DNA of 64,000 nucleotides from Candidatus Lustribacter sp. (GCA_965277805.1 OZ255842.1:4256001-4320000), one strand, 5' to 3'; positions 1-64,000 are shown, counted from the stretch's first letter. Notes: generated by a model not told the origin, from the sequence alone. Numbers and translations are program-made.

Positions 1-451
1 CGCGGAGTCGATGCGCCTCTACCCGCCGGCCTGGATCCTCGGGCGGCGAGCCGTCGAGGACGCGCCGCTGGGCGAGTGGACGGTGCCGAAGGGCTCGATC
101 GTGCTCATGAGCCAGTGGCTCACCCATCGCGATCCCCGCTTCTGGCCCGAAGCGGCAGCGTTCCGCCCGGAGCGCTGGTCGACCGGCGAGACCGCCCATC
201 TGCCGAAATTCGCCTACTTCCCCTTCGGGGGCGGCAATCGGGTCTGCATCGGCGAGGCCTTCGCCTGGACCGAACTGATCCTGGTCCTGGCCACGATCGC
301 TCGCCGCTGGAGCTTCACCCCCACCCCCGGCTCGCAAGCCCTCGGCCCCCAGCCCTCGGTCACCCTGAGGCCCGCCGGCCCGGTCGTCTTGGCACCCCGA
401 GCTTGTCGAGGGGCAGCGGTTATCGGCAAGCTTGGCGGCGGCAGCCCCTGA
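1..451 (+). CDS. Cytochrome P450, C-terminal part (5' end outside window)
   Basis: ExxR motif (ESMRLYPP), PERW, and heme-binding FPFGGGNRVCIG. Confidence 0.93.
   Translation, partial: AESMRLYPPAWILGRRAVEDAPLGEWTVPKGSIVLMSQWLTHRDPRFWPEAAAFRPERWSTGETAHLPKFAYFPFGGGNRVCIGEAFAWTELILVLATIARRWSFTPTPGSQALGPQPSVTLRPAGPVVLAPRACRGAAVIGKLGGGSP
391..413 (+). repeat. Short REP-like palindromic unit, family B, inside the P450 3' tail
   Basis: GGCACCCCGAGCTTGTCGAGGGG matches the reverse complement of 22545-22567 at 18/23 positions. Confidence 0.35.
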
Positions 452-470
452 CAGCACGGAGTGACGAAAC

Positions 471-499
471 TTGTCGTCGGACCGCCGTCCTGGTATACT
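471..499 (+). promoter_or_regulatory. Sigma70-type promoter of rpmA (extended -10, near-leaderless transcript)
   Basis: TTGTCG (471-476), 17-bp spacer, TGG-TATACT (494-499); ATG 9 nt downstream with no Shine-Dalgarno. Confidence 0.6.
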
Positions 500-508
500 C
501 CCTTGGCT

Positions 509-787
509 ATGTTCAAATTTGATCTGCAGCTGTTCGCGTCCAAGAAGGGCGCCGGCTCGACGCGGAACGGCCGCGACTCGAACGCGCAGCGTCTGGGCGT
601 GAAGCGCTTCGGCGGCCAGGCCGTCGTGCCGGGCAACATCATCATCCGTCAGCGCGGGACGAAGTTCTATCCGGGCGTCGGCGTCATGATGGGCAAAGAC
701 CACACGATCTTCGCGATCGTTGAAGGTCAGGTCAGCTTCACGACCTCGCGGAACCGCAAGCATATCAACGTTATCGCGGCCGGCTAG
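509..787 (+). CDS. rpmA: 50S ribosomal protein L27 with N-terminal extension
   Basis: [36 protein letters not shown]...IIRQRGTK; start placed at ATG 509. Confidence 0.97.
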
Positions 788-788
788 T

Positions 789-851
789 GGATTATCGGCA
801 GCCTTCGCTGCCGCTAATCCTTCGCGTTTGGGTGCTCCGCACCCAAGCCGC
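789..851 (+). repeat. Double-hairpin REP-like element, family A, copy 1
   Basis: GGATTATCGGCAGC-CTTC-GCTGCCGCTAATCC followed by GCGTTTGGGTGC-TCC-GCACCCAAGCCGC; same frame as 10153-10200 and 61648-61695. Confidence 0.7.
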
Positions 852-856
852 ACCTT

Positions 857-886
857 GAGAGCCGAAGGGCTCTCTTTCATTTTTTG
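857..886 (+). terminator. Rho-independent terminator after rpmA
   Basis: GAGAGCC-GAAG-GGCTCTC stem followed by TTTCATTTTTTG, abutting the obgE start. Confidence 0.7.
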
Positions 887-2164
887 ATGCAATTTATCGA
901 CGAAGCAGCGATCACGCTCGAAGCCGGCAACGGCGGCGACGGCATCATCGCGTGGCGGCGTGAGAAATACGTGCCGAAAGGCGGCCCGGCCGGCGGCGAC
1001 GGCGGACGCGGCGGCGACGTGTTTCTCGAAGCGACGCCCAACGTCGGCACGCTGGTCGATTTCCGTTTCAAGAAAGTCTTCCGCGCCGATTCCGGCAACG
1101 CGGGTTCGCAAAACAACAAGTCGGGCAAAGCCGGCGACGATCTGATCATCCCGGTGCCGGTCGGAACGCTCGTGTATCGCGCGCCGATCGATGCCGAGGG
1201 CGTTGCCGGCGTGGAACGGCTCTTCGCCGACATGAGTGAGCCGATGCAGCGCACGCTCGTCGCGAAAGGCGGCCGCGGCGGTCTCGGCAATCAGCACTAC
1301 GCTACGTCCGCGCGCCAAGCGCCGCACTTCGCGGAAAAAGGCGACAAGGGCGAACGCTGCACGCTGCGTCTCGAATTGAAGCTGCTCGCCGACGCCGGTT
1401 TGATCGGGCTGCCGAACGCGGGCAAGTCGACGCTGCTCTCGGTCGTCTCGGCGGCGCGGCCGAAGATCGCCGACTATCCGTTCACCACGCTCGAACCGCA
1501 ACTCGGCGTCGTGCGCATCGATGAAGAATCGTCGTTCGTTCTCGTCGACGTCCCCGGTTTGATCGAAGGCGCGAGCGAAGGCGCCGGGCTCGGCGACCGT
1601 TTCTTGCGCCACGTCGAGCGCACGCGCGTGCTGATCCACTTGATGGACGGCGCGAAACCGCTCGACGAACTGCTCGCCGACAAAACGATCATCGAAAACG
1701 AACTCGCCGCGTGGAATCCCGCGCTGCCGCACAAGCCGACGATGCTCGTCGTCACCAAACTCGATTTGCCCGACGCGCGCGCGACCTTCGAAGTGTTGCG
1801 CGAACAGTTTTCCGGCGTGCGCGGCATTTCGGCCGCCACCAACGAGGGCGTGCGCGAGCTGATGTATGCGGCGTGGGAAATCATTCGCGCGCTGCCGCCG
1901 CCCGACGTGTCCGCGCCGGAATCCGCCGTGCACGATCTGCGCCCCGACGAACCGTTCGAAATTCGCGTGGAAGACGGCATCTACGTCGTCAGCGGAGATC
2001 GCGTGGAGCGGCTCGCGCAGATGACGGATTTCGAGTCCGACGAAGCTCTGGCGCGCTTCGAGCAGATCCTCTCGAAGATGGGCGTCACGAAGAAGTTGCG
2101 CGAATTGGGCGTGCACGACGGCGATACGGTGCGGATCGCAGGCGTGGAGTTCGACTACAGTTGA
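884..2164 (+). CDS. obgE: GTPase ObgE/CgtA with C-terminal OCT domain
   Basis: FIDEA...GNGGDG...GGDGGRGG Obg fold; G1 GLPNAGKST, IADYPFTTL, DVPGLIEGA, TKLD; C-terminal GDTVRIAGVEFDY. Start may be ATG 887. Confidence 0.97.
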   Translation: MMQFIDEAAITLEAGNGGDGIIAWRREKYVPKGGPAGGDGGRGGDVFLEATPNVGTLVDFRFKKVFRADSGNAGSQNNKSGKAGDDLIIPVPVGTLVYRAPIDAEGVAGVERLFADMSEPMQRTLVAKGGRGGLGNQHYATSARQAPHFAEKGDKGERCTLRLELKLLADAGLIGLPNAGKSTLLSVVSAARPKIADYPFTTLEPQLGVVRIDEESSFVLVDVPGLIEGASEGAGLGDRFLRHVERTRVLIHLMDGAKPLDELLADKTIIENELAAWNPALPHKPTMLVVTKLDLPDARATFEVLREQFSGVRGISAATNEGVRELMYAAWEIIRALPPPDVSAPESAVHDLRPDEPFEIRVEDGIYVVSGDRVERLAQMTDFESDEALARFEQILSKMGVTKKLRELGVHDGDTVRIAGVEFDYS

Positions 2165-2760
2165 GCCTCGGGATCTTCGGCGGCTCGTTCGACCCGGTCC
2201 ACAACGGGCACCTCTTCGTCGCCGAAGCGGTGCGTGAGGCGTGCGGTTTGGAGCGCGTGCTGTTCGTGCCGACGCGTCAAGCAAACCATCGCGCGAATCC
2301 GCTCTCCGCATCGGCACTCGCGCGCGCCGACATGATCCGTCTGGCCATCGCCGCCAACACGGCGTTCGCACTTGATGAAACCGACATGGCCGACGACGCG
2401 ACCGGGTTCACCGCCGATCTTTTGCCGCGTCTCGCCCAACGCTATCCCGCTGAAGAGCTGACGTTCATCGTCGGCGGCGATTCGCTCGTGCACTCGCACT
2501 GGGAGCGGCTCGATGCGATCCTCGACCAGCTCGGCGCATTCGTCATTGCGCCGCGCGGCGACGTCACGCAAACCGAACTCGACGCGGCCCTCGCCGGACT
2601 GGAACCCGTCCGGCGCGCAAAGATCCGCTATCTCGACCTGCCGCTCGTGGCCGAGTCGGCAACGTTGATTCGCGCGCGCTTGGCCGACCGGCGCAGCGTG
2701 CGTTATCTCGTTCCAGAACCGGTCTTCCGCTACATCAAGGAACACGGACTCTATCAATGA
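2161..2760 (+). CDS. nadD: Nicotinate-nucleotide adenylyltransferase
   Basis: GIFGGSFDPVHNGH, FIVGGDS, SATLIR...RYLVPEPV-YI-EHGLY; TTG start overlaps the obgE stop (C-terminal part of ORF 1711..2760). Confidence 0.95.
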   Translation: MSLGIFGGSFDPVHNGHLFVAEAVREACGLERVLFVPTRQANHRANPLSASALARADMIRLAIAANTAFALDETDMADDATGFTADLLPRLAQRYPAEELTFIVGGDSLVHSHWERLDAILDQLGAFVIAPRGDVTQTELDAALAGLEPVRRAKIRYLDLPLVAESATLIRARLADRRSVRYLVPEPVFRYIKEHGLYQ

Positions 2761-3980
2761 TCGATGGCGCAATCGGCGGCGTGCCCGCACGCGAACTCGC
2801 CGCTAGCTACGGCACGCCGCTGGTCGTAATCGACACCGAAAGCGTGGATCTCGAGATCGACGCGTACGTGCGCGCGTTCGCATCGCGCGGCATCGCGGTC
2901 GGTTATGCCGCCAAAGCGTTTCTCGTTACGGCGATGGCCGAGCTGCTGGCGGCCACGCCGTTGCGGCTCGACGTGTGCTCGCTCGGTGAGCTGATCACCG
3001 GCGAACGCGGCGGATTCCCCGCCGGCCGCATGTATTTTCACGGCGTCGCGAAGACCGCAGCCGAACTGCGAGCGATTGCCGACGGACGCGTGGCGTTCGG
3101 CGTGATCGATAACGCCGAAGAGATGGAGCGGCTTGCACTCTTGGCGAGCGCGCAAGCGCCGGTCAATGTGATGCTGCGGATCAACACCGGCATCGAAGCG
3201 CACACGCACGAGTTCATTCGCACCGGCGGCGAAAATACGAAGTTCGGTATTCCCGAGCGCGAGGCGCACGACGCGATCCGGCGCATCGCGGCGCTGCCGC
3301 AATTACGGCTGATCGGCCTGCACTCGCACGTCGGCTCGCAGATCGTCGACGTCGAACCGCTGGTCGCCAATCTCAGTGCACTGCTGCCCTACGCCGACGC
3401 CGCGCGCGCGCTCGGACTGCCGGTCGAGGAACTGAATCTGGGCGGCGGCATCGGGATCGAAAACGCGCCCGGCGACCCTCGCCCGATCGACCTCGAGGCC
3501 TTCGCCGAGCGGCTCGCGACCCGGGCTGCCGGCACGCCCTATCGGCTCGCGATCGAACCCGGCCGGGCCCTCGTGGCGCGGGCCGGCAGCCTGCTCTACC
3601 GGGTGATCACGGTCAAACGCCAGGGCGCGCGGCGCTTCGTCGTCGTCGACGGCGGCATGACCGACAACCCCCGGCCGCTGCTCTACGGTGCCCACCACCC
3701 GGCCGACCTCATCGCTTCGGACGCGAATGGCCGCCCGGCCCCCGCGACGCTGGCCGGGCGGTCGTGTGAAAACGACGAGATCGGCGAATACGAGCTCCCC
3801 GAGGACGTCCGCGCCGGCGACTTGGTCGCTATGCGCTATACGGGCGCCTACACGTTCAGCATGTCGAGCAACTACAACCGCTTCGGCAAACCGGCCGTGG
3901 TGTTCGTCCGGGATGGTACGCACCGGCGCGTGGTGCGCGGTGAATCCGAGGAAGAAACGTCGCGCTTCGATCTTGCGTAA
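2757..3980 (+). CDS. lysA: Diaminopimelate decarboxylase
   Basis: YGTPL, YAAKAF (PLP Lys), KFG, HSHVGSQI, LNLGGG, IEPGR, GRSCEND, GAY-SMSSNYN. Confidence 0.93.
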   Translation: MIDGAIGGVPARELAASYGTPLVVIDTESVDLEIDAYVRAFASRGIAVGYAAKAFLVTAMAELLAATPLRLDVCSLGELITGERGGFPAGRMYFHGVAKTAAELRAIADGRVAFGVIDNAEEMERLALLASAQAPVNVMLRINTGIEAHTHEFIRTGGENTKFGIPEREAHDAIRRIAALPQLRLIGLHSHVGSQIVDVEPLVANLSALLPYADAARALGLPVEELNLGGGIGIENAPGDPRPIDLEAFAERLATRAAGTPYRLAIEPGRALVARAGSLLYRVITVKRQGARRFVVVDGGMTDNPRPLLYGAHHPADLIASDANGRPAPATLAGRSCENDEIGEYELPEDVRAGDLVAMRYTGAYTFSMSSNYNRFGKPAVVFVRDGTHRRVVRGESEEETSRFDLA

Positions 3981-4013
3981 AAGATGACGGCGCAAACAAT
4001 TTTGCACCATTGC

Positions 4014-4043
4014 TTGCGCTGTCTAAGAATCGCCGACTAGAAT
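4014..4043 (+). promoter_or_regulatory. Putative sigma70 promoter of the maf-mreBCD-mrdA operon
   Basis: TTGCGC (4014-4019), 18-bp spacer, TAGAAT (4038-4043) in an AT-richer intergenic gap. Confidence 0.45.
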
Positions 4044-4079
4044 CGCAGTATCGCAAACGAACGCACCGATCTCGAGACC

Positions 4080-4670
4080 GTGGGGCTCGCGAGTGCGTCG
4101 CCCCGGCGACGTGAATTGCTGTTATCGCTCGGTCTCGACGTCGAACTCATCCCGACGTCATACGACGAAGTCCCGTTAGCCGGCCGCTCCCCGATTGAGA
4201 CGGCCCTGGTTCATGCGCGGGGCAAAGTCGCCGGCGCGGCGCCGTCGGCCTACCTGACGATCGGGGCGGATACGGTCGTCGACCTCGACGGCCAAACGCT
4301 CGGCAAGCCGCATAGCGACGATCATGCTCGGGAAATGCTGGCCGCGCTCAGCGGCCGCACCCACGAAGTCCACACGGCGTTTGCCCTGCGCGAGCCCGCC
4401 GGCCGCATCGCGGTCGTCGAGGCCGTCAGCACCCGCGTGCGTTTTGCCGAGCTCGACCGGGCCACGATCGACGCCTACGTCGCCAGCGGCGACGGGCGCG
4501 ACAAGGCCGGCTCTTACGGAATCCAGGGCTTCGCCGCAACGCTTGTCGAGCGCATCGACGGCGACTACTTCACCGTGGTGGGCTTTCCGCTCGGCGCCTT
4601 CGCCCGCGCGGTTGCGCGCCTAGGCTTCCGCCTGCTGCCTCGCCCCTCGCTCGCGGGGAACCTCGCGTGA
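4080..4670 (+). CDS. maf: Maf family nucleoside triphosphate pyrophosphatase
   Basis: LASASPRRRELL, GADTVV, LGKP, LSGRTHEV, DKAGSYGIQG, GDYFTVVGFP; start uncertain (see findings). Confidence 0.95.
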   Translation: MGLASASPRRRELLLSLGLDVELIPTSYDEVPLAGRSPIETALVHARGKVAGAAPSAYLTIGADTVVDLDGQTLGKPHSDDHAREMLAALSGRTHEVHTAFALREPAGRIAVVEAVSTRVRFAELDRATIDAYVASGDGRDKAGSYGIQGFAATLVERIDGDYFTVVGFPLGAFARAVARLGFRLLPRPSLAGNLA

Positions 4671-5758
4671 GCATTTCGTCCTCGCTGCGGTCGACGATCA
4701 GCCCCGACATCGGCATCGACCTCGGCACCGCCAACACCGTCATCTACGATCGCGATGCCGGCATCCTCGTCAGCGAACCGTCGGTCGTCGCATTTCAACG
4801 CAGCGACCGTTCGGTTGTCGCGGTCGGCAATGCCGCCAAAGTGCTCGACGGCCGCGCGCCCGGCCGCATCGACGTGGTCCGGCCGCTCCGGGGCGGCACG
4901 ATTTCCGATTTCGTCGGCGCGCACACGCTGATCACGACGATGATCGACCGGGCCCTGGCTGCCCGGCCGCGGATCGCGCCGCGCATCATCGCTTGCGTGC
5001 CGGGCTGCGCGACCGACATCGAGTGCAAAGCGATCGAAGAGGCCGTTCACGCGGCCGGTCCCCGCACGACGATCTTCGTGCCGCAGGCCGTTGCCGCGGC
5101 CATCGGTGCCGGGCTTGACGTGACGAGCACCCGCGGCCGCATGGTGATCGACATCGGCGGCGGCACGACCGAGATCGCCGTGCTCGCGCTGAGCGGCATC
5201 GTCGCGATGCATTCGATCAAGATCGGCGGCGACACGTTCGACGCCGCCGTCAGCGCGAAGCTGCGCAACGACGAGCGTTTTTCGGTCGGCATCTTAACGG
5301 CCGAGCGGCTGAAGATCGAACGCGGCTACGCCGGGCGGCCGCCCGGACGCGAGCCGTATTCCGTGTCGGGTATCGACATGAATCTCATGCGTCCCGGACG
5401 ACGCGACGTCGACGAGCGGCTCGTCGGCGAAGCGATGCACGACGCGATCGATGCGATCGTGCGCGCGGCTTGGTCGATCCTTGAAGCGACCCCGCCGGAC
5501 CTCGCCGCCGACTTGATGGAAACCGGTATTACGCTGACCGGCGGCGGCGCGCTGATTCCGGGACTCGCAGGCGAGATAAGTGTCCGCACGAACGTTCCGA
5601 CAACGGTTGCGGACGAACCGCTTCTTGCCGTCGCGCGGGGCGCCGGCGAAATTCTCGCGTCGCCGAGCCTGCTCGAGCACATGCGTCCGCATGCCGACCG
5701 GCTGACGAGGTGGTACCAATCTTTACGTATCGGGATGACAGAAAGCTTTTCGCGGTAG
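4667..5758 (+). CDS. mreB: Rod shape-determining protein MreB (divergent)
   Basis: IGIDLGTANT, EPSVVA, RPLRGGTI, AAAIGAGL, DIGGGTTE, LTGGGAL; directly upstream of mreC. Confidence 0.88.
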   Translation: MSISSSLRSTISPDIGIDLGTANTVIYDRDAGILVSEPSVVAFQRSDRSVVAVGNAAKVLDGRAPGRIDVVRPLRGGTISDFVGAHTLITTMIDRALAARPRIAPRIIACVPGCATDIECKAIEEAVHAAGPRTTIFVPQAVAAAIGAGLDVTSTRGRMVIDIGGGTTEIAVLALSGIVAMHSIKIGGDTFDAAVSAKLRNDERFSVGILTAERLKIERGYAGRPPGREPYSVSGIDMNLMRPGRRDVDERLVGEAMHDAIDAIVRAAWSILEATPPDLAADLMETGITLTGGGALIPGLAGEISVRTNVPTTVADEPLLAVARGAGEILASPSLLEHMRPHADRLTRWYQSLRIGMTESFSR

Positions 5759-6528
5759 CCGGCGCGATTATCGTCGCCGCACTGCTTCTGCTTCTGCAAC
5801 TCGATTTTACCCGCGCCGGCCGCGCCAGCCCGCTCACCGTCGTCATCACCACCGTTACGGCGTGGGCGCAACTCGCAACGTCGTTCGTCACGAACGGCAC
5901 GCGCGACGGCATCGGAGCGGTCGTCAACGCGCCGCAACTGGCGCGCGAAAACGCGGCTCTGCAAACCAGCGTCGCGCAATTGACCGATGAGAACCGTAAG
6001 CTGACCGAAACGCTCGCTCGCGTTCCCGCCGAAGCAGCGCTCGCGCGCGCGCAGATGAGCTACCCGAACGGCATTCCGGCGAGCGTGATCGGCTTCGATC
6101 CGGAGAACGCGCTGCACGAGATCACGATCGATCGCGGCGCCAAAGATCATCTGCACACCGACGACGGCGTGATGACCGGCGACGGCGTCGTCGGGCGCGT
6201 GGTCGAAGTCGATCCGCTCTCGTCGAAGGTGCTGCTGATCAACGATCCGACCAGCCGGCTCACCGCGCAAGTGCAGCGCGGCCGCTGGTGGGCGATCGCG
6301 GTCGGCACGCTCACGCGCGTCAAACTGCGCTACATCTCGCAGGACGCGAAGCTGCACGTCGGTCAGGAAGTCGTCACCGGCGAAGGCCGCTCGTTTCGCG
6401 CCGGGGTTCCGATCGGCCGCATCCTAACGCTCGAGCCGATGAACGCCGGGGCGCTCGATCAGTCCGCGATCGTCGAGCCGGCGGTGAACCTCTCGGCCCT
6501 CACACGGGTGCTCGTTGTTCAGAAGTAG
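5710..6528 (+). CDS. mreC: Rod shape-determining protein MreC
   Basis: N-terminal TM, coiled coil (LARENAAL), ITIDRG, GVVGRV, SKVLLI, VVTG...GVPIG, IVEPAV. Confidence 0.93.
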   Translation: MVPIFTYRDDRKLFAVAGAIIVAALLLLLQLDFTRAGRASPLTVVITTVTAWAQLATSFVTNGTRDGIGAVVNAPQLARENAALQTSVAQLTDENRKLTETLARVPAEAALARAQMSYPNGIPASVIGFDPENALHEITIDRGAKDHLHTDDGVMTGDGVVGRVVEVDPLSSKVLLINDPTSRLTAQVQRGRWWAIAVGTLTRVKLRYISQDAKLHVGQEVVTGEGRSFRAGVPIGRILTLEPMNAGALDQSAIVEPAVNLSALTRVLVVQK

Positions 6529-7054
6529 CTATCGGTCGATCGAAATCGTTAGCGGTCCCTCGTTCTGGCGTGCCGCCGGCTGCGTGGCGCTCGGCTTGTT
6601 CGTGCAGACGGTGTTCGCGCCGCTGCTCGTCGTGCGCGGCGGCATTCCGTCGTTCGTCACGATCGCGGTCGTGCTCTACGCGCTGCGTTTGGGTGCCCGG
6701 CGCGGTGCGCTGTTGGGCCTCGTCGCGGGCGTCTTGACCGATGCGGTGGCCGGGACCGGCGGTGCGTGGACGCTCGCGTATACGCTGCTGGCGCTGGTGT
6801 GCGGCGGCATCACGCGCGGCTTTTTTGCCGACGGCGTCGTGCTGCCGAGCTTGTTCGTCGGTGCGGCGGTCATCGTACGCAGCGCACTGTTCTGGTTCAT
6901 CATGTCTACTGAGGGCTATCCGCGCGGCTACGGTGGGGTGCACTTGCACGCTGCGCTCGAATCGGGCGTGCTGACGGCCGTTTACGCGTTCGTCTATCTG
7001 TTATTCCGCTCGCGCTTCGGCGGCGAACCGACCCGCATCGAACGCTACGCGTGA
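6515..7054 (+). CDS. mreD: Rod shape-determining protein MreD
   Basis: Hydrophobic multi-TM protein with IPSF and GLVAGVLTD motifs, between mreC and mrdA; start approximate. Confidence 0.85.
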   Translation: MFRSSYRSIEIVSGPSFWRAAGCVALGLFVQTVFAPLLVVRGGIPSFVTIAVVLYALRLGARRGALLGLVAGVLTDAVAGTGGAWTLAYTLLALVCGGITRGFFADGVVLPSLFVGAAVIVRSALFWFIMSTEGYPRGYGGVHLHAALESGVLTAVYAFVYLLFRSRFGGEPTRIERYA

Positions 7055-8913
7055 AGCCCTATCGCGCCCGCTCCAACGCGCGGCTGATCGCGTTCATCGC
7101 CGTGCTCACGATCGCACTGATCGCGATCGTCGTGCGCCTGGCACAAGTGCAGCTCGTCCAAGGTGAAACGTTCGCGTCGGCCGCGCGTGCCAATCAGATC
7201 CAACTCATCCCGACCTCCGCGCCGCGCGGGCTGATCGTCGATCGCAACGGGGTGGTGATGGTGCGCAGCCGGCCGTCGTTCGTCTGCGCGCTCATCCCCT
7301 CGGAAGTGGTGCACATCGACGACACGCTGCACCAGCTCTCTGCCGTGCTGCACATCGACGAAGCGAAACTGCGCCACCGGCTCTATCACCATCTCGGCGT
7401 GAACTACGAGAACTTCGACCAAGTACAAACCTACGAGCCCAACGGTCCGATCATTCTCGCGAGCGACCTGACGCCGGCCCAAACCGCGCAGCTCGCCGAG
7501 AGCGAGTCGTCGATTGCGGGCGTCGATCTCGAAGAGCAGCCGGTGCGCAACTACCCGATGGGCACCACCGGCGCGCAAGTGTTCGGTTACGTCGGCGCGA
7601 TCACCGAAGACGAATTCCGCGCGCGCAAAAACGAAGGCTACTCGCCCAACGACGTCGTCGGCAAAGACGGCCTCGAACAAACCTACGACACGTGGCTGCG
7701 CGGACGACTGGGCGGCCAGCAGATCGAGGTGAATTCGTCGGGCGTGCTCGTGCGGCGCCTGAAGCCGGTCGATCCGATTCCTGGCAACACGCTCGTCACG
7801 ACGATCGACGCGCGCCTGCAGCGCATCGTCGACAAGGATCTGCGCGCCGAACTCGCCCTGCGCGCGAAGGCGCTCGGCCACCGCGTCGCCGGCGCCGCCG
7901 TCGTGCTCGATCCGTACACCGGCGGCGTGATGGCGCTGGCGTCGTACCCGACCTACGATCCGAACGATTTCGCGACGCCGATCAGCGCGCGCAAGTTCGC
8001 GCACTACATCGACGATCCGCTGCAGCCGCTCTACAACCGCGCGATCGGCGCGGCGTCACCGACCGGCTCGACGTTCAAGATGGTCACGGGTTCCGGCGCC
8101 ATCTCGTCCGGCGTGATCGGCAAGGATCAGATCCTCTACGACTCGGGCTCGTGGAACTGCCACGGCGTGCTGTTCAGCGACATCGTCTCGGGCGGTCTGG
8201 GCACGACCGACTTCGTCAAGGCGCTGGCCGCCTCGTCGGACGGCTACTTCTACCAGCTCGGCTACCGGCTCGGGCACGAACGCCTGCGCTACTACGCGCT
8301 GCAGTACGGTCTGGGCTCGCGGCTCGGAATCGATCTGCCGGGCGAGTACCCCGGCAACTGGCCGACCGAGGCCTGGACCCAAGCCACTTTCGGCAAGGGC
8401 TACCACCTCGAGCCGAGCGACGTCTGCCAGCTCGCGATCGGACAGGGGGCGATGCAAGCGACCCCGCTGCAGATCGCCAACGTGCTCTCGACCGTGCTCA
8501 ACGGCGGCACCCTTTACCGGCCGCACATCGTCGAGGCGGTGCGCAGCCCGCGCGGCAAGGTGCTCAAGTCGTTCGACCACGAGGTCATCCGCGAGGTCAA
8601 TGTGACCCGCGAGGCCCTGCGCGAGGTCAAGGCGGGGATGGATCAGGTCACGAGCCCGATCGGAACCGGCTACGGCCTGGCGATTCCCGGCATTCCGCTT
8701 GGCGGCAAGAGCGGCACCGCCGAGACCGGCGTCGGCGGCAGCGGAAAGAACACGACCTGGTTCGTCATGTACGCGCCGGCGCCGCACCCCAAGATCGCGA
8801 TGGCCGTGTACGTGGAAAAGAGCGGCGGCTACGGCGCCAGCACCTCCGGCATCGTGGCGCAGCACATCGTCGCCGATTACTTCGGGGTCAAGATTTCGCC
8901 AATTGGCCCATGA
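7051..8913 (+). CDS. mrdA: Penicillin-binding protein 2
   Basis: TM anchor, APRGLIVDRNG, RNYP, GKDGLE, transpeptidase GSTFK (SxxK), SSD, KSGT. Confidence 0.94.
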   Translation: MKPYRARSNARLIAFIAVLTIALIAIVVRLAQVQLVQGETFASAARANQIQLIPTSAPRGLIVDRNGVVMVRSRPSFVCALIPSEVVHIDDTLHQLSAVLHIDEAKLRHRLYHHLGVNYENFDQVQTYEPNGPIILASDLTPAQTAQLAESESSIAGVDLEEQPVRNYPMGTTGAQVFGYVGAITEDEFRARKNEGYSPNDVVGKDGLEQTYDTWLRGRLGGQQIEVNSSGVLVRRLKPVDPIPGNTLVTTIDARLQRIVDKDLRAELALRAKALGHRVAGAAVVLDPYTGGVMALASYPTYDPNDFATPISARKFAHYIDDPLQPLYNRAIGAASPTGSTFKMVTGSGAISSGVIGKDQILYDSGSWNCHGVLFSDIVSGGLGTTDFVKALAASSDGYFYQLGYRLGHERLRYYALQYGLGSRLGIDLPGEYPGNWPTEAWTQATFGKGYHLEPSDVCQLAIGQGAMQATPLQIANVLSTVLNGGTLYRPHIVEAVRSPRGKVLKSFDHEVIREVNVTREALREVKAGMDQVTSPIGTGYGLAIPGIPLGGKSGTAETGVGGSGKNTTWFVMYAPAPHPKIAMAVYVEKSGGYGASTSGIVAQHIVADYFGVKISPIGP

Positions 8914-8953
8914 CGGGCGATTTTTGTGGCCACGTCGAACAATAGCCGTTCCC

Positions 8954-10153
8954 ATGACGACCCTCGAGCAGCAATACGACTACCTCAACGCCGCCGTTTC
9001 CCGTTTGGGAAGCGAAGCCGCATTCGAGGTATTGGGCCGAGCGCGTGCGCTGCAAGAAGCGGGCCGTTCGATCGTACACCTCGAGGTCGGAGAACCGGAC
9101 TTCGACACGCCCGAGCACATCAAGACGGCCGGCAAGCTTGCGATCGATGAGAACTTCACCCACTATGCACCCAACCCGGGCATCATGGAGTTCCGCCGCG
9201 TCATCGCCGATTACGCCACGCAATTTCGCGGACTGAACACGCCGTACGACGCGAACAACGTCGTCGTCGCGCCGGGCGCAAAACAGATTATTTGGAACTT
9301 GCTCTCGGCCGTGCTCGATCCCGGCGATGAGATGCTTTACGCGGATCCGGCGTATCCGACGTACGCGGTGTGCGCATCGTACCTCGGCGCGAAACCCGTG
9401 CCGGTGCGGCTGCTCGAATCCAAAGAGTGGCGCCTCGACCTCGACGAACTGGCCGCCAAAGTTACGCCGCGCACGAAAGTGCTGATCATCAACAGCCCGA
9501 GCAATCCGACCGGTGGCGTGCTCTCGCGCGACGATTTAGCGGCGATCGCCGAGATCGCCGCCAAACACCGCTTCCTCATCCTCACCGACGAGATCTACTG
9601 TCGCCACGTCTACGGGCAGAAGTTCGAATCGATCACGCAATTCGAAGAATTGCGCGATCGCATCATCCTGGTCGACGGTTTCTCGAAAGCCTATGCGATG
9701 ACGGGCTGGCGCTTGGGCTATTGCATCGCGCCGCCGCAAGTCGCAAAAGCTGCGACGCTGATGGCCAACAACACCTACGCGTGCACGTCGACGTTCATCC
9801 AGAAAGCCGGCATCGCCGCGCTGCTGGGTCCGGACGAACCGGTGATCGAGATGCGCGACATCTTCCACAAACGCCGCGACATGGTCATCGCCGGGCTCAA
9901 CGCGATTCCCAACGTCACCGCGTGCATGCCGCCCGGCGCGTTCTACGCGTTTCCGAACATCAGCAAAGTCACTCCGGACGACAAACGCCTGGCGTCGTAC
10001 TTGCTCGAAGAGGCCGGCGTGGCGTTACTCGGCGGTTCGTGCTTCGGCGATGCCGGCGCCGGCTGTCTGCGCATTTCGTACGCGAGCTCGATCGAAAACC
10101 TCGAAGAAGCGCTGCGCCGCATGCGCGTCGCGCTCCCCAAGTTCCCGGGATAG
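8954..10153 (+). CDS. PLP-dependent class I/II aminotransferase (AspC-like)
   Basis: VGEPDFDTP, INSPSNPTG, DEIY, GFSKAYAMTGWRLG, GAFYAF, LRISYA; ATG at 8954. Confidence 0.93.
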   Translation: MTTLEQQYDYLNAAVSRLGSEAAFEVLGRARALQEAGRSIVHLEVGEPDFDTPEHIKTAGKLAIDENFTHYAPNPGIMEFRRVIADYATQFRGLNTPYDANNVVVAPGAKQIIWNLLSAVLDPGDEMLYADPAYPTYAVCASYLGAKPVPVRLLESKEWRLDLDELAAKVTPRTKVLIINSPSNPTGGVLSRDDLAAIAEIAAKHRFLILTDEIYCRHVYGQKFESITQFEELRDRIILVDGFSKAYAMTGWRLGYCIAPPQVAKAATLMANNTYACTSTFIQKAGIAALLGPDEPVIEMRDIFHKRRDMVIAGLNAIPNVTACMPPGAFYAFPNISKVTPDDKRLASYLLEEAGVALLGGSCFGDAGAGCLRISYASSIENLEEALRRMRVALPKFPG

Positions 10154-10200
10154 GATTCACGTTCCGTGAATCCGTTGCGTTTGGGCTACGCCCAAGCCGC
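10153..10200 (+). repeat. Double-hairpin REP-like element, family A, copy 2, between convergent genes
   Basis: GGATTCACG-TTC-CGTGAATCC GTTGCGTTTGGGC-TAC-GCCCAAGCCGC fills the whole gap between the two stop codons. Confidence 0.75.
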
Positions 10201-11190
10201 CTACGAAGCCCCCATTGCGCGCTTGACCTGATCGACCGTGGCACGAGCCACAGGACGCACGGCGTCCGCGCCCTGCTTGAGTAATTCGGTCACGGTGGCC
10301 GGATCGGCGGAAAGCTCGGCGTAGCGTTCGCGCAGCGGACGCAGCGTCTCGACGAGGACCTCGACCAGCTCTTTCTTCACGTCGCCGTAACCGCGGACGT
10401 TCGCGAAATGTTCCTCGGCCTGCGCGATCGTCGTGCCGGTGGCGGCGGCGTAAATTGCCAGCAGGTTCGTAATGCCGGGTCGTGCCGGATCGGCGCGCAC
10501 TTCACGGCCGCTGTCGGTCTGCGCCGACATCACCGCTTTTTTGATCTGCTCGGGCGAATCCAGCACGCCCACCGCGTGATACGATCCCGGCGCGCTCTTC
10601 GACATCTTTTTGGTTGGATCGTCGAGACCCATGATTCGCGCGCCCGCCTTCGGTATCGCCGGTTCGGGGATGACGAACACCTCGCCGTAGGTGGAATTGA
10701 AACGCTGCGCGAGATCGCGCGCCAACTCGACGTGCTGCTTTTGATCGTCGCCGACCGGCACGTGCGTCGTGCGATAGAGCAGGATGTCGGCCGCCATCAA
10801 GATCGGGTAGGTGAAGAGACCAACGCGCGCATCGCCGCGCTGCGTCTCGGACTTCTCTTTGTACTGCGTCATGCGCTGCATTTGGCCCATCGCCGCAACG
10901 CACGACAGATACCACGTGAGTTCGCCGTGTTCGCACACGTCGCTCTGCACGAACAGCCGCGACTTGCTCTGATCGATGCCGGCCGCCAGGAGCAGCATCG
11001 CAAATTCGAGCGTGTGGGCGCGCAAGGCGTCCGGATCCTGCGGCACCGTGAGCGCGTGCATGTTGACAAGGCAGAAGATGTTCTCGGCGTCGTCTTGTCC
11101 CGTGACCCACTGTTTGATCGCACCGAAATAATTGCCGATGTGAATAGAGCCGGTGGGCTGGATGCCGGAAAAGACGACGGGACGTGACAT
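10201..11190 (-). CDS. trpS: Tryptophan--tRNA ligase
   Basis: FSGIQPTGSIHIGNY (HIGH), YPILMAADIL, VPVGDDQKQH, KKMSKS; ATG at 11190. Confidence 0.97.
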   Translation of the reverse strand: MSRPVVFSGIQPTGSIHIGNYFGAIKQWVTGQDDAENIFCLVNMHALTVPQDPDALRAHTLEFAMLLLAAGIDQSKSRLFVQSDVCEHGELTWYLSCVAAMGQMQRMTQYKEKSETQRGDARVGLFTYPILMAADILLYRTTHVPVGDDQKQHVELARDLAQRFNSTYGEVFVIPEPAIPKAGARIMGLDDPTKKMSKSAPGSYHAVGVLDSPEQIKKAVMSAQTDSGREVRADPARPGITNLLAIYAAATGTTIAQAEEHFANVRGYGDVKKELVEVLVETLRPLRERYAELSADPATVTELLKQGADAVRPVARATVDQVKRAMGAS

Positions 11191-11194
11191 GCCG

Positions 11195-11965
11195 TTATGC
11201 TTCGCCGCGATACGCGATGCGCATCCCCGCAAACGTTCCGCCCTGCTCGATGCGTTCGCGTACGAACGCGCGCGCGAATTCGATCGCGAGCGGCAGCGCG
11301 TCGCCGAACGCGCAGCGCACGGCGATCGCGCACGCAAGCAGCGAACCGGTGCCGCGCAAATCGAGCGGGATGCGTGCGCTGCGGAACTCGTGCACCTCAC
11401 CGGCGCGGGCGAGCAGATCGCACGCATCGCCGTCGAGATGCCCGCCCTTGAGCAGCACCGCGTGCGGCCCGAGCGCGAGCAAGGCGGGCAACGCGGCGCG
11501 CATCGCCGCCGGATCCGCGACGGGCCTGCCGGTCAGCAGCGCGGCCTCGGCGAGATTCGGCGTCAGCAGCGTGCAGCGCGCGAAGAGCGCCTCGCGCATC
11601 GCTGCGAGGGTCGCGTCGGAGGCGAGGCGGTCGCCGCCGCTGGCCGCGATGACCGGATCGCAGATCACCGGCACGCCGGGATAGCGATCGAGGCCGGCGG
11701 CCACCGCCCGCACCGAGGGCGCATCGAGCAGCGCGCCCACGCAGAACGCGCCGACCGCCACGCCGGCAAGCGCATCGAACTGCGCCGCGATCGTGGCCGA
11801 GTCGACGGGCGCCCGGGCGAGGACGCGGTCCGCATCCTGGGCGCTGACCCCGGCGGCGACCGCCACCGGCTGTGCGCCCAACGCGCGGATGACGGTCAAG
11901 TCGAGCAGCAGTCCCGCAGCGGCGTAGGGGTGGGTGGTGCCGACCGCGGCCACGACCGGGGTCAC
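11195..11965 (-). CDS. thiD: Hydroxymethylpyrimidine/phosphomethylpyrimidine kinase
   Basis: ICDPVIAASGG, LLTPNLAEA, VLLKGGH, RGTGSLLA; adjacent to thiE. Confidence 0.85.
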   Translation of the reverse strand: MTPVVAAVGTTHPYAAAGLLLDLTVIRALGAQPVAVAAGVSAQDADRVLARAPVDSATIAAQFDALAGVAVGAFCVGALLDAPSVRAVAAGLDRYPGVPVICDPVIAASGGDRLASDATLAAMREALFARCTLLTPNLAEAALLTGRPVADPAAMRAALPALLALGPHAVLLKGGHLDGDACDLLARAGEVHEFRSARIPLDLRGTGSLLACAIAVRCAFGDALPLAIEFARAFVRERIEQGGTFAGMRIAYRGEA

Positions 11966-12582
11966 GCGCCCGTCCAGGCCCCGACGAATGCCCGGGCCGC
12001 TTCTTCCGGATCGGCGGCCGCAGCGAGCGCCGAGATGACCGCGGCCATCGCGGCGCCCGTCTCGCGCACCCGCGGCAGCGATGCCAGGCTGATGCCCCCG
12101 ATGGCCGCCACCGGCAGCGCGGTCGCCTCCACCACGACGCGCACGCCGTTCACCCCGATCGGGCCGCCGGCGTCGTCTTTGGAGGCGGTCGCGAAGATCG
12201 GCCCGGCCCCCAGATAGTCGACCAGCCCCGCCGGAACGGCCCGGGCCTCGGCCGGCGTGCCGCAGGAGAGGCCGATCGCACGCGGCCCGAGCCGGTCGCG
12301 CAGCGCGCGCAGGTCGTGCCCCGCCAGATCTTCCTGACCCAGATGGACCCCGTCGGCCTCGAGCGCCAGTTCGACGTCGTCGTTGGCGATCGCCGTGCCG
12401 CCGGCCGCCCGGATCCGCGCGACCGTCGCGCGGAACAGGCCGGGCGCGATCCCGCGTTTGGCGCGCACTTGCACGAGGCGAATGCCGCCGCGCAGCAACG
12501 CGTCGAGGTAGGCCATGGGCTCGGCGTGCGCGGCCGGATCGATCAGCGCGTAGACGCCGCTGAAGCGCTCGGCGTTCGTCAT
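11962..12582 (-). CDS. thiE: Thiamine-phosphate synthase
   Basis: VQVRAK, IANDD, ADGVHLGQED, DYLGAGPIFATASK, AIGGI, AVISAL; ATG at 12582. Confidence 0.93.
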   Translation of the reverse strand: MTNAERFSGVYALIDPAAHAEPMAYLDALLRGGIRLVQVRAKRGIAPGLFRATVARIRAAGGTAIANDDVELALEADGVHLGQEDLAGHDLRALRDRLGPRAIGLSCGTPAEARAVPAGLVDYLGAGPIFATASKDDAGGPIGVNGVRVVVEATALPVAAIGGISLASLPRVRETGAAMAAVISALAAAADPEEAARAFVGAWTGA

Positions 12583-13400
12583 GCCGGCGCCGCGATATCC
12601 GGCACGTCGAGGGCGAACGGTAGCTCCGAGCCGTCGCGCAAATTCGGGGCCACCGTCAACGCGAAATTCAGCGCGCCGTCGGGCAGCCGCGGGGCCGCAA
12701 ACGACAGCACGCCGGTGACTTGTGCACCGCTCGCGAGCCGCACCCCGAGAAACAGCCGGCGATCCGTACCGGCCCACGTTTTCGTGTTGACGATCGGTCG
12801 GTAGACGTGTCCGGCGCCATCACGCAATACGCTGCGGCCGTACGGAAGCAGCGTCAAAAAACCGTTGCCCCCATTGGCAAATGTCACTACACACGCGATC
12901 GCGTGCGCGTAGAACGAAACCTTTTTTACGCTGACCCGCAAGCCGTTCGACGTGCCGGCCGCCGACGTTGCAACGGCGCGCCACGGACGCCCGAGATCCT
13001 TGATGCGCGCGCGCGTACCGGAGCCGATGACACCATAGGCAACGGTCACGTTCGCCGTTGCCGGCGCATCGTGCGACGGGTCGTAGAGATGGATCGCTTC
13101 GCGCGCGAAGTACAGGCGAAATGCCGCGTTGCCGCGCGCGCCGAGCAGCGTGTATGAATCGAGCGCGAAGCGGTCGGCGGTAAACGCGCTGGCGAAATTA
13201 CGCGCGCTGCGAAAGTACGCGCGCGCCGGCGCATCGAGCAGTGCGTAGGCCTCGGCGTAGCGTTTGGCGGCCAGCGCGTCGACGTAGCGCCGCACCAGCG
13301 CGGTCTGCGGGCCGGCCGGGACGGGATCGAGCCGGTCGGCCGGTGCGGCGGCGAGCAGCACCACGGCCGCGGCGGCGGCGGCGATGCTGCGCCGGATCAC
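12579..13400 (-). CDS. Secreted hypothetical protein
   Basis: Signal peptide (MIRRSIAAAAAAVVLLAAAP); 4-nt overlaps with both parB and thiE; no family recognised with certainty. Confidence 0.7.
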   Translation of the reverse strand: MIRRSIAAAAAAVVLLAAAPADRLDPVPAGPQTALVRRYVDALAAKRYAEAYALLDAPARAYFRSARNFASAFTADRFALDSYTLLGARGNAAFRLYFAREAIHLYDPSHDAPATANVTVAYGVIGSGTRARIKDLGRPWRAVATSAAGTSNGLRVSVKKVSFYAHAIACVVTFANGGNGFLTLLPYGRSVLRDGAGHVYRPIVNTKTWAGTDRRLFLGVRLASGAQVTGVLSFAAPRLPDGALNFALTVAPNLRDGSELPFALDVPDIAAPA

Positions 13401-14263
13401 GCCGAGTCGCCGAGCAGAAGGTCGACGATCCGCAGCAGCTCGTCGTCATCGGAGAAGCGGATCTCGATCGAGCCGCCGCGTTCGCGCCGCACGAGCGCGA
13501 TGTGCGTCGCGAGCTTGTAGCGCAGGCGATCGACAACGGCGGCCGTCTCGGCATCCAGCGTCCTCGCCGGTGCGCGCGGCTTGGCGGCCGGCTCGCGCGC
13601 CAGCGCTTCGATCGCGCGGACGGTGAGGCCGTCGTCGGCCGCGCGCTTCGCGATCGCCTCGCGTTGCGCTTCGGGGATCGAGAGCAGCGCGCGGGCCGCG
13701 CGCGCGTTGAGCCGGCCCTCGCGCAGCAGCGCCTTGATCGGATCGGATAATGTCAATAACCGCAAGGCATTTGCGATCGCGGGACGGCTGCGGCCGACGC
13801 GCTGCGCGACCGCATCTTGCGTGAACTCGTAGGCTTCCATCAGGTGCGCGAAGCCCATCGCTTCTTCGAGCGGATCGAGGTTCTCGCGCTGGAGGTTCTC
13901 GATGATCGCGATCTCGAGCGACTGCTTGTCATCGGCCGTGCGCACGAGCGCCGGAATGACTGACAGGCCGGCCGCGACCGCCGCGCGCCAGCGCCGCTCG
14001 CCCGCGATCAGTTCGTACTTCTCGCCCTCGAGCCGGCGCACGATGATCGGCACGAGCACGCCGAGCTCGGTAATCGACGTTTGCAATTCGGCCAGCGCTG
14101 CGGCGTCGAACGTCGTGCGCGGCTGATACGGATTCGGCGAGACCGCGTTCACCGGAACGTTGATCAAGCCGGTGCGCGCTGCCGGCGCATCGGCCGGCTT
14201 CGCGATGGGATTGCCGAGCAGCGCGCCGAGGCCGCTGCCGAGTCCGCGTTTCGGCGCGCTCAC
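13397..14263 (-). CDS. parB: Chromosome partitioning protein ParB/Spo0J
   Basis: KRGLGSGLGALL, PNPYQPR, IAGERRWRA, IENLQRENL, HTH VGRSRPAIANALRLL. Confidence 0.97.
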   Translation of the reverse strand: MSAPKRGLGSGLGALLGNPIAKPADAPAARTGLINVPVNAVSPNPYQPRTTFDAAALAELQTSITELGVLVPIIVRRLEGEKYELIAGERRWRAAVAAGLSVIPALVRTADDKQSLEIAIIENLQRENLDPLEEAMGFAHLMEAYEFTQDAVAQRVGRSRPAIANALRLLTLSDPIKALLREGRLNARAARALLSIPEAQREAIAKRAADDGLTVRAIEALAREPAAKPRAPARTLDAETAAVVDRLRYKLATHIALVRRERGGSIEIRFSDDDELLRIVDLLLGDSA

Positions 14264-15066
14264 GCGGGCGTAACCTCGACCGAGCCGATGCCGCCGATCG
14301 TCTCACGCGCCAGCGAGATATACGCTTGCGCGCCGCGGCTTTTCGGATCGAAGAGCACCGCGGGTTTGCCGTAGGACGGTGCTTCGGAAAGCCGGATATT
14401 GCGCGGAATTTGCGTGTGAAACACGCGTTCGGGAAAGAAGCGGTGCACTTCGTCGAGCACTTCGGTTGCAAGCCGCGTGCGCCCGTCGAACATCGTGATC
14501 AGCACGCCGAGAATCTCGAGTTCCGGATTGAGCGCTTCGCGCGCGCGCTCGACGATCGTCGTCAATTGCGAGAGACCTTCGAGCGCGTAATATTCAGCTT
14601 GAACCGGGATGATGATCTCCTGCGCTGCAGCGAGCGCGTTGACGGTAAGCAGCCCGAGCGACGGCGGGCAGTCGATCATGACGATGTCGTACGCATTACC
14701 GGTCGCGGCCAGCGCGTCTTTCAAACGGTGCTCGCGCCGCTCGATCGTGACCAATTCGATTTCGGCGCCCGCGAGCGCCAGCGTCGCCGGAAGTATCCAC
14801 AGGTTTTCCACATCGGTGGGTTGGACCGCATCCGCGATCGCGACCCCGTCGAGCAGCACCGAGTACGAATCCAGCTCCATGGCACGCTTGTCGATGCCGA
14901 CGCCTGTCGTAGTATTGCCTTGTGGGTCGATATCGACGAGCAGCACGCGGCGGCCCATGAGCGCAAGCGAGGCTCCCAGGTTGACCGCGGTCGTGCTCTT
15001 GCCGACGCCGCCTTTTTGGTTGACGACCGCAATGATCCGCGTCGTCCCCTGCCCGTTACTTGCCAA
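14260..15066 (-). CDS. parA: Chromosome partitioning ATPase ParA/Soj
   Basis: NQKGGVGKSTT, DIDPQGN, IDCPPSLG, PVQAEYYALEG, IPRNIRLSEAPS; probable TTG start at 15066. Confidence 0.96.
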   Translation of the reverse strand: MASNGQGTTRIIAVVNQKGGVGKSTTAVNLGASLALMGRRVLLVDIDPQGNTTTGVGIDKRAMELDSYSVLLDGVAIADAVQPTDVENLWILPATLALAGAEIELVTIERREHRLKDALAATGNAYDIVMIDCPPSLGLLTVNALAAAQEIIIPVQAEYYALEGLSQLTTIVERAREALNPELEILGVLITMFDGRTRLATEVLDEVHRFFPERVFHTQIPRNIRLSEAPSYGKPAVLFDPKSRGAQAYISLARETIGGIGSVEVTPA

Positions 15067-16444
15067 TGCTATAGTGCTCGTCGATGTAGCGCTTAGCGCG
15101 CTCGACCAGCAGGTGCCGCTCGTTCCGAGTCGGATCATCGACGACCTCTTCGAACAGCGCGGCCAACACGGCGCCCACCCGCGCGTCGCCGCGGAAGCCC
15201 GGCGGCGCCGCCCCGGCCTCGATCAACAGCCCAATCACGTCCTCGCCCGAGATCGCAAGATCGCGCACAGCCAGCGGCGGTTTTTCTTCCAGCACCTGCG
15301 CGACGCGCGCTTCGAACAGTTCGTTGTCTTGCGAACGCTTAGGCAAGCCGCTGCCGATAATATCCGCGTGGCGTAAGGCAAAAAGCCGTTCGAGATGCGC
15401 CGGACCGATGCGATTGATGAAGCGCCGGATCGCTTTCGGCTGCAGCGTCGGATCGGCCGAATACATGTGCGAACGCACCAGATGCTCGACCGTCGCGATC
15501 GTCTCATTCGGAAAGCGCCAGCGCTGCAGCATCCTAACCGCCATGTCCGCCCCGACGTGCTCGTGACGGTAGAAATGCGGACCGTCCTTCGTGCGTGGCT
15601 TGCCGACGTCGTGGAGCAATGCAGCTAGCCGCAGCACAACATCGCCCGAAGGCGCCGCGTCGGCCGTCTCGAGGTTGTGGCGATACACGTCGTAGGCATG
15701 CCACTCGTTCTGGTCGATGCCGACACCCTCGACCACCTCGGGCCAGAGTTCGGCCAGGACACACGTCGTGCGGAGGATCTCGATGCCGGTCGATGGCCGG
15801 CCGGGGGTGCCAAAAAGCTTCAGCAGCTCTTCGCAGACGCGTTCGGGCGAGACCGTGCGCACGAGACCGGCTGCCGCTATCATTCCCTCGCGAGCGCCGT
15901 CGCTGAGCTCGAAGCCGAAGCGGGCGGCGAACTGGGCGGCTCGCAGCAGGCGAAGCGGATCTTCGTCGAACGTTTTTGCAGACACGATGTCGATCCGGCG
16001 GGCCGCGATGTCGGCCACGCCGCCGTACGGATCGATGATCACGTCGTCGCTGATGCGGCGCGCGATCATGTTCATGCGGAAGTCGCGCCGGCCGAGATCC
16101 TCCTCGATCGTGATGCCGGGGCCGCTCTCGACCACGAAGTCACGGTGGCCTGTGCCCGTCGACTGCTCGCGGCGCGGCAACGCGAGGTCGGCATTGCCCT
16201 CTAGTGCCGAGAGTTTGACGACCGAGAACGAGGCGCCAACGACATTGACGCGGCCCACGGAGCGTAGGCGGGCGACTAGTGCTTCGACGGAGAGGCCGGT
16301 GACGACGTAGTCGAGGTCCTTGGGGGGCGAGATCGTTGGATCGAACCGCGCTCGGAATTCGTCGCGTACCCGTCCGCCGACCGCGTAGAGCGACTTGGCG
16401 GGCAACGCCTCCGCGAGGCGCCGGTCTAGCGGGTGAGCGGTCAC
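15056..16444 (-). CDS. cca: CCA tRNA nucleotidyltransferase/poly(A) polymerase family protein with HD domain
   Basis: YAVGGRVRD, DLDY, DLGRRDFRMN, EDPLRLLRA, LLHDVGKP; start GTG 16444 or ATG 16453. Confidence 0.85.
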   Translation of the reverse strand: MTAHPLDRRLAEALPAKSLYAVGGRVRDEFRARFDPTISPPKDLDYVVTGLSVEALVARLRSVGRVNVVGASFSVVKLSALEGNADLALPRREQSTGTGHRDFVVESGPGITIEEDLGRRDFRMNMIARRISDDVIIDPYGGVADIAARRIDIVSAKTFDEDPLRLLRAAQFAARFGFELSDGAREGMIAAAGLVRTVSPERVCEELLKLFGTPGRPSTGIEILRTTCVLAELWPEVVEGVGIDQNEWHAYDVYRHNLETADAAPSGDVVLRLAALLHDVGKPRTKDGPHFYRHEHVGADMAVRMLQRWRFPNETIATVEHLVRSHMYSADPTLQPKAIRRFINRIGPAHLERLFALRHADIIGSGLPKRSQDNELFEARVAQVLEEKPPLAVRDLAISGEDVIGLLIEAGAAPPGFRGDARVGAVLAALFEEVVDDPTRNERHLLVERAKRYIDEHYSIGK

Positions 16445-16484
16445 GTGCGTCATTCTACCGCACTACGCGGCTTGGGACCCGTAA

Positions 16485-16500
16485 TGTTTCCCGGGAAACA
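16485..16500. promoter_or_regulatory. parS-like centromere site 1
   Basis: Perfect palindrome TGTTTCCCGGGAAACA; canonical parS is TGTTTCACGTGAAACA; lies upstream of parAB. Confidence 0.85.
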
Positions 16501-16515
16501 ATTCGGTGGTGGCGG

Positions 16516-16660
16516 CGAGGCGGGGCGCCGCGTTGCTGCGTGGGGGACATCGCGATTTTCCGTCCTGGAAAATCACGACTCGGCTGAGGCGCTGCTCTCG
16601 GCATCCTGCCTTCGCAGCGCCTCAGACGCCCCCCGCGCAGCAACGCGGCACCCCACCTCG
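16516..16660. repeat. Long inverted-repeat structured element between the parS sites
   Basis: 31-bp arms (16516-16546 and 16630-16660, 3 non-Watson-Crick pairs) enclose hairpins GATTTTCC/GGAAAATC and CTGAGGCGCTGC/GCAGCGCCTCAG. Confidence 0.7.
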
Positions 16661-16677
16661 CGGCGCGATTCAGGCGG

Positions 16678-16693
16678 TGTTTCCCGGGAAACA
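16678..16693. promoter_or_regulatory. parS-like centromere site 2
   Basis: Second exact copy of TGTTTCCCGGGAAACA, 193 bp from the first. Confidence 0.85.
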
Positions 16694-16706
16694 TTTTTAG
16701 CTTGGG

Positions 16707-17390
16707 TTAGAGACAGAGGGGGCGTTTTTCTGGGACGCCGTTTCGGCGGGGGAAGCGTTGCTCGGTGTGGCGCGTCTTTTGTAAGACCAGGATTCGGCGG
16801 TCGCCTTCTAGCTCGCGTTCCTCGAGTAGTTTTGCGCCTAGCATGGGGGCGGCGTCTTCTAGGGCTTGACGTTCGCGGTGCTCCATGATGGTGCGTTGGA
16901 GTAGCGCTCGGCCGCCTAGGCGGAGGAATGGGACTGTTAGCTCGGCGACCGTGGGGGCGCGTGATACGGCCCGGGCCGATGCGAAGGCGAATTGCTCGCG
17001 GTAGCGTTCGTTGCGGGCGACGACCTCGGCTCGGTCGGCGATCGCCTCGCCGGGGAGGCCTAGGTCGAGGAGGGCTCTTTCTAGGAAGGCTGCTTTCTTG
17101 GCGGTTGGTTCGATTAGGACGACGCGGGCGCCGGTGGCGATGGCTAGGGGGATTCCCGGCAGGCCGCCGCCTGAACCGACGTCGACCAAGTTCTCGGTAA
17201 CATCGTTTGCCAAAGTTAGCGCGTCCAGGAGATGCGGCAGTAGCGCTACGGGGTCTTTGGCGCCGGTAAGGTTCACTTTACGGTTCGCCTCGAGCAGCAG
17301 CGCGCCGTATGCCGCGAGGCGTTCTGCTACGTCGTCGCTGACGCCGGCTGCGGTTAGGGCGGCGTGTAGGATCGCGTGTTCCGTGGGCAA
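16707..17390 (-). CDS. rsmG: 16S rRNA m7G527 methyltransferase RsmG (GidB)
   Basis: NLTG, HLLDAL, DVGSGGGLPGIPLAI, KKAAFL, RAE, ARAVS, FPRRNGVP; downstream of mnmG. Confidence 0.95.
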   Translation of the reverse strand: MPTEHAILHAALTAAGVSDDVAERLAAYGALLLEANRKVNLTGAKDPVALLPHLLDALTLANDVTENLVDVGSGGGLPGIPLAIATGARVVLIEPTAKKAAFLERALLDLGLPGEAIADRAEVVARNERYREQFAFASARAVSRAPTVAELTVPFLRLGGRALLQRTIMEHRERQALEDAAPMLGAKLLEERELEGDRRILVLQKTRHTEQRFPRRNGVPEKRPLCL

Positions 17391-17393
17391 TGC

Positions 17394-19262
17394 CTAGCCT
17401 GCGGGGACCGGGGTGCGTGTCTCGGGGCGTCGGTGCAGCATGACGCTTAGGACTGCGACGTCGGCTGGGGTGATGCCGGGGACTCGAGCGGCTGCGCCGA
17501 GGGTGCGCGGGCGGATGCGCGAGAGTTTGTCGCGGGCTTCGAGCGAGAGCGCGGGGATGGCGCGGTAGTCGAAGTCTTCGGGGACGTGGTGGGCTTCGTC
17601 GGCGGCGGCTCGGGCGATGGCCGTTTCCTGGCGGCCGACGTAGCCGGCCATCTTGATTTCGGTTTCTAAGCGGTCGCCGATGTGCTGGGTTACGTCCGGC
17701 AATTCGGTTGCGACGTCGTTGAATCGCACGTCGGGGCGGCGCAGGGCGCTTTCTACTGTCGATCCGGGGGGCATGACGGCGGTGCCGATGGTGCGGCCGC
17801 CGATTTTTTTGCGGCCTGCTGCATGACGGGCGGCTTCGATCGCTGCTTGTTCTTCGAGGTAGGCGTTCCAGCGTTCGTCCGTGACGAGGCCGATTTTGCG
17901 GCCGATGGGGGTGAGGCGCTGGTCGGCGTTGTCGTGGCGGAGGATCACGCGGTGTTCGGCGCGTGAGGTGAGCATGCGATAGGGTTCGTCGACGCCGCGG
18001 GTGACGAGGTCGTCGATCAATGTTCCGATGTACGATGTCTCGCGTCCTAAACGCAATGCATCTTTGCCGGCGGCTCGGCGTGCGGCGTTGATTCCGGCGA
18101 TTAAACCTTGGGCTGCGGCTTCTTCGTAGCCTGACGTTCCGTTGAGTTGGCCGCAGTGAAAAAGTCCAGTAATTCTATGGGTTTCTAAGCTGTTGTCGAG
18201 TTCGGTGGGTGGGACGAAATCGTATTCGACGGCGTAGCCTGCGCGCAACATTTTTACGTTCGCGAGGCCGGGTAATGTTTGCAGCATCGCGAGTTGCACT
18301 TCGGCGGGCAACGATGTTGAGAAGCCGCCGACGTAGAGCGTTGGTTCGTCCCAGCCTTCGGGCTCGATGAAGACTTGGTGGGTTGGGTTGTGGGCGAACT
18401 TGATGACCTTGTCTTCGATCGAGGGGCAGTAGCGCGGGCCGATGCCGCGGATCAAATCCAGGCCGTAGAGCGGGGAGCGACGGAGGTTCTCCCTGACTAT
18501 ACGGTGTGTATCGTCGTTGGTAAGGACGACCCAGCATGAGAGCTGGGGGCCGGCGAACTCCGGCTCGCGGCCGAACGTGAAGCCGAGCGGGACGGCGCTC
18601 GGGCGCTGTTCGCTCATGGCGCTGAAATCGACCGACGTGCGGTCGATGCGCGGCGGGGTTCCGGTTTTTAGGCGGCCCAGCGGGAAGCCCAGTCGCGCGA
18701 GCGTTGTCGAGAGTCCGAGCGCGGGGGCTTCGCCGAAGCGGCCTTCGGAGCGCACCTCGTCGCCGCGGAACGTCTTGCCGCCGAGGAACGTGCCGGTGGC
18801 CAGCACGACGTTGGGGGCGCGCAGCGTGCGGCCGTCGCCGAGGATGACGCCGGCGACGGCGCCGCCGTCGAGCAGCAGATCTTCCGCCATGCCACTGACG
18901 ACGGCGAGGTTCGGCGTGCGGGCGAGGACGGCGCCGGCGGCACGCACGTAGCCGGGTTTGTCGGCGAGGATACGCAGCGCGCGGACTGACGGTCCCTTCG
19001 ATTCGTTGAGAAAGCGGGCGTGCAGTGAAGTTGCATCCGCGACGCGCGCCATTTCGCCGCCGAGCGCGTCGATCTCGCGCACGAGTTGGCCCTTGGCGCT
19101 GCCGCCGATCGACGGATTGCAGGCGAGCGTGCACACGCGGTCCGGATCGCCGGTAACCAGCAGCGTTTCCGCACCAAGCCGTGCCGCCGCGAGAGCGGCG
19201 TCGAACCCCGCGTGACCGCCGCCGACGACGATCACGGCGGCATCGTGACGCGGTGAATTCAT
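17394..19262 (-). CDS. mnmG: tRNA modification enzyme MnmG (GidA)
   Basis: VVGGGHAG, CNPSIGGSAKG, RLKTGTPPR, GPRYCPSIEDK, GQLNGTSGYEEAAAQG, EPYRMLTSRAEHR; ATG at 19262. Confidence 0.97.
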   Translation of the reverse strand: MNSPRHDAAVIVVGGGHAGFDAALAAARLGAETLLVTGDPDRVCTLACNPSIGGSAKGQLVREIDALGGEMARVADATSLHARFLNESKGPSVRALRILADKPGYVRAAGAVLARTPNLAVVSGMAEDLLLDGGAVAGVILGDGRTLRAPNVVLATGTFLGGKTFRGDEVRSEGRFGEAPALGLSTTLARLGFPLGRLKTGTPPRIDRTSVDFSAMSEQRPSAVPLGFTFGREPEFAGPQLSCWVVLTNDDTHRIVRENLRRSPLYGLDLIRGIGPRYCPSIEDKVIKFAHNPTHQVFIEPEGWDEPTLYVGGFSTSLPAEVQLAMLQTLPGLANVKMLRAGYAVEYDFVPPTELDNSLETHRITGLFHCGQLNGTSGYEEAAAQGLIAGINAARRAAGKDALRLGRETSYIGTLIDDLVTRGVDEPYRMLTSRAEHRVILRHDNADQRLTPIGRKIGLVTDERWNAYLEEQAAIEAARHAAGRKKIGGRTIGTAVMPPGSTVESALRRPDVRFNDVATELPDVTQHIGDRLETEIKMAGYVGRQETAIARAAADEAHHVPEDFDYRAIPALSLEARDKLSRIRPRTLGAAARVPGITPADVAVLSVMLHRRPETRTPVPAG

Positions 19263-19314
19263 AGCAGCATTACGTTCGCGGGGATCGCGGCGACCACTGC
19301 ATAAATCGCGCAGT

Positions 19315-20265
19315 ATGCAGCGGAACGGCTTTCTCTCGGCGCTGGGAGCGCTGTGCGCGGCGGGCGCTCCACGCGCTGCGTTCGCCGCCACTGCGCCGGT
19401 GACGATCCGCGCCGCCGCAACGCTCGACGACGACGCAACGCCGTTCATCTGGGCCACGCAAAACGGAAACTTCAGCCGCAACGGCATCGACGCATCGATC
19501 ACGCGCGGAACGAGCGGCGCGGCCATCGCCGCCGGCGTGATCGGCGGCGCCTACGAGATCGGCAAGTCGAGCATCACGACGCTGTGCGCGGCGCATGCCC
19601 GCAACGTTCCGCTGGTGTGGATCGCGCCCGCCGGCGAGTACGACAGCACGATGGCGATGCGGCTCGCCATGATCGTGAAATCCGATAGCCCGATCAAGAC
19701 CGGCGCCGACCTCAACGGCAAGACGATCGGAGTGTCGGGGCTCAACGACATCTTCTCGCTTACCTCGCGCGCGTGGGCCGACAAGAACGGCGGCGATTCG
19801 TCGACAATCAAGCTCGTCGAGATCCCGATGGCGCAGGCCGGGCTGGCGGTGGAAGCGGGACGGCTCGATTGCGCCGTCGTCATTCAACCGTTTTTGGATG
19901 CGGCGATCGCGGGCGGGAAAGTGCGCGTGCTCGCCGATCCCAACAGCGCGGTCGCGCCGCGGTTCATGCAAGCCGCATGGTTCACGTCGGCGGATTTCGC
20001 GGCGAAGAACCCGGCCGCGATCGACAGCTTCATCCGCGTCATGCGCGACGCGTCGACATACTGCAATAGCCATCACGCCGAAACGGCCAAGCTGCTATTG
20101 AGTTATCTCAACATCACGGTACCGCTGAACTCGCGCATCCTGCTCGGCGTGCGCTTCAATCCGGATCTGATCCAAACGCTGATCGACATGCAAGTCCGCT
20201 ACAAAATGCTGCCCGCACCGGTGAACGCGCGCGACTTGATCTACCCCGCCGCTCTCCGCGCCTGA
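19315..20265 (+). CDS. ABC-type substrate-binding protein (SsuA/NMT1-THI5-like), no adjacent permease
   Basis: Export signal MQRNGFLSALGAL...AAFA; SPIKTGADLNGKTIGV, GGDSSTIKLVEIP, FAAKNP motifs. Confidence 0.85.
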   Translation: MQRNGFLSALGALCAAGAPRAAFAATAPVTIRAAATLDDDATPFIWATQNGNFSRNGIDASITRGTSGAAIAAGVIGGAYEIGKSSITTLCAAHARNVPLVWIAPAGEYDSTMAMRLAMIVKSDSPIKTGADLNGKTIGVSGLNDIFSLTSRAWADKNGGDSSTIKLVEIPMAQAGLAVEAGRLDCAVVIQPFLDAAIAGGKVRVLADPNSAVAPRFMQAAWFTSADFAAKNPAAIDSFIRVMRDASTYCNSHHAETAKLLLSYLNITVPLNSRILLGVRFNPDLIQTLIDMQVRYKMLPAPVNARDLIYPAALRA

Positions 20266-20275
20266 GGAAATGTGA

Positions 20276-21550
20276 ATGCTCTCTCACGCTGACAATGAAC
20301 GCCTCACCCGGGTTGGGCCCGGTACGCCGATGGGAACGCTCTTCCGGCGCTACTGGCTGCCGGCGCTCTTGGCCGAAGAGGTGCCCGAACCCGACGGCGC
20401 GCCGGTCCGCGTGCGGCTGCTCGGCGAAGACTTGGTCGCGTTTCGCGACAGCGCCGGCAAGGTTGGATTGATCTCGGCGTACTGCCCGCACCGGCGCGCA
20501 CCGATGTTCTTCGGGCGCAACGAAGAGTGCGGGCTGCGCTGCGTCTATCACGGCTGGAAATTCGACCGCAACGGCGCCTGTGTCGACATGCCGTCCGAAC
20601 CGCCGGATTCGCTGTTCAAGACGAAGGTCACGATCGATGCCTACCCGACCTGGGAAGGCGGCGGCATGATCTGGGCGTACCTCGGGCCGCCGGAGCTCAA
20701 GCCGGAACCGCCGGGTCACGAACTCGTGCGCACCGCGCCCGAGAACCGCTACGTCTCCAAATCGCTCGAGGACTGCAACTTCTTGCAGGCGCTCGAGGGC
20801 GGCATCGATCCGACGCACGCGACGATCATGCACAACGGCAACATCGGGGACCGCACGTTCCTCAACGACTACGACAAGCTCGTTGCCGAACTGAACCTCG
20901 ACCGCACGGATTACGGCTTCACCTACACCGGCATCCGGCCGCGCGGCGCGCACACCTGGGTGCGCGGTTATCACTGGATCATGCCGTCGTTCCACATGCG
21001 CGCCCGCTCCGAAGGCAACTTCGGCCGCAAAATAGATCACGACGAAATTCCAACAATCGACGGCCACATCTGGATTCCGATCGACGATACGCAAACGTGG
21101 GTCTACAATTTCGGCTACTCGCACGATCCCGCGCAGCAGCTCTCGCGCGAACAAGCTCACGTGATCGAAACGCGGCTCGGACGCGGCGATTATCTCGATG
21201 CGAACTACGTCTCGCGGCTCAATCGCTCGAACGATTACGGCATCGATCGTCAGCGTCAGAAAACGCAGTCGATGACCGGGATCGAGGGCATCAACACGCA
21301 AGACTTCGCGCTGCAAGAGGGCATGGGCACGATCGTCGATCGCTCCAAAGAGCATCTCGGCACGACCGATCGTGCGATCATTACGCTGCGTCAAATCTTG
21401 CTGGAATCGCTCGACGCGCTCGACCGCGGCGAAGACCTGCGCGCGATCGATCCGGCAACCTACCGCAACGTGCGCTCCATCGATCGCATGGTCGACAACA
21501 CCCTCGACTGGCGCCTCGCCACCAAAGAAGACTTCGTTGCACGATATTAG
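20276..21550 (+). CDS. Rieske non-heme iron oxygenase, phthalate 4,5-dioxygenase-like alpha subunit
   Basis: N-terminus LTRVGPGTPMG-LFRRYW; Rieske CPHR...CVYHGWKF; mononuclear Fe ligands DPTHATIMH and QDFALQE. Confidence 0.92.
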   Translation: MLSHADNERLTRVGPGTPMGTLFRRYWLPALLAEEVPEPDGAPVRVRLLGEDLVAFRDSAGKVGLISAYCPHRRAPMFFGRNEECGLRCVYHGWKFDRNGACVDMPSEPPDSLFKTKVTIDAYPTWEGGGMIWAYLGPPELKPEPPGHELVRTAPENRYVSKSLEDCNFLQALEGGIDPTHATIMHNGNIGDRTFLNDYDKLVAELNLDRTDYGFTYTGIRPRGAHTWVRGYHWIMPSFHMRARSEGNFGRKIDHDEIPTIDGHIWIPIDDTQTWVYNFGYSHDPAQQLSREQAHVIETRLGRGDYLDANYVSRLNRSNDYGIDRQRQKTQSMTGIEGINTQDFALQEGMGTIVDRSKEHLGTTDRAIITLRQILLESLDALDRGEDLRAIDPATYRNVRSIDRMVDNTLDWRLATKEDFVARY

Positions 21551-22526
21551 GGGAGACGCCACGCCGCTGCTTGCGGTCGCGATCGGCGATCCGTCGGGCG
21601 TCGGCACCGAAATCACCGTCAAGGCACTCGCCACCGGCGAGCCGCAGCGGCGCAGCCGCGTCATGCTGATCGGCAATCACGACGGCATCGTCGAGACCGC
21701 GCGCACGGCCGGCCTCGATCTACGGTTCGAGCGCGTCGCGGATGCGGCGCAGGCGGGCGCGTTGCCGGGTGCGGCGATCCCCGTCTACGACGACGGCGCG
21801 GTCACGCTGGGTGACTATACCGTCGGGCAGCCCAGCGCCGCCGGCGGCCGCGCCACGGCGGGCTGGATCGCGCGCAGCGTGGCGTGGGCGGAGGCGGGCG
21901 CGATCGACGGCTTCATCATCGGGCCGGTTGACAACAGCTCGTTCAAGCTGGCCGGCTTCGCCAAATCTCCGCCCGGCATGAACCCGGCCAACTCGTACCT
22001 GCTGCGGATGTCGGGCAAGCTGCGCTTCATTCCGCTGGGCGAGCACGTCATGATGCGCGACGTGCCGCCGATGGTCACCACGGCCAAGGTGCTCGAGGTC
22101 ATCACGCTGATCGGCAAGACCCTCACCGGCTGGGGCGTGTCCAATCCGCGTATCGCCGTGGCCGGGCTGAACCCGCATGCCGCGGGCAGCGAAGATGCCG
22201 AACAGATCGCCCCGGCGGTCGCCGCCGCTCAAGCCGCCGGTCTCGACGTCAAAGGCCCGCTCTCGCCCGATACCGTCTTCCGCCGGGCGCTCCACGGCGA
22301 GTTCGACGTGGTCGTGGCCATGTATCACGACCAGGGCCAGATCGCCATCAAGACGACGGGCTTGGAAGAGGCCTGCGCCATCTTCATCGGGCCGCCCTAC
22401 GTCCGGGTCGGCACGCCCCACGGCTCGGCCCTGGACATCGCCGGCCAGAACAAGGCCCAGTTCGGCACGATGCTGACCGCCCTGAACGCCGCCTCGTCGC
22501 TCGCCGCCGGCCTCGGCCTCTCGTAG
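21537..22526 (+). CDS. PdxA-family dehydrogenase (possibly TphB-like decarboxylating dihydrodiol dehydrogenase)
   Basis: AIGDPSGVGTEI, GLNPHA, GPLSPDTVF, AMYHDQG, HGSALDIAG; probable TTG start overlapping the Rieske stop. Confidence 0.88.
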   Translation: MHDIRGDATPLLAVAIGDPSGVGTEITVKALATGEPQRRSRVMLIGNHDGIVETARTAGLDLRFERVADAAQAGALPGAAIPVYDDGAVTLGDYTVGQPSAAGGRATAGWIARSVAWAEAGAIDGFIIGPVDNSSFKLAGFAKSPPGMNPANSYLLRMSGKLRFIPLGEHVMMRDVPPMVTTAKVLEVITLIGKTLTGWGVSNPRIAVAGLNPHAAGSEDAEQIAPAVAAAQAAGLDVKGPLSPDTVFRRALHGEFDVVVAMYHDQGQIAIKTTGLEEACAIFIGPPYVRVGTPHGSALDIAGQNKAQFGTMLTALNAASSLAAGLGLS

Positions 22527-22544
22527 GCGCGCGATTGGGGGGTG

Positions 22545-22567
22545 TCCCTCAACAGGCTCGGGATGAC
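22545..22567 (-). repeat. Short REP-like palindromic unit, family B
   Basis: Minus strand reads GTCATCCCGAGCCTGTTGAGGGA; intergenic; similar to 391-413. Confidence 0.4.
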
Positions 22568-22665
22568 GTGGGGCACTTCTTAGGGTCGCCCCACGGGGCT
22601 TGGAGGAAAGCCTAACTCGCCAATTAAACGCCCCTAACTATGAGCAGCCCGGCGAGTCCCCGTTC

Positions 22666-22878
22666 GTGATCGTCTGTATGTGCAATGCCCTGGGCGAGCG
22701 CCAAATCTGCGCCCAGCGCGATCGCGGCGTGGCCACCGCCCGCGACGTCTTCAAAGAGCTGCAGTGCGAGCCGCGTTGCGCGACCTGCGTCCCCGAAATC
22801 GAAGACATCTTGTCGGCGAAGGCGTTTCTGCCGGTCTATCAATCCTCGCCGAATTCGCCGGCCGCGGATTGCAGATAA
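22666..22878 (+). CDS. bfd: Bacterioferritin-associated ferredoxin (Bfd-like [2Fe-2S])
   Basis: GTG start, MIVCMCN...CEPRCATCVPEI (CxC-x31-CxxC), adjacent to bfr. Confidence 0.88.
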   Translation: MIVCMCNALGERQICAQRDRGVATARDVFKELQCEPRCATCVPEIEDILSAKAFLPVYQSSPNSPAADCR

Positions 22879-23321
22879 TTCGGTTCGCCCATCTTTTGGG
22901 CCAGACCGAGTTGCGTTTCGAGATAGTCGATATGCTCTTCGGAGTCAACCAGTATCTTCGTCGCGATCTCCCGGCTGACGTAGTCTTTTTCGCGTTCGAA
23001 CAGCTCGATCGCGGCCGCCGTGTCGTTGCGCGCCACCGTCTCGAGCTTCAAATCCGCGCTCAGCGTTTCGAGCACGTTCTCGCCGATGTGCAGTTTCCCG
23101 AGGTCCTGAAAATTCGGCAGCCCGTCCAACAGCAGAATGCGTTCGGTGAGTTTGTCGGCATGTTTCATCTCGCCGATCGACTCGTGGTAGATCTTTTCGC
23201 CGAGCGCCGCAAAGCCCCAATGCTTGAGCAGCCGCGAGTGCAAGAAGTACTGGTTGATCGCGGTCAACTCGTTGTAGAGCATCTTGTTGAGCGCCGCGAT
23301 GATCTCCGGGGGTGCCTGCAT
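22839..23321 (-). CDS. bfr: Bacterioferritin
   Basis: NELTAINQYFLH, ESIGEMKHADKL (ferroxidase ligands plus heme Met), RILLLDGLPN, SEEHIDYLETQL. Confidence 0.97.
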   Translation of the reverse strand: MQAPPEIIAALNKMLYNELTAINQYFLHSRLLKHWGFAALGEKIYHESIGEMKHADKLTERILLLDGLPNFQDLGKLHIGENVLETLSADLKLETVARNDTAAAIELFEREKDYVSREIATKILVDSEEHIDYLETQLGLAQKMGEPNYLQSAAGEFGED

Positions 23322-23371
23322 CTTGAGCCTCCGATTCCTGCGCCGACGCCCTTCGCGAAACGGGCGGCATA

Positions 23372-25252
23372 ATGCTCTGCGTCCGCCGCATCCTGATCGT
23401 CGCGTTTTTTATTCTATCCGCGTGTCTTGCGCACGCCGGCGCCGCCTTTGCCGACTTCGACAACGCACCGCCGCCGGGCATCAATCCCAATACAGTCGGT
23501 ATGCAGCCGCTCGTCGCGCCGTTGCCGGTCGCCACCGCGGCGCCGGGCGAGTCCCCGCTGCGCCCGCGCGAAGATGGTTCGTTCGATGCGATCCCGCTCG
23601 TGCAGGGCAATCAGAAAACGTTCACGCTCGTAGAACGCTCCGCGCCGTGGACGCTCAAGCCCGGACTGACCGTTCTCGCGACGACGTATAATGGCGTCGT
23701 TCCAGGGCCCGTGCTGCAGGTGAACGAGGGCGATCGCGTCGTCATCAATTACACCAACGCTTCGGACACGCCGGACACGATCCACCTGCACGGCATTCAC
23801 GAGATCCCGGTCTCGATGGACGGTGTCGGCGGCATCTCGCAACCGCTCGTGCAGCCGGGCGGCCACTACCAATACCGCTTTACCGCCGACACGCCCGGCA
23901 CGTTCATGTATCACACGCACGGCAACGAAGCGCAGCTCGATAAGGGACTCTACGGCGCAATCGTCGTGCTGCCGCGCCATCCGCGGCCCGAAGAAGCGAA
24001 TACGAAGCACGACTTCGTCGAAATGCTGACCGGCTGGCACATCCAGAGCACGGCGGAAAATCACTGGACGATCAACGGCAAAGAATATCCGGCGACGCAG
24101 CCGATGAACGTAAAAAAGGGCGAGCGCTTCCGCATCCGCTGGATCAGTTTGACCGCGGAAGACACGCACACGATGCACACGCACGGTCACTACCAAGTGA
24201 TCATCGCGCGCGATGCGCAACCGGTCGAGACGCACGACGTAATGGACACGGTGCCGCTCGCGCCGGGCCAGCGCGTCGACGTCGTCGTCACCGCCAACCA
24301 GCAGCCGGGCACGTGGCTCGTGCACTGCCACGTCATGGATCACATCGAAGACGCGGGCGGCATGCCGGCGGGCTTGATCACCGCGATCCAATATGCGGGC
24401 GCGCCCAATCTTCTAACGGCCATGGGCCCGGCGATGTCAGTCGGCATGACGATGCCGGCCGGGCCCAAACCGCTCGACTTCACGACGACCGTGATCCTCG
24501 GCCTGATCGCGGGCTTGACGATCTTCGTCGGCTTGCCGATCGCCCGCACGTCGAAGCTCTCGCCGTACAAAGTCGGCCTGCTCAACGCGCTCGCGATCGG
24601 CATCCTGCTCTACCTCGTCATCGAGATCGCGCAGAACGCGATCGGTCCGATCTCGCAAGCGCTCACGTCGTGGCACAACGGCGTCGGCAGCTTCCCCTAC
24701 GCGCTGCTGGCCGTCTTCGTTGCGGGTCTGCTGATCGGGCTCGTCGGGCTCGGCAGCTTCGCGACGATGCTCACGAAACGCGCTGCCAAACGCGCTGAAA
24801 ACCCGCTGATTCTCTCCGCGATCATCGCGATCGGCATCGGTGCGCACAACTTCGGCGAAGGCCTCGCCATCGGTGCATCTGCCGCATCCGGCGCGACGGC
24901 GATCGCGATCGGCTTGATCGTCGGCTTCGGGCTGCACAACGCAACCGAAGGCTTCGGCGTCGCGGCGCCGCTGATCGGCAAGTACGTGCCCAGCTGGACG
25001 CAAATCGGCCTTGCCGGCCTGATCGCGGGCGGACCGACGTTCCTCGGCACCGTGGTCGGCTACTCGTTCAACTCGCCGGTGCTCTCGGTGCTCTTCCTCT
25101 CGATCGCGATCGGCGCGCTGGTCTTCGTCATCGGCGAATTGTGGTCGGTGCTCAAACACACCGGCCTCACCGCGATGGCCACGACGTGCATGACGATCGG
25201 CTTCCTGATCGCGTTCGCGACCGAACTCTTTCTCGACATGCAAGGCGGTTAG
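23372..25252 (+). CDS. Fusion of a two-domain multicopper oxidase and a ZIP-family metal transporter
   Basis: Signal peptide; Cu motifs TIHLHG, MYHTHG, HTMHTHGH, HCHVMDH...M; then about 8 TM helices with HNFGEG and HNATEG; one uninterrupted ORF. Confidence 0.9.
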   Translation: MLCVRRILIVAFFILSACLAHAGAAFADFDNAPPPGINPNTVGMQPLVAPLPVATAAPGESPLRPREDGSFDAIPLVQGNQKTFTLVERSAPWTLKPGLTVLATTYNGVVPGPVLQVNEGDRVVINYTNASDTPDTIHLHGIHEIPVSMDGVGGISQPLVQPGGHYQYRFTADTPGTFMYHTHGNEAQLDKGLYGAIVVLPRHPRPEEANTKHDFVEMLTGWHIQSTAENHWTINGKEYPATQPMNVKKGERFRIRWISLTAEDTHTMHTHGHYQVIIARDAQPVETHDVMDTVPLAPGQRVDVVVTANQQPGTWLVHCHVMDHIEDAGGMPAGLITAIQYAGAPNLLTAMGPAMSVGMTMPAGPKPLDFTTTVILGLIAGLTIFVGLPIARTSKLSPYKVGLLNALAIGILLYLVIEIAQNAIGPISQALTSWHNGVGSFPYALLAVFVAGLLIGLVGLGSFATMLTKRAAKRAENPLILSAIIAIGIGAHNFGEGLAIGASAASGATAIAIGLIVGFGLHNATEGFGVAAPLIGKYVPSWTQIGLAGLIAGGPTFLGTVVGYSFNSPVLSVLFLSIAIGALVFVIGELWSVLKHTGLTAMATTCMTIGFLIAFATELFLDMQGG

Positions 25253-25267
25253 CGCCGCCGCGCGCAC

Positions 25268-26617
25268 TCACTTCCCGATACAGAAGCGGGCGAAAATGCC
25301 GTCGAGGACCGCTTCGGTTGCAACGGCGCCGGTGATCTCGCCGAGCGCGGCGAGCGCGGCCAGCAGTTCGGGCGCGATGAGATCGAGCGCGTCGCCCAGG
25401 TCGAGCGTTTCGCGCGCGCGGGCTAGCGCTTCGCGGGCACGCGACACGGCGCCGGCCTGGCGCGCGGAGGCGAGGTGCGCGCGGGCGAGATCGATGCGTT
25501 CGGTGCCCCAGCCGGCGCGCGCGATCGCGCGGCGCAGCAGATCGAGTGTGGGCTCCGCGAGCACGCTGCCGTGCAGCGCGTCGGCCTCCGGGGCTTCGCG
25601 CGCGTCGTAGCCGGCGCGGCCGAGGTCGCTCTTGTTGAACAGCACCACGCGCGGACGCGTGCGCGTCGCCTCCAGCACCGCGATCGCATCCGCATCGAGA
25701 GGCTGCGCACCGTCGACCACCACTAGCGCCACCGCCGCGCCTTCCAGCGCGCGCCGGGCCCGCTCGATGCCGATCTGCTCGACCGCATCTTCGCTCGCGC
25801 GCATTCCGGCGGTGTCGAGGATGCGCACCGGCACGCCGTCGATGAAGAAGCGCTCCTCGATCACATCGCGCGTCGTGCCCGCCGTCGCCGCCACGATCGC
25901 GCGTTCTTCGCCGAGCAGCGCGTTGAGCAGCGACGACTTGCCCGCGTTGGGCGGGCCCACGATCGCAAGCGACAGGCCCTCGCGCACGAGCCGGCCGCGC
26001 TCCCAGTCCGCAACCAGCGCTGCGAGCGCCGCTTCGCACGCCGCGAGCCGCCCGTCGACGTCCGCGCGGCCGGGCTCGGGCACTTCGTCCGGATAGTCGA
26101 TCGCGCCGGCGAGTTCTTCCAGCACCGTCGCGAGCGGCGCGCTCACCGCGTCGATCGCGGTCCGCAAGCCGCCGGTCAGGTTCGCTTGCGCCGCCCGCGC
26201 GCCGGCCCGCGACTCGGCCTCGATCACGTCGGCAACCGCCTCGGCTGCGCTCAGGTCCAGCTTGCCGTTGAGAAATGCGCGGCGCGTGAATTCGCCCGGT
26301 CCGGCCGCGCGCGCGCCGGCGGCCAAGAGCGCGCGCAGCGTCTCGCGCGCGACCACCGGGCTGCCGTGCACGTGCAGTTCGACGATGTCTTCGCCCGTTA
26401 CGGTGCGTGGCGCGTCCATCGCGAGCGCCAGGCCCCGATCCAGCACGGCGCCGTCGACGTCGAGGATCTCGCCGTAGGTCGCAACGCGGTCGGCGAGCGG
26501 TGCGCGGCTGCGAAAAACGCGCGCCACGATCGTGCGCGCGTCGGGACCGCTACAGCGGACGATCGCGATCGCACCGCGCCCCGGCGGGGTCGCGATCGCC
26601 GCGATCGTCTCAGGCAC
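25268..26617 (-). CDS. mnmE: tRNA modification GTPase MnmE (TrmE)
   Basis: TIAAIATPPG, GEFTRRAFLNGK, GPPNAGKSS, GTTRD, DTAG, NKSD, C-terminal FCIGK. Confidence 0.97.
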   Translation of the reverse strand: MPETIAAIATPPGRGAIAIVRCSGPDARTIVARVFRSRAPLADRVATYGEILDVDGAVLDRGLALAMDAPRTVTGEDIVELHVHGSPVVARETLRALLAAGARAAGPGEFTRRAFLNGKLDLSAAEAVADVIEAESRAGARAAQANLTGGLRTAIDAVSAPLATVLEELAGAIDYPDEVPEPGRADVDGRLAACEAALAALVADWERGRLVREGLSLAIVGPPNAGKSSLLNALLGEERAIVAATAGTTRDVIEERFFIDGVPVRILDTAGMRASEDAVEQIGIERARRALEGAAVALVVVDGAQPLDADAIAVLEATRTRPRVVLFNKSDLGRAGYDAREAPEADALHGSVLAEPTLDLLRRAIARAGWGTERIDLARAHLASARQAGAVSRAREALARARETLDLGDALDLIAPELLAALAALGEITGAVATEAVLDGIFARFCIGK

Positions 26618-26619
26618 TT

Positions 26620-27198
26620 TTACTTCGGAGAAACGACCAGCCGGCGATCGGGGTCGACGCCTTCCGATTCGGTCCGCACGACCGACGATTCCGATAGCGC
26701 GAGATGCACGATCTTGCGTTCGCTCGGCAACATCGGCTCGAGTTTGATCGCCTTGCCTTCGCGAATCACGCGCTCCAGCGTCGCAAGCGCGAGCGTCTTG
26801 AGCTGGTCCGCTTTACGCGCGCGATAGCCTTCGGCATCGATCGTGTAATAGCGCCGGTTGTTGCGCACGCCGGCGTTGAGGATGTTGTTGAAGATCAGGT
26901 TGAGCGCTTCGAGCGTGTTGCCGTTGCGGCCGATGAGATTCGCCAAGCGCGGCCCGCGAATTTCGAAGTACTCGCCTTCCGAACGCGCGATGTAGACGAT
27001 CGACACATCGTCGATGCCCATCTTCCCGAGCAGCTCTTCGAGCAGCGTGCGCGCAGGTTTCGCTTCGGCCGGCTCGACCGATGCCGCGGTCGTCGAACGC
27101 GGCGGCGCCGGCCGGCGATCGAACCGGCCGCCGCCGCCCGAGCGTCCGCGCCCGCGGTCGCCGTAGTCGCGCCGTCCGGAACCGTGATCGTTATCCAT
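26620..27198 (-). CDS. jag: Jag/EloR (KhpB) RNA-binding protein with KH and R3H domains
   Basis: LIGRNGNTLEAL (KH), IDAEGYR, LEPM-ERKIVH (R3H), TESEG-DPDRR; between yidC and mnmE. Confidence 0.88.
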   Translation of the reverse strand: MDNDHGSGRRDYGDRGRGRSGGGGRFDRRPAPPRSTTAASVEPAEAKPARTLLEELLGKMGIDDVSIVYIARSEGEYFEIRGPRLANLIGRNGNTLEALNLIFNNILNAGVRNNRRYYTIDAEGYRARKADQLKTLALATLERVIREGKAIKLEPMLPSERKIVHLALSESSVVRTESEGVDPDRRLVVSPK

Positions 27199-27222
27199 GC
27201 TCAATCCTTCGTCCTAAAAAAT

Positions 27223-28065
27223 TTAGCGTTTGCTGCGGCGCGATGCGCGGCCGCTGGTACTGCCGTTCTTACCGCCGGTGATCGCCGCGCGGTTCGAGGT
27301 TTTACCGTTGGTGAGAGGGGCCGCTTCGACCGTTTCGACGGCGGCTTTTTTCGGGCCGATCAAACCGTAGCGGCGATACATGTAGAACTGTTGCGCCATC
27401 GTCAGCACGTTGAGCATCAGCCAGTAGATCAACAGCGCCGATGCCCAGTGATAGCGCCAGCCGAAGTACGCGATCATCGCCGGCGAAACGATCGCCATGA
27501 TCTTCTGCGTCTGCGCTTGCTGCGGATCGCTCGACGGCGGACTGCCGTAACGCACGCTCAAGTACATCGATACGACGTAAAGCACGAGCAGCACGAAGTC
27601 CATTTCGCCGAGGTTGGCGGCGAGCACGCCGTGCGTGAGCTTGTCGATGCCGTCTTGCATCCACAGGAAGTGCGCGGCTTTGAATTCCGCGAGCTGCGAG
27701 TTGATGGCGTAGAACAATCCGAGCAAAATCGGCAACTGGATCAGCATCGGGAAGCAGCCGGCCAGCGGATTGACGCCGTGTTCTTTGTAGAGCGCCATCG
27801 TCGCGGCTTGCAGCTCTTGCGGCTTGCCCTTGAACTCGGCTTGGATCTTCTTGAGCAGCGGCTGCACTTTCTGCATTTCCGCCATCGACTTGAACTGCTG
27901 TTGCGCGAGCGGGAAGAGCGCGAGGCGCACGACCAGCGCCAGCAGCACCATGTCGAGTCCATACGACGGAACCACCGAGTGGATCGCTTTGAGCACGCCC
28001 AGCATCGCGTCGGTAACCGGCTGGAAAAAATTAAAGGCGAACAAGGGGGACTGGGAGCCTTTCAC
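27223..28065 (-). CDS. yidC: Membrane protein insertase YidC (short form, no large periplasmic domain)
   Basis: VRLALFPL, QPLLKKIQ, LYKEHGVNPLAGCFPMLIQLP, FLW, IYW-N-QQ. Confidence 0.95.
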   Translation of the reverse strand: MKGSQSPLFAFNFFQPVTDAMLGVLKAIHSVVPSYGLDMVLLALVVRLALFPLAQQQFKSMAEMQKVQPLLKKIQAEFKGKPQELQAATMALYKEHGVNPLAGCFPMLIQLPILLGLFYAINSQLAEFKAAHFLWMQDGIDKLTHGVLAANLGEMDFVLLVLYVVSMYLSVRYGSPPSSDPQQAQTQKIMAIVSPAMIAYFGWRYHWASALLIYWLMLNVLTMAQQFYMYRRYGLIGPKKAAVETVEAAPLTNGKTSNRAAITGGKNGSTSGRASRRSKR

Positions 28066-28119
28066 AGGCGGCTCGGCCGAAGGCCGAACGCGAAGGATTC
28101 GCCGACGGCGGATCCACCA

Positions 28120-28329
28120 CTAAGGAACGGGATCGAACCCGCCGGGATGCCAGGGCGCGCATCGAACGATGCGCCGAACCGCCAGAAATACCCCGCGAAA
28201 CGGACCATGTTTCTCGATGGCAGCCGCCGCGTACTCCGAACACGTGGGTACGAAACGGCACGCCGGCGGCAGAATCGGCGAGAGCAAGCGCTTGTATGTA
28301 GTGATGAGGGCGACGAGCAGGCGGGTCAC
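28120..28329 (-). CDS. yidD: Membrane protein insertion efficiency factor YidD
   Basis: [17 protein letters not shown]...[17 protein letters not shown]. Confidence 0.96.
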
Positions 28330-28640
28330 CGGAAGAACCGTCCGAGTTCCGCCGCGACGGCCGCGAATTCGGCCTCGCCGGCCCCCGGCCGGGCGATCAG
28401 CACGACGTCGCGGTGCGGGGCCGCGCCGAAGGCCGTCCGGTCGAGAAACGCTTTGACCCGCCGGCGCAGACGATTGCGGACCACCGCATTGCCGATCGCC
28501 TTGGAGACGGTGATGCCGACCCGGGACGGCCCGCGCGTGGCGGCGGTCAGGAAAACGAAAAGGGGCCCAACTTGCCGCTCGCCGCGACGTTGGACCCGCG
28601 CAAAGTCGCTCCGCCGGCGGAGCGATTGGTACCGGCGCAT
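28326..28640 (-). CDS. rnpA: Ribonuclease P protein component
   Basis: [28 protein letters not shown] (RNR motif). Confidence 0.95.
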
Positions 28641-28659
28641 CGGGCAGCAGCCCGCGCGC

Positions 28660-28794
28660 TCAGACGGAGAGGCGGTGGCGACCCTTTTTGCGCCGCGCCG
28701 CGAGGACCTTACGGCCGTTCTTGGTGCTCATGCGCTCGAGGAAACCGTGGACGCGCTTGCGTCGGCGGTTGTGCGGCTGAAAGGTCCGCTTCAC
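28660..28794 (-). CDS. rpmH: 50S ribosomal protein L34 (not in the ORF track)
   Basis: Translated by hand: [47 protein letters not shown] start with AGGAG upstream. Confidence 0.97.
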
Positions 28795-28836
28795 GGTACT
28801 GGTGCTCCTAACGAATGGGTAAACTTAAAGCACCGT

Positions 28837-28866
28837 ATTGTATCGGGCCCAGGCCCGCTACGTCAA
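28837..28866 (-). promoter_or_regulatory. Sigma70 promoter of the rpmH operon
   Basis: Minus strand TTGACG, 18-bp spacer, TACAAT. Confidence 0.7.
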
Positions 28867-28898
28867 GGGTAAAATGGGGATTGCGAATAGTTCTTAAG

Positions 28899-29067
28899 TT
28901 GTCCACAGCTGTGGACAGGGCTGTGGACAAGCCCCAGGAGGAACGCGTCCCGAACCCTTGTTCCACGGGGGTTCCTGCCGCATAAATGGGATCCCGGAAA
29001 GTTGCGGAGAACCCCGAAAAGTCCCCGCTTTATCGAGAGATTAAGCCCGCTTACGGCCTGTGGATAA
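28899..29067. promoter_or_regulatory. DnaA-box cluster upstream of dnaA (oriC, upstream part)
   Basis: TTGTCCACA 28899-28907; reverse boxes at 28910-28918 and 28922-28930; perfect reverse TTATCCACA at 29059-29067. Confidence 0.8.
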
Positions 29068-29184
29068 GTGCAGAAAACGGGGGATGAAAAACCGCAGGAA
29101 GGCGTCCTCGCCTTGCCAATCCGTCAGCCTCATCTCTCCGGTCCATGGACGGGCCGGCCGGTATCTTTTTGGCAGGTTTTTTGG

Positions 29185-30543
29185 ATGCACACTTCCCTCG
29201 CGGATGCCCAAACCTCGGATCTCTGGGCGGCGGCGCTGGAGCTACTTGAACCGCGCTACAACAAGCCGGTATTCGAAATGTGGCTCAAGCCGATGCGCCT
29301 GGTCGAGCTCACCCCGAACGAGATCGTTCTCGCCGTAAATACGACTTTTGCGCGCGATTGGGTTGAGAACCGGCTCAAGAACGACATCACGAGCGTCCTC
29401 CACGATATTCTCGGGGCGGAGATCGCGCTGCGGGTGGTCGTCGATGCCGGCCCGGGCACGGAAAGCGTCCCGACCGCGGTCCCGGCCAAGCCGGCGGCCC
29501 TCGTCGACGAGCTGCGCGCGGGGAACCTCAACCCGCGCTATACCTTCGATGATTTCGTCGTCGGAAATTCCAACCGGTTCGCTCACGCCGCCTCGCAGGC
29601 GGTGGCTGAAGCGCCGGCTATGGCCTACAACCCGCTCTTTCTCTACGGCGGCGTCGGTTTGGGCAAGACCCATCTCATGCACGCCATCGGCCATCGCGTG
29701 CTGGCGCGCAATCCCAACGCCAACATCGTGTACGTGTCGAGCGAAAAATTCACCAACGAATTCATCATCGCGATCAAAAACAACCAGACAGTCGAATTTC
29801 GCAACCGCTACCGGCACGTCGACGTGCTGCTGATCGACGATATCCAATTCCTCGAGGGTAAAGAACAAACCCAAGAGGAGTTCTTTCACACGTTTAACTC
29901 GCTGCACGAAGCGCAAAAGCAGCTGGTAATTTCGAGCGATCGGCCGCCGAAAGAAATTCAAACCCTGGAATCGCGTTTGCGCTCGCGGTTCGAGTGGGGA
30001 CTGCTCACCGACATCCAGCCGCCCGACTTCGAAACGCGCGAAGCGATTTTGCGCAAAAAAGCCGAGACCGAAAGCGTTGCGGTGCCGGACGACGTGCTGG
30101 CCTTCATCGCGAAAGTCATTCCCTCGAACATCCGCGAACTCGAAGGCTCGCTCATTCGCGTCGTCGCGTATGCCAGCCTGACGAAGGCAACGCTGACGGT
30201 CGAACTGGCCGGCGAGGTTTTGAAGAATGCCGTCGCGGCCGCGCCGATGCATCGCGTGACCATTCCGCTCATCAAAGACAAGGTCTCGAAGTTCTTCGGC
30301 ATCTCGATCAAGGAGATGGAAGCGCAACGGCGCGATCAGCGCGTGACGATGCCGCGCCAAGTCGCGATGTACATCGCCTGGCAACTCACCGGCGCGTCGC
30401 TGCCGCAGATCGCGCGTGAGTTCGGTAAGAAAGACCACACGACCGCGATGTACGCGCGCGACAAGATCGCCGATCTCATGGACTCCGATGAAGCCTTCCG
30501 CAACCGAGTACGCACCCTCATCGCCCAAGTCCAGTCGGACTAG
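29185..30543 (+). CDS. dnaA: Chromosomal replication initiator DnaA
   Basis: LNPRYTFDDFVVG, YNPLFLYGGVGLGKTHL, LLIDDIQF, RLRSRF, NIRELEG, KDHTT; ATG 29185. Confidence 0.98.
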   Translation: MHTSLADAQTSDLWAAALELLEPRYNKPVFEMWLKPMRLVELTPNEIVLAVNTTFARDWVENRLKNDITSVLHDILGAEIALRVVVDAGPGTESVPTAVPAKPAALVDELRAGNLNPRYTFDDFVVGNSNRFAHAASQAVAEAPAMAYNPLFLYGGVGLGKTHLMHAIGHRVLARNPNANIVYVSSEKFTNEFIIAIKNNQTVEFRNRYRHVDVLLIDDIQFLEGKEQTQEEFFHTFNSLHEAQKQLVISSDRPPKEIQTLESRLRSRFEWGLLTDIQPPDFETREAILRKKAETESVAVPDDVLAFIAKVIPSNIRELEGSLIRVVAYASLTKATLTVELAGEVLKNAVAAAPMHRVTIPLIKDKVSKFFGISIKEMEAQRRDQRVTMPRQVAMYIAWQLTGASLPQIAREFGKKDHTTAMYARDKIADLMDSDEAFRNRVRTLIAQVQSD

Positions 30544-30575
30544 CCTTGCGACGAACCCAACCCGTAGTGAACGAA

Positions 30576-30608
30576 GCCCGGAGAAGCACTGCTCTCCGGG
30601 CCTTTTCT
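30576..30608 (+). terminator. Putative intrinsic terminator after dnaA
   Basis: GCCCGGAGA-N8-TCTCCGGGC followed by CTTTTCT. Confidence 0.55.
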
Positions 30609-30659
30609 ATCGCCACGGCGAAGCGCAGCCGCAGGCGAGCACCGCGACGGCTTCGCCTG

Positions 30660-30862
30660 TGGGCGAAGCCTCCACAGGCGATTGTACACGGGGTGGATAA
30701 TGCGAAATCGCGCGGTGAGTGGGGAGTCCGGGGATAGATGACCGTCTCCGTACACACCCCGAAAAACGCGTTGACGCAGCAGCCACGGGTGTTTTCCCGA
30801 TCTATGCACGCCGTGCACGTGCCTACTGATACGACGGTTATCTTCTATACTTATATACAAAC
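30660..30862. other. Probable oriC unwinding region (degenerate DnaA boxes, DnaA-trio-like run, AT-rich tract)
   Basis: Noncoding dnaA-dnaN gap; reverse TTATCCACC at 30692-30700; tandem weak boxes 30802-30819; CTACTGATACGA from 30823; TTATCTTCTATACTTATATACAAA. Confidence 0.6.
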
Positions 30863-30892
30863 GCGACGACGTCGCGGCGGAGCGGTGGACGA

Positions 30893-32008
30893 GTGAAGTT
30901 TACGTGCAGTACGAAAGACATCGCTTCGGCGGTTGGAGCCGCGAGTAAGATCGTCAACGCGCACACGACGGTCCCGATTCTCTCGAACGTGCTGCTGACG
31001 GCCGACGAGGGCGGGATCAAAGTGCGCGCGACCGATCTCGAGCTGACGTTGGAACAATCGTTCCCGGCCGAGATCTCCGAACACGGCGCGGTCACCGTCC
31101 CGGCGAAGCTGTTCTCCGGCTATCTCGGCAACTTGCCCGCCGGCTTGCTCGAACTCACGGGCTCGCCGACCCGCGCCTCGATCAAGGCCGAACGCTCGAA
31201 CTACGATTTTCTCGCGCTCCCGCCGGATGAATATCCGCCGCTGCCGAGCGCGCAAAAAGGCGCCTCGTTCGGGATCGCCGCAAAGAAATTTCGCGACGGC
31301 GTCAATTCGACGATCTTCGCCGCCTCGAGCGAAGAAGCGCGCGGCGCGGTGCTCATGGGCACGCTGCTCGAACTCGAAGGCTCGTCGATTACGCTCGTCG
31401 CGACCGACGGATACCGGCTGGCGAAGTGGACCGGCACGCTCGACCGCCCGTTCGAAGGCTCGGCCAAATACATCGTGCCGTCGCGCGCCCTGGCCGAAGC
31501 GGCGCGCAATCTCGGTTCGGCGGAAATGCTCGAAGCAACGGCGCTCGGTGCGCAGGCCAACCAGCTCATGTTCACGGCCGGAACCACCTCCATCGTGGTG
31601 CGTCTCGTCGACGGGCAGTACCCCAATTACGGACAGGTAATTCCGGCGAAATTCGACCGGTCGGTCACCGTGAACACCAGCGGCCTTATCGGCGGATTGC
31701 GCCGGGCCGAACTCGTGGCCGGCGATCGCGCCTCGATGGTCAAGCTGGAAGTTGCCAACAACACGCTGATGATCACCGCCAAGTCCGACGTGACCGGCAA
31801 CGCCTACGAAGAACTCGAAGTCGAACAGACGGGCGACGACCTGACGATCGCCTTCAACGCGCGCTATCTGGTCGAGATTCTCAACCACGTCGATTCGCCG
31901 CAGACCGTGCTCGAGTTTCTCGGGCCGTTGTCGCCGGCGGCGATTCGCCCGCTCGAAGCGAACGATCTGGGCACGCAGCTCTTCGTGTTGATGCCGCTGC
32001 GCCAGTAG
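30893..32008 (+). CDS. dnaN: DNA polymerase III beta clamp
   Basis: PILSNVLL, ATDLE, VATDGYRLA, RLVDGQYPNY, IAFNARYL, VLMPLR. Confidence 0.97.
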   Translation: MKFTCSTKDIASAVGAASKIVNAHTTVPILSNVLLTADEGGIKVRATDLELTLEQSFPAEISEHGAVTVPAKLFSGYLGNLPAGLLELTGSPTRASIKAERSNYDFLALPPDEYPPLPSAQKGASFGIAAKKFRDGVNSTIFAASSEEARGAVLMGTLLELEGSSITLVATDGYRLAKWTGTLDRPFEGSAKYIVPSRALAEAARNLGSAEMLEATALGAQANQLMFTAGTTSIVVRLVDGQYPNYGQVIPAKFDRSVTVNTSGLIGGLRRAELVAGDRASMVKLEVANNTLMITAKSDVTGNAYEELEVEQTGDDLTIAFNARYLVEILNHVDSPQTVLEFLGPLSPAAIRPLEANDLGTQLFVLMPLRQ

Positions 32009-32013
32009 GCGGT

Positions 32014-33098
32014 TTGCTTCTCACCGCGCTGCGGCTGGCCGACTTTCGCAATTACGCGGCGCTGGATTTCACGCCCGCGCCGGGACTGAACGTCTTCATC
32101 GGTCCGAACGCGCAGGGCAAGAGCAACCTGCTCGAAGCGATCGCGATGCTCGCCACCGGCAAATCGTTTCGCGCGCGGCGCGAGGTCGAACTGATCCGCG
32201 AGGGCACGCCGCTGGCGGAAATCGCCGGTGAGGCGCGCATTCCGGCCGGCGCGATCTTTCTCCACGCCTCGATCGTTCGCAGCGGCAGCGGCGCGCGCAA
32301 GTCGTTCGACGTCAACGGCTCGCCGGTCGGGTTCGCCGGATTTCTCGGCCGCGCGCGGGTCGTCACGTTCGTTCCGGCCGACCTGCACCTCGTTGCGGGC
32401 GGACCCGCGCTACGGCGCACGTTTCTCAACGGTGCGCTGGCGCAGCTATCGCCCGTGTATTACCGCAATCTCGCGCGCTACGGCAAGATCGTGCAGCAGA
32501 AGGCGGCGTTGCTGCGCGGCGCGATCGCGCCCGACCGCGCGCTCTTGCTCGCGTACAACGACGAACTGCTGGAGCCGGGTGCCGCGCTGATGAGCGCGCG
32601 CGCCGCGTTCGTCGCGGAGATTGCCGCGGCTGCGGAGGGCGTGTACGGACGCTGGCCCGGCACGCACGAACGCGTCGAAATCGGTTACGCGCCCAACGTT
32701 GCGATGAACGATGCCGATCCGCGCGATGCGCTTGCGGCGGCTCTGGCCGCCGGCATCGAAGGTGAGCTGCGCCGCAAGACGACGCTGGTCGGGCCGCACC
32801 GCGACGACCTGCGGTTGACGATCGACGGCAAGGCGCTGGACGCGTTCGGTTCGCAAGGTCAGCAGCGAACGGCGGTACTTGCGCTCAAGGTTGCCGAATA
32901 CGAAACGATGCGCGCGCGTGCCGGCGATGCCCCGATCCTGTTGCTCGACGACGTGCTCTCCGAGCTCGATGCCGAGCGCGCCGGCGGATTTCTCGCCGCG
33001 GTCGGCTCGTTCGAACAGGCCTTTCTCACGACGACGGAACTGCCCGAACGGTTCAGCGACGCCGCGCGCTTTCGTATCGCCGCCGCAACGGTGACGGC

Positions 33099-33105
<7 letters not shown>
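32014..33105 (+). CDS. recF: DNA replication/repair protein RecF
   Basis: FRNY, GPNAQGKSNLLEAI, GPHRDDL, GSQGQQRT, LLLDDVLSELD; TTG start 32014 within ORF 31426..33105. Confidence 0.96.
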
Positions 33106-35880
<2,775 letters not shown>

Positions 35881-35947
35881 GCCGCCCTCATCAAGTCGTA
35901 ACGATCCGGCAGGGGAGCGACGCGGGTGAAGGCCCAAACGCCACACG

Positions 35948-38900
35948 TTGAGTGAGCGCCTGAAGGTTCTGCGCGGCCGCTGGGGCGGGGCGATCGCGAT
36001 TGCCGCGGTGCTCGTTCTCGTGGCGGCGTTCGCGCATCACGCGCTCGCGAAGTTCGCCGTCTCGCGCGGCATCGGCGCCGCGCTCGGTTACGACGTGCGC
36101 TTCGGCGACATGTCGCTTGGCTGGTCGCATGCCACGCTGACCGACGTGCACGTGCGCAAAAACGGCGATCCCGTTTTCGACGCCGGCCGCGTCGACATCG
36201 ACTATGCCTTGCGCGACATCTTTCCGGGCGGCAAGCACCGCTACGGCTTTGCCGGCCTCTCGGTGGACGATCCGACGCTCACGCTCGTGCGGCACGCCGA
36301 CGGCTCGTACAACTTCAACCGCGGCGGCTCGTCATCGTCGCCGCCCCAATCGACTCAGGCCGCGGCCGAACCGCTGCTGTTCAGCGCGCGCGTGCGCGAC
36401 GGGACCCTGCGCATCATCGATCAGGCTCCGCTCGAACCGGACCTCGCGGAACAGACGATCGCGAACGTCTCGATCGATGCGTCGGTTCAATCGAACGCGC
36501 GCACCGTGGCGCGGGTCGACGGCGTGCTGATCGGCCGGCGCACGCAAGCCGCACCGATCGAACGCTGGCCGCTCAGCGTGCGCTCGGTCATCGACTACAA
36601 CCGCGGCTTTGCACTGCACCGTTTCCGCGCGCCGGAGTTGCCGCTGCGCGGGCTTTTGAACTTTCTGGTGCACGCGAAAATCGCGCGGTTCGACGACGGC
36701 GTCATGCGCAACGTCGACGTGCGTGCGTACGCGCTCAACATCGATGCCGGCAAACCGTTCGGGTACGCGCTCGGCGGCGGCGGGACGCTCGAGGGCGCGC
36801 AGATCACGCTCGGACCGCTGGCCAAACCCGTGCGCGATCTGCACGGGCAAATCGATCTGTTCGATGACGGCGTGACGTCTTCGGATTTGCGCGGTACGGT
36901 GGCAGGCGTTCCGCTGCGAATTCGCGGCGGCATGTACGACTTCGCCGACGTGCACTTCCAACTCGGTATCTCGGCCGATCCGGAATTGACGCAGCTGCGC
37001 ACGCTCTTCGCGTTCTTGCGCGATCAGCCGGTGCGCGGGCCGATGCACATCGAAACGATGGTCACGGCAACGGCGGCGCAACCGCTGATCCGCACGGTCG
37101 TCGCATCGCCGCGCGTGTACTACGATACGATCCCGCTCGACCGGGCCGGCGGCACGGTGGACTACGAAGCGGGCGTCGTTTCGTTTTCCGGATTTCACAC
37201 CGGCTTCGGCGCGCTGCAGAGCACGCTCGGCGGTCAGGTGAACGTCAACTTGCCGATCGCGGAACTCGAAGGCGCCGTGCACGTCGAGGGGCCGGCATCA
37301 TCGCTGCCGTACGCGCAGGCGATCGCCGCCGGCGAAACGATTCGCGGCGACGCGATCATCGGGGGGAACGGCGTGCACGGTTTTCGCGCACGCGGCACGA
37401 TCGACTCCGACGGCGCGCACGGCAGCGGCCAAGGCTTTCTCGACGTCGACGAACACGGCAGCGGCGAGTTCGGTCCGTTTCTGTTCACGCGCGACGACGG
37501 CTCGCTGCTGGCCGGCGCGTTTCGTCTCGAGCGGCCGATTTCGGCCAGTGCGGGCTGGGCCGTCGTGCAACACTATCGCTTCGCCGTGCCCGAGCACAAC
37601 GCGGTGCTGCCCGGCGTCAAGATGGTCGGCTTTCCGCTCATCGGCGGCATCGTCGATGCCCAGATCGTGGCCGGCGGTCCGCCGAGCGGCTTTGCCGTTG
37701 CCGGTCACGTGCGCATGCGCGACGCGCGCTTCGAACACTATCCGTTAGGCGATCTCGCCGCCGATCTCGGCGGCACGTTCGACGACATGCGTTTGCGCGA
37801 CATCACGCTGGCCGGCCCGCGCGGAAGATTTCGCGGCGACGGCGCCGTTGCACGCGGCGTGTTCGGCGTCCGCGGCACCTACGACGGATCGCTGGCGGAT
37901 CTGCGGGCGTTCACCGGCGACATCGGCGCGCGCGGCGACGTGCATGCGCCGGTGGCCGCACTCGTCGACGATCGCGGCGTCACCGTGCAGACGAGCGGTG
38001 CGGTGCTGACCGGCGGCAGCATCCACGGCGTTGCGCTGGGCGCCGCGTCGGGCACGATGCTGATCGCCGGCACGTCCGTGCGCATCATCACCGGTTCCGC
38101 GACGCTCGACGGCGCACACGCGGTCGCGGCGGCGCGCAACGGTGAAACCGCGATCTCGATGGTCGGCGTTCCGGCGGCGGCGTTCGCCGGATCAGGACTT
38201 CCGCTCGACGCCGGCCGCGTGTCGGTGTTCGGTCTGGGCAACCTCGACCGGCCGGATTTTCACGGTAGCATCGATCTCGATCGCGGCCGGGCGATGGGGT
38301 TTCCGGTCGGCGGCTGGGTCGACATCGCGCTGACCGGACGCAGTCTGAGCATCCGCGACGGCATCGCGGCACTGGGCGACACGTACGGCCGCCTCGGCGG
38401 CCGGCTCGACGACATCGGCGGCGCGAAGTTCCGCTACGATCTCGATGCCGGGGTTCGGCTCGGCGACGTGGGCGGTCTCATCCGCGACCTGCACTTGCCC
38501 TTGCGGTATGCCGAGGGCAGCTTTGCGGGCCAGGTCCGGATCAACGGCGATGCGGCGGGGACGGCCGTGTCCGGCACGGTGAGCGCACCGGAGGGATCGT
38601 ATAACGGCCTGGCGTTCCGCGACGCCGGGGGCCGGCTTTCCGTCGACCCGGGCTCGGCGATCCGAGTTGACGACGGGCGGGTGACGATCGGCAGCACTCA
38701 GGCCACGTTCCAGGCCGCCGTCGGTGCGGGCGCGCTCAGCGTGTCCGCGCAAAGCGCAGCGGCCGACCTAGCCGACTTCGACGACTACTTCGATCAGAGC
38801 GGGACGTTGAGTGGAACGGGCGCGCTGAGCTTCAGCTTCAGGAACGACGGCCGGCACACGTCGAGCAGCGGGCAGATCGCGCTGGCCGGCACGCGCGTCC

Positions 38901-41167
38901 GGAAGTTTCCATTGGGCGCGGTCACGGGCCACTGGTCGACGAGCGGCGACGCCATCCTGACGAATCTTGCGATCGCGGGCCCCGGCGGTAACCTCGCCGC
39001 CGACGGTTCGATCTTCCCGGCTGCGGGGGGACCCTTGAACGCGCTGCTGCGCGCGCGGCTGGCGGCCGACCTCAACGCCCAAAACGTCGATCTGGGCACG
39101 TTCCTTCCCGCGGCCGGCTTCCCGTACCCGATCCTCGGGCGGGTCAACGCCGCCGGCCGGATCGCCGGCGTCTTTCCGCGCCTCGCCATCGGCGGGCACG
39201 CGAGCGTCAGCGACGGTCAGCTCGGGCCGTTCCCGGTCATCAGCGCCGACGCCACGACGCACATCGTCGGCGACCGGATCGCGCTCGACTCGGCGAACGC
39301 CGACCTCGGCTTCGCGCGGCTGAGCGGAACGGGCCGGGTCGGGCTCGCGCCGGGCGATCCGCTCGCGCTGCATTTCCACGCCAGCGTCCCCGACCTCGCC
39401 GCGGCGGCGCGGCGCGTGCTGCCCCACCAGCCCCCCGACGTATCGGGCTCGCTCGAGTCCGACGCCGTGCTCGAAGGCACGTTCGTCAAGCCGCACCTGA
39501 CCGCGGGGTTCGATTTCACGCAGCCGCGCTACGGCAAGCTGCTCGTGCAGCGCATCATCGGCAATGTGGAGAGCGATTTCCGCTCGGTCAATCTCGACAG
39601 CGCGGAATTCGTGCTGAACCACGGCTCGGCCGTGGTGGCCGGATCGCTGCCGATCGCGCTGCACCCGGCCGGTATCGGTCCGCCCGACGCGCCGTTGTCG
39701 ATTACCGCCGACGCGCACTCGGTCGACCTGTCGTCGCTGGCGCCGCTGCTGCCCGGCACCGGCACCAAGTTGACCGGGACGGTCGACGGACACCTGGCCC
39801 TGGAAGGCACGGTCCACGCGCCGCGCGTGCTGGGCTCGGTCAGTCTCTCCAACGGCTCATACGTGTCCAACATCGAGACGTCGCCGATCCGCGATGCGGC
39901 CGCCCAGCTCGTCTTTGCCGGCACGTCGGTCGCCCTGCAAGCCTTTCACGCGCGGGTCGGCAACGGAACGATCGACGCCGACGGGCAGCTCGATCTGCCG
40001 GTAGCCACCCCGACGAAGGGCTATGCCGTCAACATCACGGCCAAGGGCGCGCAGGTCAACGTCCCCGGCTTCGGCGGCGGCACGATCGACGGCACGGCGC
40101 AGCTTACCAGCGGTCCCAGCCTTCCGACCTTGAGCGGCGACGTCACGCTCAGCAACGCCACGATCCCGTTCGGCGCGATCTTCAAGGCCGCCGGGGGGCC
40201 GGCGGAGAGCACGGTGCCCGGGGCGCCCCAGTTCGACTTGGGCCTCGATCTGCGCGCCGACGCCAAGAGCATCCGGATCCGCTCGCCGATCATCGACGTC
40301 GGCGCGGCCGGCACGATCGCGCTGACCGGCACGCTGCGCTCGCCGCGCGCGGCGGGGCAGTTCACCGCGACGCGCGGCGGCGTGTTCTCGACCTACCAGC
40401 GGCTGTTCCGGATTCAGGACGCGACCGTCACCTTCGATCCGGCCCGGGGGATCGTGCCGAATCTCGACCTGCACGCGACCGCCCACGTCGACAACCCCGA
40501 CCCCGACCCGGCCCGCAACGCGATCGGCAGCGCCGACATCTCGGTCGCGGTCACCGGTCCCGCCGATGCCTACACGATCAGCTACTCCTCGCAGCCGGCC
40601 TACTCGCAGGCGCAGATCATCGCGCTGCTGGTCGATCTGCCGGTGCTCGGCTCGCTCAATTTCGGCGACAGCCAGCCGGTCGGCACGCTCCGCGGCGCAC
40701 CCGGCGAATCCGACGCGTTTCTCCCGCCCGGCGTCACGCCGTACAAAACCGGTATCACACCGATCCAGCAAGAGGCATTCTCGTTGTTCAACACTCAGCT
40801 CACCCAGCGCTTGCTTTCGCCGCTTGAGAATGCGTTCGGCGGCGCGCTTGGTTTGACCGATCTCGAATTGACGCTCGACTACGGCGGACGCGTCGGGTAC
40901 ACGGCCCGCCAACAGCTCTCCAAGAAGCACGCGGTCTACGCGACCGTCGGGCAGATTTTGAGCGCTCCGACGCGCACGCAAATCGGCTTCGCATCCAAGC
41001 CGGACCCAGCGACGACGATCAGCTTCACCTACTTCCAGCAAAACGGAACGCCCTATTTTTCCAACTCGATCTTCGGCAATACAAGCACCGTCGAAATCCA
41101 GAACGGCATTCAGCCGCTGTCGGATCGGCAGGGCTTCAGCCTCATCCTGAGCCGGAGTTATCCGTGA
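35948..41167 (+). CDS. tamB: TamB/AsmA-like (DUF490) translocation and assembly protein
   Basis: 1739 aa, N-terminal TM anchor, repetitive Gly-rich beta strands, DUF490-like C-terminus (LTGTLRSP, PNLDLHA, SQPAYSQAQIIALL); directly upstream of bamA. Confidence 0.78.
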   Translation: MSERLKVLRGRWGGAIAIAAVLVLVAAFAHHALAKFAVSRGIGAALGYDVRFGDMSLGWSHATLTDVHVRKNGDPVFDAGRVDIDYALRDIFPGGKHRYGFAGLSVDDPTLTLVRHADGSYNFNRGGSSSSPPQSTQAAAEPLLFSARVRDGTLRIIDQAPLEPDLAEQTIANVSIDASVQSNARTVARVDGVLIGRRTQAAPIERWPLSVRSVIDYNRGFALHRFRAPELPLRGLLNFLVHAKIARFDDGVMRNVDVRAYALNIDAGKPFGYALGGGGTLEGAQITLGPLAKPVRDLHGQIDLFDDGVTSSDLRGTVAGVPLRIRGGMYDFADVHFQLGISADPELTQLRTLFAFLRDQPVRGPMHIETMVTATAAQPLIRTVVASPRVYYDTIPLDRAGGTVDYEAGVVSFSGFHTGFGALQSTLGGQVNVNLPIAELEGAVHVEGPASSLPYAQAIAAGETIRGDAIIGGNGVHGFRARGTIDSDGAHGSGQGFLDVDEHGSGEFGPFLFTRDDGSLLAGAFRLERPISASAGWAVVQHYRFAVPEHNAVLPGVKMVGFPLIGGIVDAQIVAGGPPSGFAVAGHVRMRDARFEHYPLGDLAADLGGTFDDMRLRDITLAGPRGRFRGDGAVARGVFGVRGTYDGSLADLRAFTGDIGARGDVHAPVAALVDDRGVTVQTSGAVLTGGSIHGVALGAASGTMLIAGTSVRIITGSATLDGAHAVAAARNGETAISMVGVPAAAFAGSGLPLDAGRVSVFGLGNLDRPDFHGSIDLDRGRAMGFPVGGWVDIALTGRSLSIRDGIAALGDTYGRLGGRLDDIGGAKFRYDLDAGVRLGDVGGLIRDLHLPLRYAEGSFAGQVRINGDAAGTAVSGTVSAPEGSYNGLAFRDAGGRLSVDPGSAIRVDDGRVTIGSTQATFQAAVGAGALSVSAQSAAADLADFDDYFDQSGTLSGTGALSFSFRNDGRHTSSSGQIALAGTRVRKFPLGAVTGHWSTSGDAILTNLAIAGPGGNLAADGSIFPAAGGPLNALLRARLAADLNAQNVDLGTFLPAAGFPYPILGRVNAAGRIAGVFPRLAIGGHASVSDGQLGPFPVISADATTHIVGDRIALDSANADLGFARLSGTGRVGLAPGDPLALHFHASVPDLAAAARRVLPHQPPDVSGSLESDAVLEGTFVKPHLTAGFDFTQPRYGKLLVQRIIGNVESDFRSVNLDSAEFVLNHGSAVVAGSLPIALHPAGIGPPDAPLSITADAHSVDLSSLAPLLPGTGTKLTGTVDGHLALEGTVHAPRVLGSVSLSNGSYVSNIETSPIRDAAAQLVFAGTSVALQAFHARVGNGTIDADGQLDLPVATPTKGYAVNITAKGAQVNVPGFGGGTIDGTAQLTSGPSLPTLSGDVTLSNATIPFGAIFKAAGGPAESTVPGAPQFDLGLDLRADAKSIRIRSPIIDVGAAGTIALTGTLRSPRAAGQFTATRGGVFSTYQRLFRIQDATVTFDPARGIVPNLDLHATAHVDNPDPDPARNAIGSADISVAVTGPADAYTISYSSQPAYSQAQIIALLVDLPVLGSLNFGDSQPVGTLRGAPGESDAFLPPGVTPYKTGITPIQQEAFSLFNTQLTQRLLSPLENAFGGALGLTDLELTLDYGGRVGYTARQQLSKKHAVYATVGQILSAPTRTQIGFASKPDPATTISFTYFQQNGTPYFSNSIFGNTSTVEIQNGIQPLSDRQGFSLILSRSYP

Positions 41168-43626
41168 GCGTTCACAAGGCCATACCAGTCGTAAGGCATA
41201 AAGTTCGGGCCCGGGAACCCGGCACGTTCCGTGCCCGTTGGTTTCCACAAGGTGCGCGCGCCCGCGCCCCAGTCATCGCTCGCAGGGACAGAAGTTTGCT
41301 CGATTGGTTTGGCCGCGCGCCGCGCACGGGGCTCGCGCTCCTCGCATTGTTCGGTTTACTCATGCCGGCCGCAGTCGGCGCGCCAACCCCGACGCCTCCA
41401 GCTGCAGCGCCGACGCCGGCTCCGGCGAGTGCTCCGGCATCGCCGGGTGCGCCAGCCGTTGCGCCGACCGTGGTCGACGTCTCGGTGACGGGCAATACGC
41501 ACGTGCCGACGGACGTGATTCTGTCCGCGGTGAAAACGAAGGTGGGCGAACCGTTCGATCCGGCCGTCGTGACCGACGATCTGCGCGCGATCAACGATCT
41601 CGGCTACTTTGCCGACCAGGCGCCGCCGGTCATCAAGCAGCGTCCCGACGGCGTGTCGGTCACGTTCCGCGTGGTCGAGAACCCGGTCGTCACCAGCATC
41701 CGCTTTCAGGGCAACAAGTCGATTTCGGCCGACACCCTGACCGCGCTCATGGACACCTCGGTCGGTAAAGTCTTCAACCTCAAGACGTATCAAGAAGACG
41801 TCCTGAAGATCAATTCGTATTACGACAAGATCGGATACGGCGGTCAGGTTCCCTCGCACGTCACCGACGTCAACATCGACACGAACGGCGTGCTGACGCT
41901 GACGATTCAAGAAGGCTTGACGGTTCGCAACGTCATCATCGTGCAGCCGCCGGATGCGGATCCCGTATTGCCGGCGCGGCTGATCACCGCCGCGCTCGTA
42001 ACCAAACCGGGCAGCACGTATTCCGAAGCGCAGCGCGACAAAGACACCGACAAGCTCAAAGATCTCTACAAACAGTACGATCTGACCATCGGCGATTTCG
42101 AAGCCGGCATCGATCCGGCCACCGTCGACACGAAGGCCGGTACGGCCGACGTGCGTTACGCGATTTCCGTCGCCCGCGTCGGCGCGGTCGAGATCACCGG
42201 CAACACGACGACGCACGACGACGTGATCCGGCGCGAGCTGCGGATGAAGCCCGGCATGCTCGTCACGGACTCCGGCGTGCGCAACGATTACAACCGGCTC
42301 AACAACCTCGGCTTCTTCGAGAAGGTCGACGTCTCGACCAATCCGGGCCCGGATCCGAAACGCCCGGCGTACGTCACGCTGCACTGGAGCGTCAAGGAAC
42401 AACGCACCGGGACGGCCCAAATCGGCGCCGGCTACTCGGGCGGCATCACCGGCACCGGCCTCACCGGCAACATCTCGTATTCGCAGAACAACATCAACGG
42501 CACGGGTAACGGCGCCTCGATCAAACTCGAGCGCGGCACGCAAGTCAGCGACGCCGAACTGTCGTTCGCGGTGCCGTATCTCGGCAACACGGAAGCCTGG
42601 CAGAAGTACAGCGGCTCGGTGACGATCTTCACCCAGTCGCAAACCAACTACTATCCGGTCTATCAGGCGACGCCCGCGCCGGCGCCGGGAATTACCTCGA
42701 CGCCGATTCCGGTCGGCGCGAACATCCCGGTTTCGATCGTGCCGGCCGATCCGACCAACTACGTGCTCGAGAGCGGCGTAGCGGCGACGTATCAAACGGC
42801 GTCCACCGGCTTCACGGCCTCGATCGGCCGCCGGTTCTCGGATTACTTCCGCGGTTCGCTCGGCTTGAATATCCAAGAAGTCTCAGCCAACGCCACGGTG
42901 CCGCTGCCGTACTTCTTCCCGAGCGAGCAAAACCTCAACCCGATCGCGCTAGCGTCGTCGAGTCCGCTCGACGGTCAAACCACCAGCGCCTCGACCGCCA
43001 TCGGCATCACGGCACCGTCGATCGCCAACATCAATTCGTCGCAACCGTACGCCCTGCACAGCGTCGTGTTCGGCGTCGGCGTCGATACGCGCGACGACAT
43101 CCAGAATCCGCGCACGGGCTGGTCGAGTTCGATCGCCGATGAGGTCTCGAACACCGCCATCGGTTCGGCCTTCGATTATTCGCAAATAACGTTCGACGTG
43201 GCGAAGTTCTTCCCGACGCTCAAACACTCGACGTTCGGCGTTCACTTCCGCTACGGCGTTACCGACGGCGCGATCCCGGTCAACAAACTCTACACCTTCT
43301 CCGATCAGCAGTTGCGCGGCTACACGAACCCGTTCTACGGGACCAACATCGCGCTGGTCCAAGCCGAGCTGCGCTATCCGCTCACGGCCGACCGCAAGGT
43401 GTCGATCGTGCTCTTCGGCGACGAAGGTGCGACGCGCATCGTCGGCGGTCAGCAGCTCAACAGCGACAACTCCACCACCGACCTGAATTCGTTCATCTGG
43501 CATGCCGATGCCGGGGTCGGCGTACGATTCGACATCCCGCAGCTGGGTCTGCACACGCTGCGCCTCGACTTCGGTAAGGGATCGCTCGGCACGCACATCT
43601 CGTTCGGCATCGGTCAGGCGTTCTAG
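41164..43626 (+). CDS. bamA: Omp85/BamA outer-membrane protein assembly factor
   Basis: Three POTRA-like repeats (VTGN...GYF; FQGN; ITGN-T-DDVIRREL...LGFF), VKEQRTG, barrel with LRGY, terminal FGIGQAF; true start may be downstream. Confidence 0.9.
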   Translation: MSVHKAIPVVRHKVRAREPGTFRARWFPQGARARAPVIARRDRSLLDWFGRAPRTGLALLALFGLLMPAAVGAPTPTPPAAAPTPAPASAPASPGAPAVAPTVVDVSVTGNTHVPTDVILSAVKTKVGEPFDPAVVTDDLRAINDLGYFADQAPPVIKQRPDGVSVTFRVVENPVVTSIRFQGNKSISADTLTALMDTSVGKVFNLKTYQEDVLKINSYYDKIGYGGQVPSHVTDVNIDTNGVLTLTIQEGLTVRNVIIVQPPDADPVLPARLITAALVTKPGSTYSEAQRDKDTDKLKDLYKQYDLTIGDFEAGIDPATVDTKAGTADVRYAISVARVGAVEITGNTTTHDDVIRRELRMKPGMLVTDSGVRNDYNRLNNLGFFEKVDVSTNPGPDPKRPAYVTLHWSVKEQRTGTAQIGAGYSGGITGTGLTGNISYSQNNINGTGNGASIKLERGTQVSDAELSFAVPYLGNTEAWQKYSGSVTIFTQSQTNYYPVYQATPAPAPGITSTPIPVGANIPVSIVPADPTNYVLESGVAATYQTASTGFTASIGRRFSDYFRGSLGLNIQEVSANATVPLPYFFPSEQNLNPIALASSSPLDGQTTSASTAIGITAPSIANINSSQPYALHSVVFGVGVDTRDDIQNPRTGWSSSIADEVSNTAIGSAFDYSQITFDVAKFFPTLKHSTFGVHFRYGVTDGAIPVNKLYTFSDQQLRGYTNPFYGTNIALVQAELRYPLTADRKVSIVLFGDEGATRIVGGQQLNSDNSTTDLNSFIWHADAGVGVRFDIPQLGLHTLRLDFGKGSLGTHISFGIGQAF

Positions 43627-43632
43627 AACACG

Positions 43633-44445
43633 ATGGAAATGAACACGTTACGCATCGCATCGCGCGTCACGGCACTGGCCGGATTGGCGCTCGTCCTCAC
43701 GGCCGCACCGGCCGTGCTGGCTCAGGAAACGACCGACATCGGGTACGTCGATCAGAATGCACTCTCGTCGATCCCGACTTTCACCGCGGCACGCAAGCAG
43801 ATCGACGCGTACGGCGGCGGTCTGCAAAAAACGTACATCGCGCGCGCCCGCGGCGCTTCGCCGGCCGAACAGCAGCGCCTGAGTGCGGAGTTCCAGCAGA
43901 AGATCGCCGACAAGCAGCGCCAGCTGCTCGGCCCGATCTTCGCCCGCGCGCAGGTCGCGATCGCCTCGGTCGCGTCGAGCCATAACCTCTCGATCGTCGT
44001 GGACAAGCAGATCATCATCGTCGGCGGACAAGACATCACGGGCCCGGTCCGCGATCTGCTCACCGGCGTCGGCGAACCGGTGCCGCCGGTGAATACCCCG
44101 GCACCGTCGACGGTCGGCTACGTGGATCAGACCCAAATCGATGCCTTGCCGGCGATCAAAGCCGCCTCGACCGATTTCCAAAAATTCAAGGCGACCGAAG
44201 ATCAGGATGCCGCCGCGAAATTCAAGACGGCGAAAACGCAAGCCGACCGCGATGCGATCATGAAAGATTATCAAAAGGCGCTCACCGACAAGCAGAGTGC
44301 GACGCTGAAGCCCCTGGTCGACAAAACCCAAGCCGCGATGGCGAGCGTGGCGCAAAAACGTGGACTCATTCTGGTGGTCGATCGCGGCAACGTGATCTAC
44401 GGCGGCACGGATATCACGGCCGACGTCACCAGCGCGATGAAGTAG
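43633..44445 (+). CDS. OmpH/Skp family chaperone with two tandem domains
   Basis: Signal peptide; two repeats IGYVD...VA-L-IVVDK...GGQDIT and VGYVD...VAQKRGL-VVD...YGGTDIT. Confidence 0.88.
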   Translation: MEMNTLRIASRVTALAGLALVLTAAPAVLAQETTDIGYVDQNALSSIPTFTAARKQIDAYGGGLQKTYIARARGASPAEQQRLSAEFQQKIADKQRQLLGPIFARAQVAIASVASSHNLSIVVDKQIIIVGGQDITGPVRDLLTGVGEPVPPVNTPAPSTVGYVDQTQIDALPAIKAASTDFQKFKATEDQDAAAKFKTAKTQADRDAIMKDYQKALTDKQSATLKPLVDKTQAAMASVAQKRGLILVVDRGNVIYGGTDITADVTSAMK

Positions 44446-44446
44446 C

Positions 44447-45766
44447 TTGCGCAGACGACTGCTGGCGCTCGCCGCGTGCGGGTTGCTCGCCGCGTGCGCG
44501 CACGGGAGTTCGGAAACGCCCGCGGCAGCGCCGTCGGGCGGTCGCGTCGGGTACGTGCGCATGGACGACCTGGTGAAGAAGCACCCGCTCTTCGGCCAGC
44601 TCGCTCAATACGATGCCAATATCGCGGCGCTCAACCTCAGCGCGCTGGTTCCGCACGTGCTGGCCGGCAGCGCGCAGCTGAAGGCCGAGCAGGCGCGGCT
44701 CGAAGCGCAGCTCGAGGCCGCGGCCAAACGCACCGATGCGCTGCTTGCCGCCAAAGGCAAGAGCTATCAGGACCGCGAGAACGCCGCGATCGCCGCCGCC
44801 CTGCGCGGCGCGGGCGGCGCCGGCGGTCCGAGCGTGGCTGCCATCGAGTCGCAAATGCAAGGCACGGCGAGCTCGCAAGCCGCCGGCGCGGGCGCGCAAG
44901 CCCAGCGCGACCTCGATACGTACCGCAAGCAGCTCGAAGCGCAGGACAACGCGCAGATCACGGCCGCGCAGCGCACGCTCGCCGCACGCGCCGACCGGAC
45001 GTACCGCGCGAAGGCCGACGAACTCAACGCCAAGGAGTCCGCGCTCTCGCTGATGCTGGCGAATGCCGACGCCGCCGAACGGCTCTCGCTGCGAACGCGC
45101 CTCTCGAGCCTCGCGCTCGACGAAGCGGCCCGCACCGACGCCAACAACCAGCTCGCGGCGCTCGATCGCAAGGAAGCCGATCAGGTCGCGGCGCTGCACA
45201 ACATCGACGCGCAGCAGCTGGCGACGCTGCAAGCGCAACTGCGCGCCGGCATCGAGAAAGACATGGGCACGCAGGTGGCCCAGATCCGGCAGCGTTCGGT
45301 GCAGCGCTTCCGCGACCGCGCCGATCAGCTGCGCACGCAATTCCAAACCGCGAGCGGCCCGCTGATCAAGACCTCGGCCAACGGCACCGCGACGGTCAAT
45401 CCGAACCTCCCGCCGGCCTTGCGTCAACGCATCACGCAGCTCCACGCCGACTACACGGCGGCGTTTCAGAACGACGCCAAACAAACCGTGGCCGATTTCC
45501 AGAAGACGCGCGCCGACCTCACCGCGCGCTACCGGCTCCTGACCGGAACCGATGCCGCCGCGGCGCAGAGCGCGCAGTCGGAGATTCTCTCGCTCGAGAA
45601 GAAGCGTCAGGACCTCTACCAGCAGATGGTGGCCCAAATCAATCGTGAAGTGAAGACGATCGCGCAGGAGCGCGGCGTCTCGACCGTGGTCAGCACGGTC
45701 GCGCCGGCCGGCGGCGTCGATCTCACCGGCGACGCTATGAAAGACATCGAAACGTTACATGAATAA
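44447..45766 (+). CDS. Lipoprotein with Skp-like termini and a long coiled coil
   Basis: Lipobox LLAAC; VGYVRMDDLV-KHP at the N-terminus, IAQERGVS...GGVDLT at the C-terminus; Ala/Gln-rich helical middle. Confidence 0.72.
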   Translation: MRRRLLALAACGLLAACAHGSSETPAAAPSGGRVGYVRMDDLVKKHPLFGQLAQYDANIAALNLSALVPHVLAGSAQLKAEQARLEAQLEAAAKRTDALLAAKGKSYQDRENAAIAAALRGAGGAGGPSVAAIESQMQGTASSQAAGAGAQAQRDLDTYRKQLEAQDNAQITAAQRTLAARADRTYRAKADELNAKESALSLMLANADAAERLSLRTRLSSLALDEAARTDANNQLAALDRKEADQVAALHNIDAQQLATLQAQLRAGIEKDMGTQVAQIRQRSVQRFRDRADQLRTQFQTASGPLIKTSANGTATVNPNLPPALRQRITQLHADYTAAFQNDAKQTVADFQKTRADLTARYRLLTGTDAAAAQSAQSEILSLEKKRQDLYQQMVAQINREVKTIAQERGVSTVVSTVAPAGGVDLTGDAMKDIETLHE

Positions 45767-46172
45767 CCGCTTCGGGTTCGCCGCGCTTGCGGCGTCGCTC
45801 TTGGTCATGACCGCCTGTTCGAAACCGCCCGCCGGCGGCGACATCGGGCTCATCGACGTGCAGCGCCTCTCGGCGAACTGGCCGAAGTTCTTGAACTATC
45901 AGAACCAGCTCAATGCCGACGTGAACGCCGTGCGAACCTCGCACCAGTCCGATAGCCAGAAGGCGCGCGAGATGGCCGGGCTGCAGTACCGTTTTCAAAC
46001 CAACCAAACCGAGCTGACCAACAACGTCCACGACGCGGCGCAGCAAGTCGCCAACGACAAACATCTGCGTTTCGTATTCACCCGGCAGAACGTGGGTTAC
46101 GGCGGCGTCGACATCACGCCCGACGTCGAGAAGATTCTCCAAATCGTCGAAAAGCCGACGCCTTCCCCGTGA
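45759..46172 (+). CDS. Small OmpH/Skp-like lipoprotein
   Basis: Lipobox VMTAC; IGLIDV, VANDKHL-FVF...YGGVDIT. Confidence 0.8.
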
Positions 46173-47218
46173 TCGCCGACCTCGGTACGCTCGCGGAGAT
46201 CGCGGCGCGGACCGGCGGCCGGGTGATCGGTGACGCCGGCGTGCGCGTCGGCTTCATCGCCGCGATCGACGACGTCGACGCGACCGCCATGACGTTTGCG
46301 ACCGACGAGCGTTTTTTGCGCGCGGCGCTGGCATCGCGCGCGGCGGCGATTCTGGCCGACGAAAAACTCATCGACCCGCAAGCGAACTACCCCAAACCGA
46401 TCGTGGCGGTGACCTCTCCGCGGCTCGCGCTCGCCACGCTGCTCGCGCTGCTGGAAGCGCCGCGGCCGCGCGGTCCGCACGTCCACCCGAGCGCCGTCAT
46501 CGACCCGAGCGCAACGCTCGGCACGGCCGTGTACGTGGGTCCGCTGGTGACGGTCGGCGCGACCGCATCGATCGGCGCTGAGACGGTGCTCTCGGCCGGC
46601 GTCGTGATCGGCGCGGGTGCGCGCGTCGGGGCGCAGTGCATGCTCCATCCGCGCGCATATGTGGCCGACCGCTGCGTCGTCGGCGACCGGGTGGTGCTGC
46701 AGGCGCAAGCGATCGTCGGCAGCGACGGCTTCGGCTGGGCCTTTCTCGACGGCGCGCTGCAGAAGATTCCGCAGATCGGCATCGTCGAAATCGGCGACGA
46801 TGTGGAGATCGGCGCGAACACGTGCATCGATCGCGCGCAAACCGGCGTGACCTCGATCGGCAACGGCACGAAGATCGACAATCTCTGTCAGATCGGCCAC
46901 AACTGCCGCATCGGCAAACATTCCGCGATCGCGGCGCTGACCGGCCTCGCCGGAACGACGACGATCGGCGATTACGTGCAGGTCGGCGGCCAGAGCGGTT
47001 TTGCCGGACACCTGACGATCGGCGACGGAGCAAAAATCGCCGGCGGCAGCGAGGTCTGGAGCGATGTCGCCGCCGGTGCAAGCGTCAGCGGCTCGCCGGC
47101 GCGCGCGCACCGGGAGAACTTGCGGGTACAGGCGTCCGTACGGCGCCTTCCGAAACTCTACGAACGCGTCGAAGCGCTCGAAAAATCGCGCGCAATCGAA
47201 CATCCCGGCGAGCCGTGA
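46169..47218 (+). CDS. lpxD: UDP-3-O-acyl-glucosamine N-acyltransferase
   Basis: Hexapeptide repeats; [33 protein letters not shown]. Confidence 0.96.
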
Positions 47219-47221
47219 ACT

Positions 47222-48058
47222 CTGCAGAATCAAGCAACGCTCCGCAACGCGATCGAATTTTCAGGCACCGGTTTGCACACCGGGCGGCCGGCGCACGTGC
47301 GCGTTCTTCCCGCGCCCGCCGCTAGCGGGCTGCGCTTTCGGCTCGACGATGCGGTCGAGTTTCCGGCGCATCCGGATTACGTCGTCGACACGCGCCGCGC
47401 CACCGTCCTCGGTCTGGGCGAACATCGCGTTTCGACGGTCGAGCATTTGCTCTCGGCGCTCTGCGGCAGCGGCGTGACGAACGCGCTGATCGCCGTCGAC
47501 GGCCCGGAGATTCCGGCATCGGACGGCAGCGCGCTCGAGTTCATCGACGCGATCGACGCCGCCGGCATCGACGAACAGCCGTTGCCGCGCGCGTGCAACG
47601 TCGTGCGCGAGCCGCACGTGTTTCGCGACGGCGACAAGCTGCTCGCGATCGTGCCGGCGCCCGCGTTCCGGGTGCGCATGACGATCGACTTTCCGGCACC
47701 GGTCGGCTCGCAATACGTCGACTACGACAGCGCGGCGGTGACGTATCGTACCGCGGTCGCACCCAATCGCACGTTCGGTTTTCGCCACGAGGTCGAAGCG
47801 CTGCTCGCGCGCGGGCTCGCCATGGGCGGCTCGCTCGACAACGCGGTCGTGTTCGACGTCGAGGGCCCGATGGTGCCTCTGCGCGCCGCCGACGAGCCGG
47901 CGCGGCACAAGGTGCTGGATCTGATCGGCGACTTCGCGCTCCTCGGCGCCTACCCGCAGTGCGAGATCATCGCGATCAAGAGCGGTCACGCGCTTCACTT
48001 TACCGCGGTGCGGGCGCTGGTCGACCGCGCTGCCGTCGGCGCGGCGAGCGCGGGCTAA
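47222..48058 (+). CDS. lpxC: UDP-3-O-acyl-N-acetylglucosamine deacetylase (probable CTG start)
   Basis: QATL...GTGLHTG, TVEHLLSAL, EIPASDGSA, RTFGF, GGSLDNA, RHKVLDLIGD, KSGH; conserved N-terminus lies upstream of the first canonical start (47273). Confidence 0.95.
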   Translation: MQNQATLRNAIEFSGTGLHTGRPAHVRVLPAPAASGLRFRLDDAVEFPAHPDYVVDTRRATVLGLGEHRVSTVEHLLSALCGSGVTNALIAVDGPEIPASDGSALEFIDAIDAAGIDEQPLPRACNVVREPHVFRDGDKLLAIVPAPAFRVRMTIDFPAPVGSQYVDYDSAAVTYRTAVAPNRTFGFRHEVEALLARGLAMGGSLDNAVVFDVEGPMVPLRAADEPARHKVLDLIGDFALLGAYPQCEIIAIKSGHALHFTAVRALVDRAAVGAASAG

Positions 48059-48061
48059 GCG

Positions 48062-48535
48062 ATGGCGATCATCGACGTGCGCGAGATCATGACGATCTTG
48101 CCGCACCGCTACCCGATGCTCTTGATCGACCGCATCCTTGAACTCGAGCCGATGACCTACGCGCGCGGCTACAAGAACATCACCTTCAACGAACCGATGT
48201 TCGCCGGCCACTTTCCGGGCAATCCCGTGTTGCCCGGCGTGTACATGATCGAAGCACTGGCGCAGCTCGGCGGCTGCACGGTGCTCGAGCCCGGCGACAT
48301 GGCGCGCAAACTCGTGTATCTGGTCGGCATCGACAAGGTGAAGTTCCGGCGCCCGGTCGTGCCGGGCGACCGGCTCGATATGGAAGCGCGCGTGTTGCGC
48401 ACGCGGCGCAACGTCGGCTGGGTGAGCGTCGAAGCGACGGTCGAGGGGAAGACCGCCTGCAGCGGCGAGCTGATGTTCTCGATCGGCGGCGACGCGGCCA
48501 GCACCGCCTACGGCGCGGCGATCCTGAACCAGTGA
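48062..48535 (+). CDS. fabZ: 3-hydroxyacyl-ACP dehydratase
   Basis: LPHRYPMLLIDR, NEP-FAGHFP-PVLPGV-IEALAQ, KFRRPVVPGD. Confidence 0.97.
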   Translation: MAIIDVREIMTILPHRYPMLLIDRILELEPMTYARGYKNITFNEPMFAGHFPGNPVLPGVYMIEALAQLGGCTVLEPGDMARKLVYLVGIDKVKFRRPVVPGDRLDMEARVLRTRRNVGWVSVEATVEGKTACSGELMFSIGGDAASTAYGAAILNQ

Positions 48536-49299
48536 TCCATCCGAGTGCCATCGTGCACCCCTCGGCGAATCTCGCGAAGGGCGTGGAAGTCGGTCCGTAT
48601 TGCATCGTCGGCGAACACGTCACGATCGGCGCGCGCTCGACCTTGCTCGCGCACGTGATCGTCAACGGCCACACGACGATCGGCGAAGACGTGATCGTGC
48701 ATCCGTTCGCTTCAATCGGCGCGACCTCGCAGGATCGCAAGGCGGCCGGCGAGATCTCGTATACGAAGATCGGCAACCGCACGATCATCCGCGAATACGC
48801 ATCGATCCACCGCGCGACCGGCCCCGGAAAGTCGACCGTGATCGGCGACGATTGCCTGTTGCTCGCCTACACCCACGTCGCGCACAATTGCACCATCGGC
48901 AACGACGTGACGATGTCGAATCTGGCGCAAGTCGCGGGCCAAGTCGTCGTTGAGGACCACGCCGGCCTTGGCGGGATGGTCGGGGTGCATCAGGACGTGC
49001 GTATCGGCGCGTACGCGTTCGTCGGCGGCATGGCGCGCATCGTGCGCGACGTCCCGCCGTACTTTCTGGCCGAGGGCAACCCGGCCGAAGTGCACGGGCT
49101 CAACAGCGTCGGGTTGCGCCGGCGCAACTTCACCTCCGATACGATCGCCGAGTTGAAGAACGCCTACAAGCTGATCTACCGCTCCGGCAACAACATGCGT
49201 CAGGCGATCGAACTGCTGCGCTCCGAGGTCAGCAGCGACGCCGGCCGCCACCTCCTCGCGTTTCTCGAGGCTCCGTCGGAACGCGGCATTTTGAAATGA
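48532..49299 (+). CDS. lpxA: UDP-N-acetylglucosamine acyltransferase
   Basis: IHPSAIV hexapeptides, QD-K, IREYASIHRAT, HVAHNC, VHQ, DVPPY, GLNSVGLRR. Confidence 0.96.
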   Translation: MIHPSAIVHPSANLAKGVEVGPYCIVGEHVTIGARSTLLAHVIVNGHTTIGEDVIVHPFASIGATSQDRKAAGEISYTKIGNRTIIREYASIHRATGPGKSTVIGDDCLLLAYTHVAHNCTIGNDVTMSNLAQVAGQVVVEDHAGLGGMVGVHQDVRIGAYAFVGGMARIVRDVPPYFLAEGNPAEVHGLNSVGLRRRNFTSDTIAELKNAYKLIYRSGNNMRQAIELLRSEVSSDAGRHLLAFLEAPSERGILK

Positions 49300-50417
49300 C
49301 GGCCGCGCCGGTGCGCGTGTTCGTCAGCACGGGTGAAGCGTCGGGCGAACTGCTGGCCGCCGATCTCATCGGCGCCATGCGCGCGTGCGGCGCGAACGTC
49401 GATGCCGACGGCATCGGCGGCGAACGCCTCGAGGCCGCCGGCGTGCGCCTCACCCAGCGCAGCGCCGGCTGGGCATCGATGGGACCGCTGGATGCGATCG
49501 GCAAGATTCCCAAACTCTTGGCCGTTGCGTTGCGCACGGCGGCGGCGTTGCGCGCGCATCCGCGCGACCTCATCGTGCTGGTCGATTTCGGCGCCTTCAA
49601 CCTGCGTCTCGCGCGCATGATCCGCACGCTCGGCACGACGACGCCGATCATGTATTATTTTCCGCCCGGCGCGTGGCTCGACAATCCGGGCCGCGCTCGA
49701 ACAGTGGCGGAACTGTGCGATCCGGTGACCGCGTTCGTCCACCAGCGCGACTTCTATCAGTCGCTCGGATTGCCGATCAGCTATCACGGTCATCCGCTCG
49801 TCTCGACGATGCTGCCGCGCCCGTTGCGGGCGGCGCCGCCCCCCGGCGGCGGGGTTGTCGCGCTCTTGCCCGGCAGCCGTCCGGGCGAAATCGCGCGCCA
49901 CACGCCGCGTTTGCTCAACGCGCTCGCGCTGTTGCGCGAACGCCGCCCGGAGATCACGGCGGTGCTCGCCGCGGCCGACTCGGCGGCCTACGCCGCGTTC
50001 GAAGAACTGTTGCGTTTGCGCTCGCCGCTGCCGGTGGAACTCGTACGCTCGGCGCGCGAAGCGCTGGTGCGCTGCGATGCGGCCGCGGTTGCGTCGGGAA
50101 CCGCCGTGCTCGAAGCGGCGCTGCTCGAAGTTCCGTCGATCGCGCTCTACGTACTCTCGGAAGCGACCGCGAAAGTCGCGCGCCGCGTGTATCACCGGCC
50201 CTATGTCACGTTGCCGAACCTCGTGCTGGACGAAGCGGTCGTGCCGGAACTCTTGCAAGACGATGCCACGCCGCAGGCGCTGGCCGATGCACTCGGGCGC
50301 GCGCTCGACGCGCCGGATGCGCAGCTCGCGGGCTTCCGCCGTCTGCGCGAAGCGCTCGGTCCGCCGGATGCGCTCGAACGCTGCGCGCGCTTTGCGTTGC
50401 GGTTGGCCGGACGATGA
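49296..50417 (+). CDS. lpxB: Lipid-A-disaccharide synthase
   Basis: TGEASG, DFGAFN, YYFPP-AW, GHPL, LLPGSRPGE, ASGTAVLE, LPNL, VPELLQ. Confidence 0.93.
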   Translation: MTAAPVRVFVSTGEASGELLAADLIGAMRACGANVDADGIGGERLEAAGVRLTQRSAGWASMGPLDAIGKIPKLLAVALRTAAALRAHPRDLIVLVDFGAFNLRLARMIRTLGTTTPIMYYFPPGAWLDNPGRARTVAELCDPVTAFVHQRDFYQSLGLPISYHGHPLVSTMLPRPLRAAPPPGGGVVALLPGSRPGEIARHTPRLLNALALLRERRPEITAVLAAADSAAYAAFEELLRLRSPLPVELVRSAREALVRCDAAAVASGTAVLEAALLEVPSIALYVLSEATAKVARRVYHRPYVTLPNLVLDEAVVPELLQDDATPQALADALGRALDAPDAQLAGFRRLREALGPPDALERCARFALRLAGR

Positions 50418-51130
50418 TCCGCATCTATCACACGAGCGACCTGCACGACCACCGGCACTTCGCCGCCCCGCTGCGACGTTTGCGCGCCGAGCGGCCCGGC
50501 TTGCTGGTCGATTGCGGCGACTCGCTGCGCGGTTCGCAAACGGTGTACCGCGGGCGCGAACCGATCGTCGACGAACTCGATGCGGCCGGGTACGACGTCA
50601 CGGCCATGGGCAATCGCGAATTCCATTACCTGTTCGGTTTGGTCGGCCGCCGGCTGCGCAAGATGCATCATCCGGTGGTGTGCGCGAACTTGGTCGACGT
50701 GCGCGGCCGTGCGCTGCCCTTTGCTTCGGACGCGCTGGTGCGCGCGAACGACGGTGAGGCGGTGCGCTTCTTCGGTTTGCTCGTGCCGCAGTATCCCGCC
50801 GGTTCGCGCTGGGAGCGCATCTTCGGCTGGCGTTTTCTCGACCCGGTGACGGTCGCAACGGAGATCGTGCGCACGACGCCGCGCGGCGTGACGCTCGTGG
50901 CGCTCTCGCACCTGGGCTTGCGCGCCGATCGCGAACTCGCGCAGGCCGCGGGCGGCATCGACGTGATCCTCGGCGGTCATTCGCACGACACGCTGCCCGA
51001 ACCCGAAGTGGTCAACGGCGTGCCGATCGTGCACGCGGGACCGTACGGCGCGTTTGCATCGTGCACCGAACTCGTGCGCGACGGCGATCGCGCGCGCATC
51101 GCGAATTTCGCGCTGCTTCCGCTGACGTGA
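50414..51130 (+). CDS. Calcineurin-like metallophosphoesterase (5'-nucleotidase N-terminal domain only)
   Basis: HTSDLH, DCGD, GNRE, LSHLG, ILGGHSH; ATG overlaps the lpxB stop; no signal peptide. Confidence 0.88.
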   Translation: MIRIYHTSDLHDHRHFAAPLRRLRAERPGLLVDCGDSLRGSQTVYRGREPIVDELDAAGYDVTAMGNREFHYLFGLVGRRLRKMHHPVVCANLVDVRGRALPFASDALVRANDGEAVRFFGLLVPQYPAGSRWERIFGWRFLDPVTVATEIVRTTPRGVTLVALSHLGLRADRELAQAAGGIDVILGGHSHDTLPEPEVVNGVPIVHAGPYGAFASCTELVRDGDRARIANFALLPLT

Positions 51131-52218
51131 GCGCCGCGATTCTCTTCGTGACCAACGGTCACGGCGAAGCATCGATTGCAGCGAAGATCGCGCGCGAGGT
51201 GCGCGCGCGCGCGCCGCTCGCGACCGAGCACCTGGCGCTGGTCGGCGAACGCTTCGGCGACGCGGATTTCCCCGACGTCGGACCGCAGCGCGCGATGCCC
51301 AGCGGCGGGCTCGTTGCGATGGGCAACGTTCGCGCCTTCGCCCGCGATCTCGGCGCGGGCTGGCTCGGCCTGTTCGCGGCGCAGTTGCGTTTTCTGGCCG
51401 GGGTGCGCGATCGCTACGCTGCCGTCGTCGCGGTCGGCGATGCGTATGCCGCCGCGCTCGTGCGCATCGCACGCCGGCCGTGGATCTTCGTCGGCACCGC
51501 CAAGAGCGCGTACGTGGCGCCGTATTCCGGCATCGAGCGGGAGATCATCGCGCCGGCCGCGCGGCTGTTCGTACGCGACGCAGCGACGGCGGACGTCTTG
51601 CGCCGGCACGGTCTGCGCGCCGAGGCGCCGGGCAACGTCATCGTCGATCTGCTGGCGGAAGATCGCCGTTACGCGTGGCCGGCTCCGGTGCGCATCGCGG
51701 TTCTGCCCGGCAGCCGCGAGCGCGCGTACGGCGACGCCGAACGGATCGCAACGATCGTCGACCGCGTGGCCGAACGCGTGCCCGGCGTGGCCGCCGTGCT
51801 TTCACTTGCGCCGACGCTCGAACGCGCGCGCTTCGCGCCGCTGCTCGAACGCCATCCCGCACTCGCCGTCTGGAGCGACGGCATCGGCGGCATCCTCGCC
51901 GGCGCGACGCTCGCGATCGGCCAAGCCGGTACCGCGAACGAAGCAGCAGCCGCCAGCGGCGTCCCGGTCGTCGCGCTCGATCTCAGCGACGATCGGCGCA
52001 GCGACTGGTACCGCATGCGTCAAGAACGTTTGCTCGCCGCGGGGATGCTGATCGTCCCCGGCGATCCGGCCGCGGCCGCCGACGTAATCGTCGCGCTGCT
52101 CGGCGATCCCGCGCGTTTGGCGCGGATGGGAGCGGCCGGCCGCGAACGCATGGGATCCGCGGGCGGCGCGGCCGCGATCGCGCAGGCGATCGTGCAACTC
52201 GCCGGAGCGCCGGCGTGA
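51127..52218 (+). CDS. Lipid-A-disaccharide synthase-related GT-B protein (TIGR03492-like)
   Basis: TNGHGE, MPSGG, FVGTAKS, FVRD, LPGSR, AGTANE, GRERMG; GTG start overlaps the upstream stop. Confidence 0.8.
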   Translation: MSAAILFVTNGHGEASIAAKIAREVRARAPLATEHLALVGERFGDADFPDVGPQRAMPSGGLVAMGNVRAFARDLGAGWLGLFAAQLRFLAGVRDRYAAVVAVGDAYAAALVRIARRPWIFVGTAKSAYVAPYSGIEREIIAPAARLFVRDAATADVLRRHGLRAEAPGNVIVDLLAEDRRYAWPAPVRIAVLPGSRERAYGDAERIATIVDRVAERVPGVAAVLSLAPTLERARFAPLLERHPALAVWSDGIGGILAGATLAIGQAGTANEAAAASGVPVVALDLSDDRRSDWYRMRQERLLAAGMLIVPGDPAAAADVIVALLGDPARLARMGAAGRERMGSAGGAAAIAQAIVQLAGAPA

Positions 52219-53432
52219 GCGCGGCCGATCGCACCGTCGTCGCGGCGATCGCGTTCATGTACGTCGCGATCCCGCTCTACGGCACGTTCGAAGTGCTCGA
52301 TCCGGTGCGGCTGCCGATCCCGGCGCTGGTCGGCGCGCACGGCGCGATCGCGATCGCGCTGGCCATGCTGGCTGCCGCGACGATCTGCGCGTGGGGTGCG
52401 TTCCGCCGTCCGGCGCCGCGGCGCATCGTGCTCGCGCAACTGCTGGCCGGCGTCGCGATCGTCCCCGGTGCGCTGCTGGGCTTCGATCCGCAGACCGGGC
52501 TCGAACTCGCGCTGATCGTGCTGGCGATGGGCGTCGTCGGCGTGGCGCTCTACGGCTATGCGCAACTGCCGGGCGTGACGCGCACGATCGTGATCGCCTG
52601 GCTCGCATCGGCGGCGCTCGCGACGGTGACCGCGCTCGCGATGGTCGCGCTGCGCAAGCCCGCGGCGCTCTATGCATACAACAACGGGCGCGCGGTGGGC
52701 ACGTTCCTCAACCCGAACGAACTCGCGGCGTATCTGCTGGTGGTCCTCGGCCTCGCCGCCGGCGTCGCGTGTTACGCGCGCAGCGCGCCCTTGCGGCTGC
52801 TCGCCGGCGTAACGCTGGTTGCGGGCCTCGCCGGTCTCGCGGCGACGTATTCGCGTTGGGGTTTGCTCTCCGCTGCGGCCGGAATGCTGTTTTTCGCCAT
52901 CCTGGCGCGCAACCGGCGGATCTGGGCCGGTCTCGCGGTGGTGGTGCTGGCGGCTTTCGTGCTCGTGCTGGGCCCGGGGGCGGCGCATCACAATCCGCGC
53001 GACGACACCTCGCGCATCATCGCCTTTCAGACCGGCGTGCGGACGTGGCTTGCGTTCCCGCTTACCGGCGTTGGTCCGTTCGCTTACCGCCGCACCTACG
53101 AGGTGCTGCGGCCGCCGGAAGCGCCGGGTGGCGAAGCGCCGGTGGCCTTCGATCCGCACAGCCTGCCGCTGGCGTATCTCGACGAGTCGGGCCTGATCGG
53201 GTTCGGGGCGCTCTTGTGGTGCTGGTCGGTGTACATCCGCGAGATACCGCGGGTGCTGCGCGCGGCCGATCCGCGACGGCGCGCGCTCGTGTACGCGGTG
53301 GCGGCCGGACTCGTCGCGCTCAACGTGCACGTCCTCGTGAACACGATCAGCATCTACTTCGCACTGGCCACGCAAGGCGCGGCGCTGGCGCTGGCACTGG
53401 CGCAACGGGATCTGGATGCGCCCGCGGCTTGA
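52215..53432 (+). CDS. O-antigen ligase family membrane protein
   Basis: Multi-TM; RAVGTFLNPNELAAYL, TYSRWG, SR...PLTGVG, H-S-L-E-GLIG. Confidence 0.85.
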   Translation: MSAADRTVVAAIAFMYVAIPLYGTFEVLDPVRLPIPALVGAHGAIAIALAMLAAATICAWGAFRRPAPRRIVLAQLLAGVAIVPGALLGFDPQTGLELALIVLAMGVVGVALYGYAQLPGVTRTIVIAWLASAALATVTALAMVALRKPAALYAYNNGRAVGTFLNPNELAAYLLVVLGLAAGVACYARSAPLRLLAGVTLVAGLAGLAATYSRWGLLSAAAGMLFFAILARNRRIWAGLAVVVLAAFVLVLGPGAAHHNPRDDTSRIIAFQTGVRTWLAFPLTGVGPFAYRRTYEVLRPPEAPGGEAPVAFDPHSLPLAYLDESGLIGFGALLWCWSVYIREIPRVLRAADPRRRALVYAVAAGLVALNVHVLVNTISIYFALATQGAALALALAQRDLDAPAA

Positions 53433-53970
53433 ACTGCTGGTTGCCGCCGCGCTGACCGCGTGCGCGCACCCCGCAGCCGGTCCGGCCCGCGCGCCGAGCG
53501 CCGCACCGGCCGCGACCGCGACGCCGTTGCCGCTGCACATTACGAGCTCCGGCGGAACCGGCCAATACACGACCCTGAGCGAGATGAAGCACCAGCGAAC
53601 GATCTACATCATCCGCGCAACGTCGTTCGCCGCCGACACCGCGACCGGGCGCACGCCGACCGGCAGCGGCACCTTCGTCCAGCCGCACATCACCTTCATC
53701 GACCGCGACGGCGCGCGCACGGTCGCCGATGCGCCGGAGGCCGTCTTGACGAGTGCCGATAAGAGCGTTCTCATGACGGGCGGAGTACACGCGCGATCGC
53801 AAGACGGCAACGTGTTGTCCTGCGATCGTCTGCGCTATGATGGGACTTCGGAGCGCATCCATGGCGACGGCAACGTGGTGATGACCACGCCCTCCGGCCT
53901 CGTGCTGGCCGGCGACGAGTTCGACGGCGACGCCCGCTTGCAGAACGTCCGGGTGTACCGCCGCAAATGA
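53416..53970 (+). CDS. lptC: LptC/LptA-like beta-jellyroll lipoprotein
   Basis: Lipobox LTAC; GGVHA...LSCDRLRYD...IHGDGNV strands; directly upstream of lptB. Confidence 0.7.
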   Translation: MRPRLELLVAAALTACAHPAAGPARAPSAAPAATATPLPLHITSSGGTGQYTTLSEMKHQRTIYIIRATSFAADTATGRTPTGSGTFVQPHITFIDRDGARTVADAPEAVLTSADKSVLMTGGVHARSQDGNVLSCDRLRYDGTSERIHGDGNVVMTTPSGLVLAGDEFDGDARLQNVRVYRRK

Positions 53971-54707
53971 TGCAAGACCGCATCGTAATGACCGACCTCG
54001 TGAAACGCTACGGCACGCGCACGGTGGTCAAGAGCGTCAGCGCCGACGTGCAGCGCGGCGAAGTCGTCGGCCTGCTCGGCCCCAACGGTGCCGGCAAGAC
54101 GACCACGTTCTACATGGTCGTCGGCTTAGTGCGCCCCGACAGCGGCAGCGTGACGCTCGAACGCGCGGGCGCCGGCCGCGACATCACGCTGGCACCGATG
54201 CACGAACGCGCGCGCGCCGGCATCGGCTACCTGGCGCAGGAAAACTCGATCTTCCGCAAGCTTTCGGTGGGCGATAACCTGCGCCTTATCTGGGAGATGA
54301 ACGGCGTCGACGAAGAAGAGCGCGAGCGTCGCCTGCCGGCGCTGCTCGGCGAGTTCGGTCTCGCCGACTTGGTCGACGCGCGCGGCGATTCGCTCTCGGG
54401 CGGCGAGCGGCGGCGCGTCGAGATCGCGCGTGCCATTGCGACCGAACCCGCGTTTCTGCTCTTGGACGAACCGTTCACCGGCATCGATCCGATCGCCGTG
54501 GCCGATATCCAAGCGATGATCCGGCAGTTGCGCGATCGCGGACTCGGCGTGCTGATCACCGATCACCAAGTGCGCGAAACGCTGGCGATCGTCGATCGCG
54601 CCTACATCCTCAACGAAGGCAAGATCGAAGTCTCCGGCACCGCCGACGATGTGCTGGCCTCGCCCGTCGCGCGGAAGTTCTACTTAGGCGAAGGCTTCCG
54701 GCTGTGA
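53967..54707 (+). CDS. lptB: LPS export ABC transporter ATPase
   Basis: GLLGPNGAGKTTTFYM, GIGYLAQE-SIFRKL, LSGGERRRVEIAR, LLDEPFTGIDPI, ITDH, YLGEGFRL. Confidence 0.96.
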   Translation: MMQDRIVMTDLVKRYGTRTVVKSVSADVQRGEVVGLLGPNGAGKTTTFYMVVGLVRPDSGSVTLERAGAGRDITLAPMHERARAGIGYLAQENSIFRKLSVGDNLRLIWEMNGVDEEERERRLPALLGEFGLADLVDARGDSLSGGERRRVEIARAIATEPAFLLLDEPFTGIDPIAVADIQAMIRQLRDRGLGVLITDHQVRETLAIVDRAYILNEGKIEVSGTADDVLASPVARKFYLGEGFRL

Positions 54708-55864
54708 GCACGCAGGCGCTGCGGCGCAACGCATCCGCGTTGCGCAACGAGCTCGAGCCGCTGCGCGTCACGATTCTCGACCGCTATCTCGTGGCCGAAC
54801 TCGGCGGTCCGGCGCTCTTCGGTGCGGCGGCGTTCACGCTGATCTTCGTTGCGACGCAATTTCTCGCGATCGGCCGGCTCGTCTCGCAGCAGAACGTTCC
54901 GCTCTTGGTCGCGATCGAATATTTTCTGTGGGAGATGCCGGCCTATCTGCTCGACGTCGTGCCGATGGCAATGCTGTTCGGCACGCTGCTCTCGATCGGC
55001 CGGCTCTCCAGCGAGAGCGAGATCACGGCGCTCAAAGCCGGCGGCATCTCGCTGATCCGGATGTTTTTGCCGCTGGCCGTGGTGGGGCTCGTCGTCTCGT
55101 TCGCGGCTCTGATCGTGCAAGAAGCGCTCGTGCCGCTGGCCAACGATCAGGCCGCCTATCTGCAAGAAACCGCCATCGAACACGTGTCGCCCGCGGCCTC
55201 GAATCTCTCGGCCGTGACGAACCTTGCCGGCGGCGGCAAACAGGTGACGATTGCGGGCGGCCTCGACGCAGCCACGCAAACGCTGCTCAACGTCACCGTG
55301 CTGCGGTACGATTCCAAGCAAACGATCCAGGAGATGATCGTCAGCAAACGCGCCCGCTACAATGCGCCGAACTGGCAATTTCAGGACGCGACGACCTACC
55401 ATTTCTCCGACGGCGACGTCTCGGACAAGATGGTCACCCCCGGCACGCTTTCGGTCGACATCGGCGAGCGTCCGAGCGAAATGGCCAAGCACACGCTCCA
55501 AGCGAACGATCCTGAGAATCTCTCGCGCAGCGAGATCAAGAACGCGCTCGATAACGTGAACCTGAGCGAATCGCAGCGCAAGCTCTTCACCGCGACCTAC
55601 GCAGCCAAGCTTGCTCGCCCGTTCGCCTCGCTCGTCTTCGTGCTGTTTGCGTTTCCGCTCGGAATGCGGCGCATTCGCGGCGGCGGCGCCGCGCTCGGCT
55701 TTGGGCTTGCGCTGCTGATCGTGTTCGTCTACTACGTGATCACGACGATCGCGCTGTCGATCGGCAGTTTGGCGTTGCCGCTCGCCGGGATTGCGGCTTG
55801 GACGCCGAACGCTCTGTTCAGCTTGATCGGACTGTGGCTTTTGCGCCGGGCGTCGGCGATATGA
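54704..55864 (+). CDS. LptF/LptG family LPS export permease
   Basis: ILDRYL, PMAMLFGTLL-GRLS-ESEITALKAGGIS, periplasmic domain, AAWTPN. Confidence 0.92.
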   Translation: MSTQALRRNASALRNELEPLRVTILDRYLVAELGGPALFGAAAFTLIFVATQFLAIGRLVSQQNVPLLVAIEYFLWEMPAYLLDVVPMAMLFGTLLSIGRLSSESEITALKAGGISLIRMFLPLAVVGLVVSFAALIVQEALVPLANDQAAYLQETAIEHVSPAASNLSAVTNLAGGGKQVTIAGGLDAATQTLLNVTVLRYDSKQTIQEMIVSKRARYNAPNWQFQDATTYHFSDGDVSDKMVTPGTLSVDIGERPSEMAKHTLQANDPENLSRSEIKNALDNVNLSESQRKLFTATYAAKLARPFASLVFVLFAFPLGMRRIRGGGAALGFGLALLIVFVYYVITTIALSIGSLALPLAGIAAWTPNALFSLIGLWLLRRASAI

Positions 55865-56799
55865 TCAGCGGCCTGCTGGTCGTACTCAGCATCATCGTGC
55901 TCGCCGGCGGCGTCGCATACGTCGGCGATCGCGTCGGTCATCAAGTCGGCCGCAAGCGGCTGACGCTCTTTGGTCTGCGCCCGAAGTACACGTCGACGAT
56001 CGTCGCCGTCGGGACCGGGATGTTGATCGCGCTGATCGTAACGCTCGGCGCGCTGGCCGCATCGAGCTACGTGCGCGATGCGTTCTTCCGTTCGGGCCGG
56101 CTGCTGGTGCGCATCAACGAGCTGCAAGCGCAAGAACTCGCGCAAGAGAAAGAGCTGCAGCAAACGCGCGGCGGCAGCCTCGCCGTGCCCAAGCTCACGT
56201 TGATTGCCAACCGCGCCTGGACGTTCGATCTGTCCCGGAGCGACGCCGACCAAATCGACGCGTTCAGCAGCTTCTTCGATACGGTCGTCGGCATCGCCAA
56301 CGCGCAGTTCGCGACCTCGGCGATCGGCCTGCGGCCGTACACGCACAAATCGTCCGAACCGGCGATCCACGCCGAGCTGCTCGAGCAGCTGGCGACGACG
56401 CGCGAGCACACCTCGGATCAGCATGCGCTGATCTTGTTCTTGCCGGTGGCCTCGCAGAATCTGTTCCGGGGCGAGGTGATCTCGTTTTCATTTGAGGCTT
56501 TCGAAGACAAGAAACTCGCTTCGGCCGGCGAGACGCTGGCCTCGATCGACATCGCGGGCGGAACGCCCAACGTCGACATCGGTGCGCTCGTGCTGCGCGT
56601 GCAGCAGACGCTCGCATCGCGCGACTACCCGCCGCAGTTCCTCTACCCGCCGTTGATCAACAGCGCGCAGGTGCAAGCCGTGACGAGTCAGATCCCGCAC
56701 TTGCGCGGCCACTACCGGCTGATCGCGAAGACGCCGGCCGACCTGTACCCGCACAGCGGCCCGTTTCAGATCGACGTTGAGCTCGAGCCGACCCGCTGA
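55861..56799 (+). CDS. DUF3084-like membrane protein
   Basis: GGVAYVGDRVGHQVGRKRLTLFGLRPKYT N-terminal signature; ATG overlaps the upstream stop. Confidence 0.82.
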   Translation: MISGLLVVLSIIVLAGGVAYVGDRVGHQVGRKRLTLFGLRPKYTSTIVAVGTGMLIALIVTLGALAASSYVRDAFFRSGRLLVRINELQAQELAQEKELQQTRGGSLAVPKLTLIANRAWTFDLSRSDADQIDAFSSFFDTVVGIANAQFATSAIGLRPYTHKSSEPAIHAELLEQLATTREHTSDQHALILFLPVASQNLFRGEVISFSFEAFEDKKLASAGETLASIDIAGGTPNVDIGALVLRVQQTLASRDYPPQFLYPPLINSAQVQAVTSQIPHLRGHYRLIAKTPADLYPHSGPFQIDVELEPTR

Positions 56800-57191
56800 T
56801 GCTGCTCGGCGTCGATCCCGGCACGCGCAAGTGCGGGTACGCGATCATCGAACGGCTCGGCGCGCAGCCGCTCGCGCTCGGGATCGCGCCGTTGGCTGAG
56901 TTCGGCGCGCGCCTGACCGCGCTGCGCGCCGATTTCCCGATCGACATGGTCGCGATCGGCCACGGCACGAACGCCGGCGTCGTGTCGGCCGTGGTCAAAG
57001 AAGCGGGCCTGCCGTTCGCGCTGGTCGACGAGCGCGAGACGACGCTGCGCGCGCGGGCCCGTTTCTTCGCCGACCATCCGCCGCGCGGCTGGCGGCGCCT
57101 CATTCCTCGCGGTATGCTGCTCCCCGACCGGCCGATCGACGATTACGCGGCGCTGCTGATCGCCGAGCGGTACCTCCGTCTGGCGGTATAG
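56799..57191 (+). CDS. YqgF/RuvX-like RNase H-fold nuclease
   Basis: LGVDPGTRKCG, IGHGT, VDERETT, PIDDYAA-LIAERYL. Confidence 0.85.
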   Translation: MLLGVDPGTRKCGYAIIERLGAQPLALGIAPLAEFGARLTALRADFPIDMVAIGHGTNAGVVSAVVKEAGLPFALVDERETTLRARARFFADHPPRGWRRLIPRGMLLPDRPIDDYAALLIAERYLRLAV

Positions 57192-59741
57192 ATGCAGCGC
57201 CGAAGCGTCGCCGCCGTTGCTCTCGCGTGCATCGCTCTGACGGTGCTGCCGGCGCGCGGCGCGGCGACACCGCTGGCCGACGTGCCGTCGAGTCACTGGG
57301 CATATGCCGCGATCCAGACGCTCGCGGCCGACGGCCTGATCGACGGCTATCCGGACGGTTCGTTCAAGGGCGACCGCCCGCTGACGCGCTACGAGATGGC
57401 GGCGATCGTGGCGCGTGTGATCGCGAAGATCGAGGCCGGCGGCGCGTCGACCGCATCGAAGACCGACCTCGACGCGCTGCAGAAACTGATCGATGCGCTC
57501 AAGGATGAGCTCGACGCGCTGGGCGTGCGCGTGACGACGCTGGAAGACGCGGTGAGTTCGCTCGATCGCCGGACGCGCGTCGCGCAGTCGCTTGCGGTGC
57601 ACGGCACGATCCTCGGCAACGGTTCGATGAGCCAGTTTCCGGTGCTGCCGCTCAACGTGGCCGGCGGCGGGATCGACCGGTTCGTCAACGCCTACGCGAG
57701 CGCGCCCGACGACAACAACCCGCTCGAAGCGCTGAACGGTCCCCAGACGATCCTGCGCTCCGATGCCCGTTTCGATTTCATCTACACCGTCGACGACAAC
57801 CTGACGGTGTCGGTGCCCGTGCACGTGATCGATTACGGTTCGGGTTCGTCGTATGCGCAGCAGTTCGCGATCTCGCCCGACGTGGTCGTGAGCGTCGCGC
57901 AAGCCGGCGCGTTCACGAATCTCACGCTGCGCGAAGCACAACTCGACAACCTCGACTCCTCACGCTTGGGTCTTGCTTACCGCGCGCCCGATGCGGCCCA
58001 GCAGAACGCGTACGCCGATCCGACGCAGGCGTTTCCGCGCGGCTTCGAGATCGGCGGAATTCTCAATGGGCTGACGACGTTTCAGCTGTCGTTCTCGCGC
58101 GTCGATGCAACGTTGATCAACACGCAGAATTATCTGCCGGCGCAATCCGGCAACGGGTTCGCCAACAACTACTTGGCGCCGGTGGTGCCGCCGCAGGGCG
58201 GGCTCGTTCAAACCGGGTCGGCGGCGACGGTCGATTCGTTCACGGCCGGTGCCGGCGGCCTTGCCGCGGTGTACTTGAGTAAGAAGGCCGTGGCGGGCAC
58301 GGTCGTCATCACCTCGTATGCGGTGCCCGGCGGCGTCGCCGCAACGCCGGCGTTCGCGTACATCGACGGCTCGAACGAAGTCGTGTTCGCGATGCCGCTG
58401 CCGGCCGGCGCGCACATCTCGATCGGCTATCTCGGACTCGGTTACACGAACAACGCGATCCCGCAGCGCTATCAGGCCGGCTTGCGCATCAACCAGCAAT
58501 TCGCCGGTTTGCCCGGCGCCGAGGTCGGCCTGACGCTGCATCGCCTGTGGGATGAAGACCTCGGCCAGGCCGGCTCGCCTGCCGGCGTCGATCTCGGCGT
58601 CAACGCGTTGCCGGACGGCGACTTCGGCGAAGTGAGCGACTCGGTGTTCGGCCTCGATTTCCAAGCGCCGCTGGCGCGCGGAACGTATCTGTTCGGTGAA
58701 GTCTCGGCCAGCCGCTGGACGCCCGATCAGCAGTTCGTGGCCGAAACCGGCGCGTATGCGGCCGTCGGCGGTGTGAAGCTGAAGCTCGCGCAGGCGAGCG
58801 TGACGCTGCAGTACCAATCGATCGGCGCGAACTACCTCGACGGCGCGCCGCTGCGCTTCTTCGGCAACGCGCCGCCCACGTGGGCGAATTACCAAGGCGA
58901 TTTCTTTCCGCAGTTCTTCGGATTCGCCAACACGCTCGCCGTCAACCAAGCCTTCGACAACGCGATCAACGCCGGCGCGCCCGGGCGCTCGGCGACGGCG
59001 TCGAACCCCGCCCTGACGTTCATCTATCCGGTGTTCAACCCGTTCGTCGCGAGCGGCCCGGATTTTTACAGCGCGTTCGCGCCCAATACGCAAGGCCCGT
59101 CACTGACCGTGCAGTTGCCGATGCGCGTCGCGGGCCGCGCGATCGACGGCCGGCTGTTCGCCGAGCACCTCACCGAATTGCAGGCGAACGCCAACGCGAC
59201 CAGCACCTTCGGTCCGCAAGTTCCGACTGCCGTGCGCGCAACCTTCGATAAGCTCGATGCGGGCGCGACGTTCGGCGTGGGTGCGGCATCGGTCAATCTC
59301 TCGGGCACGCTCGAACATCTCCGCCGCAACGACACGACCGCCCTCACCTACATTCCGTACAATCCGGTAACCGCGACGTACGATCCGGGCGCGCTCGCAG
59401 CCTATCAGGCGGCCGGCGGCGCGCGCGCGGTGTACTATCCCAACTACGTCAGCCTCTACCACACGCTGCTGGCGGCCGGATTGACTCTGCCGGTGACGCG
59501 CGACCTCGCGCTCAACACGCGCTACAGCGATCAGCGCTACTTCGGCGCGTACGGCACGACGCTCTCGCAGAATATCGGCGGAATCAAGGATCAGATCGAC
59601 TTCGGCCTCACCTACACGGTGCCGAAGACGTCGAGTTCCGTCGGCTTGACCTTCCGTAACTCGACGTACAAAGACGCTGCGCTCTCGAGCTACAATCTTT
59701 CCGCGAACGGTGAGGACGTGAACTTCACGATTCGCTTTTGA
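57192..59741 (+). CDS. SLH-domain outer-membrane beta-barrel protein (OmpM/SlpA-like tether)
   Basis: Signal peptide; DVPSSHWAY...GLIDGYPDGSFKGDRPLTRYEMA (SLH); coiled coil ELDALGVRVTTLE; beta-rich remainder ending in Phe. Confidence 0.85.
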   Translation: MQRRSVAAVALACIALTVLPARGAATPLADVPSSHWAYAAIQTLAADGLIDGYPDGSFKGDRPLTRYEMAAIVARVIAKIEAGGASTASKTDLDALQKLIDALKDELDALGVRVTTLEDAVSSLDRRTRVAQSLAVHGTILGNGSMSQFPVLPLNVAGGGIDRFVNAYASAPDDNNPLEALNGPQTILRSDARFDFIYTVDDNLTVSVPVHVIDYGSGSSYAQQFAISPDVVVSVAQAGAFTNLTLREAQLDNLDSSRLGLAYRAPDAAQQNAYADPTQAFPRGFEIGGILNGLTTFQLSFSRVDATLINTQNYLPAQSGNGFANNYLAPVVPPQGGLVQTGSAATVDSFTAGAGGLAAVYLSKKAVAGTVVITSYAVPGGVAATPAFAYIDGSNEVVFAMPLPAGAHISIGYLGLGYTNNAIPQRYQAGLRINQQFAGLPGAEVGLTLHRLWDEDLGQAGSPAGVDLGVNALPDGDFGEVSDSVFGLDFQAPLARGTYLFGEVSASRWTPDQQFVAETGAYAAVGGVKLKLAQASVTLQYQSIGANYLDGAPLRFFGNAPPTWANYQGDFFPQFFGFANTLAVNQAFDNAINAGAPGRSATASNPALTFIYPVFNPFVASGPDFYSAFAPNTQGPSLTVQLPMRVAGRAIDGRLFAEHLTELQANANATSTFGPQVPTAVRATFDKLDAGATFGVGAASVNLSGTLEHLRRNDTTALTYIPYNPVTATYDPGALAAYQAAGGARAVYYPNYVSLYHTLLAAGLTLPVTRDLALNTRYSDQRYFGAYGTTLSQNIGGIKDQIDFGLTYTVPKTSSSVGLTFRNSTYKDAALSSYNLSANGEDVNFTIRF

Positions 59742-60625
59742 GCGGCGCCCGCGGATCGCTGCTCGGGTTGACGGCGGCGCTGATCGTGGTGCTCGCGGCG
59801 CTCGCGCAGCTGAGTGGGGATGCCCTCTACGGCGGGATCGCGCTGCGGGGATCGGTGCCGCACGCGCTGGCCGGCGACTGGCCGTTCGCGCTCGCGGCGA
59901 ACAGCGGGCTCGACCGTATCCCCGGCGTGCGCCTGGCGCTCGCGCGCGGCGCGATCGTGCGCGACGAACCCGAGCGCGCCACGGCACTGCTGGCGAGCTT
60001 GCCCGATAGCGCCGACGTGATCGATCTGCGCGGCCGCGCTGCGCTCTTGGTGAACGACAAGCAGACGGCATTGCGCGATTTTGCCGCGTCGGGCGACTTT
60101 ATTGCCGCGCAGGCCGCGATCGACGCGCTCGGCACGGAAGATCCGCGCGCGGCGCTGGCCCTGGTGCGCGATTTCGAGCAGCGGCTGGCCCAAAACGATG
60201 CGAGCCCCGAGATCAGCGCCGAGGTCGATTTTCGCGAGGGCGAGATCGCGACCGCCGCCTATTGGCGTTATCCGGCGCAGCGCGATTACTACGCGCGGGT
60301 GTCGCTCGATGCGTTCGCCCGGGCGCTCGAGCGCGCGCCGAACGAAGAGAAGTACCTGCTGAATTATGCCGGTGCCGCGATGCGTACCGGCGACGTCGAG
60401 GCCGCGAAGCGCACGTTTCTGCGGGCGTCGGAAGTCGTTCCCGACAGCGTCGATGCGTTCACCGGGATCGCGAGCAGTTCGGCCGCGCTCGGCAATTGCG
60501 CGGCCACGCGCACGGCGTTTGCGCAAGCGCAGCGCTTTGCCGCCGGGCAGCACCGCACGGTCGACGTCGTCGGCAAAGGCTATCCGGCGGAGATTCGCGC
60601 GGCGATCGCGCGCTGCAACGGGTGA
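59738..60625 (+). CDS. Membrane-anchored TPR-like protein
   Basis: N-terminal TM; helical repeats FARALERAP, FLRASEVVPDS; 4-nt overlaps with both neighbours. Confidence 0.7.
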   Translation: MSGARGSLLGLTAALIVVLAALAQLSGDALYGGIALRGSVPHALAGDWPFALAANSGLDRIPGVRLALARGAIVRDEPERATALLASLPDSADVIDLRGRAALLVNDKQTALRDFAASGDFIAAQAAIDALGTEDPRAALALVRDFEQRLAQNDASPEISAEVDFREGEIATAAYWRYPAQRDYYARVSLDAFARALERAPNEEKYLLNYAGAAMRTGDVEAAKRTFLRASEVVPDSVDAFTGIASSSAALGNCAATRTAFAQAQRFAAGQHRTVDVVGKGYPAEIRAAIARCNG

Positions 60626-61644
60626 GGATCGCCCTCGACGCGCAGCTCGCCGTGGGCACGGCGACGGGCATCGGGGTGTATCAGCGCGATCTCGCGCGCG
60701 CGCTCGCCGCGGCCGGCACCGACGTGCGCGCGCTGCAGTTTTCCGCGCTGGATCCGTGGCGCTTCGACCGGCGCGTGCTGTGGGACCAAGTGCTGTTGCC
60801 GGTGTTCGCGGCCCGGAGCGGTGCGCAGTTGCTGCACGCCGCTTCCGGTACGATGCCGGCGGCGCGCACGCTGCCGGTGGTCGTGACCGTGCACGACATG
60901 GCGTGGCTGCGGGTTCAGGCGCACACGCGTGCCTACGCGCGCGCGTACTTCGGCGGCCTGATGAAACGGCTCTATCGCGGTGCGGCGGCCGTGATCACGG
61001 ATTCAGCCTTCGCGCGCGATGAGTTTCTCGCGCTGGCGGGCGCGCGCAGCGACGTGCACGTGGTGTATCCCGGCGTCGACGCGCGTTTCGCCGCGATCGT
61101 GCGGCAGCCGCAAGCGCGGCCGCTGGCCTTCGTGGTCGGCACGGTCGAACGCCGCAAGAACTTGCTGCGCGCGATCGAGACGCTCGCGGCCGTGCCCGAT
61201 CTCGATCTCGTTGCCGTCGGGCCGCCCACCCCGTACCTCGATGAAGTGCGGGCGCGCATCAGCGCGCTTGGTCTCGGCGACCGCGTGACCATACGCGGCT
61301 ACATTGATCGCGCCGACCTCGACGCGTTGTATGCGAGCGCAACGCTGGCGCTGGTGCCCTCGCGCTACGAAGGCTTCGGTTACGGCTTAGCCGAGGCGCT
61401 GTGCGCGGGACTGCCGGTCATCGCCGCGCGTTCGTCGTCGCTCGTCGAAGTAGCCGGCAGCGATGCGACGCTGATCGATCCCGACGATGCCGCCGGCTGG
61501 GTCGACGCGGTGCGCGCGCTGCTCGCCGATCGGGACGCTGCCGAAGCACGCGCCGCAGCCGCGCGTGCGCGCGCCGTCGTGCGCTTCAACTGGCCGCTCG
61601 CCGCCGCCGCCTGCACGACGATCTACAAACGGATCCTTCATTAG
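60622..61644 (+). CDS. Glycosyltransferase family 4 (GT-B)
   Basis: MRIALDA...TGIGVY, VVTVHD, VGTVERRKN, PSRYEGFG--LAEA-CAGLPVI. Confidence 0.92.
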   Translation: MRIALDAQLAVGTATGIGVYQRDLARALAAAGTDVRALQFSALDPWRFDRRVLWDQVLLPVFAARSGAQLLHAASGTMPAARTLPVVVTVHDMAWLRVQAHTRAYARAYFGGLMKRLYRGAAAVITDSAFARDEFLALAGARSDVHVVYPGVDARFAAIVRQPQARPLAFVVGTVERRKNLLRAIETLAAVPDLDLVAVGPPTPYLDEVRARISALGLGDRVTIRGYIDRADLDALYASATLALVPSRYEGFGYGLAEALCAGLPVIAARSSSLVEVAGSDATLIDPDDAAGWVDAVRALLADRDAAEARAAAARARAVVRFNWPLAAAACTTIYKRILH

Positions 61645-61647
61645 GCG

Positions 61648-61695
61648 GCGGCTTGGGCGAAGCCCAAACGCAACGGATTCGACGACGTCGAATCC
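61648..61695 (-). repeat. Double-hairpin REP-like element, family A, copy 3, between convergent genes
   Basis: Minus strand: GGATTCGAC-GTC-GTCGAATCC GTTGCGTTTGGGC-TTC-GCCCAAGCCGC. Confidence 0.75.
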
Positions 61696-63452
61696 TAGTA
61701 CACCGGCGAGCCGGGTGCGCCGGGTGCGACGCTGCCGTCGTCTTGGGCGAACACCAAGCGCAACGGATACGATGACCCGCCCTCGGGCATCGTGGTGATG
61801 CGCAAGCTGCGATAGGTGCCGGGCGCGATCGTCTCTTGCCAGATCTTGTAGCGTGAGTAGGCCGTGAGGCGGTGCGCTTGCACGATCGTGTCGTCGATGA
61901 TGAACGTGCCGGTGGCATCGCCGCCGCGCGGATTCGCGTAGAGCGCGATCGCTTGTCCGAAGCGCGAGGTGTTGACGATCACCACGCGCACGGATTGCAT
62001 CACGCCGTAGTCGCCCGAGAGCGCTTCGCCCTCGCGCAGGTTCGGCAGCGGCAGCTGACCGATCGGGATCTCGAGCGGCGGCGAATCGGTGAAGAACGTG
62101 TAGTCGGAGAAGAATTCGGGCACCGGATACTGGCCGCGCGCATGCGGCGCGCCGCCGGCGAGCAGGTTCGCCGCATCGGCCGATTGATCCAGCGGCGCAT
62201 CGGCGTGTTGCGCGACGACCGCGATGTTCAGCGGATCGCCGCTCAGCTCGCGTAACTGCATGATGCCGTTGACGATCGCATTCGGCGGCAGGTTGTGGTT
62301 GACGATGTTGACGGTGGCCCCGGGCGGGATCGTGACGATCGTGCCTTCGTTGCTGCGCGCACGCACCAGGAACGAGCGCGTCGCGTTGTGCCCGACTTCC
62401 ATCTCGTTCGCTCCGGGACCGGCCAGCGCCGCGATCACGTGCAGCACGGCGGGCGTCGCCGCCTTGTTCGTCGCCTTGACCAGGATGCGGCGCGCGGGTT
62501 CGGTGCCCGGATTGAAGTGGTAGTACAAGAAGCGCTGCGATGCGGTGCGGTCGATCGTGGCGGTGAACAGCACGCCGTCGGCGGTCAGCCGTTCGGGATA
62601 GTCGCTCACCAGCAGCTGGCTCGGTGCGACTCGCGGCAGCGCATCGTTCTCGATCGCAACGTGCGTGGTGCCGTTCGCGGTGATGTACGCATCGCCGAGA
62701 ATCTGGATCGGCACGTCGACCGAGATGTGGTTGTCGGTCGGCAGCGGCGCGTGGACGGCGACGGCGTCGGCCGGCACGTAGATGCGGGCGCCGGGGCGCA
62801 GCGTCGCGGCGGCTTCGGCGGCTTCGATCGCGGTGCTGCGCAAGAACTCCACCGACGCCGGATTGCCGGTGACGTGCAGCGGCAGCGCGCCCACGATCGT
62901 GCCCGCGTCGTAGGCGACGCGCACCGCGACGTCGCGCGTCAGCCCGCGGCTGTCGCCGACGGTGACGATCGTATTGCCGACGGCGACGCCGGTGATGGCG
63001 AGCGTGCGCGCGGTTTGGTCGACGGTCACGGTAGCGATCGCAGGATCGGCGGCGACGGCGGTGATCGTACCGGCCGCGCTGTTCACGCGGGCGAGGATCG
63101 TGCGTCCCGGTTCGATTGCCGGCGTCGCGGGCGTGACCACGATCGGCGGCGGGGTCGGCGTGGGCGAGGGGCTCGGGCCTTCGGACGGTGCGGTTTCCCC
63201 GGGCGCGGGTGACGGCGAGACTTCCGGCGAGGCTCCGGGCGATGCCTCAGCCGCCGGCGAGGTCTCGGCGCTGGGCGAGCTCTCCGCGGCCGGCGACGGG
63301 GTCGCAAGGGGACCCGCGTCCGTGGTGGGGATCGCCGGGTTGACCGGGCCGGATGGCGCCGGCACGGGCGGGTTGATCTGAGCGCCCACCGTTCGGGCGA
63401 GCACGACGACCAGGAACCCAATCACAGCGATAGCCGTGAACGCGCGACGCAA
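61695..63452 (-). CDS. Secreted hypothetical protein with a Pro/Ser/Ala-rich linker and beta-sandwich domains
   Basis: TTG start 6 nt after GGAGG; signal peptide; SPAAE/SPSP linker; Ig-like segment; globular region with SDYPE and GDYGV. Confidence 0.75.
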   Translation of the reverse strand: MRRAFTAIAVIGFLVVVLARTVGAQINPPVPAPSGPVNPAIPTTDAGPLATPSPAAESSPSAETSPAAEASPGASPEVSPSPAPGETAPSEGPSPSPTPTPPPIVVTPATPAIEPGRTILARVNSAAGTITAVAADPAIATVTVDQTARTLAITGVAVGNTIVTVGDSRGLTRDVAVRVAYDAGTIVGALPLHVTGNPASVEFLRSTAIEAAEAAATLRPGARIYVPADAVAVHAPLPTDNHISVDVPIQILGDAYITANGTTHVAIENDALPRVAPSQLLVSDYPERLTADGVLFTATIDRTASQRFLYYHFNPGTEPARRILVKATNKAATPAVLHVIAALAGPGANEMEVGHNATRSFLVRARSNEGTIVTIPPGATVNIVNHNLPPNAIVNGIMQLRELSGDPLNIAVVAQHADAPLDQSADAANLLAGGAPHARGQYPVPEFFSDYTFFTDSPPLEIPIGQLPLPNLREGEALSGDYGVMQSVRVVIVNTSRFGQAIALYANPRGGDATGTFIIDDTIVQAHRLTAYSRYKIWQETIAPGTYRSLRITTMPEGGSSYPLRLVFAQDDGSVAPGAPGSPVY

Positions 63453-63490
63453 TACGAACCTCCGCGGCATATTCGTCCGCCGCGGCGCGA

Positions 63491-64000
63491 TTAAGCGATC
63501 TTCATCTCGCGCGAGACGGCCGAAGCCAGCAACGTCTTGTACCCGACAGCCGGGAATAAAACGGTTACGAGGTCCTTCTCGGCGCGTTCGACCGTGCCTT
63601 GCCCGAATTTTGTATGATAGACGACATCGGCGATGCCGTAGCCGGAGAGCGCATGGTCGCGTCGGCCCTGCAAACAGTTCTCGCACGCGCCGCACGAGTC
63701 GGCGGTGAAGTTCTCACCGAAGTAGTTCAGGATGAAGCGCCGGCGGCATGACGTCGTCTCCGCATATTGCAGCATCATCGCGAGCTTGGATTGATCGTAG
63801 CGCTTCTTGGTCTCGTAGTTGGCGAGATCGAGCACCGCTTCTACGCTCGCATGCTTGGCCAAGATGTACTTCGCCCGCGACGAGGCTTCGATGAAGCCGG
63901 CTTTCTTGAGCAGTGCGAGGACGACTTTGAGCTTGGTCAGCGGCAACTGCGTGATCTTGCGCAAGTCGGTGAGCGAGACGCCGCCCTCTTGAGTGCCGAA
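63491..64000 (-). CDS. RecQ-family helicase, C-terminal part (5' end outside window)
   Basis: MLQYAE--SCRRRFILNYFGE...CGACENC (RecQ Zn-binding), then VYHTKFGQGTV...VTVLF; frame open to the window edge. Confidence 0.85.
   Translation of the reverse strand, partial: FGTQEGGVSLTDLRKITQLPLTKLKVVLALLKKAGFIEASSRAKYILAKHASVEAVLDLANYETKKRYDQSKLAMMLQYAETTSCRRRFILNYFGENFTADSCGACENCLQGRRDHALSGYGIADVVYHTKFGQGTVERAEKDLVTVLFPAVGYKTLLASAVSREMKIA

Follow-up and report, generated by a model that had tools for sequence, protein, structure and literature searches.

A multicopper oxidase fused to a ZIP permease in Eremiobacterota, a candidate iron-responsive oxidase-permease

The fusion gene and its product

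The 64,000-nt window analysed here, the whole stretch of Candidatus Lustribacter sp. DNA under study (GCA_965277805.1, OZ255842.1:4256001-4320000), carries at 23372..25252 on the plus strand a single ORF with an ATG start, encoding 626 aa plus stop. Along the chain follow a signal peptide, a two-domain multicopper oxidase (MCO), a Met-rich linker and an eight-helix ZupT-like ZIP permease. The features of the locus are as follows:

22600..22878, plus strand: bfd-like gene for a [2Fe-2S] ferredoxin, tail-to-tail with bfr (Pfam Fer2_BFD, E 5.9e-07)
22839..23321, minus strand: bacterioferritin gene bfr (TIGR00754, 213 bits)
23322..23371, no strand: 50-nt spacer between the divergent bfr and the fusion gene, without a TTAGG-N4-CCTAA operator
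23372..25252, plus strand: whole fusion gene (ORF call, Pfam/NCBIfam matches, 76-homologue alignment, AlphaFold2 model)
23372..23452, plus strand: predicted signal peptide, about residues 1-27 (model helix over residues 2-31; N-termini of relatives)
23594..23986, plus strand: cupredoxin domain 1, about residues 75-205, no Cys (Pfam Cu-oxidase_3)
23783-23791, plus strand: HLH copper motif, H138/H140, domain 1
23912-23920, plus strand: HTH copper motif, H181/H183, domain 1, reading YHTH
23999..24406, plus strand: cupredoxin domain 2, about residues 210-345 (Pfam Cu-oxidase_2; Foldseek two-domain MCOs)
24167-24190, plus strand: HxxHxHxH motif (HTMHTHGH), H266/H269/H271/H273, domain 2
24323-24343, plus strand: HCHxxxH motif, H318-C319-H320 then H324, domain 2
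24407..24475, plus strand: Met-rich linker, residues 346-368, with a short helix at 348-356 (Met frequency; model)
24476..25249, plus strand: ZIP permease domain, eight transmembrane helices (NCBIfam ZupT; BbZIP profile match; model)
24845-24862, plus strand: TM4 motif HNFGEG, residues 492-497, ZIP domain
24935-24952, plus strand: TM5 motif HNATEG, residues 522-527, ZIP domain

A sequence-only reading of the window had described a single 626-aa ORF with an export signal, and the ORF call and domain matches agreed with it. Structure prediction, which had been suggested as a check, gave an AlphaFold2 model with a mean pLDDT of 84.8 and eight helices in the membrane part. A hydrophobic N-terminus ending in A-x-A and followed by D-A-D is common to the fusion relatives, making an ordinary cleaved signal more likely than a lipoprotein signal; in the window's protein, cleavage would be expected after AFA and before DFD. 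A lipobox-like LSAC Cys within the signal peptide was considered as a lipoprotein signal and rejected, since it is not kept in relatives, and a twin-arginine signal is unlikely, as RR occurs in the N-termini of some relatives and is not conserved. A scan of 22400-25500 returned no promoter-like sites and three terminator-like sites (2.8 expected), and inverted repeats around the fusion start codon yielded nothing meaningful.

In the oxidase half, Pfam matched Cu-oxidase_3 at residues 97-202 (E 1.7e-33) and Cu-oxidase_2 at residues 228-326 (E 5.1e-25), with Cu-oxidase also matched (E 7.8e-17). All four MCO copper motifs (HxH, HxH, HxxHxH and HCHxxxH) were present, bearing out the two cupredoxin domains with HLH, HTH, HxxHxH and HCHxxxH that had been read from the DNA, with the HCH codons exactly at 24323-24331. 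Across an alignment of 76 fused homologues (41-88% identity), H138, H140, H181, H183, H266, H269, H271, H273, H318, C319, H320, D323 and H324 were invariant (76/76). Around them the sequence varies: M331, seven residues past H324 and the candidate axial Met of the type 1 site, is kept in most members of family f1, to which the window's genus belongs, and gives way to Gly or Val in the sister order, where E326/D327 after the type 1 copper His are replaced by Met-Met-Asn; P0245 has Met-Met there as well.

The sole type 1 Cu Cys of the oxidase, C319, lies in domain 2, as had been claimed; domain 1 reads YHTH where domain 2 has HCH. We take this to be the pattern of type B two-domain MCOs. The accompanying label "SLAC-like" covers this ligand pattern and does not extend to the nearest relatives, since 2zwn, a metagenomic laccase, and 3g5w, from Nitrosomonas europaea, are two-domain MCOs arranged oppositely, with the type 1 Cys in domain 1 and HDH in domain 2. 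Together with 3gdc and 7rab, they resemble the oxidase half in fold and copper motifs (phmmer E 1.7e-50 to 4.3e-29) and were its best Foldseek matches (target TM-score 0.76-0.81); none of the four has a transporter attached. In solved two-domain MCOs three chains assemble, with the trinuclear copper clusters between subunits, and the best-matching solved entries contain chains in multiples of three, in keeping with trimers.

The short linker between the halves, which includes AMGPAMSVGMTM (residues 350-361), is Met-rich as proposed, with 9.5% Met against 2.8% overall and at least two Met in 76/76 homologues. Beyond it, NCBIfam ZupT PRK04201 matched residues 371-612 (model positions 6-256 of 266, E 2.4e-10), and a profile of the ZIP subfamily matched BbZIP 5tsa (E 1.9e-11, profile positions 8-253). 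Pfam Zip PF02535 scored 24.2 bits at residues 480-585 of the single protein, under its curated cut-off of 35.1, which the relatives P0495 (57.5), P0333 (49.3) and P0415 (47.2) passed; the ZIP domain alone gave no meaningful phmmer match to solved structures. Taken with the eight-helix model, the ZupT and BbZIP profile matches support the earlier view of a ZIP/ZupT-like membrane domain with HNFGEG and HNATEG, which align with the TM4 and TM5 motifs of BbZIP. H492, N493, E496, H522, N523, E526 and E589 were invariant among the 76 fused homologues. Eight helices and paired TM4/TM5 metal motifs are shared with ZupT/GufA-like ZIPs including BbZIP (5tsa), whereas TM5 has H-N in the fusion and Q-D in BbZIP, and only the fusion has a large N-terminal oxidase. 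The metal-site motifs are the same in the fusion ZIP and its standalone relatives, so no adaptation to Fe3+ is visible in the former. Predicted inside loops of the ZIP half hold nine K+R and outside loops none, and both of its ends, like the oxidase, are predicted to lie outside the membrane. The modelled product is an inner-membrane protein with the MCO on the outer (periplasmic) face, tied covalently to the ZIP through the linker. The fusion gene was the only ZIP-family match in the window's genome.

Spread of the fusion and its genomic neighbourhood

The one-gene fusion of an exported MCO with a ZIP is real and not an assembly artefact. Full-length fusions occur throughout two orders of Eremiobacterota at 46-93% identity, with a full-length copy in 4/4 sister-order genomes tested (46-49% identity). 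The best 120 database homologues measured 528-651 aa at 66-93% identity, and all had MCO families, with Zip also present in 93 by our own count of the precomputed Pfam column. Across the phylum, 290 of 401 genomes gave a match at E <= 1e-10; the best 150 places, beyond which lay 433 further matches, were near-full-length, without an internal stop and from one genome each, and the frame was also continuous across the 76 aligned homologues. Two checks proposed with the sequence-only reading gave the same picture. Contigs from two runs spanned the domain junction (24400-24500) with 0 differences, although both runs probably represent the source sample and so do not offer independent support, and neither the 80 genome loci nor the 80 metagenome loci examined contained a split pair of adjacent MCO and ZIP genes. 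That separate genes were joined by a sequencing or assembly error is, on these grounds, vanishingly improbable.

Other lineages contain proteins of reverse order, ZIP then MCO, confirmed with Pfam in 10/10 tested. One of them, P0503, has Ca. Methylacidithermus pantelleriae as its named source, and its sole annotation reads "multicopper oxidase domain-containing protein". These fusions combine the same two families, with copper ligands and ZIP motifs conserved, but in the opposite domain order and with ZIP domains from a separate clade: in a ZIP-domain tree from a quick tree search, 13/14 reverse fusions formed their own clade (support 100), while the same-order fusions formed a distinct group (support 84) nested among standalone ZIPs. 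The reverse order in other lineages indicates that MCO and ZIP became fused on more than one occasion. At the two reverse-order loci examined, neither a DtxR-family gene nor any other regulator adjoined the fusion. A further protein, P0334, joins a ZIP to a single cupredoxin (blue-copper) domain. In line with the earlier reading, which knew of no characterisation of the architecture, our search of the main articles of the open literature found no published characterisation of an MCO-ZIP fusion.

The divergent bfr at 50 bp, with bfd beside it, was recovered in the window as described (TIGR00754, Fer2_BFD). The functional link to iron storage drawn from this synteny did not survive comparison: bfr/bfd adjoined 0/33 other fusion loci (tblastn) and 0/80 standalone-ZIP loci, bfr adjoined 0/80 metagenome loci (bfr query only, bfd left out), no Ferritin or BFD family occurred among 114 neighbour ORFs of 18 fusion loci, and G145, a genome of the same genus, also lacks the bfr adjacency. 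Being absent at all other fusion loci examined, the synteny was rejected as a functional link. Of the proposed oxidase coupled to a ZIP and linked to iron storage, the single chain therefore stands and the bfr/bfd connection does not, with iron entering through regulation instead. Within family f1 the fusion gene has no conserved neighbours. MFS, DMT_6, DUF302, ArsR and DoxX genes appear sporadically at its loci.

Regulator, operator and a Cyc2-like gene

At 5/5 sister-order loci, the fusion gene directly follows a DtxR-family gene on the same strand, which abuts or overlaps the start of the fusion gene. The encoded regulator matched Fe_dep_repress, Fe_dep_repr_C and FeoA (Pfam), and its best solved relatives were IdeR (7b24, 3e-26; 1fx7, 2e-25), with MntR at 7e-10. 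Aligned to IdeR 7b24, the motifs EMYL and EACRxEH were conserved, and Met10, Cys102, Glu105 and His106 were kept in 5/5 fusion-linked regulators of this order; the ancillary-site His79 and His98 were not. NCBIfam scored a Thermus-type MntR model at 129 bits against 105 for DtxR, both below cut-offs. According to PMC10317159, these Met/Cys sulfur ligands raise Fe2+ selectivity, and DtxR-family proteins bind DNA when metal-bound. The main DtxR-family regulator of family f1 has Glu at position 10 (read in G059 and in G000 and G145, the latter two from the window's genus), and Cys102 was kept in all six f1 regulators read. Standalone ZIPs of the subfamily likewise adjoin DtxR-family genes, at 19/80 genome loci and 7/80 metagenome loci. 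In the 18 of these regulators that were read (genome loci L061-L139 without L080), the Met10 position holds Glu, Asp, Asn, Arg or His and the Cys102 position Glu, Asp, His, Ala or Gln, and with these replacements many look MntR-like.

A 14-bp palindrome, TTAGG-N4-CCTAA, was found with at most one mismatch at the fusion gene in 40/52 loci. These loci amount to 37/37 family f1 genomes outside the window's genus, where the next in-frame start codon lies a median of 2 nt from the operator. In 5/5 sister-order genomes it precedes the regulator-fusion operon. The rest of the 386 kb of loci contained ten matches, nine of them regulator-fusion operon boxes, and the six genomes scanned had 0-3 perfect boxes each. 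The window's fusion locus (L001) has no operator at up to one mismatch; the window as a whole gave two weak matches with three mismatches each (0.72 expected), neither in the 50-nt spacer, and no match at up to three mismatches to a 19-bp iron-box consensus. In the window's genus, the operator next to the fusion gene has been lost. From its position and the habit of the family, we infer that an IdeR-like protein binds the operator and that binding represses; an operator abutting the start codon, with metal-bound DNA binding, predicts expression at low iron. In genome G144, a box also lies at the ATG of ribBA.

The 14-bp operator also stands before a gene outside the window, for a Cyc2-like outer-membrane cytochrome-porin, in 29/30 genomes. 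The sole perfect box of the window's genome is at this gene, and in G095 the Cyc2-like and fusion genes lie side by side, are transcribed divergently and have one box apiece. PMC8406198 defines Cyc2 by a signal peptide, a single CXXCH, AXPXFAR[Q/K][T/Y] upstream and PXL four residues downstream of it, a length of at least 365 aa and a 16-strand porin. Exactly one CXXCH was present in 30/30 of the Cyc2-like proteins, and A-x-P-x-F-A-x-x-[FYTW], CXXCH and x3-P-x-L in 27/30, with His mostly at the consensus Arg position; lengths were 352-386 aa (29 aligned), a few falling below 365. The model places exactly 16 strands after a small helical head, and for it Foldseek retrieved 16-strand porins including OprP and OprO; Pfam and NCBIfam assigned no family. 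By motif and model, the co-regulated protein fits the definition of a Cyc2 fused cytochrome-porin, and we call it Cyc2-like. Cyc2 is a validated Fe2+ oxidase family with Fe2+ oxidation as its only validated role (PMC8406198), and a Cyc2 found in one genome of Eremiobacterota has been interpreted as a sign of potential Fe(II) oxidation (PMC8357290). Among 47 f1 genomes, 18 have both genes by our own thresholds, 12 only the Cyc2-like gene, 12 only the fusion and 5 neither, so the two are not obligate partners. Taken together, the IdeR-type regulator, the conserved operator and the co-regulation with a Cyc2-like gene point to iron as the best-supported metal.

Candidate functions of the oxidase-ZIP fusion

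ZIPs are thought of as stand-alone divalent-ion carriers, and to our knowledge every described case of metal uptake coupled to an oxidase uses an FTR1-type permease. Yeast Fet3p/Ftr1p and the bacterial EfeUOB and FtrABCD pair an extracytoplasmic copper-dependent oxidising part with a membrane permease, as the fusion does, and Fet3p/Ftr1p-type systems are induced by iron limitation, which we would expect of the fusion too. The permease of the fusion is a ZIP with no FTR1 family matched (Pfam), whereas Fet3/Ftr1-type systems use FTR1; its oxidase has two domains against three in Fet3p, its coupling is covalent, and a Fet3-like carboxylate iron site is not clearly conserved, with D323 invariant and E326/D327 variable. 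Without an FTR1 permease, the fusion is not a member of the Fet3/Ftr1 group, though it may work alike.

We tentatively favour, at slightly less than an even chance, an iron-starvation-induced oxidase-permease, Fet3/Ftr1-like in logic, with a two-domain MCO and a ZIP as its parts. An IdeR-type repressor would keep the fusion gene off at sufficient iron. On derepression, the chains would assemble through their oxidase domains, as trimers of two-domain MCOs; domain 2, with its type 1 copper side immediately over the permease, would bind periplasmic Fe2+ there and oxidise it, and the ZIP half would carry the metal into the cell. Its cargo might be Fe3+ received from the oxidase, or it might be Fe2+, the oxidase then acting as a selectivity guard. 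We infer that the chains form trimers, that the oxidase is active and has iron as its substrate, that high iron represses the gene and that the metal moves inward. With its conservation throughout a class of soil bacteria and its apparent iron-sensing repressor, the fusion looks like an uncharacterised coupling of metal oxidation to uptake. A bolder extension, which we consider rather unlikely as a whole, is a hitherto unrecognised Eremiobacterota iron-starvation regulon marked by the 14-bp operator, in which an outer-membrane Cyc2-type cytochrome-porin would serve acquisition, not lithotrophy, and the oxidase of an inner-membrane trimeric MCO-ZIP would hand iron to the ZIP, forming a redox-gated import route across both membranes.

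A conserved and repeatedly evolved covalent MCO-ZIP fusion suggests that the two activities belong together, and offers a single-gene system for how an oxidase can gate a ZIP. If the bolder extension holds, this would be the first ZIP-based oxidase-permease, and a covalent "Rosetta stone" implying that MCO and ZIP work together in archaeal gene pairs too. ZIPs have been solved as dimers, and a presumably trimer-forming oxidase joined to that family poses a structural question about oligomeric state. The fusion also opens a way into metal regulation in a poorly studied phylum, Eremiobacterota, and an operator linking it to Cyc2-like genes questions the use of Cyc2 homologues as automatic markers of iron-oxidising metabolism.

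Several observations count against iron. ZIPs carry divalent ions, and oxidising Fe2+ beside one would be counter-productive unless it accepts Fe3+. The family f1 regulator with Glu at position 10, the standalone ZIPs beside MntR-like regulators, the window's own fusion gene without an operator and the loose association with the Cyc2-like gene also weigh on this side, as does the sister order, where E326/D327 are not kept, which makes a conserved Fet3-like carboxylate site doubtful. Others among them lead to copper: a cuprous oxidase could turn Cu+ captured by the linker into Cu2+ for import by the ZIP, a function we regard as unlikely. The Met-rich linker, and the Met-Met after the type 1 copper His in the sister order and P0245, suit Cu(I) chemistry better than iron, and a ZIP joined to a single blue-copper domain exists (P0334). 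Methanotrophs and ammonia oxidisers have a high copper demand; a verrucomicrobial methanotroph is the named source of one reverse-order fusion, and archaeal ammonia oxidisers have the two genes as an unfused pair. PMC7785015 and PMC5817080 (citing Kerou 2016) put forward copper uptake as a hypothesis for MCO1 and the neighbouring ZIP gene in ammonia-oxidising archaea; the pair is present in 6/7 archaeal ammonia oxidiser genomes tabulated (PMC5817080) and rises modestly on Cu limitation in N. viennensis (log2FC 0.81 and 1.33; PMC7785015), and the hypothesis is said still to need experimental validation (PMC7785015). There too a two-domain MCO is genetically linked to a ZIP permease, with oxidation followed by ZIP uptake proposed; as far as those papers allow comparison, the archaeal genes are separate and the bacterial fusion is one polypeptide, and the archaeal hypothesis concerns copper whereas regulation of the fusion points to iron. 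The fused form makes the archaeal idea testable. Against copper stand the conserved regulator, which is of the DtxR/IdeR family, where we know of no copper sensor, the operator shared with a Cyc2-like iron-redox gene, and the absence of copper regulator, chaperone or P-type ATPase families from the 114 neighbour ORFs of 18 fusion loci and from seven neighbour ORFs of two reverse-fusion loci.

Iron might also be oxidised at the envelope for detoxification or electron disposal and not for uptake, which we judge distinctly unlikely. The oxidase would then remove periplasmic Fe2+ or pass on to O2 the electrons withdrawn from Fe2+ by the Cyc2-like protein; alternatively, the ZIP would release cytoplasmic Fe2+ to be trapped outside as Fe3+, like ferroportin with hephaestin. 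In favour stand bacterioferritin, which has a high-iron function and whose gene lies head-to-head with the fusion gene in the window's genome, the validated role of Cyc2 and its reading in Eremiobacterota; Drosophila ZIP13, moreover, reportedly exports iron from the cytosol (PMC12218971). Against it, the bfr adjacency is confined to this genome, characterised ZIPs as a rule carry metals into the cytoplasm, and periplasmic O2 reduction conserves no energy. The independent distribution of the Cyc2-like gene and the fusion also speaks against it, as does the low-iron expression predicted from an operator at the start codon and metal-bound DNA binding (PMC10317159). Manganese uptake, with the ZIP importing Mn2+ and the oxidase guarding the channel mouth by removing Fe2+ or Cu+ that competes or is toxic, appears very unlikely. 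Standalone ZIP relatives probably import Mn2+. The DtxR-family genes beside them and the MntR-like look of many of those regulators lean towards manganese, as do Glu at position 10 in family f1 and the slightly higher score of the sub-cut-off Thermus-type MntR model. The fusion-linked regulators, by contrast, keep Cys102, plus Met10 in the sister order, their best solved relatives are IdeR and not MntR, and the operator shared with the Cyc2-like gene fits iron better.

Architecture and conservation of the fused gene

23372..25252, + strand: fusion gene, one ORF of 626 aa

The sequence-only reading described a multicopper oxidase (MCO) and a ZIP permease in one chain, and our analysis confirmed this: the gene is a single ORF, both halves are matched by Pfam or NCBIfam models, and every motif then named was found at its stated position, down to the HCH codons (24323-24331). 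Three multicopper-oxidase families matched residues 97-326 (Pfam, E 1.7e-33 to 7.8e-17). The Pfam Zip family was matched weakly at residues 480-585 (24.2 bits, cut-off 35.1), and the NCBIfam ZupT model matched residues 371-612 (model positions 6-256 of 266, E 2.4e-10). A profile of the ZIP subfamily matched the solved BbZIP at 1.9e-11, spanning all helices; the fusion gave the only ZIP-family match in the window's genome.

An alignment of 76 fused homologues (41-88% identity) revealed invariant residues in the oxidase (H138, H140, H181, H183, H266, H269, H271, H273, H318, C319, H320, D323, H324) and in the ZIP domain (H492, N493, E496, H522, N523, E526, E589). Since domain 1 has no Cys, the single type 1 copper site lies in domain 2. 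The closest solved relatives are the two-domain oxidases 2zwn (1.7e-50) and 3g5w (2.8e-44), which carry the Cys motif in domain 1 and HDH in domain 2, whereas the fusion has its Cys in domain 2; Foldseek target TM-scores against two-domain oxidases were 0.76-0.81.

The AlphaFold2 model (mean pLDDT 84.8, pTM 0.61) features a signal helix, beta structure at 63-341, a short helix at 348-356 within the Met-rich linker, and eight membrane helices. Lys and Arg number nine in the predicted cytoplasmic loops versus none in the outer loops, which would put the oxidase on the outer side, the arrangement that ZIP topology calls for. Met makes up 9.5% of the linker versus 2.8% of the whole protein, and at least two linker Met residues occur in 76/76 sequences. 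An Arg-Arg pair stands near the start of the signal peptide in several members, including the window's protein (23372-23400). This pair, which is not conserved, makes a Tat route possible for a protein that also has eight membrane helices.

The fusion gene is real and conserved. Among database homologues, the best 120 measure 528-651 aa and are 66-93% identical; all contain the oxidase families, and by our count from the precomputed Pfam column 93 also contain Zip. Where sources name them, they come from Ca. Cybelea, Ca. Lustribacter, Vulcanimicrobiaceae or Eremiobacteraeota. Matches at E <= 1e-10 were found in 290 of 401 genomes of the phylum: 242/296 in the window's family (f1), 5/5 in a second family (f2) and 29/30 in a family of the sister order in the same class (f3), with mostly none in the remaining families. 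The 150 best places of this search (433 further matches lay beyond them) were near-full-length and without an internal stop, and a full-length copy at 46-49% identity was present in 4/4 f3 genomes. Clustering of a library at 50% identity left only P0241 and P0242 as representatives of the same-order fusions. Contigs from two runs bridged the junction with 0 differences; this support is weak because the runs probably derive from the source sample. The 401-genome tallies and the 47-genome co-occurrence tallies below include genomes flagged unpublished (G264, G178, G248, G276, G360, G238, G246, G128, G233, G345, G329, G330), which enter tallies only and underlie no locus-level claim.

Oxidase-only orthologues, L054:5908-7125 (genome G011) and the database protein P0243, share 52-58% identity with the oxidase half and have a single C-terminal membrane anchor in place of the ZIP. 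P0243 lacks the HCH motif, its copper ligands having decayed, so that it looks like a degenerate offshoot. The window's genome also encodes, outside the window, a second MCO of 459 aa (G000:C1:4013079-4014302; L002, ORF 1363-2742), with a third, central oxidase domain matched and 29-37% identity to the fused MCO over the aligned parts.

Genomic context and recurrence of the fusion

22839..23321, - strand: bfr (TIGR00754, 213 bits), starting 50 nt from the fusion gene
22600..22878: bfd-like gene, tail-to-tail with bfr

The adjacency of these two genes was the earlier ground for linking the fusion to iron storage. This synteny argument is wrong: by tblastn, the window's bfr, bfd and mnmE were found at 0/33 other fusion loci, including that of the same-genus genome G145, and the 114 neighbour ORFs surveyed at 18 loci included no Ferritin or BFD family. 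Neighbours of the fusion in f1 are not conserved. As called, bfr and the bfd-like ORF share 40 nt, tail to tail (22839-22878), and the true bfd start may be an ATG near 22640.

On the other side of the fusion, mnmE, an R3H/KH (jag-like) gene, yidC, yidD and rnpA follow in order at 25268-28640 (- strand). We take this order to be typical of the vicinity of a replication origin, which would put the fusion gene close to one. Consecutive genes at 19315-22526 (+ strand) encode an NMT1-like binding protein, a LigXa-like Rieske oxygenase and a PdxA-family dehydrogenase; they may make up a cluster for aromatic or phosphonate-type catabolism that has no connection with the fusion.

The reverse order, ZIP first and oxidase last, was found by Pfam in 10/10 further proteins tested, with copper ligands and ZIP motifs conserved; one, named from Ca. 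Methylacidithermus pantelleriae, has no annotation beyond that of a multicopper oxidase domain protein. In P0334 a single blue-copper domain is joined to the ZIP. A quick maximum-likelihood tree covering 58 ZIP domains grouped the same-order fusions together (support 84) within a set of standalone ZIPs. Of the 14 reverse fusions, 13 clustered apart in a clade of their own (support 100), and P0245 was placed elsewhere (support 100). MCO and ZIP were fused on more than one occasion. A split, adjacent pair of oxidase and ZIP genes was found in none of 80 genome loci and none of 80 metagenome loci.

P0334, P0360 and P0333 are same-subfamily ZIPs with a C-terminal single blue-copper (Cupredoxin_1) domain; the 593-aa forms among them have a cupredoxin-like stretch and a long tail without a family match. 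An OprB-family porin gene (L144:5085-6512, + strand) lies ~280 nt after a reverse-order fusion, with RND efflux genes further on.

Operator, Cyc2-like gene and IdeR-like regulator

A perfect palindrome, TTAGG-N4-CCTAA, lies upstream of the f3 operons and is conserved in 5/5 loci. At the fusion gene it occurs with at most one mismatch in 40 of 52 loci and, once duplicate rows are removed, in 37/37 f1 genomes outside the window's genus; within that genus it is present at the fusion gene in 0/2 genomes (G000, the window's own, and G145). Across 386 kb of these loci the background was 10 hits, nine of them the f3 operon boxes, and six scanned genomes had 0-3 perfect boxes each. A median of 2 nt separates the box from the in-frame start codon that follows; because it sits on the start codon, the box is a putative repressor site.

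G000:C1:366301-367446, - strand, outside the window: Cyc2-like gene encoding a 382-aa secreted protein (loci L223, L238)

The single perfect box of the window's genome lies upstream of this gene, accompanied by two imperfect copies (operator cluster G000:C1:367481-367494). Orthologues in genomes G144 and G133 (39-44% identity) likewise have a box, and in 29/30 genomes of the class it precedes the CXXCH codons by 119-188 nt. Exactly one CXXCH is present in 30/30 of the proteins, and the Cyc2 signature, following the defining criteria of PMC8406198, was matched in 27/30, His mostly replacing the consensus Arg. In the predicted model (pTM 0.76) exactly 16 strands follow a small head made of helices, and Foldseek returned 16-strand porins, including OprP and OprO. 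An earlier study already noted Cyc2 in a genome of Eremiobacterota (PMC8357290). In genome G095 the Cyc2-like gene lies next to the fusion in divergent orientation, each with its own box. At our own thresholds (Cyc2-like E <= 1e-50, fusion E <= 1e-150), 18 of 47 f1 genomes have both, 12 the Cyc2-like gene only, 12 the fusion only and 5 neither; the two are not obligate partners.

In G144 a box overlaps the ATG of ribBA (L237 = G144:C1:3822358-3825371, locus positions 1501-1514), whose product combines an N-terminal HTH domain with DHBP synthase and GTP cyclohydrolase II. This box, seen there in one genome only, hints at flavin synthesis in the same regulon as the fusion.

In f3, a DtxR-family gene lies directly upstream of the fusion, on the same strand and abutting or overlapping it, in 5/5 loci. 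Among solved structures its product is closest to IdeR (3e-26, 2e-25), with MntR at 7e-10, and Met10, Cys102, Glu105 and His106 are kept in the alignment. [quoted passage not shown] Regulators beside standalone same-subfamily ZIPs (19/80 loci) have other, mostly acidic, residues at positions 10 and 102. In the main DtxR-family gene of f1, Cys102 is kept in 6/6 read, and position 10 is Glu rather than Met where readable (G059, G000, G145).

Standalone ZIPs of the subfamily (Chloroflexota, Actinomycetota, Dormibacterota) often lie head-to-head with a DtxR-family regulator, in 19/80 (loci L061-L140) and 7/80 (loci L141-L220). The 18 genome-locus regulators read there keep neither Met10 nor Cys102, and many look MntR-like; such a pair probably marks an unannotated manganese-uptake pair.

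Readings of function

The regulation of the fusion gene points to iron. Iron is probably the right metal, for reasons other than the bfr/bfd synteny. We tentatively favor, as the best-supported reading and at somewhat less than an even chance, an iron-starvation-induced oxidase-permease. Oxidation or detoxification of iron is rather improbable. Against an iron oxidase-permease stand the facts that ZIPs carry divalent ions, that the ZIP site of the fusion is unchanged from its standalone relatives, and that an acidic pair beside the type 1 copper His is not conserved. Manganese uptake with the oxidase as a guard is the least likely reading.

The remaining evidence against iron concerns copper. 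Two features resemble Cu(I) chemistry: the Met-rich linker and, in f3, the Met-Met next to the His of the type 1 copper site. The reverse fusions and an unfused archaeal pair come from organisms whose copper demand is high. Copper uptake is unlikely, if the strongest of the alternatives. That archaeal pair, the adjacent but separate MCO1 and ZIP genes of ammonia-oxidizing archaea, is the nearest precedent for the single-chain fusion. Its adjacency is tabulated as a genomic trait (PMC5817080), and a role in copper uptake is hypothesized, with experimental validation still needed according to PMC7785015.

We found no description of a fused MCO-ZIP protein in the literature outside subscription journals and supplementary files. 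Fet3/Ftr1, EfeUOB and FtrABCD have a logic in common with the fusion, but their permeases are of the FTR1 type, and the fusion falls outside the Fet3/Ftr1-type family.
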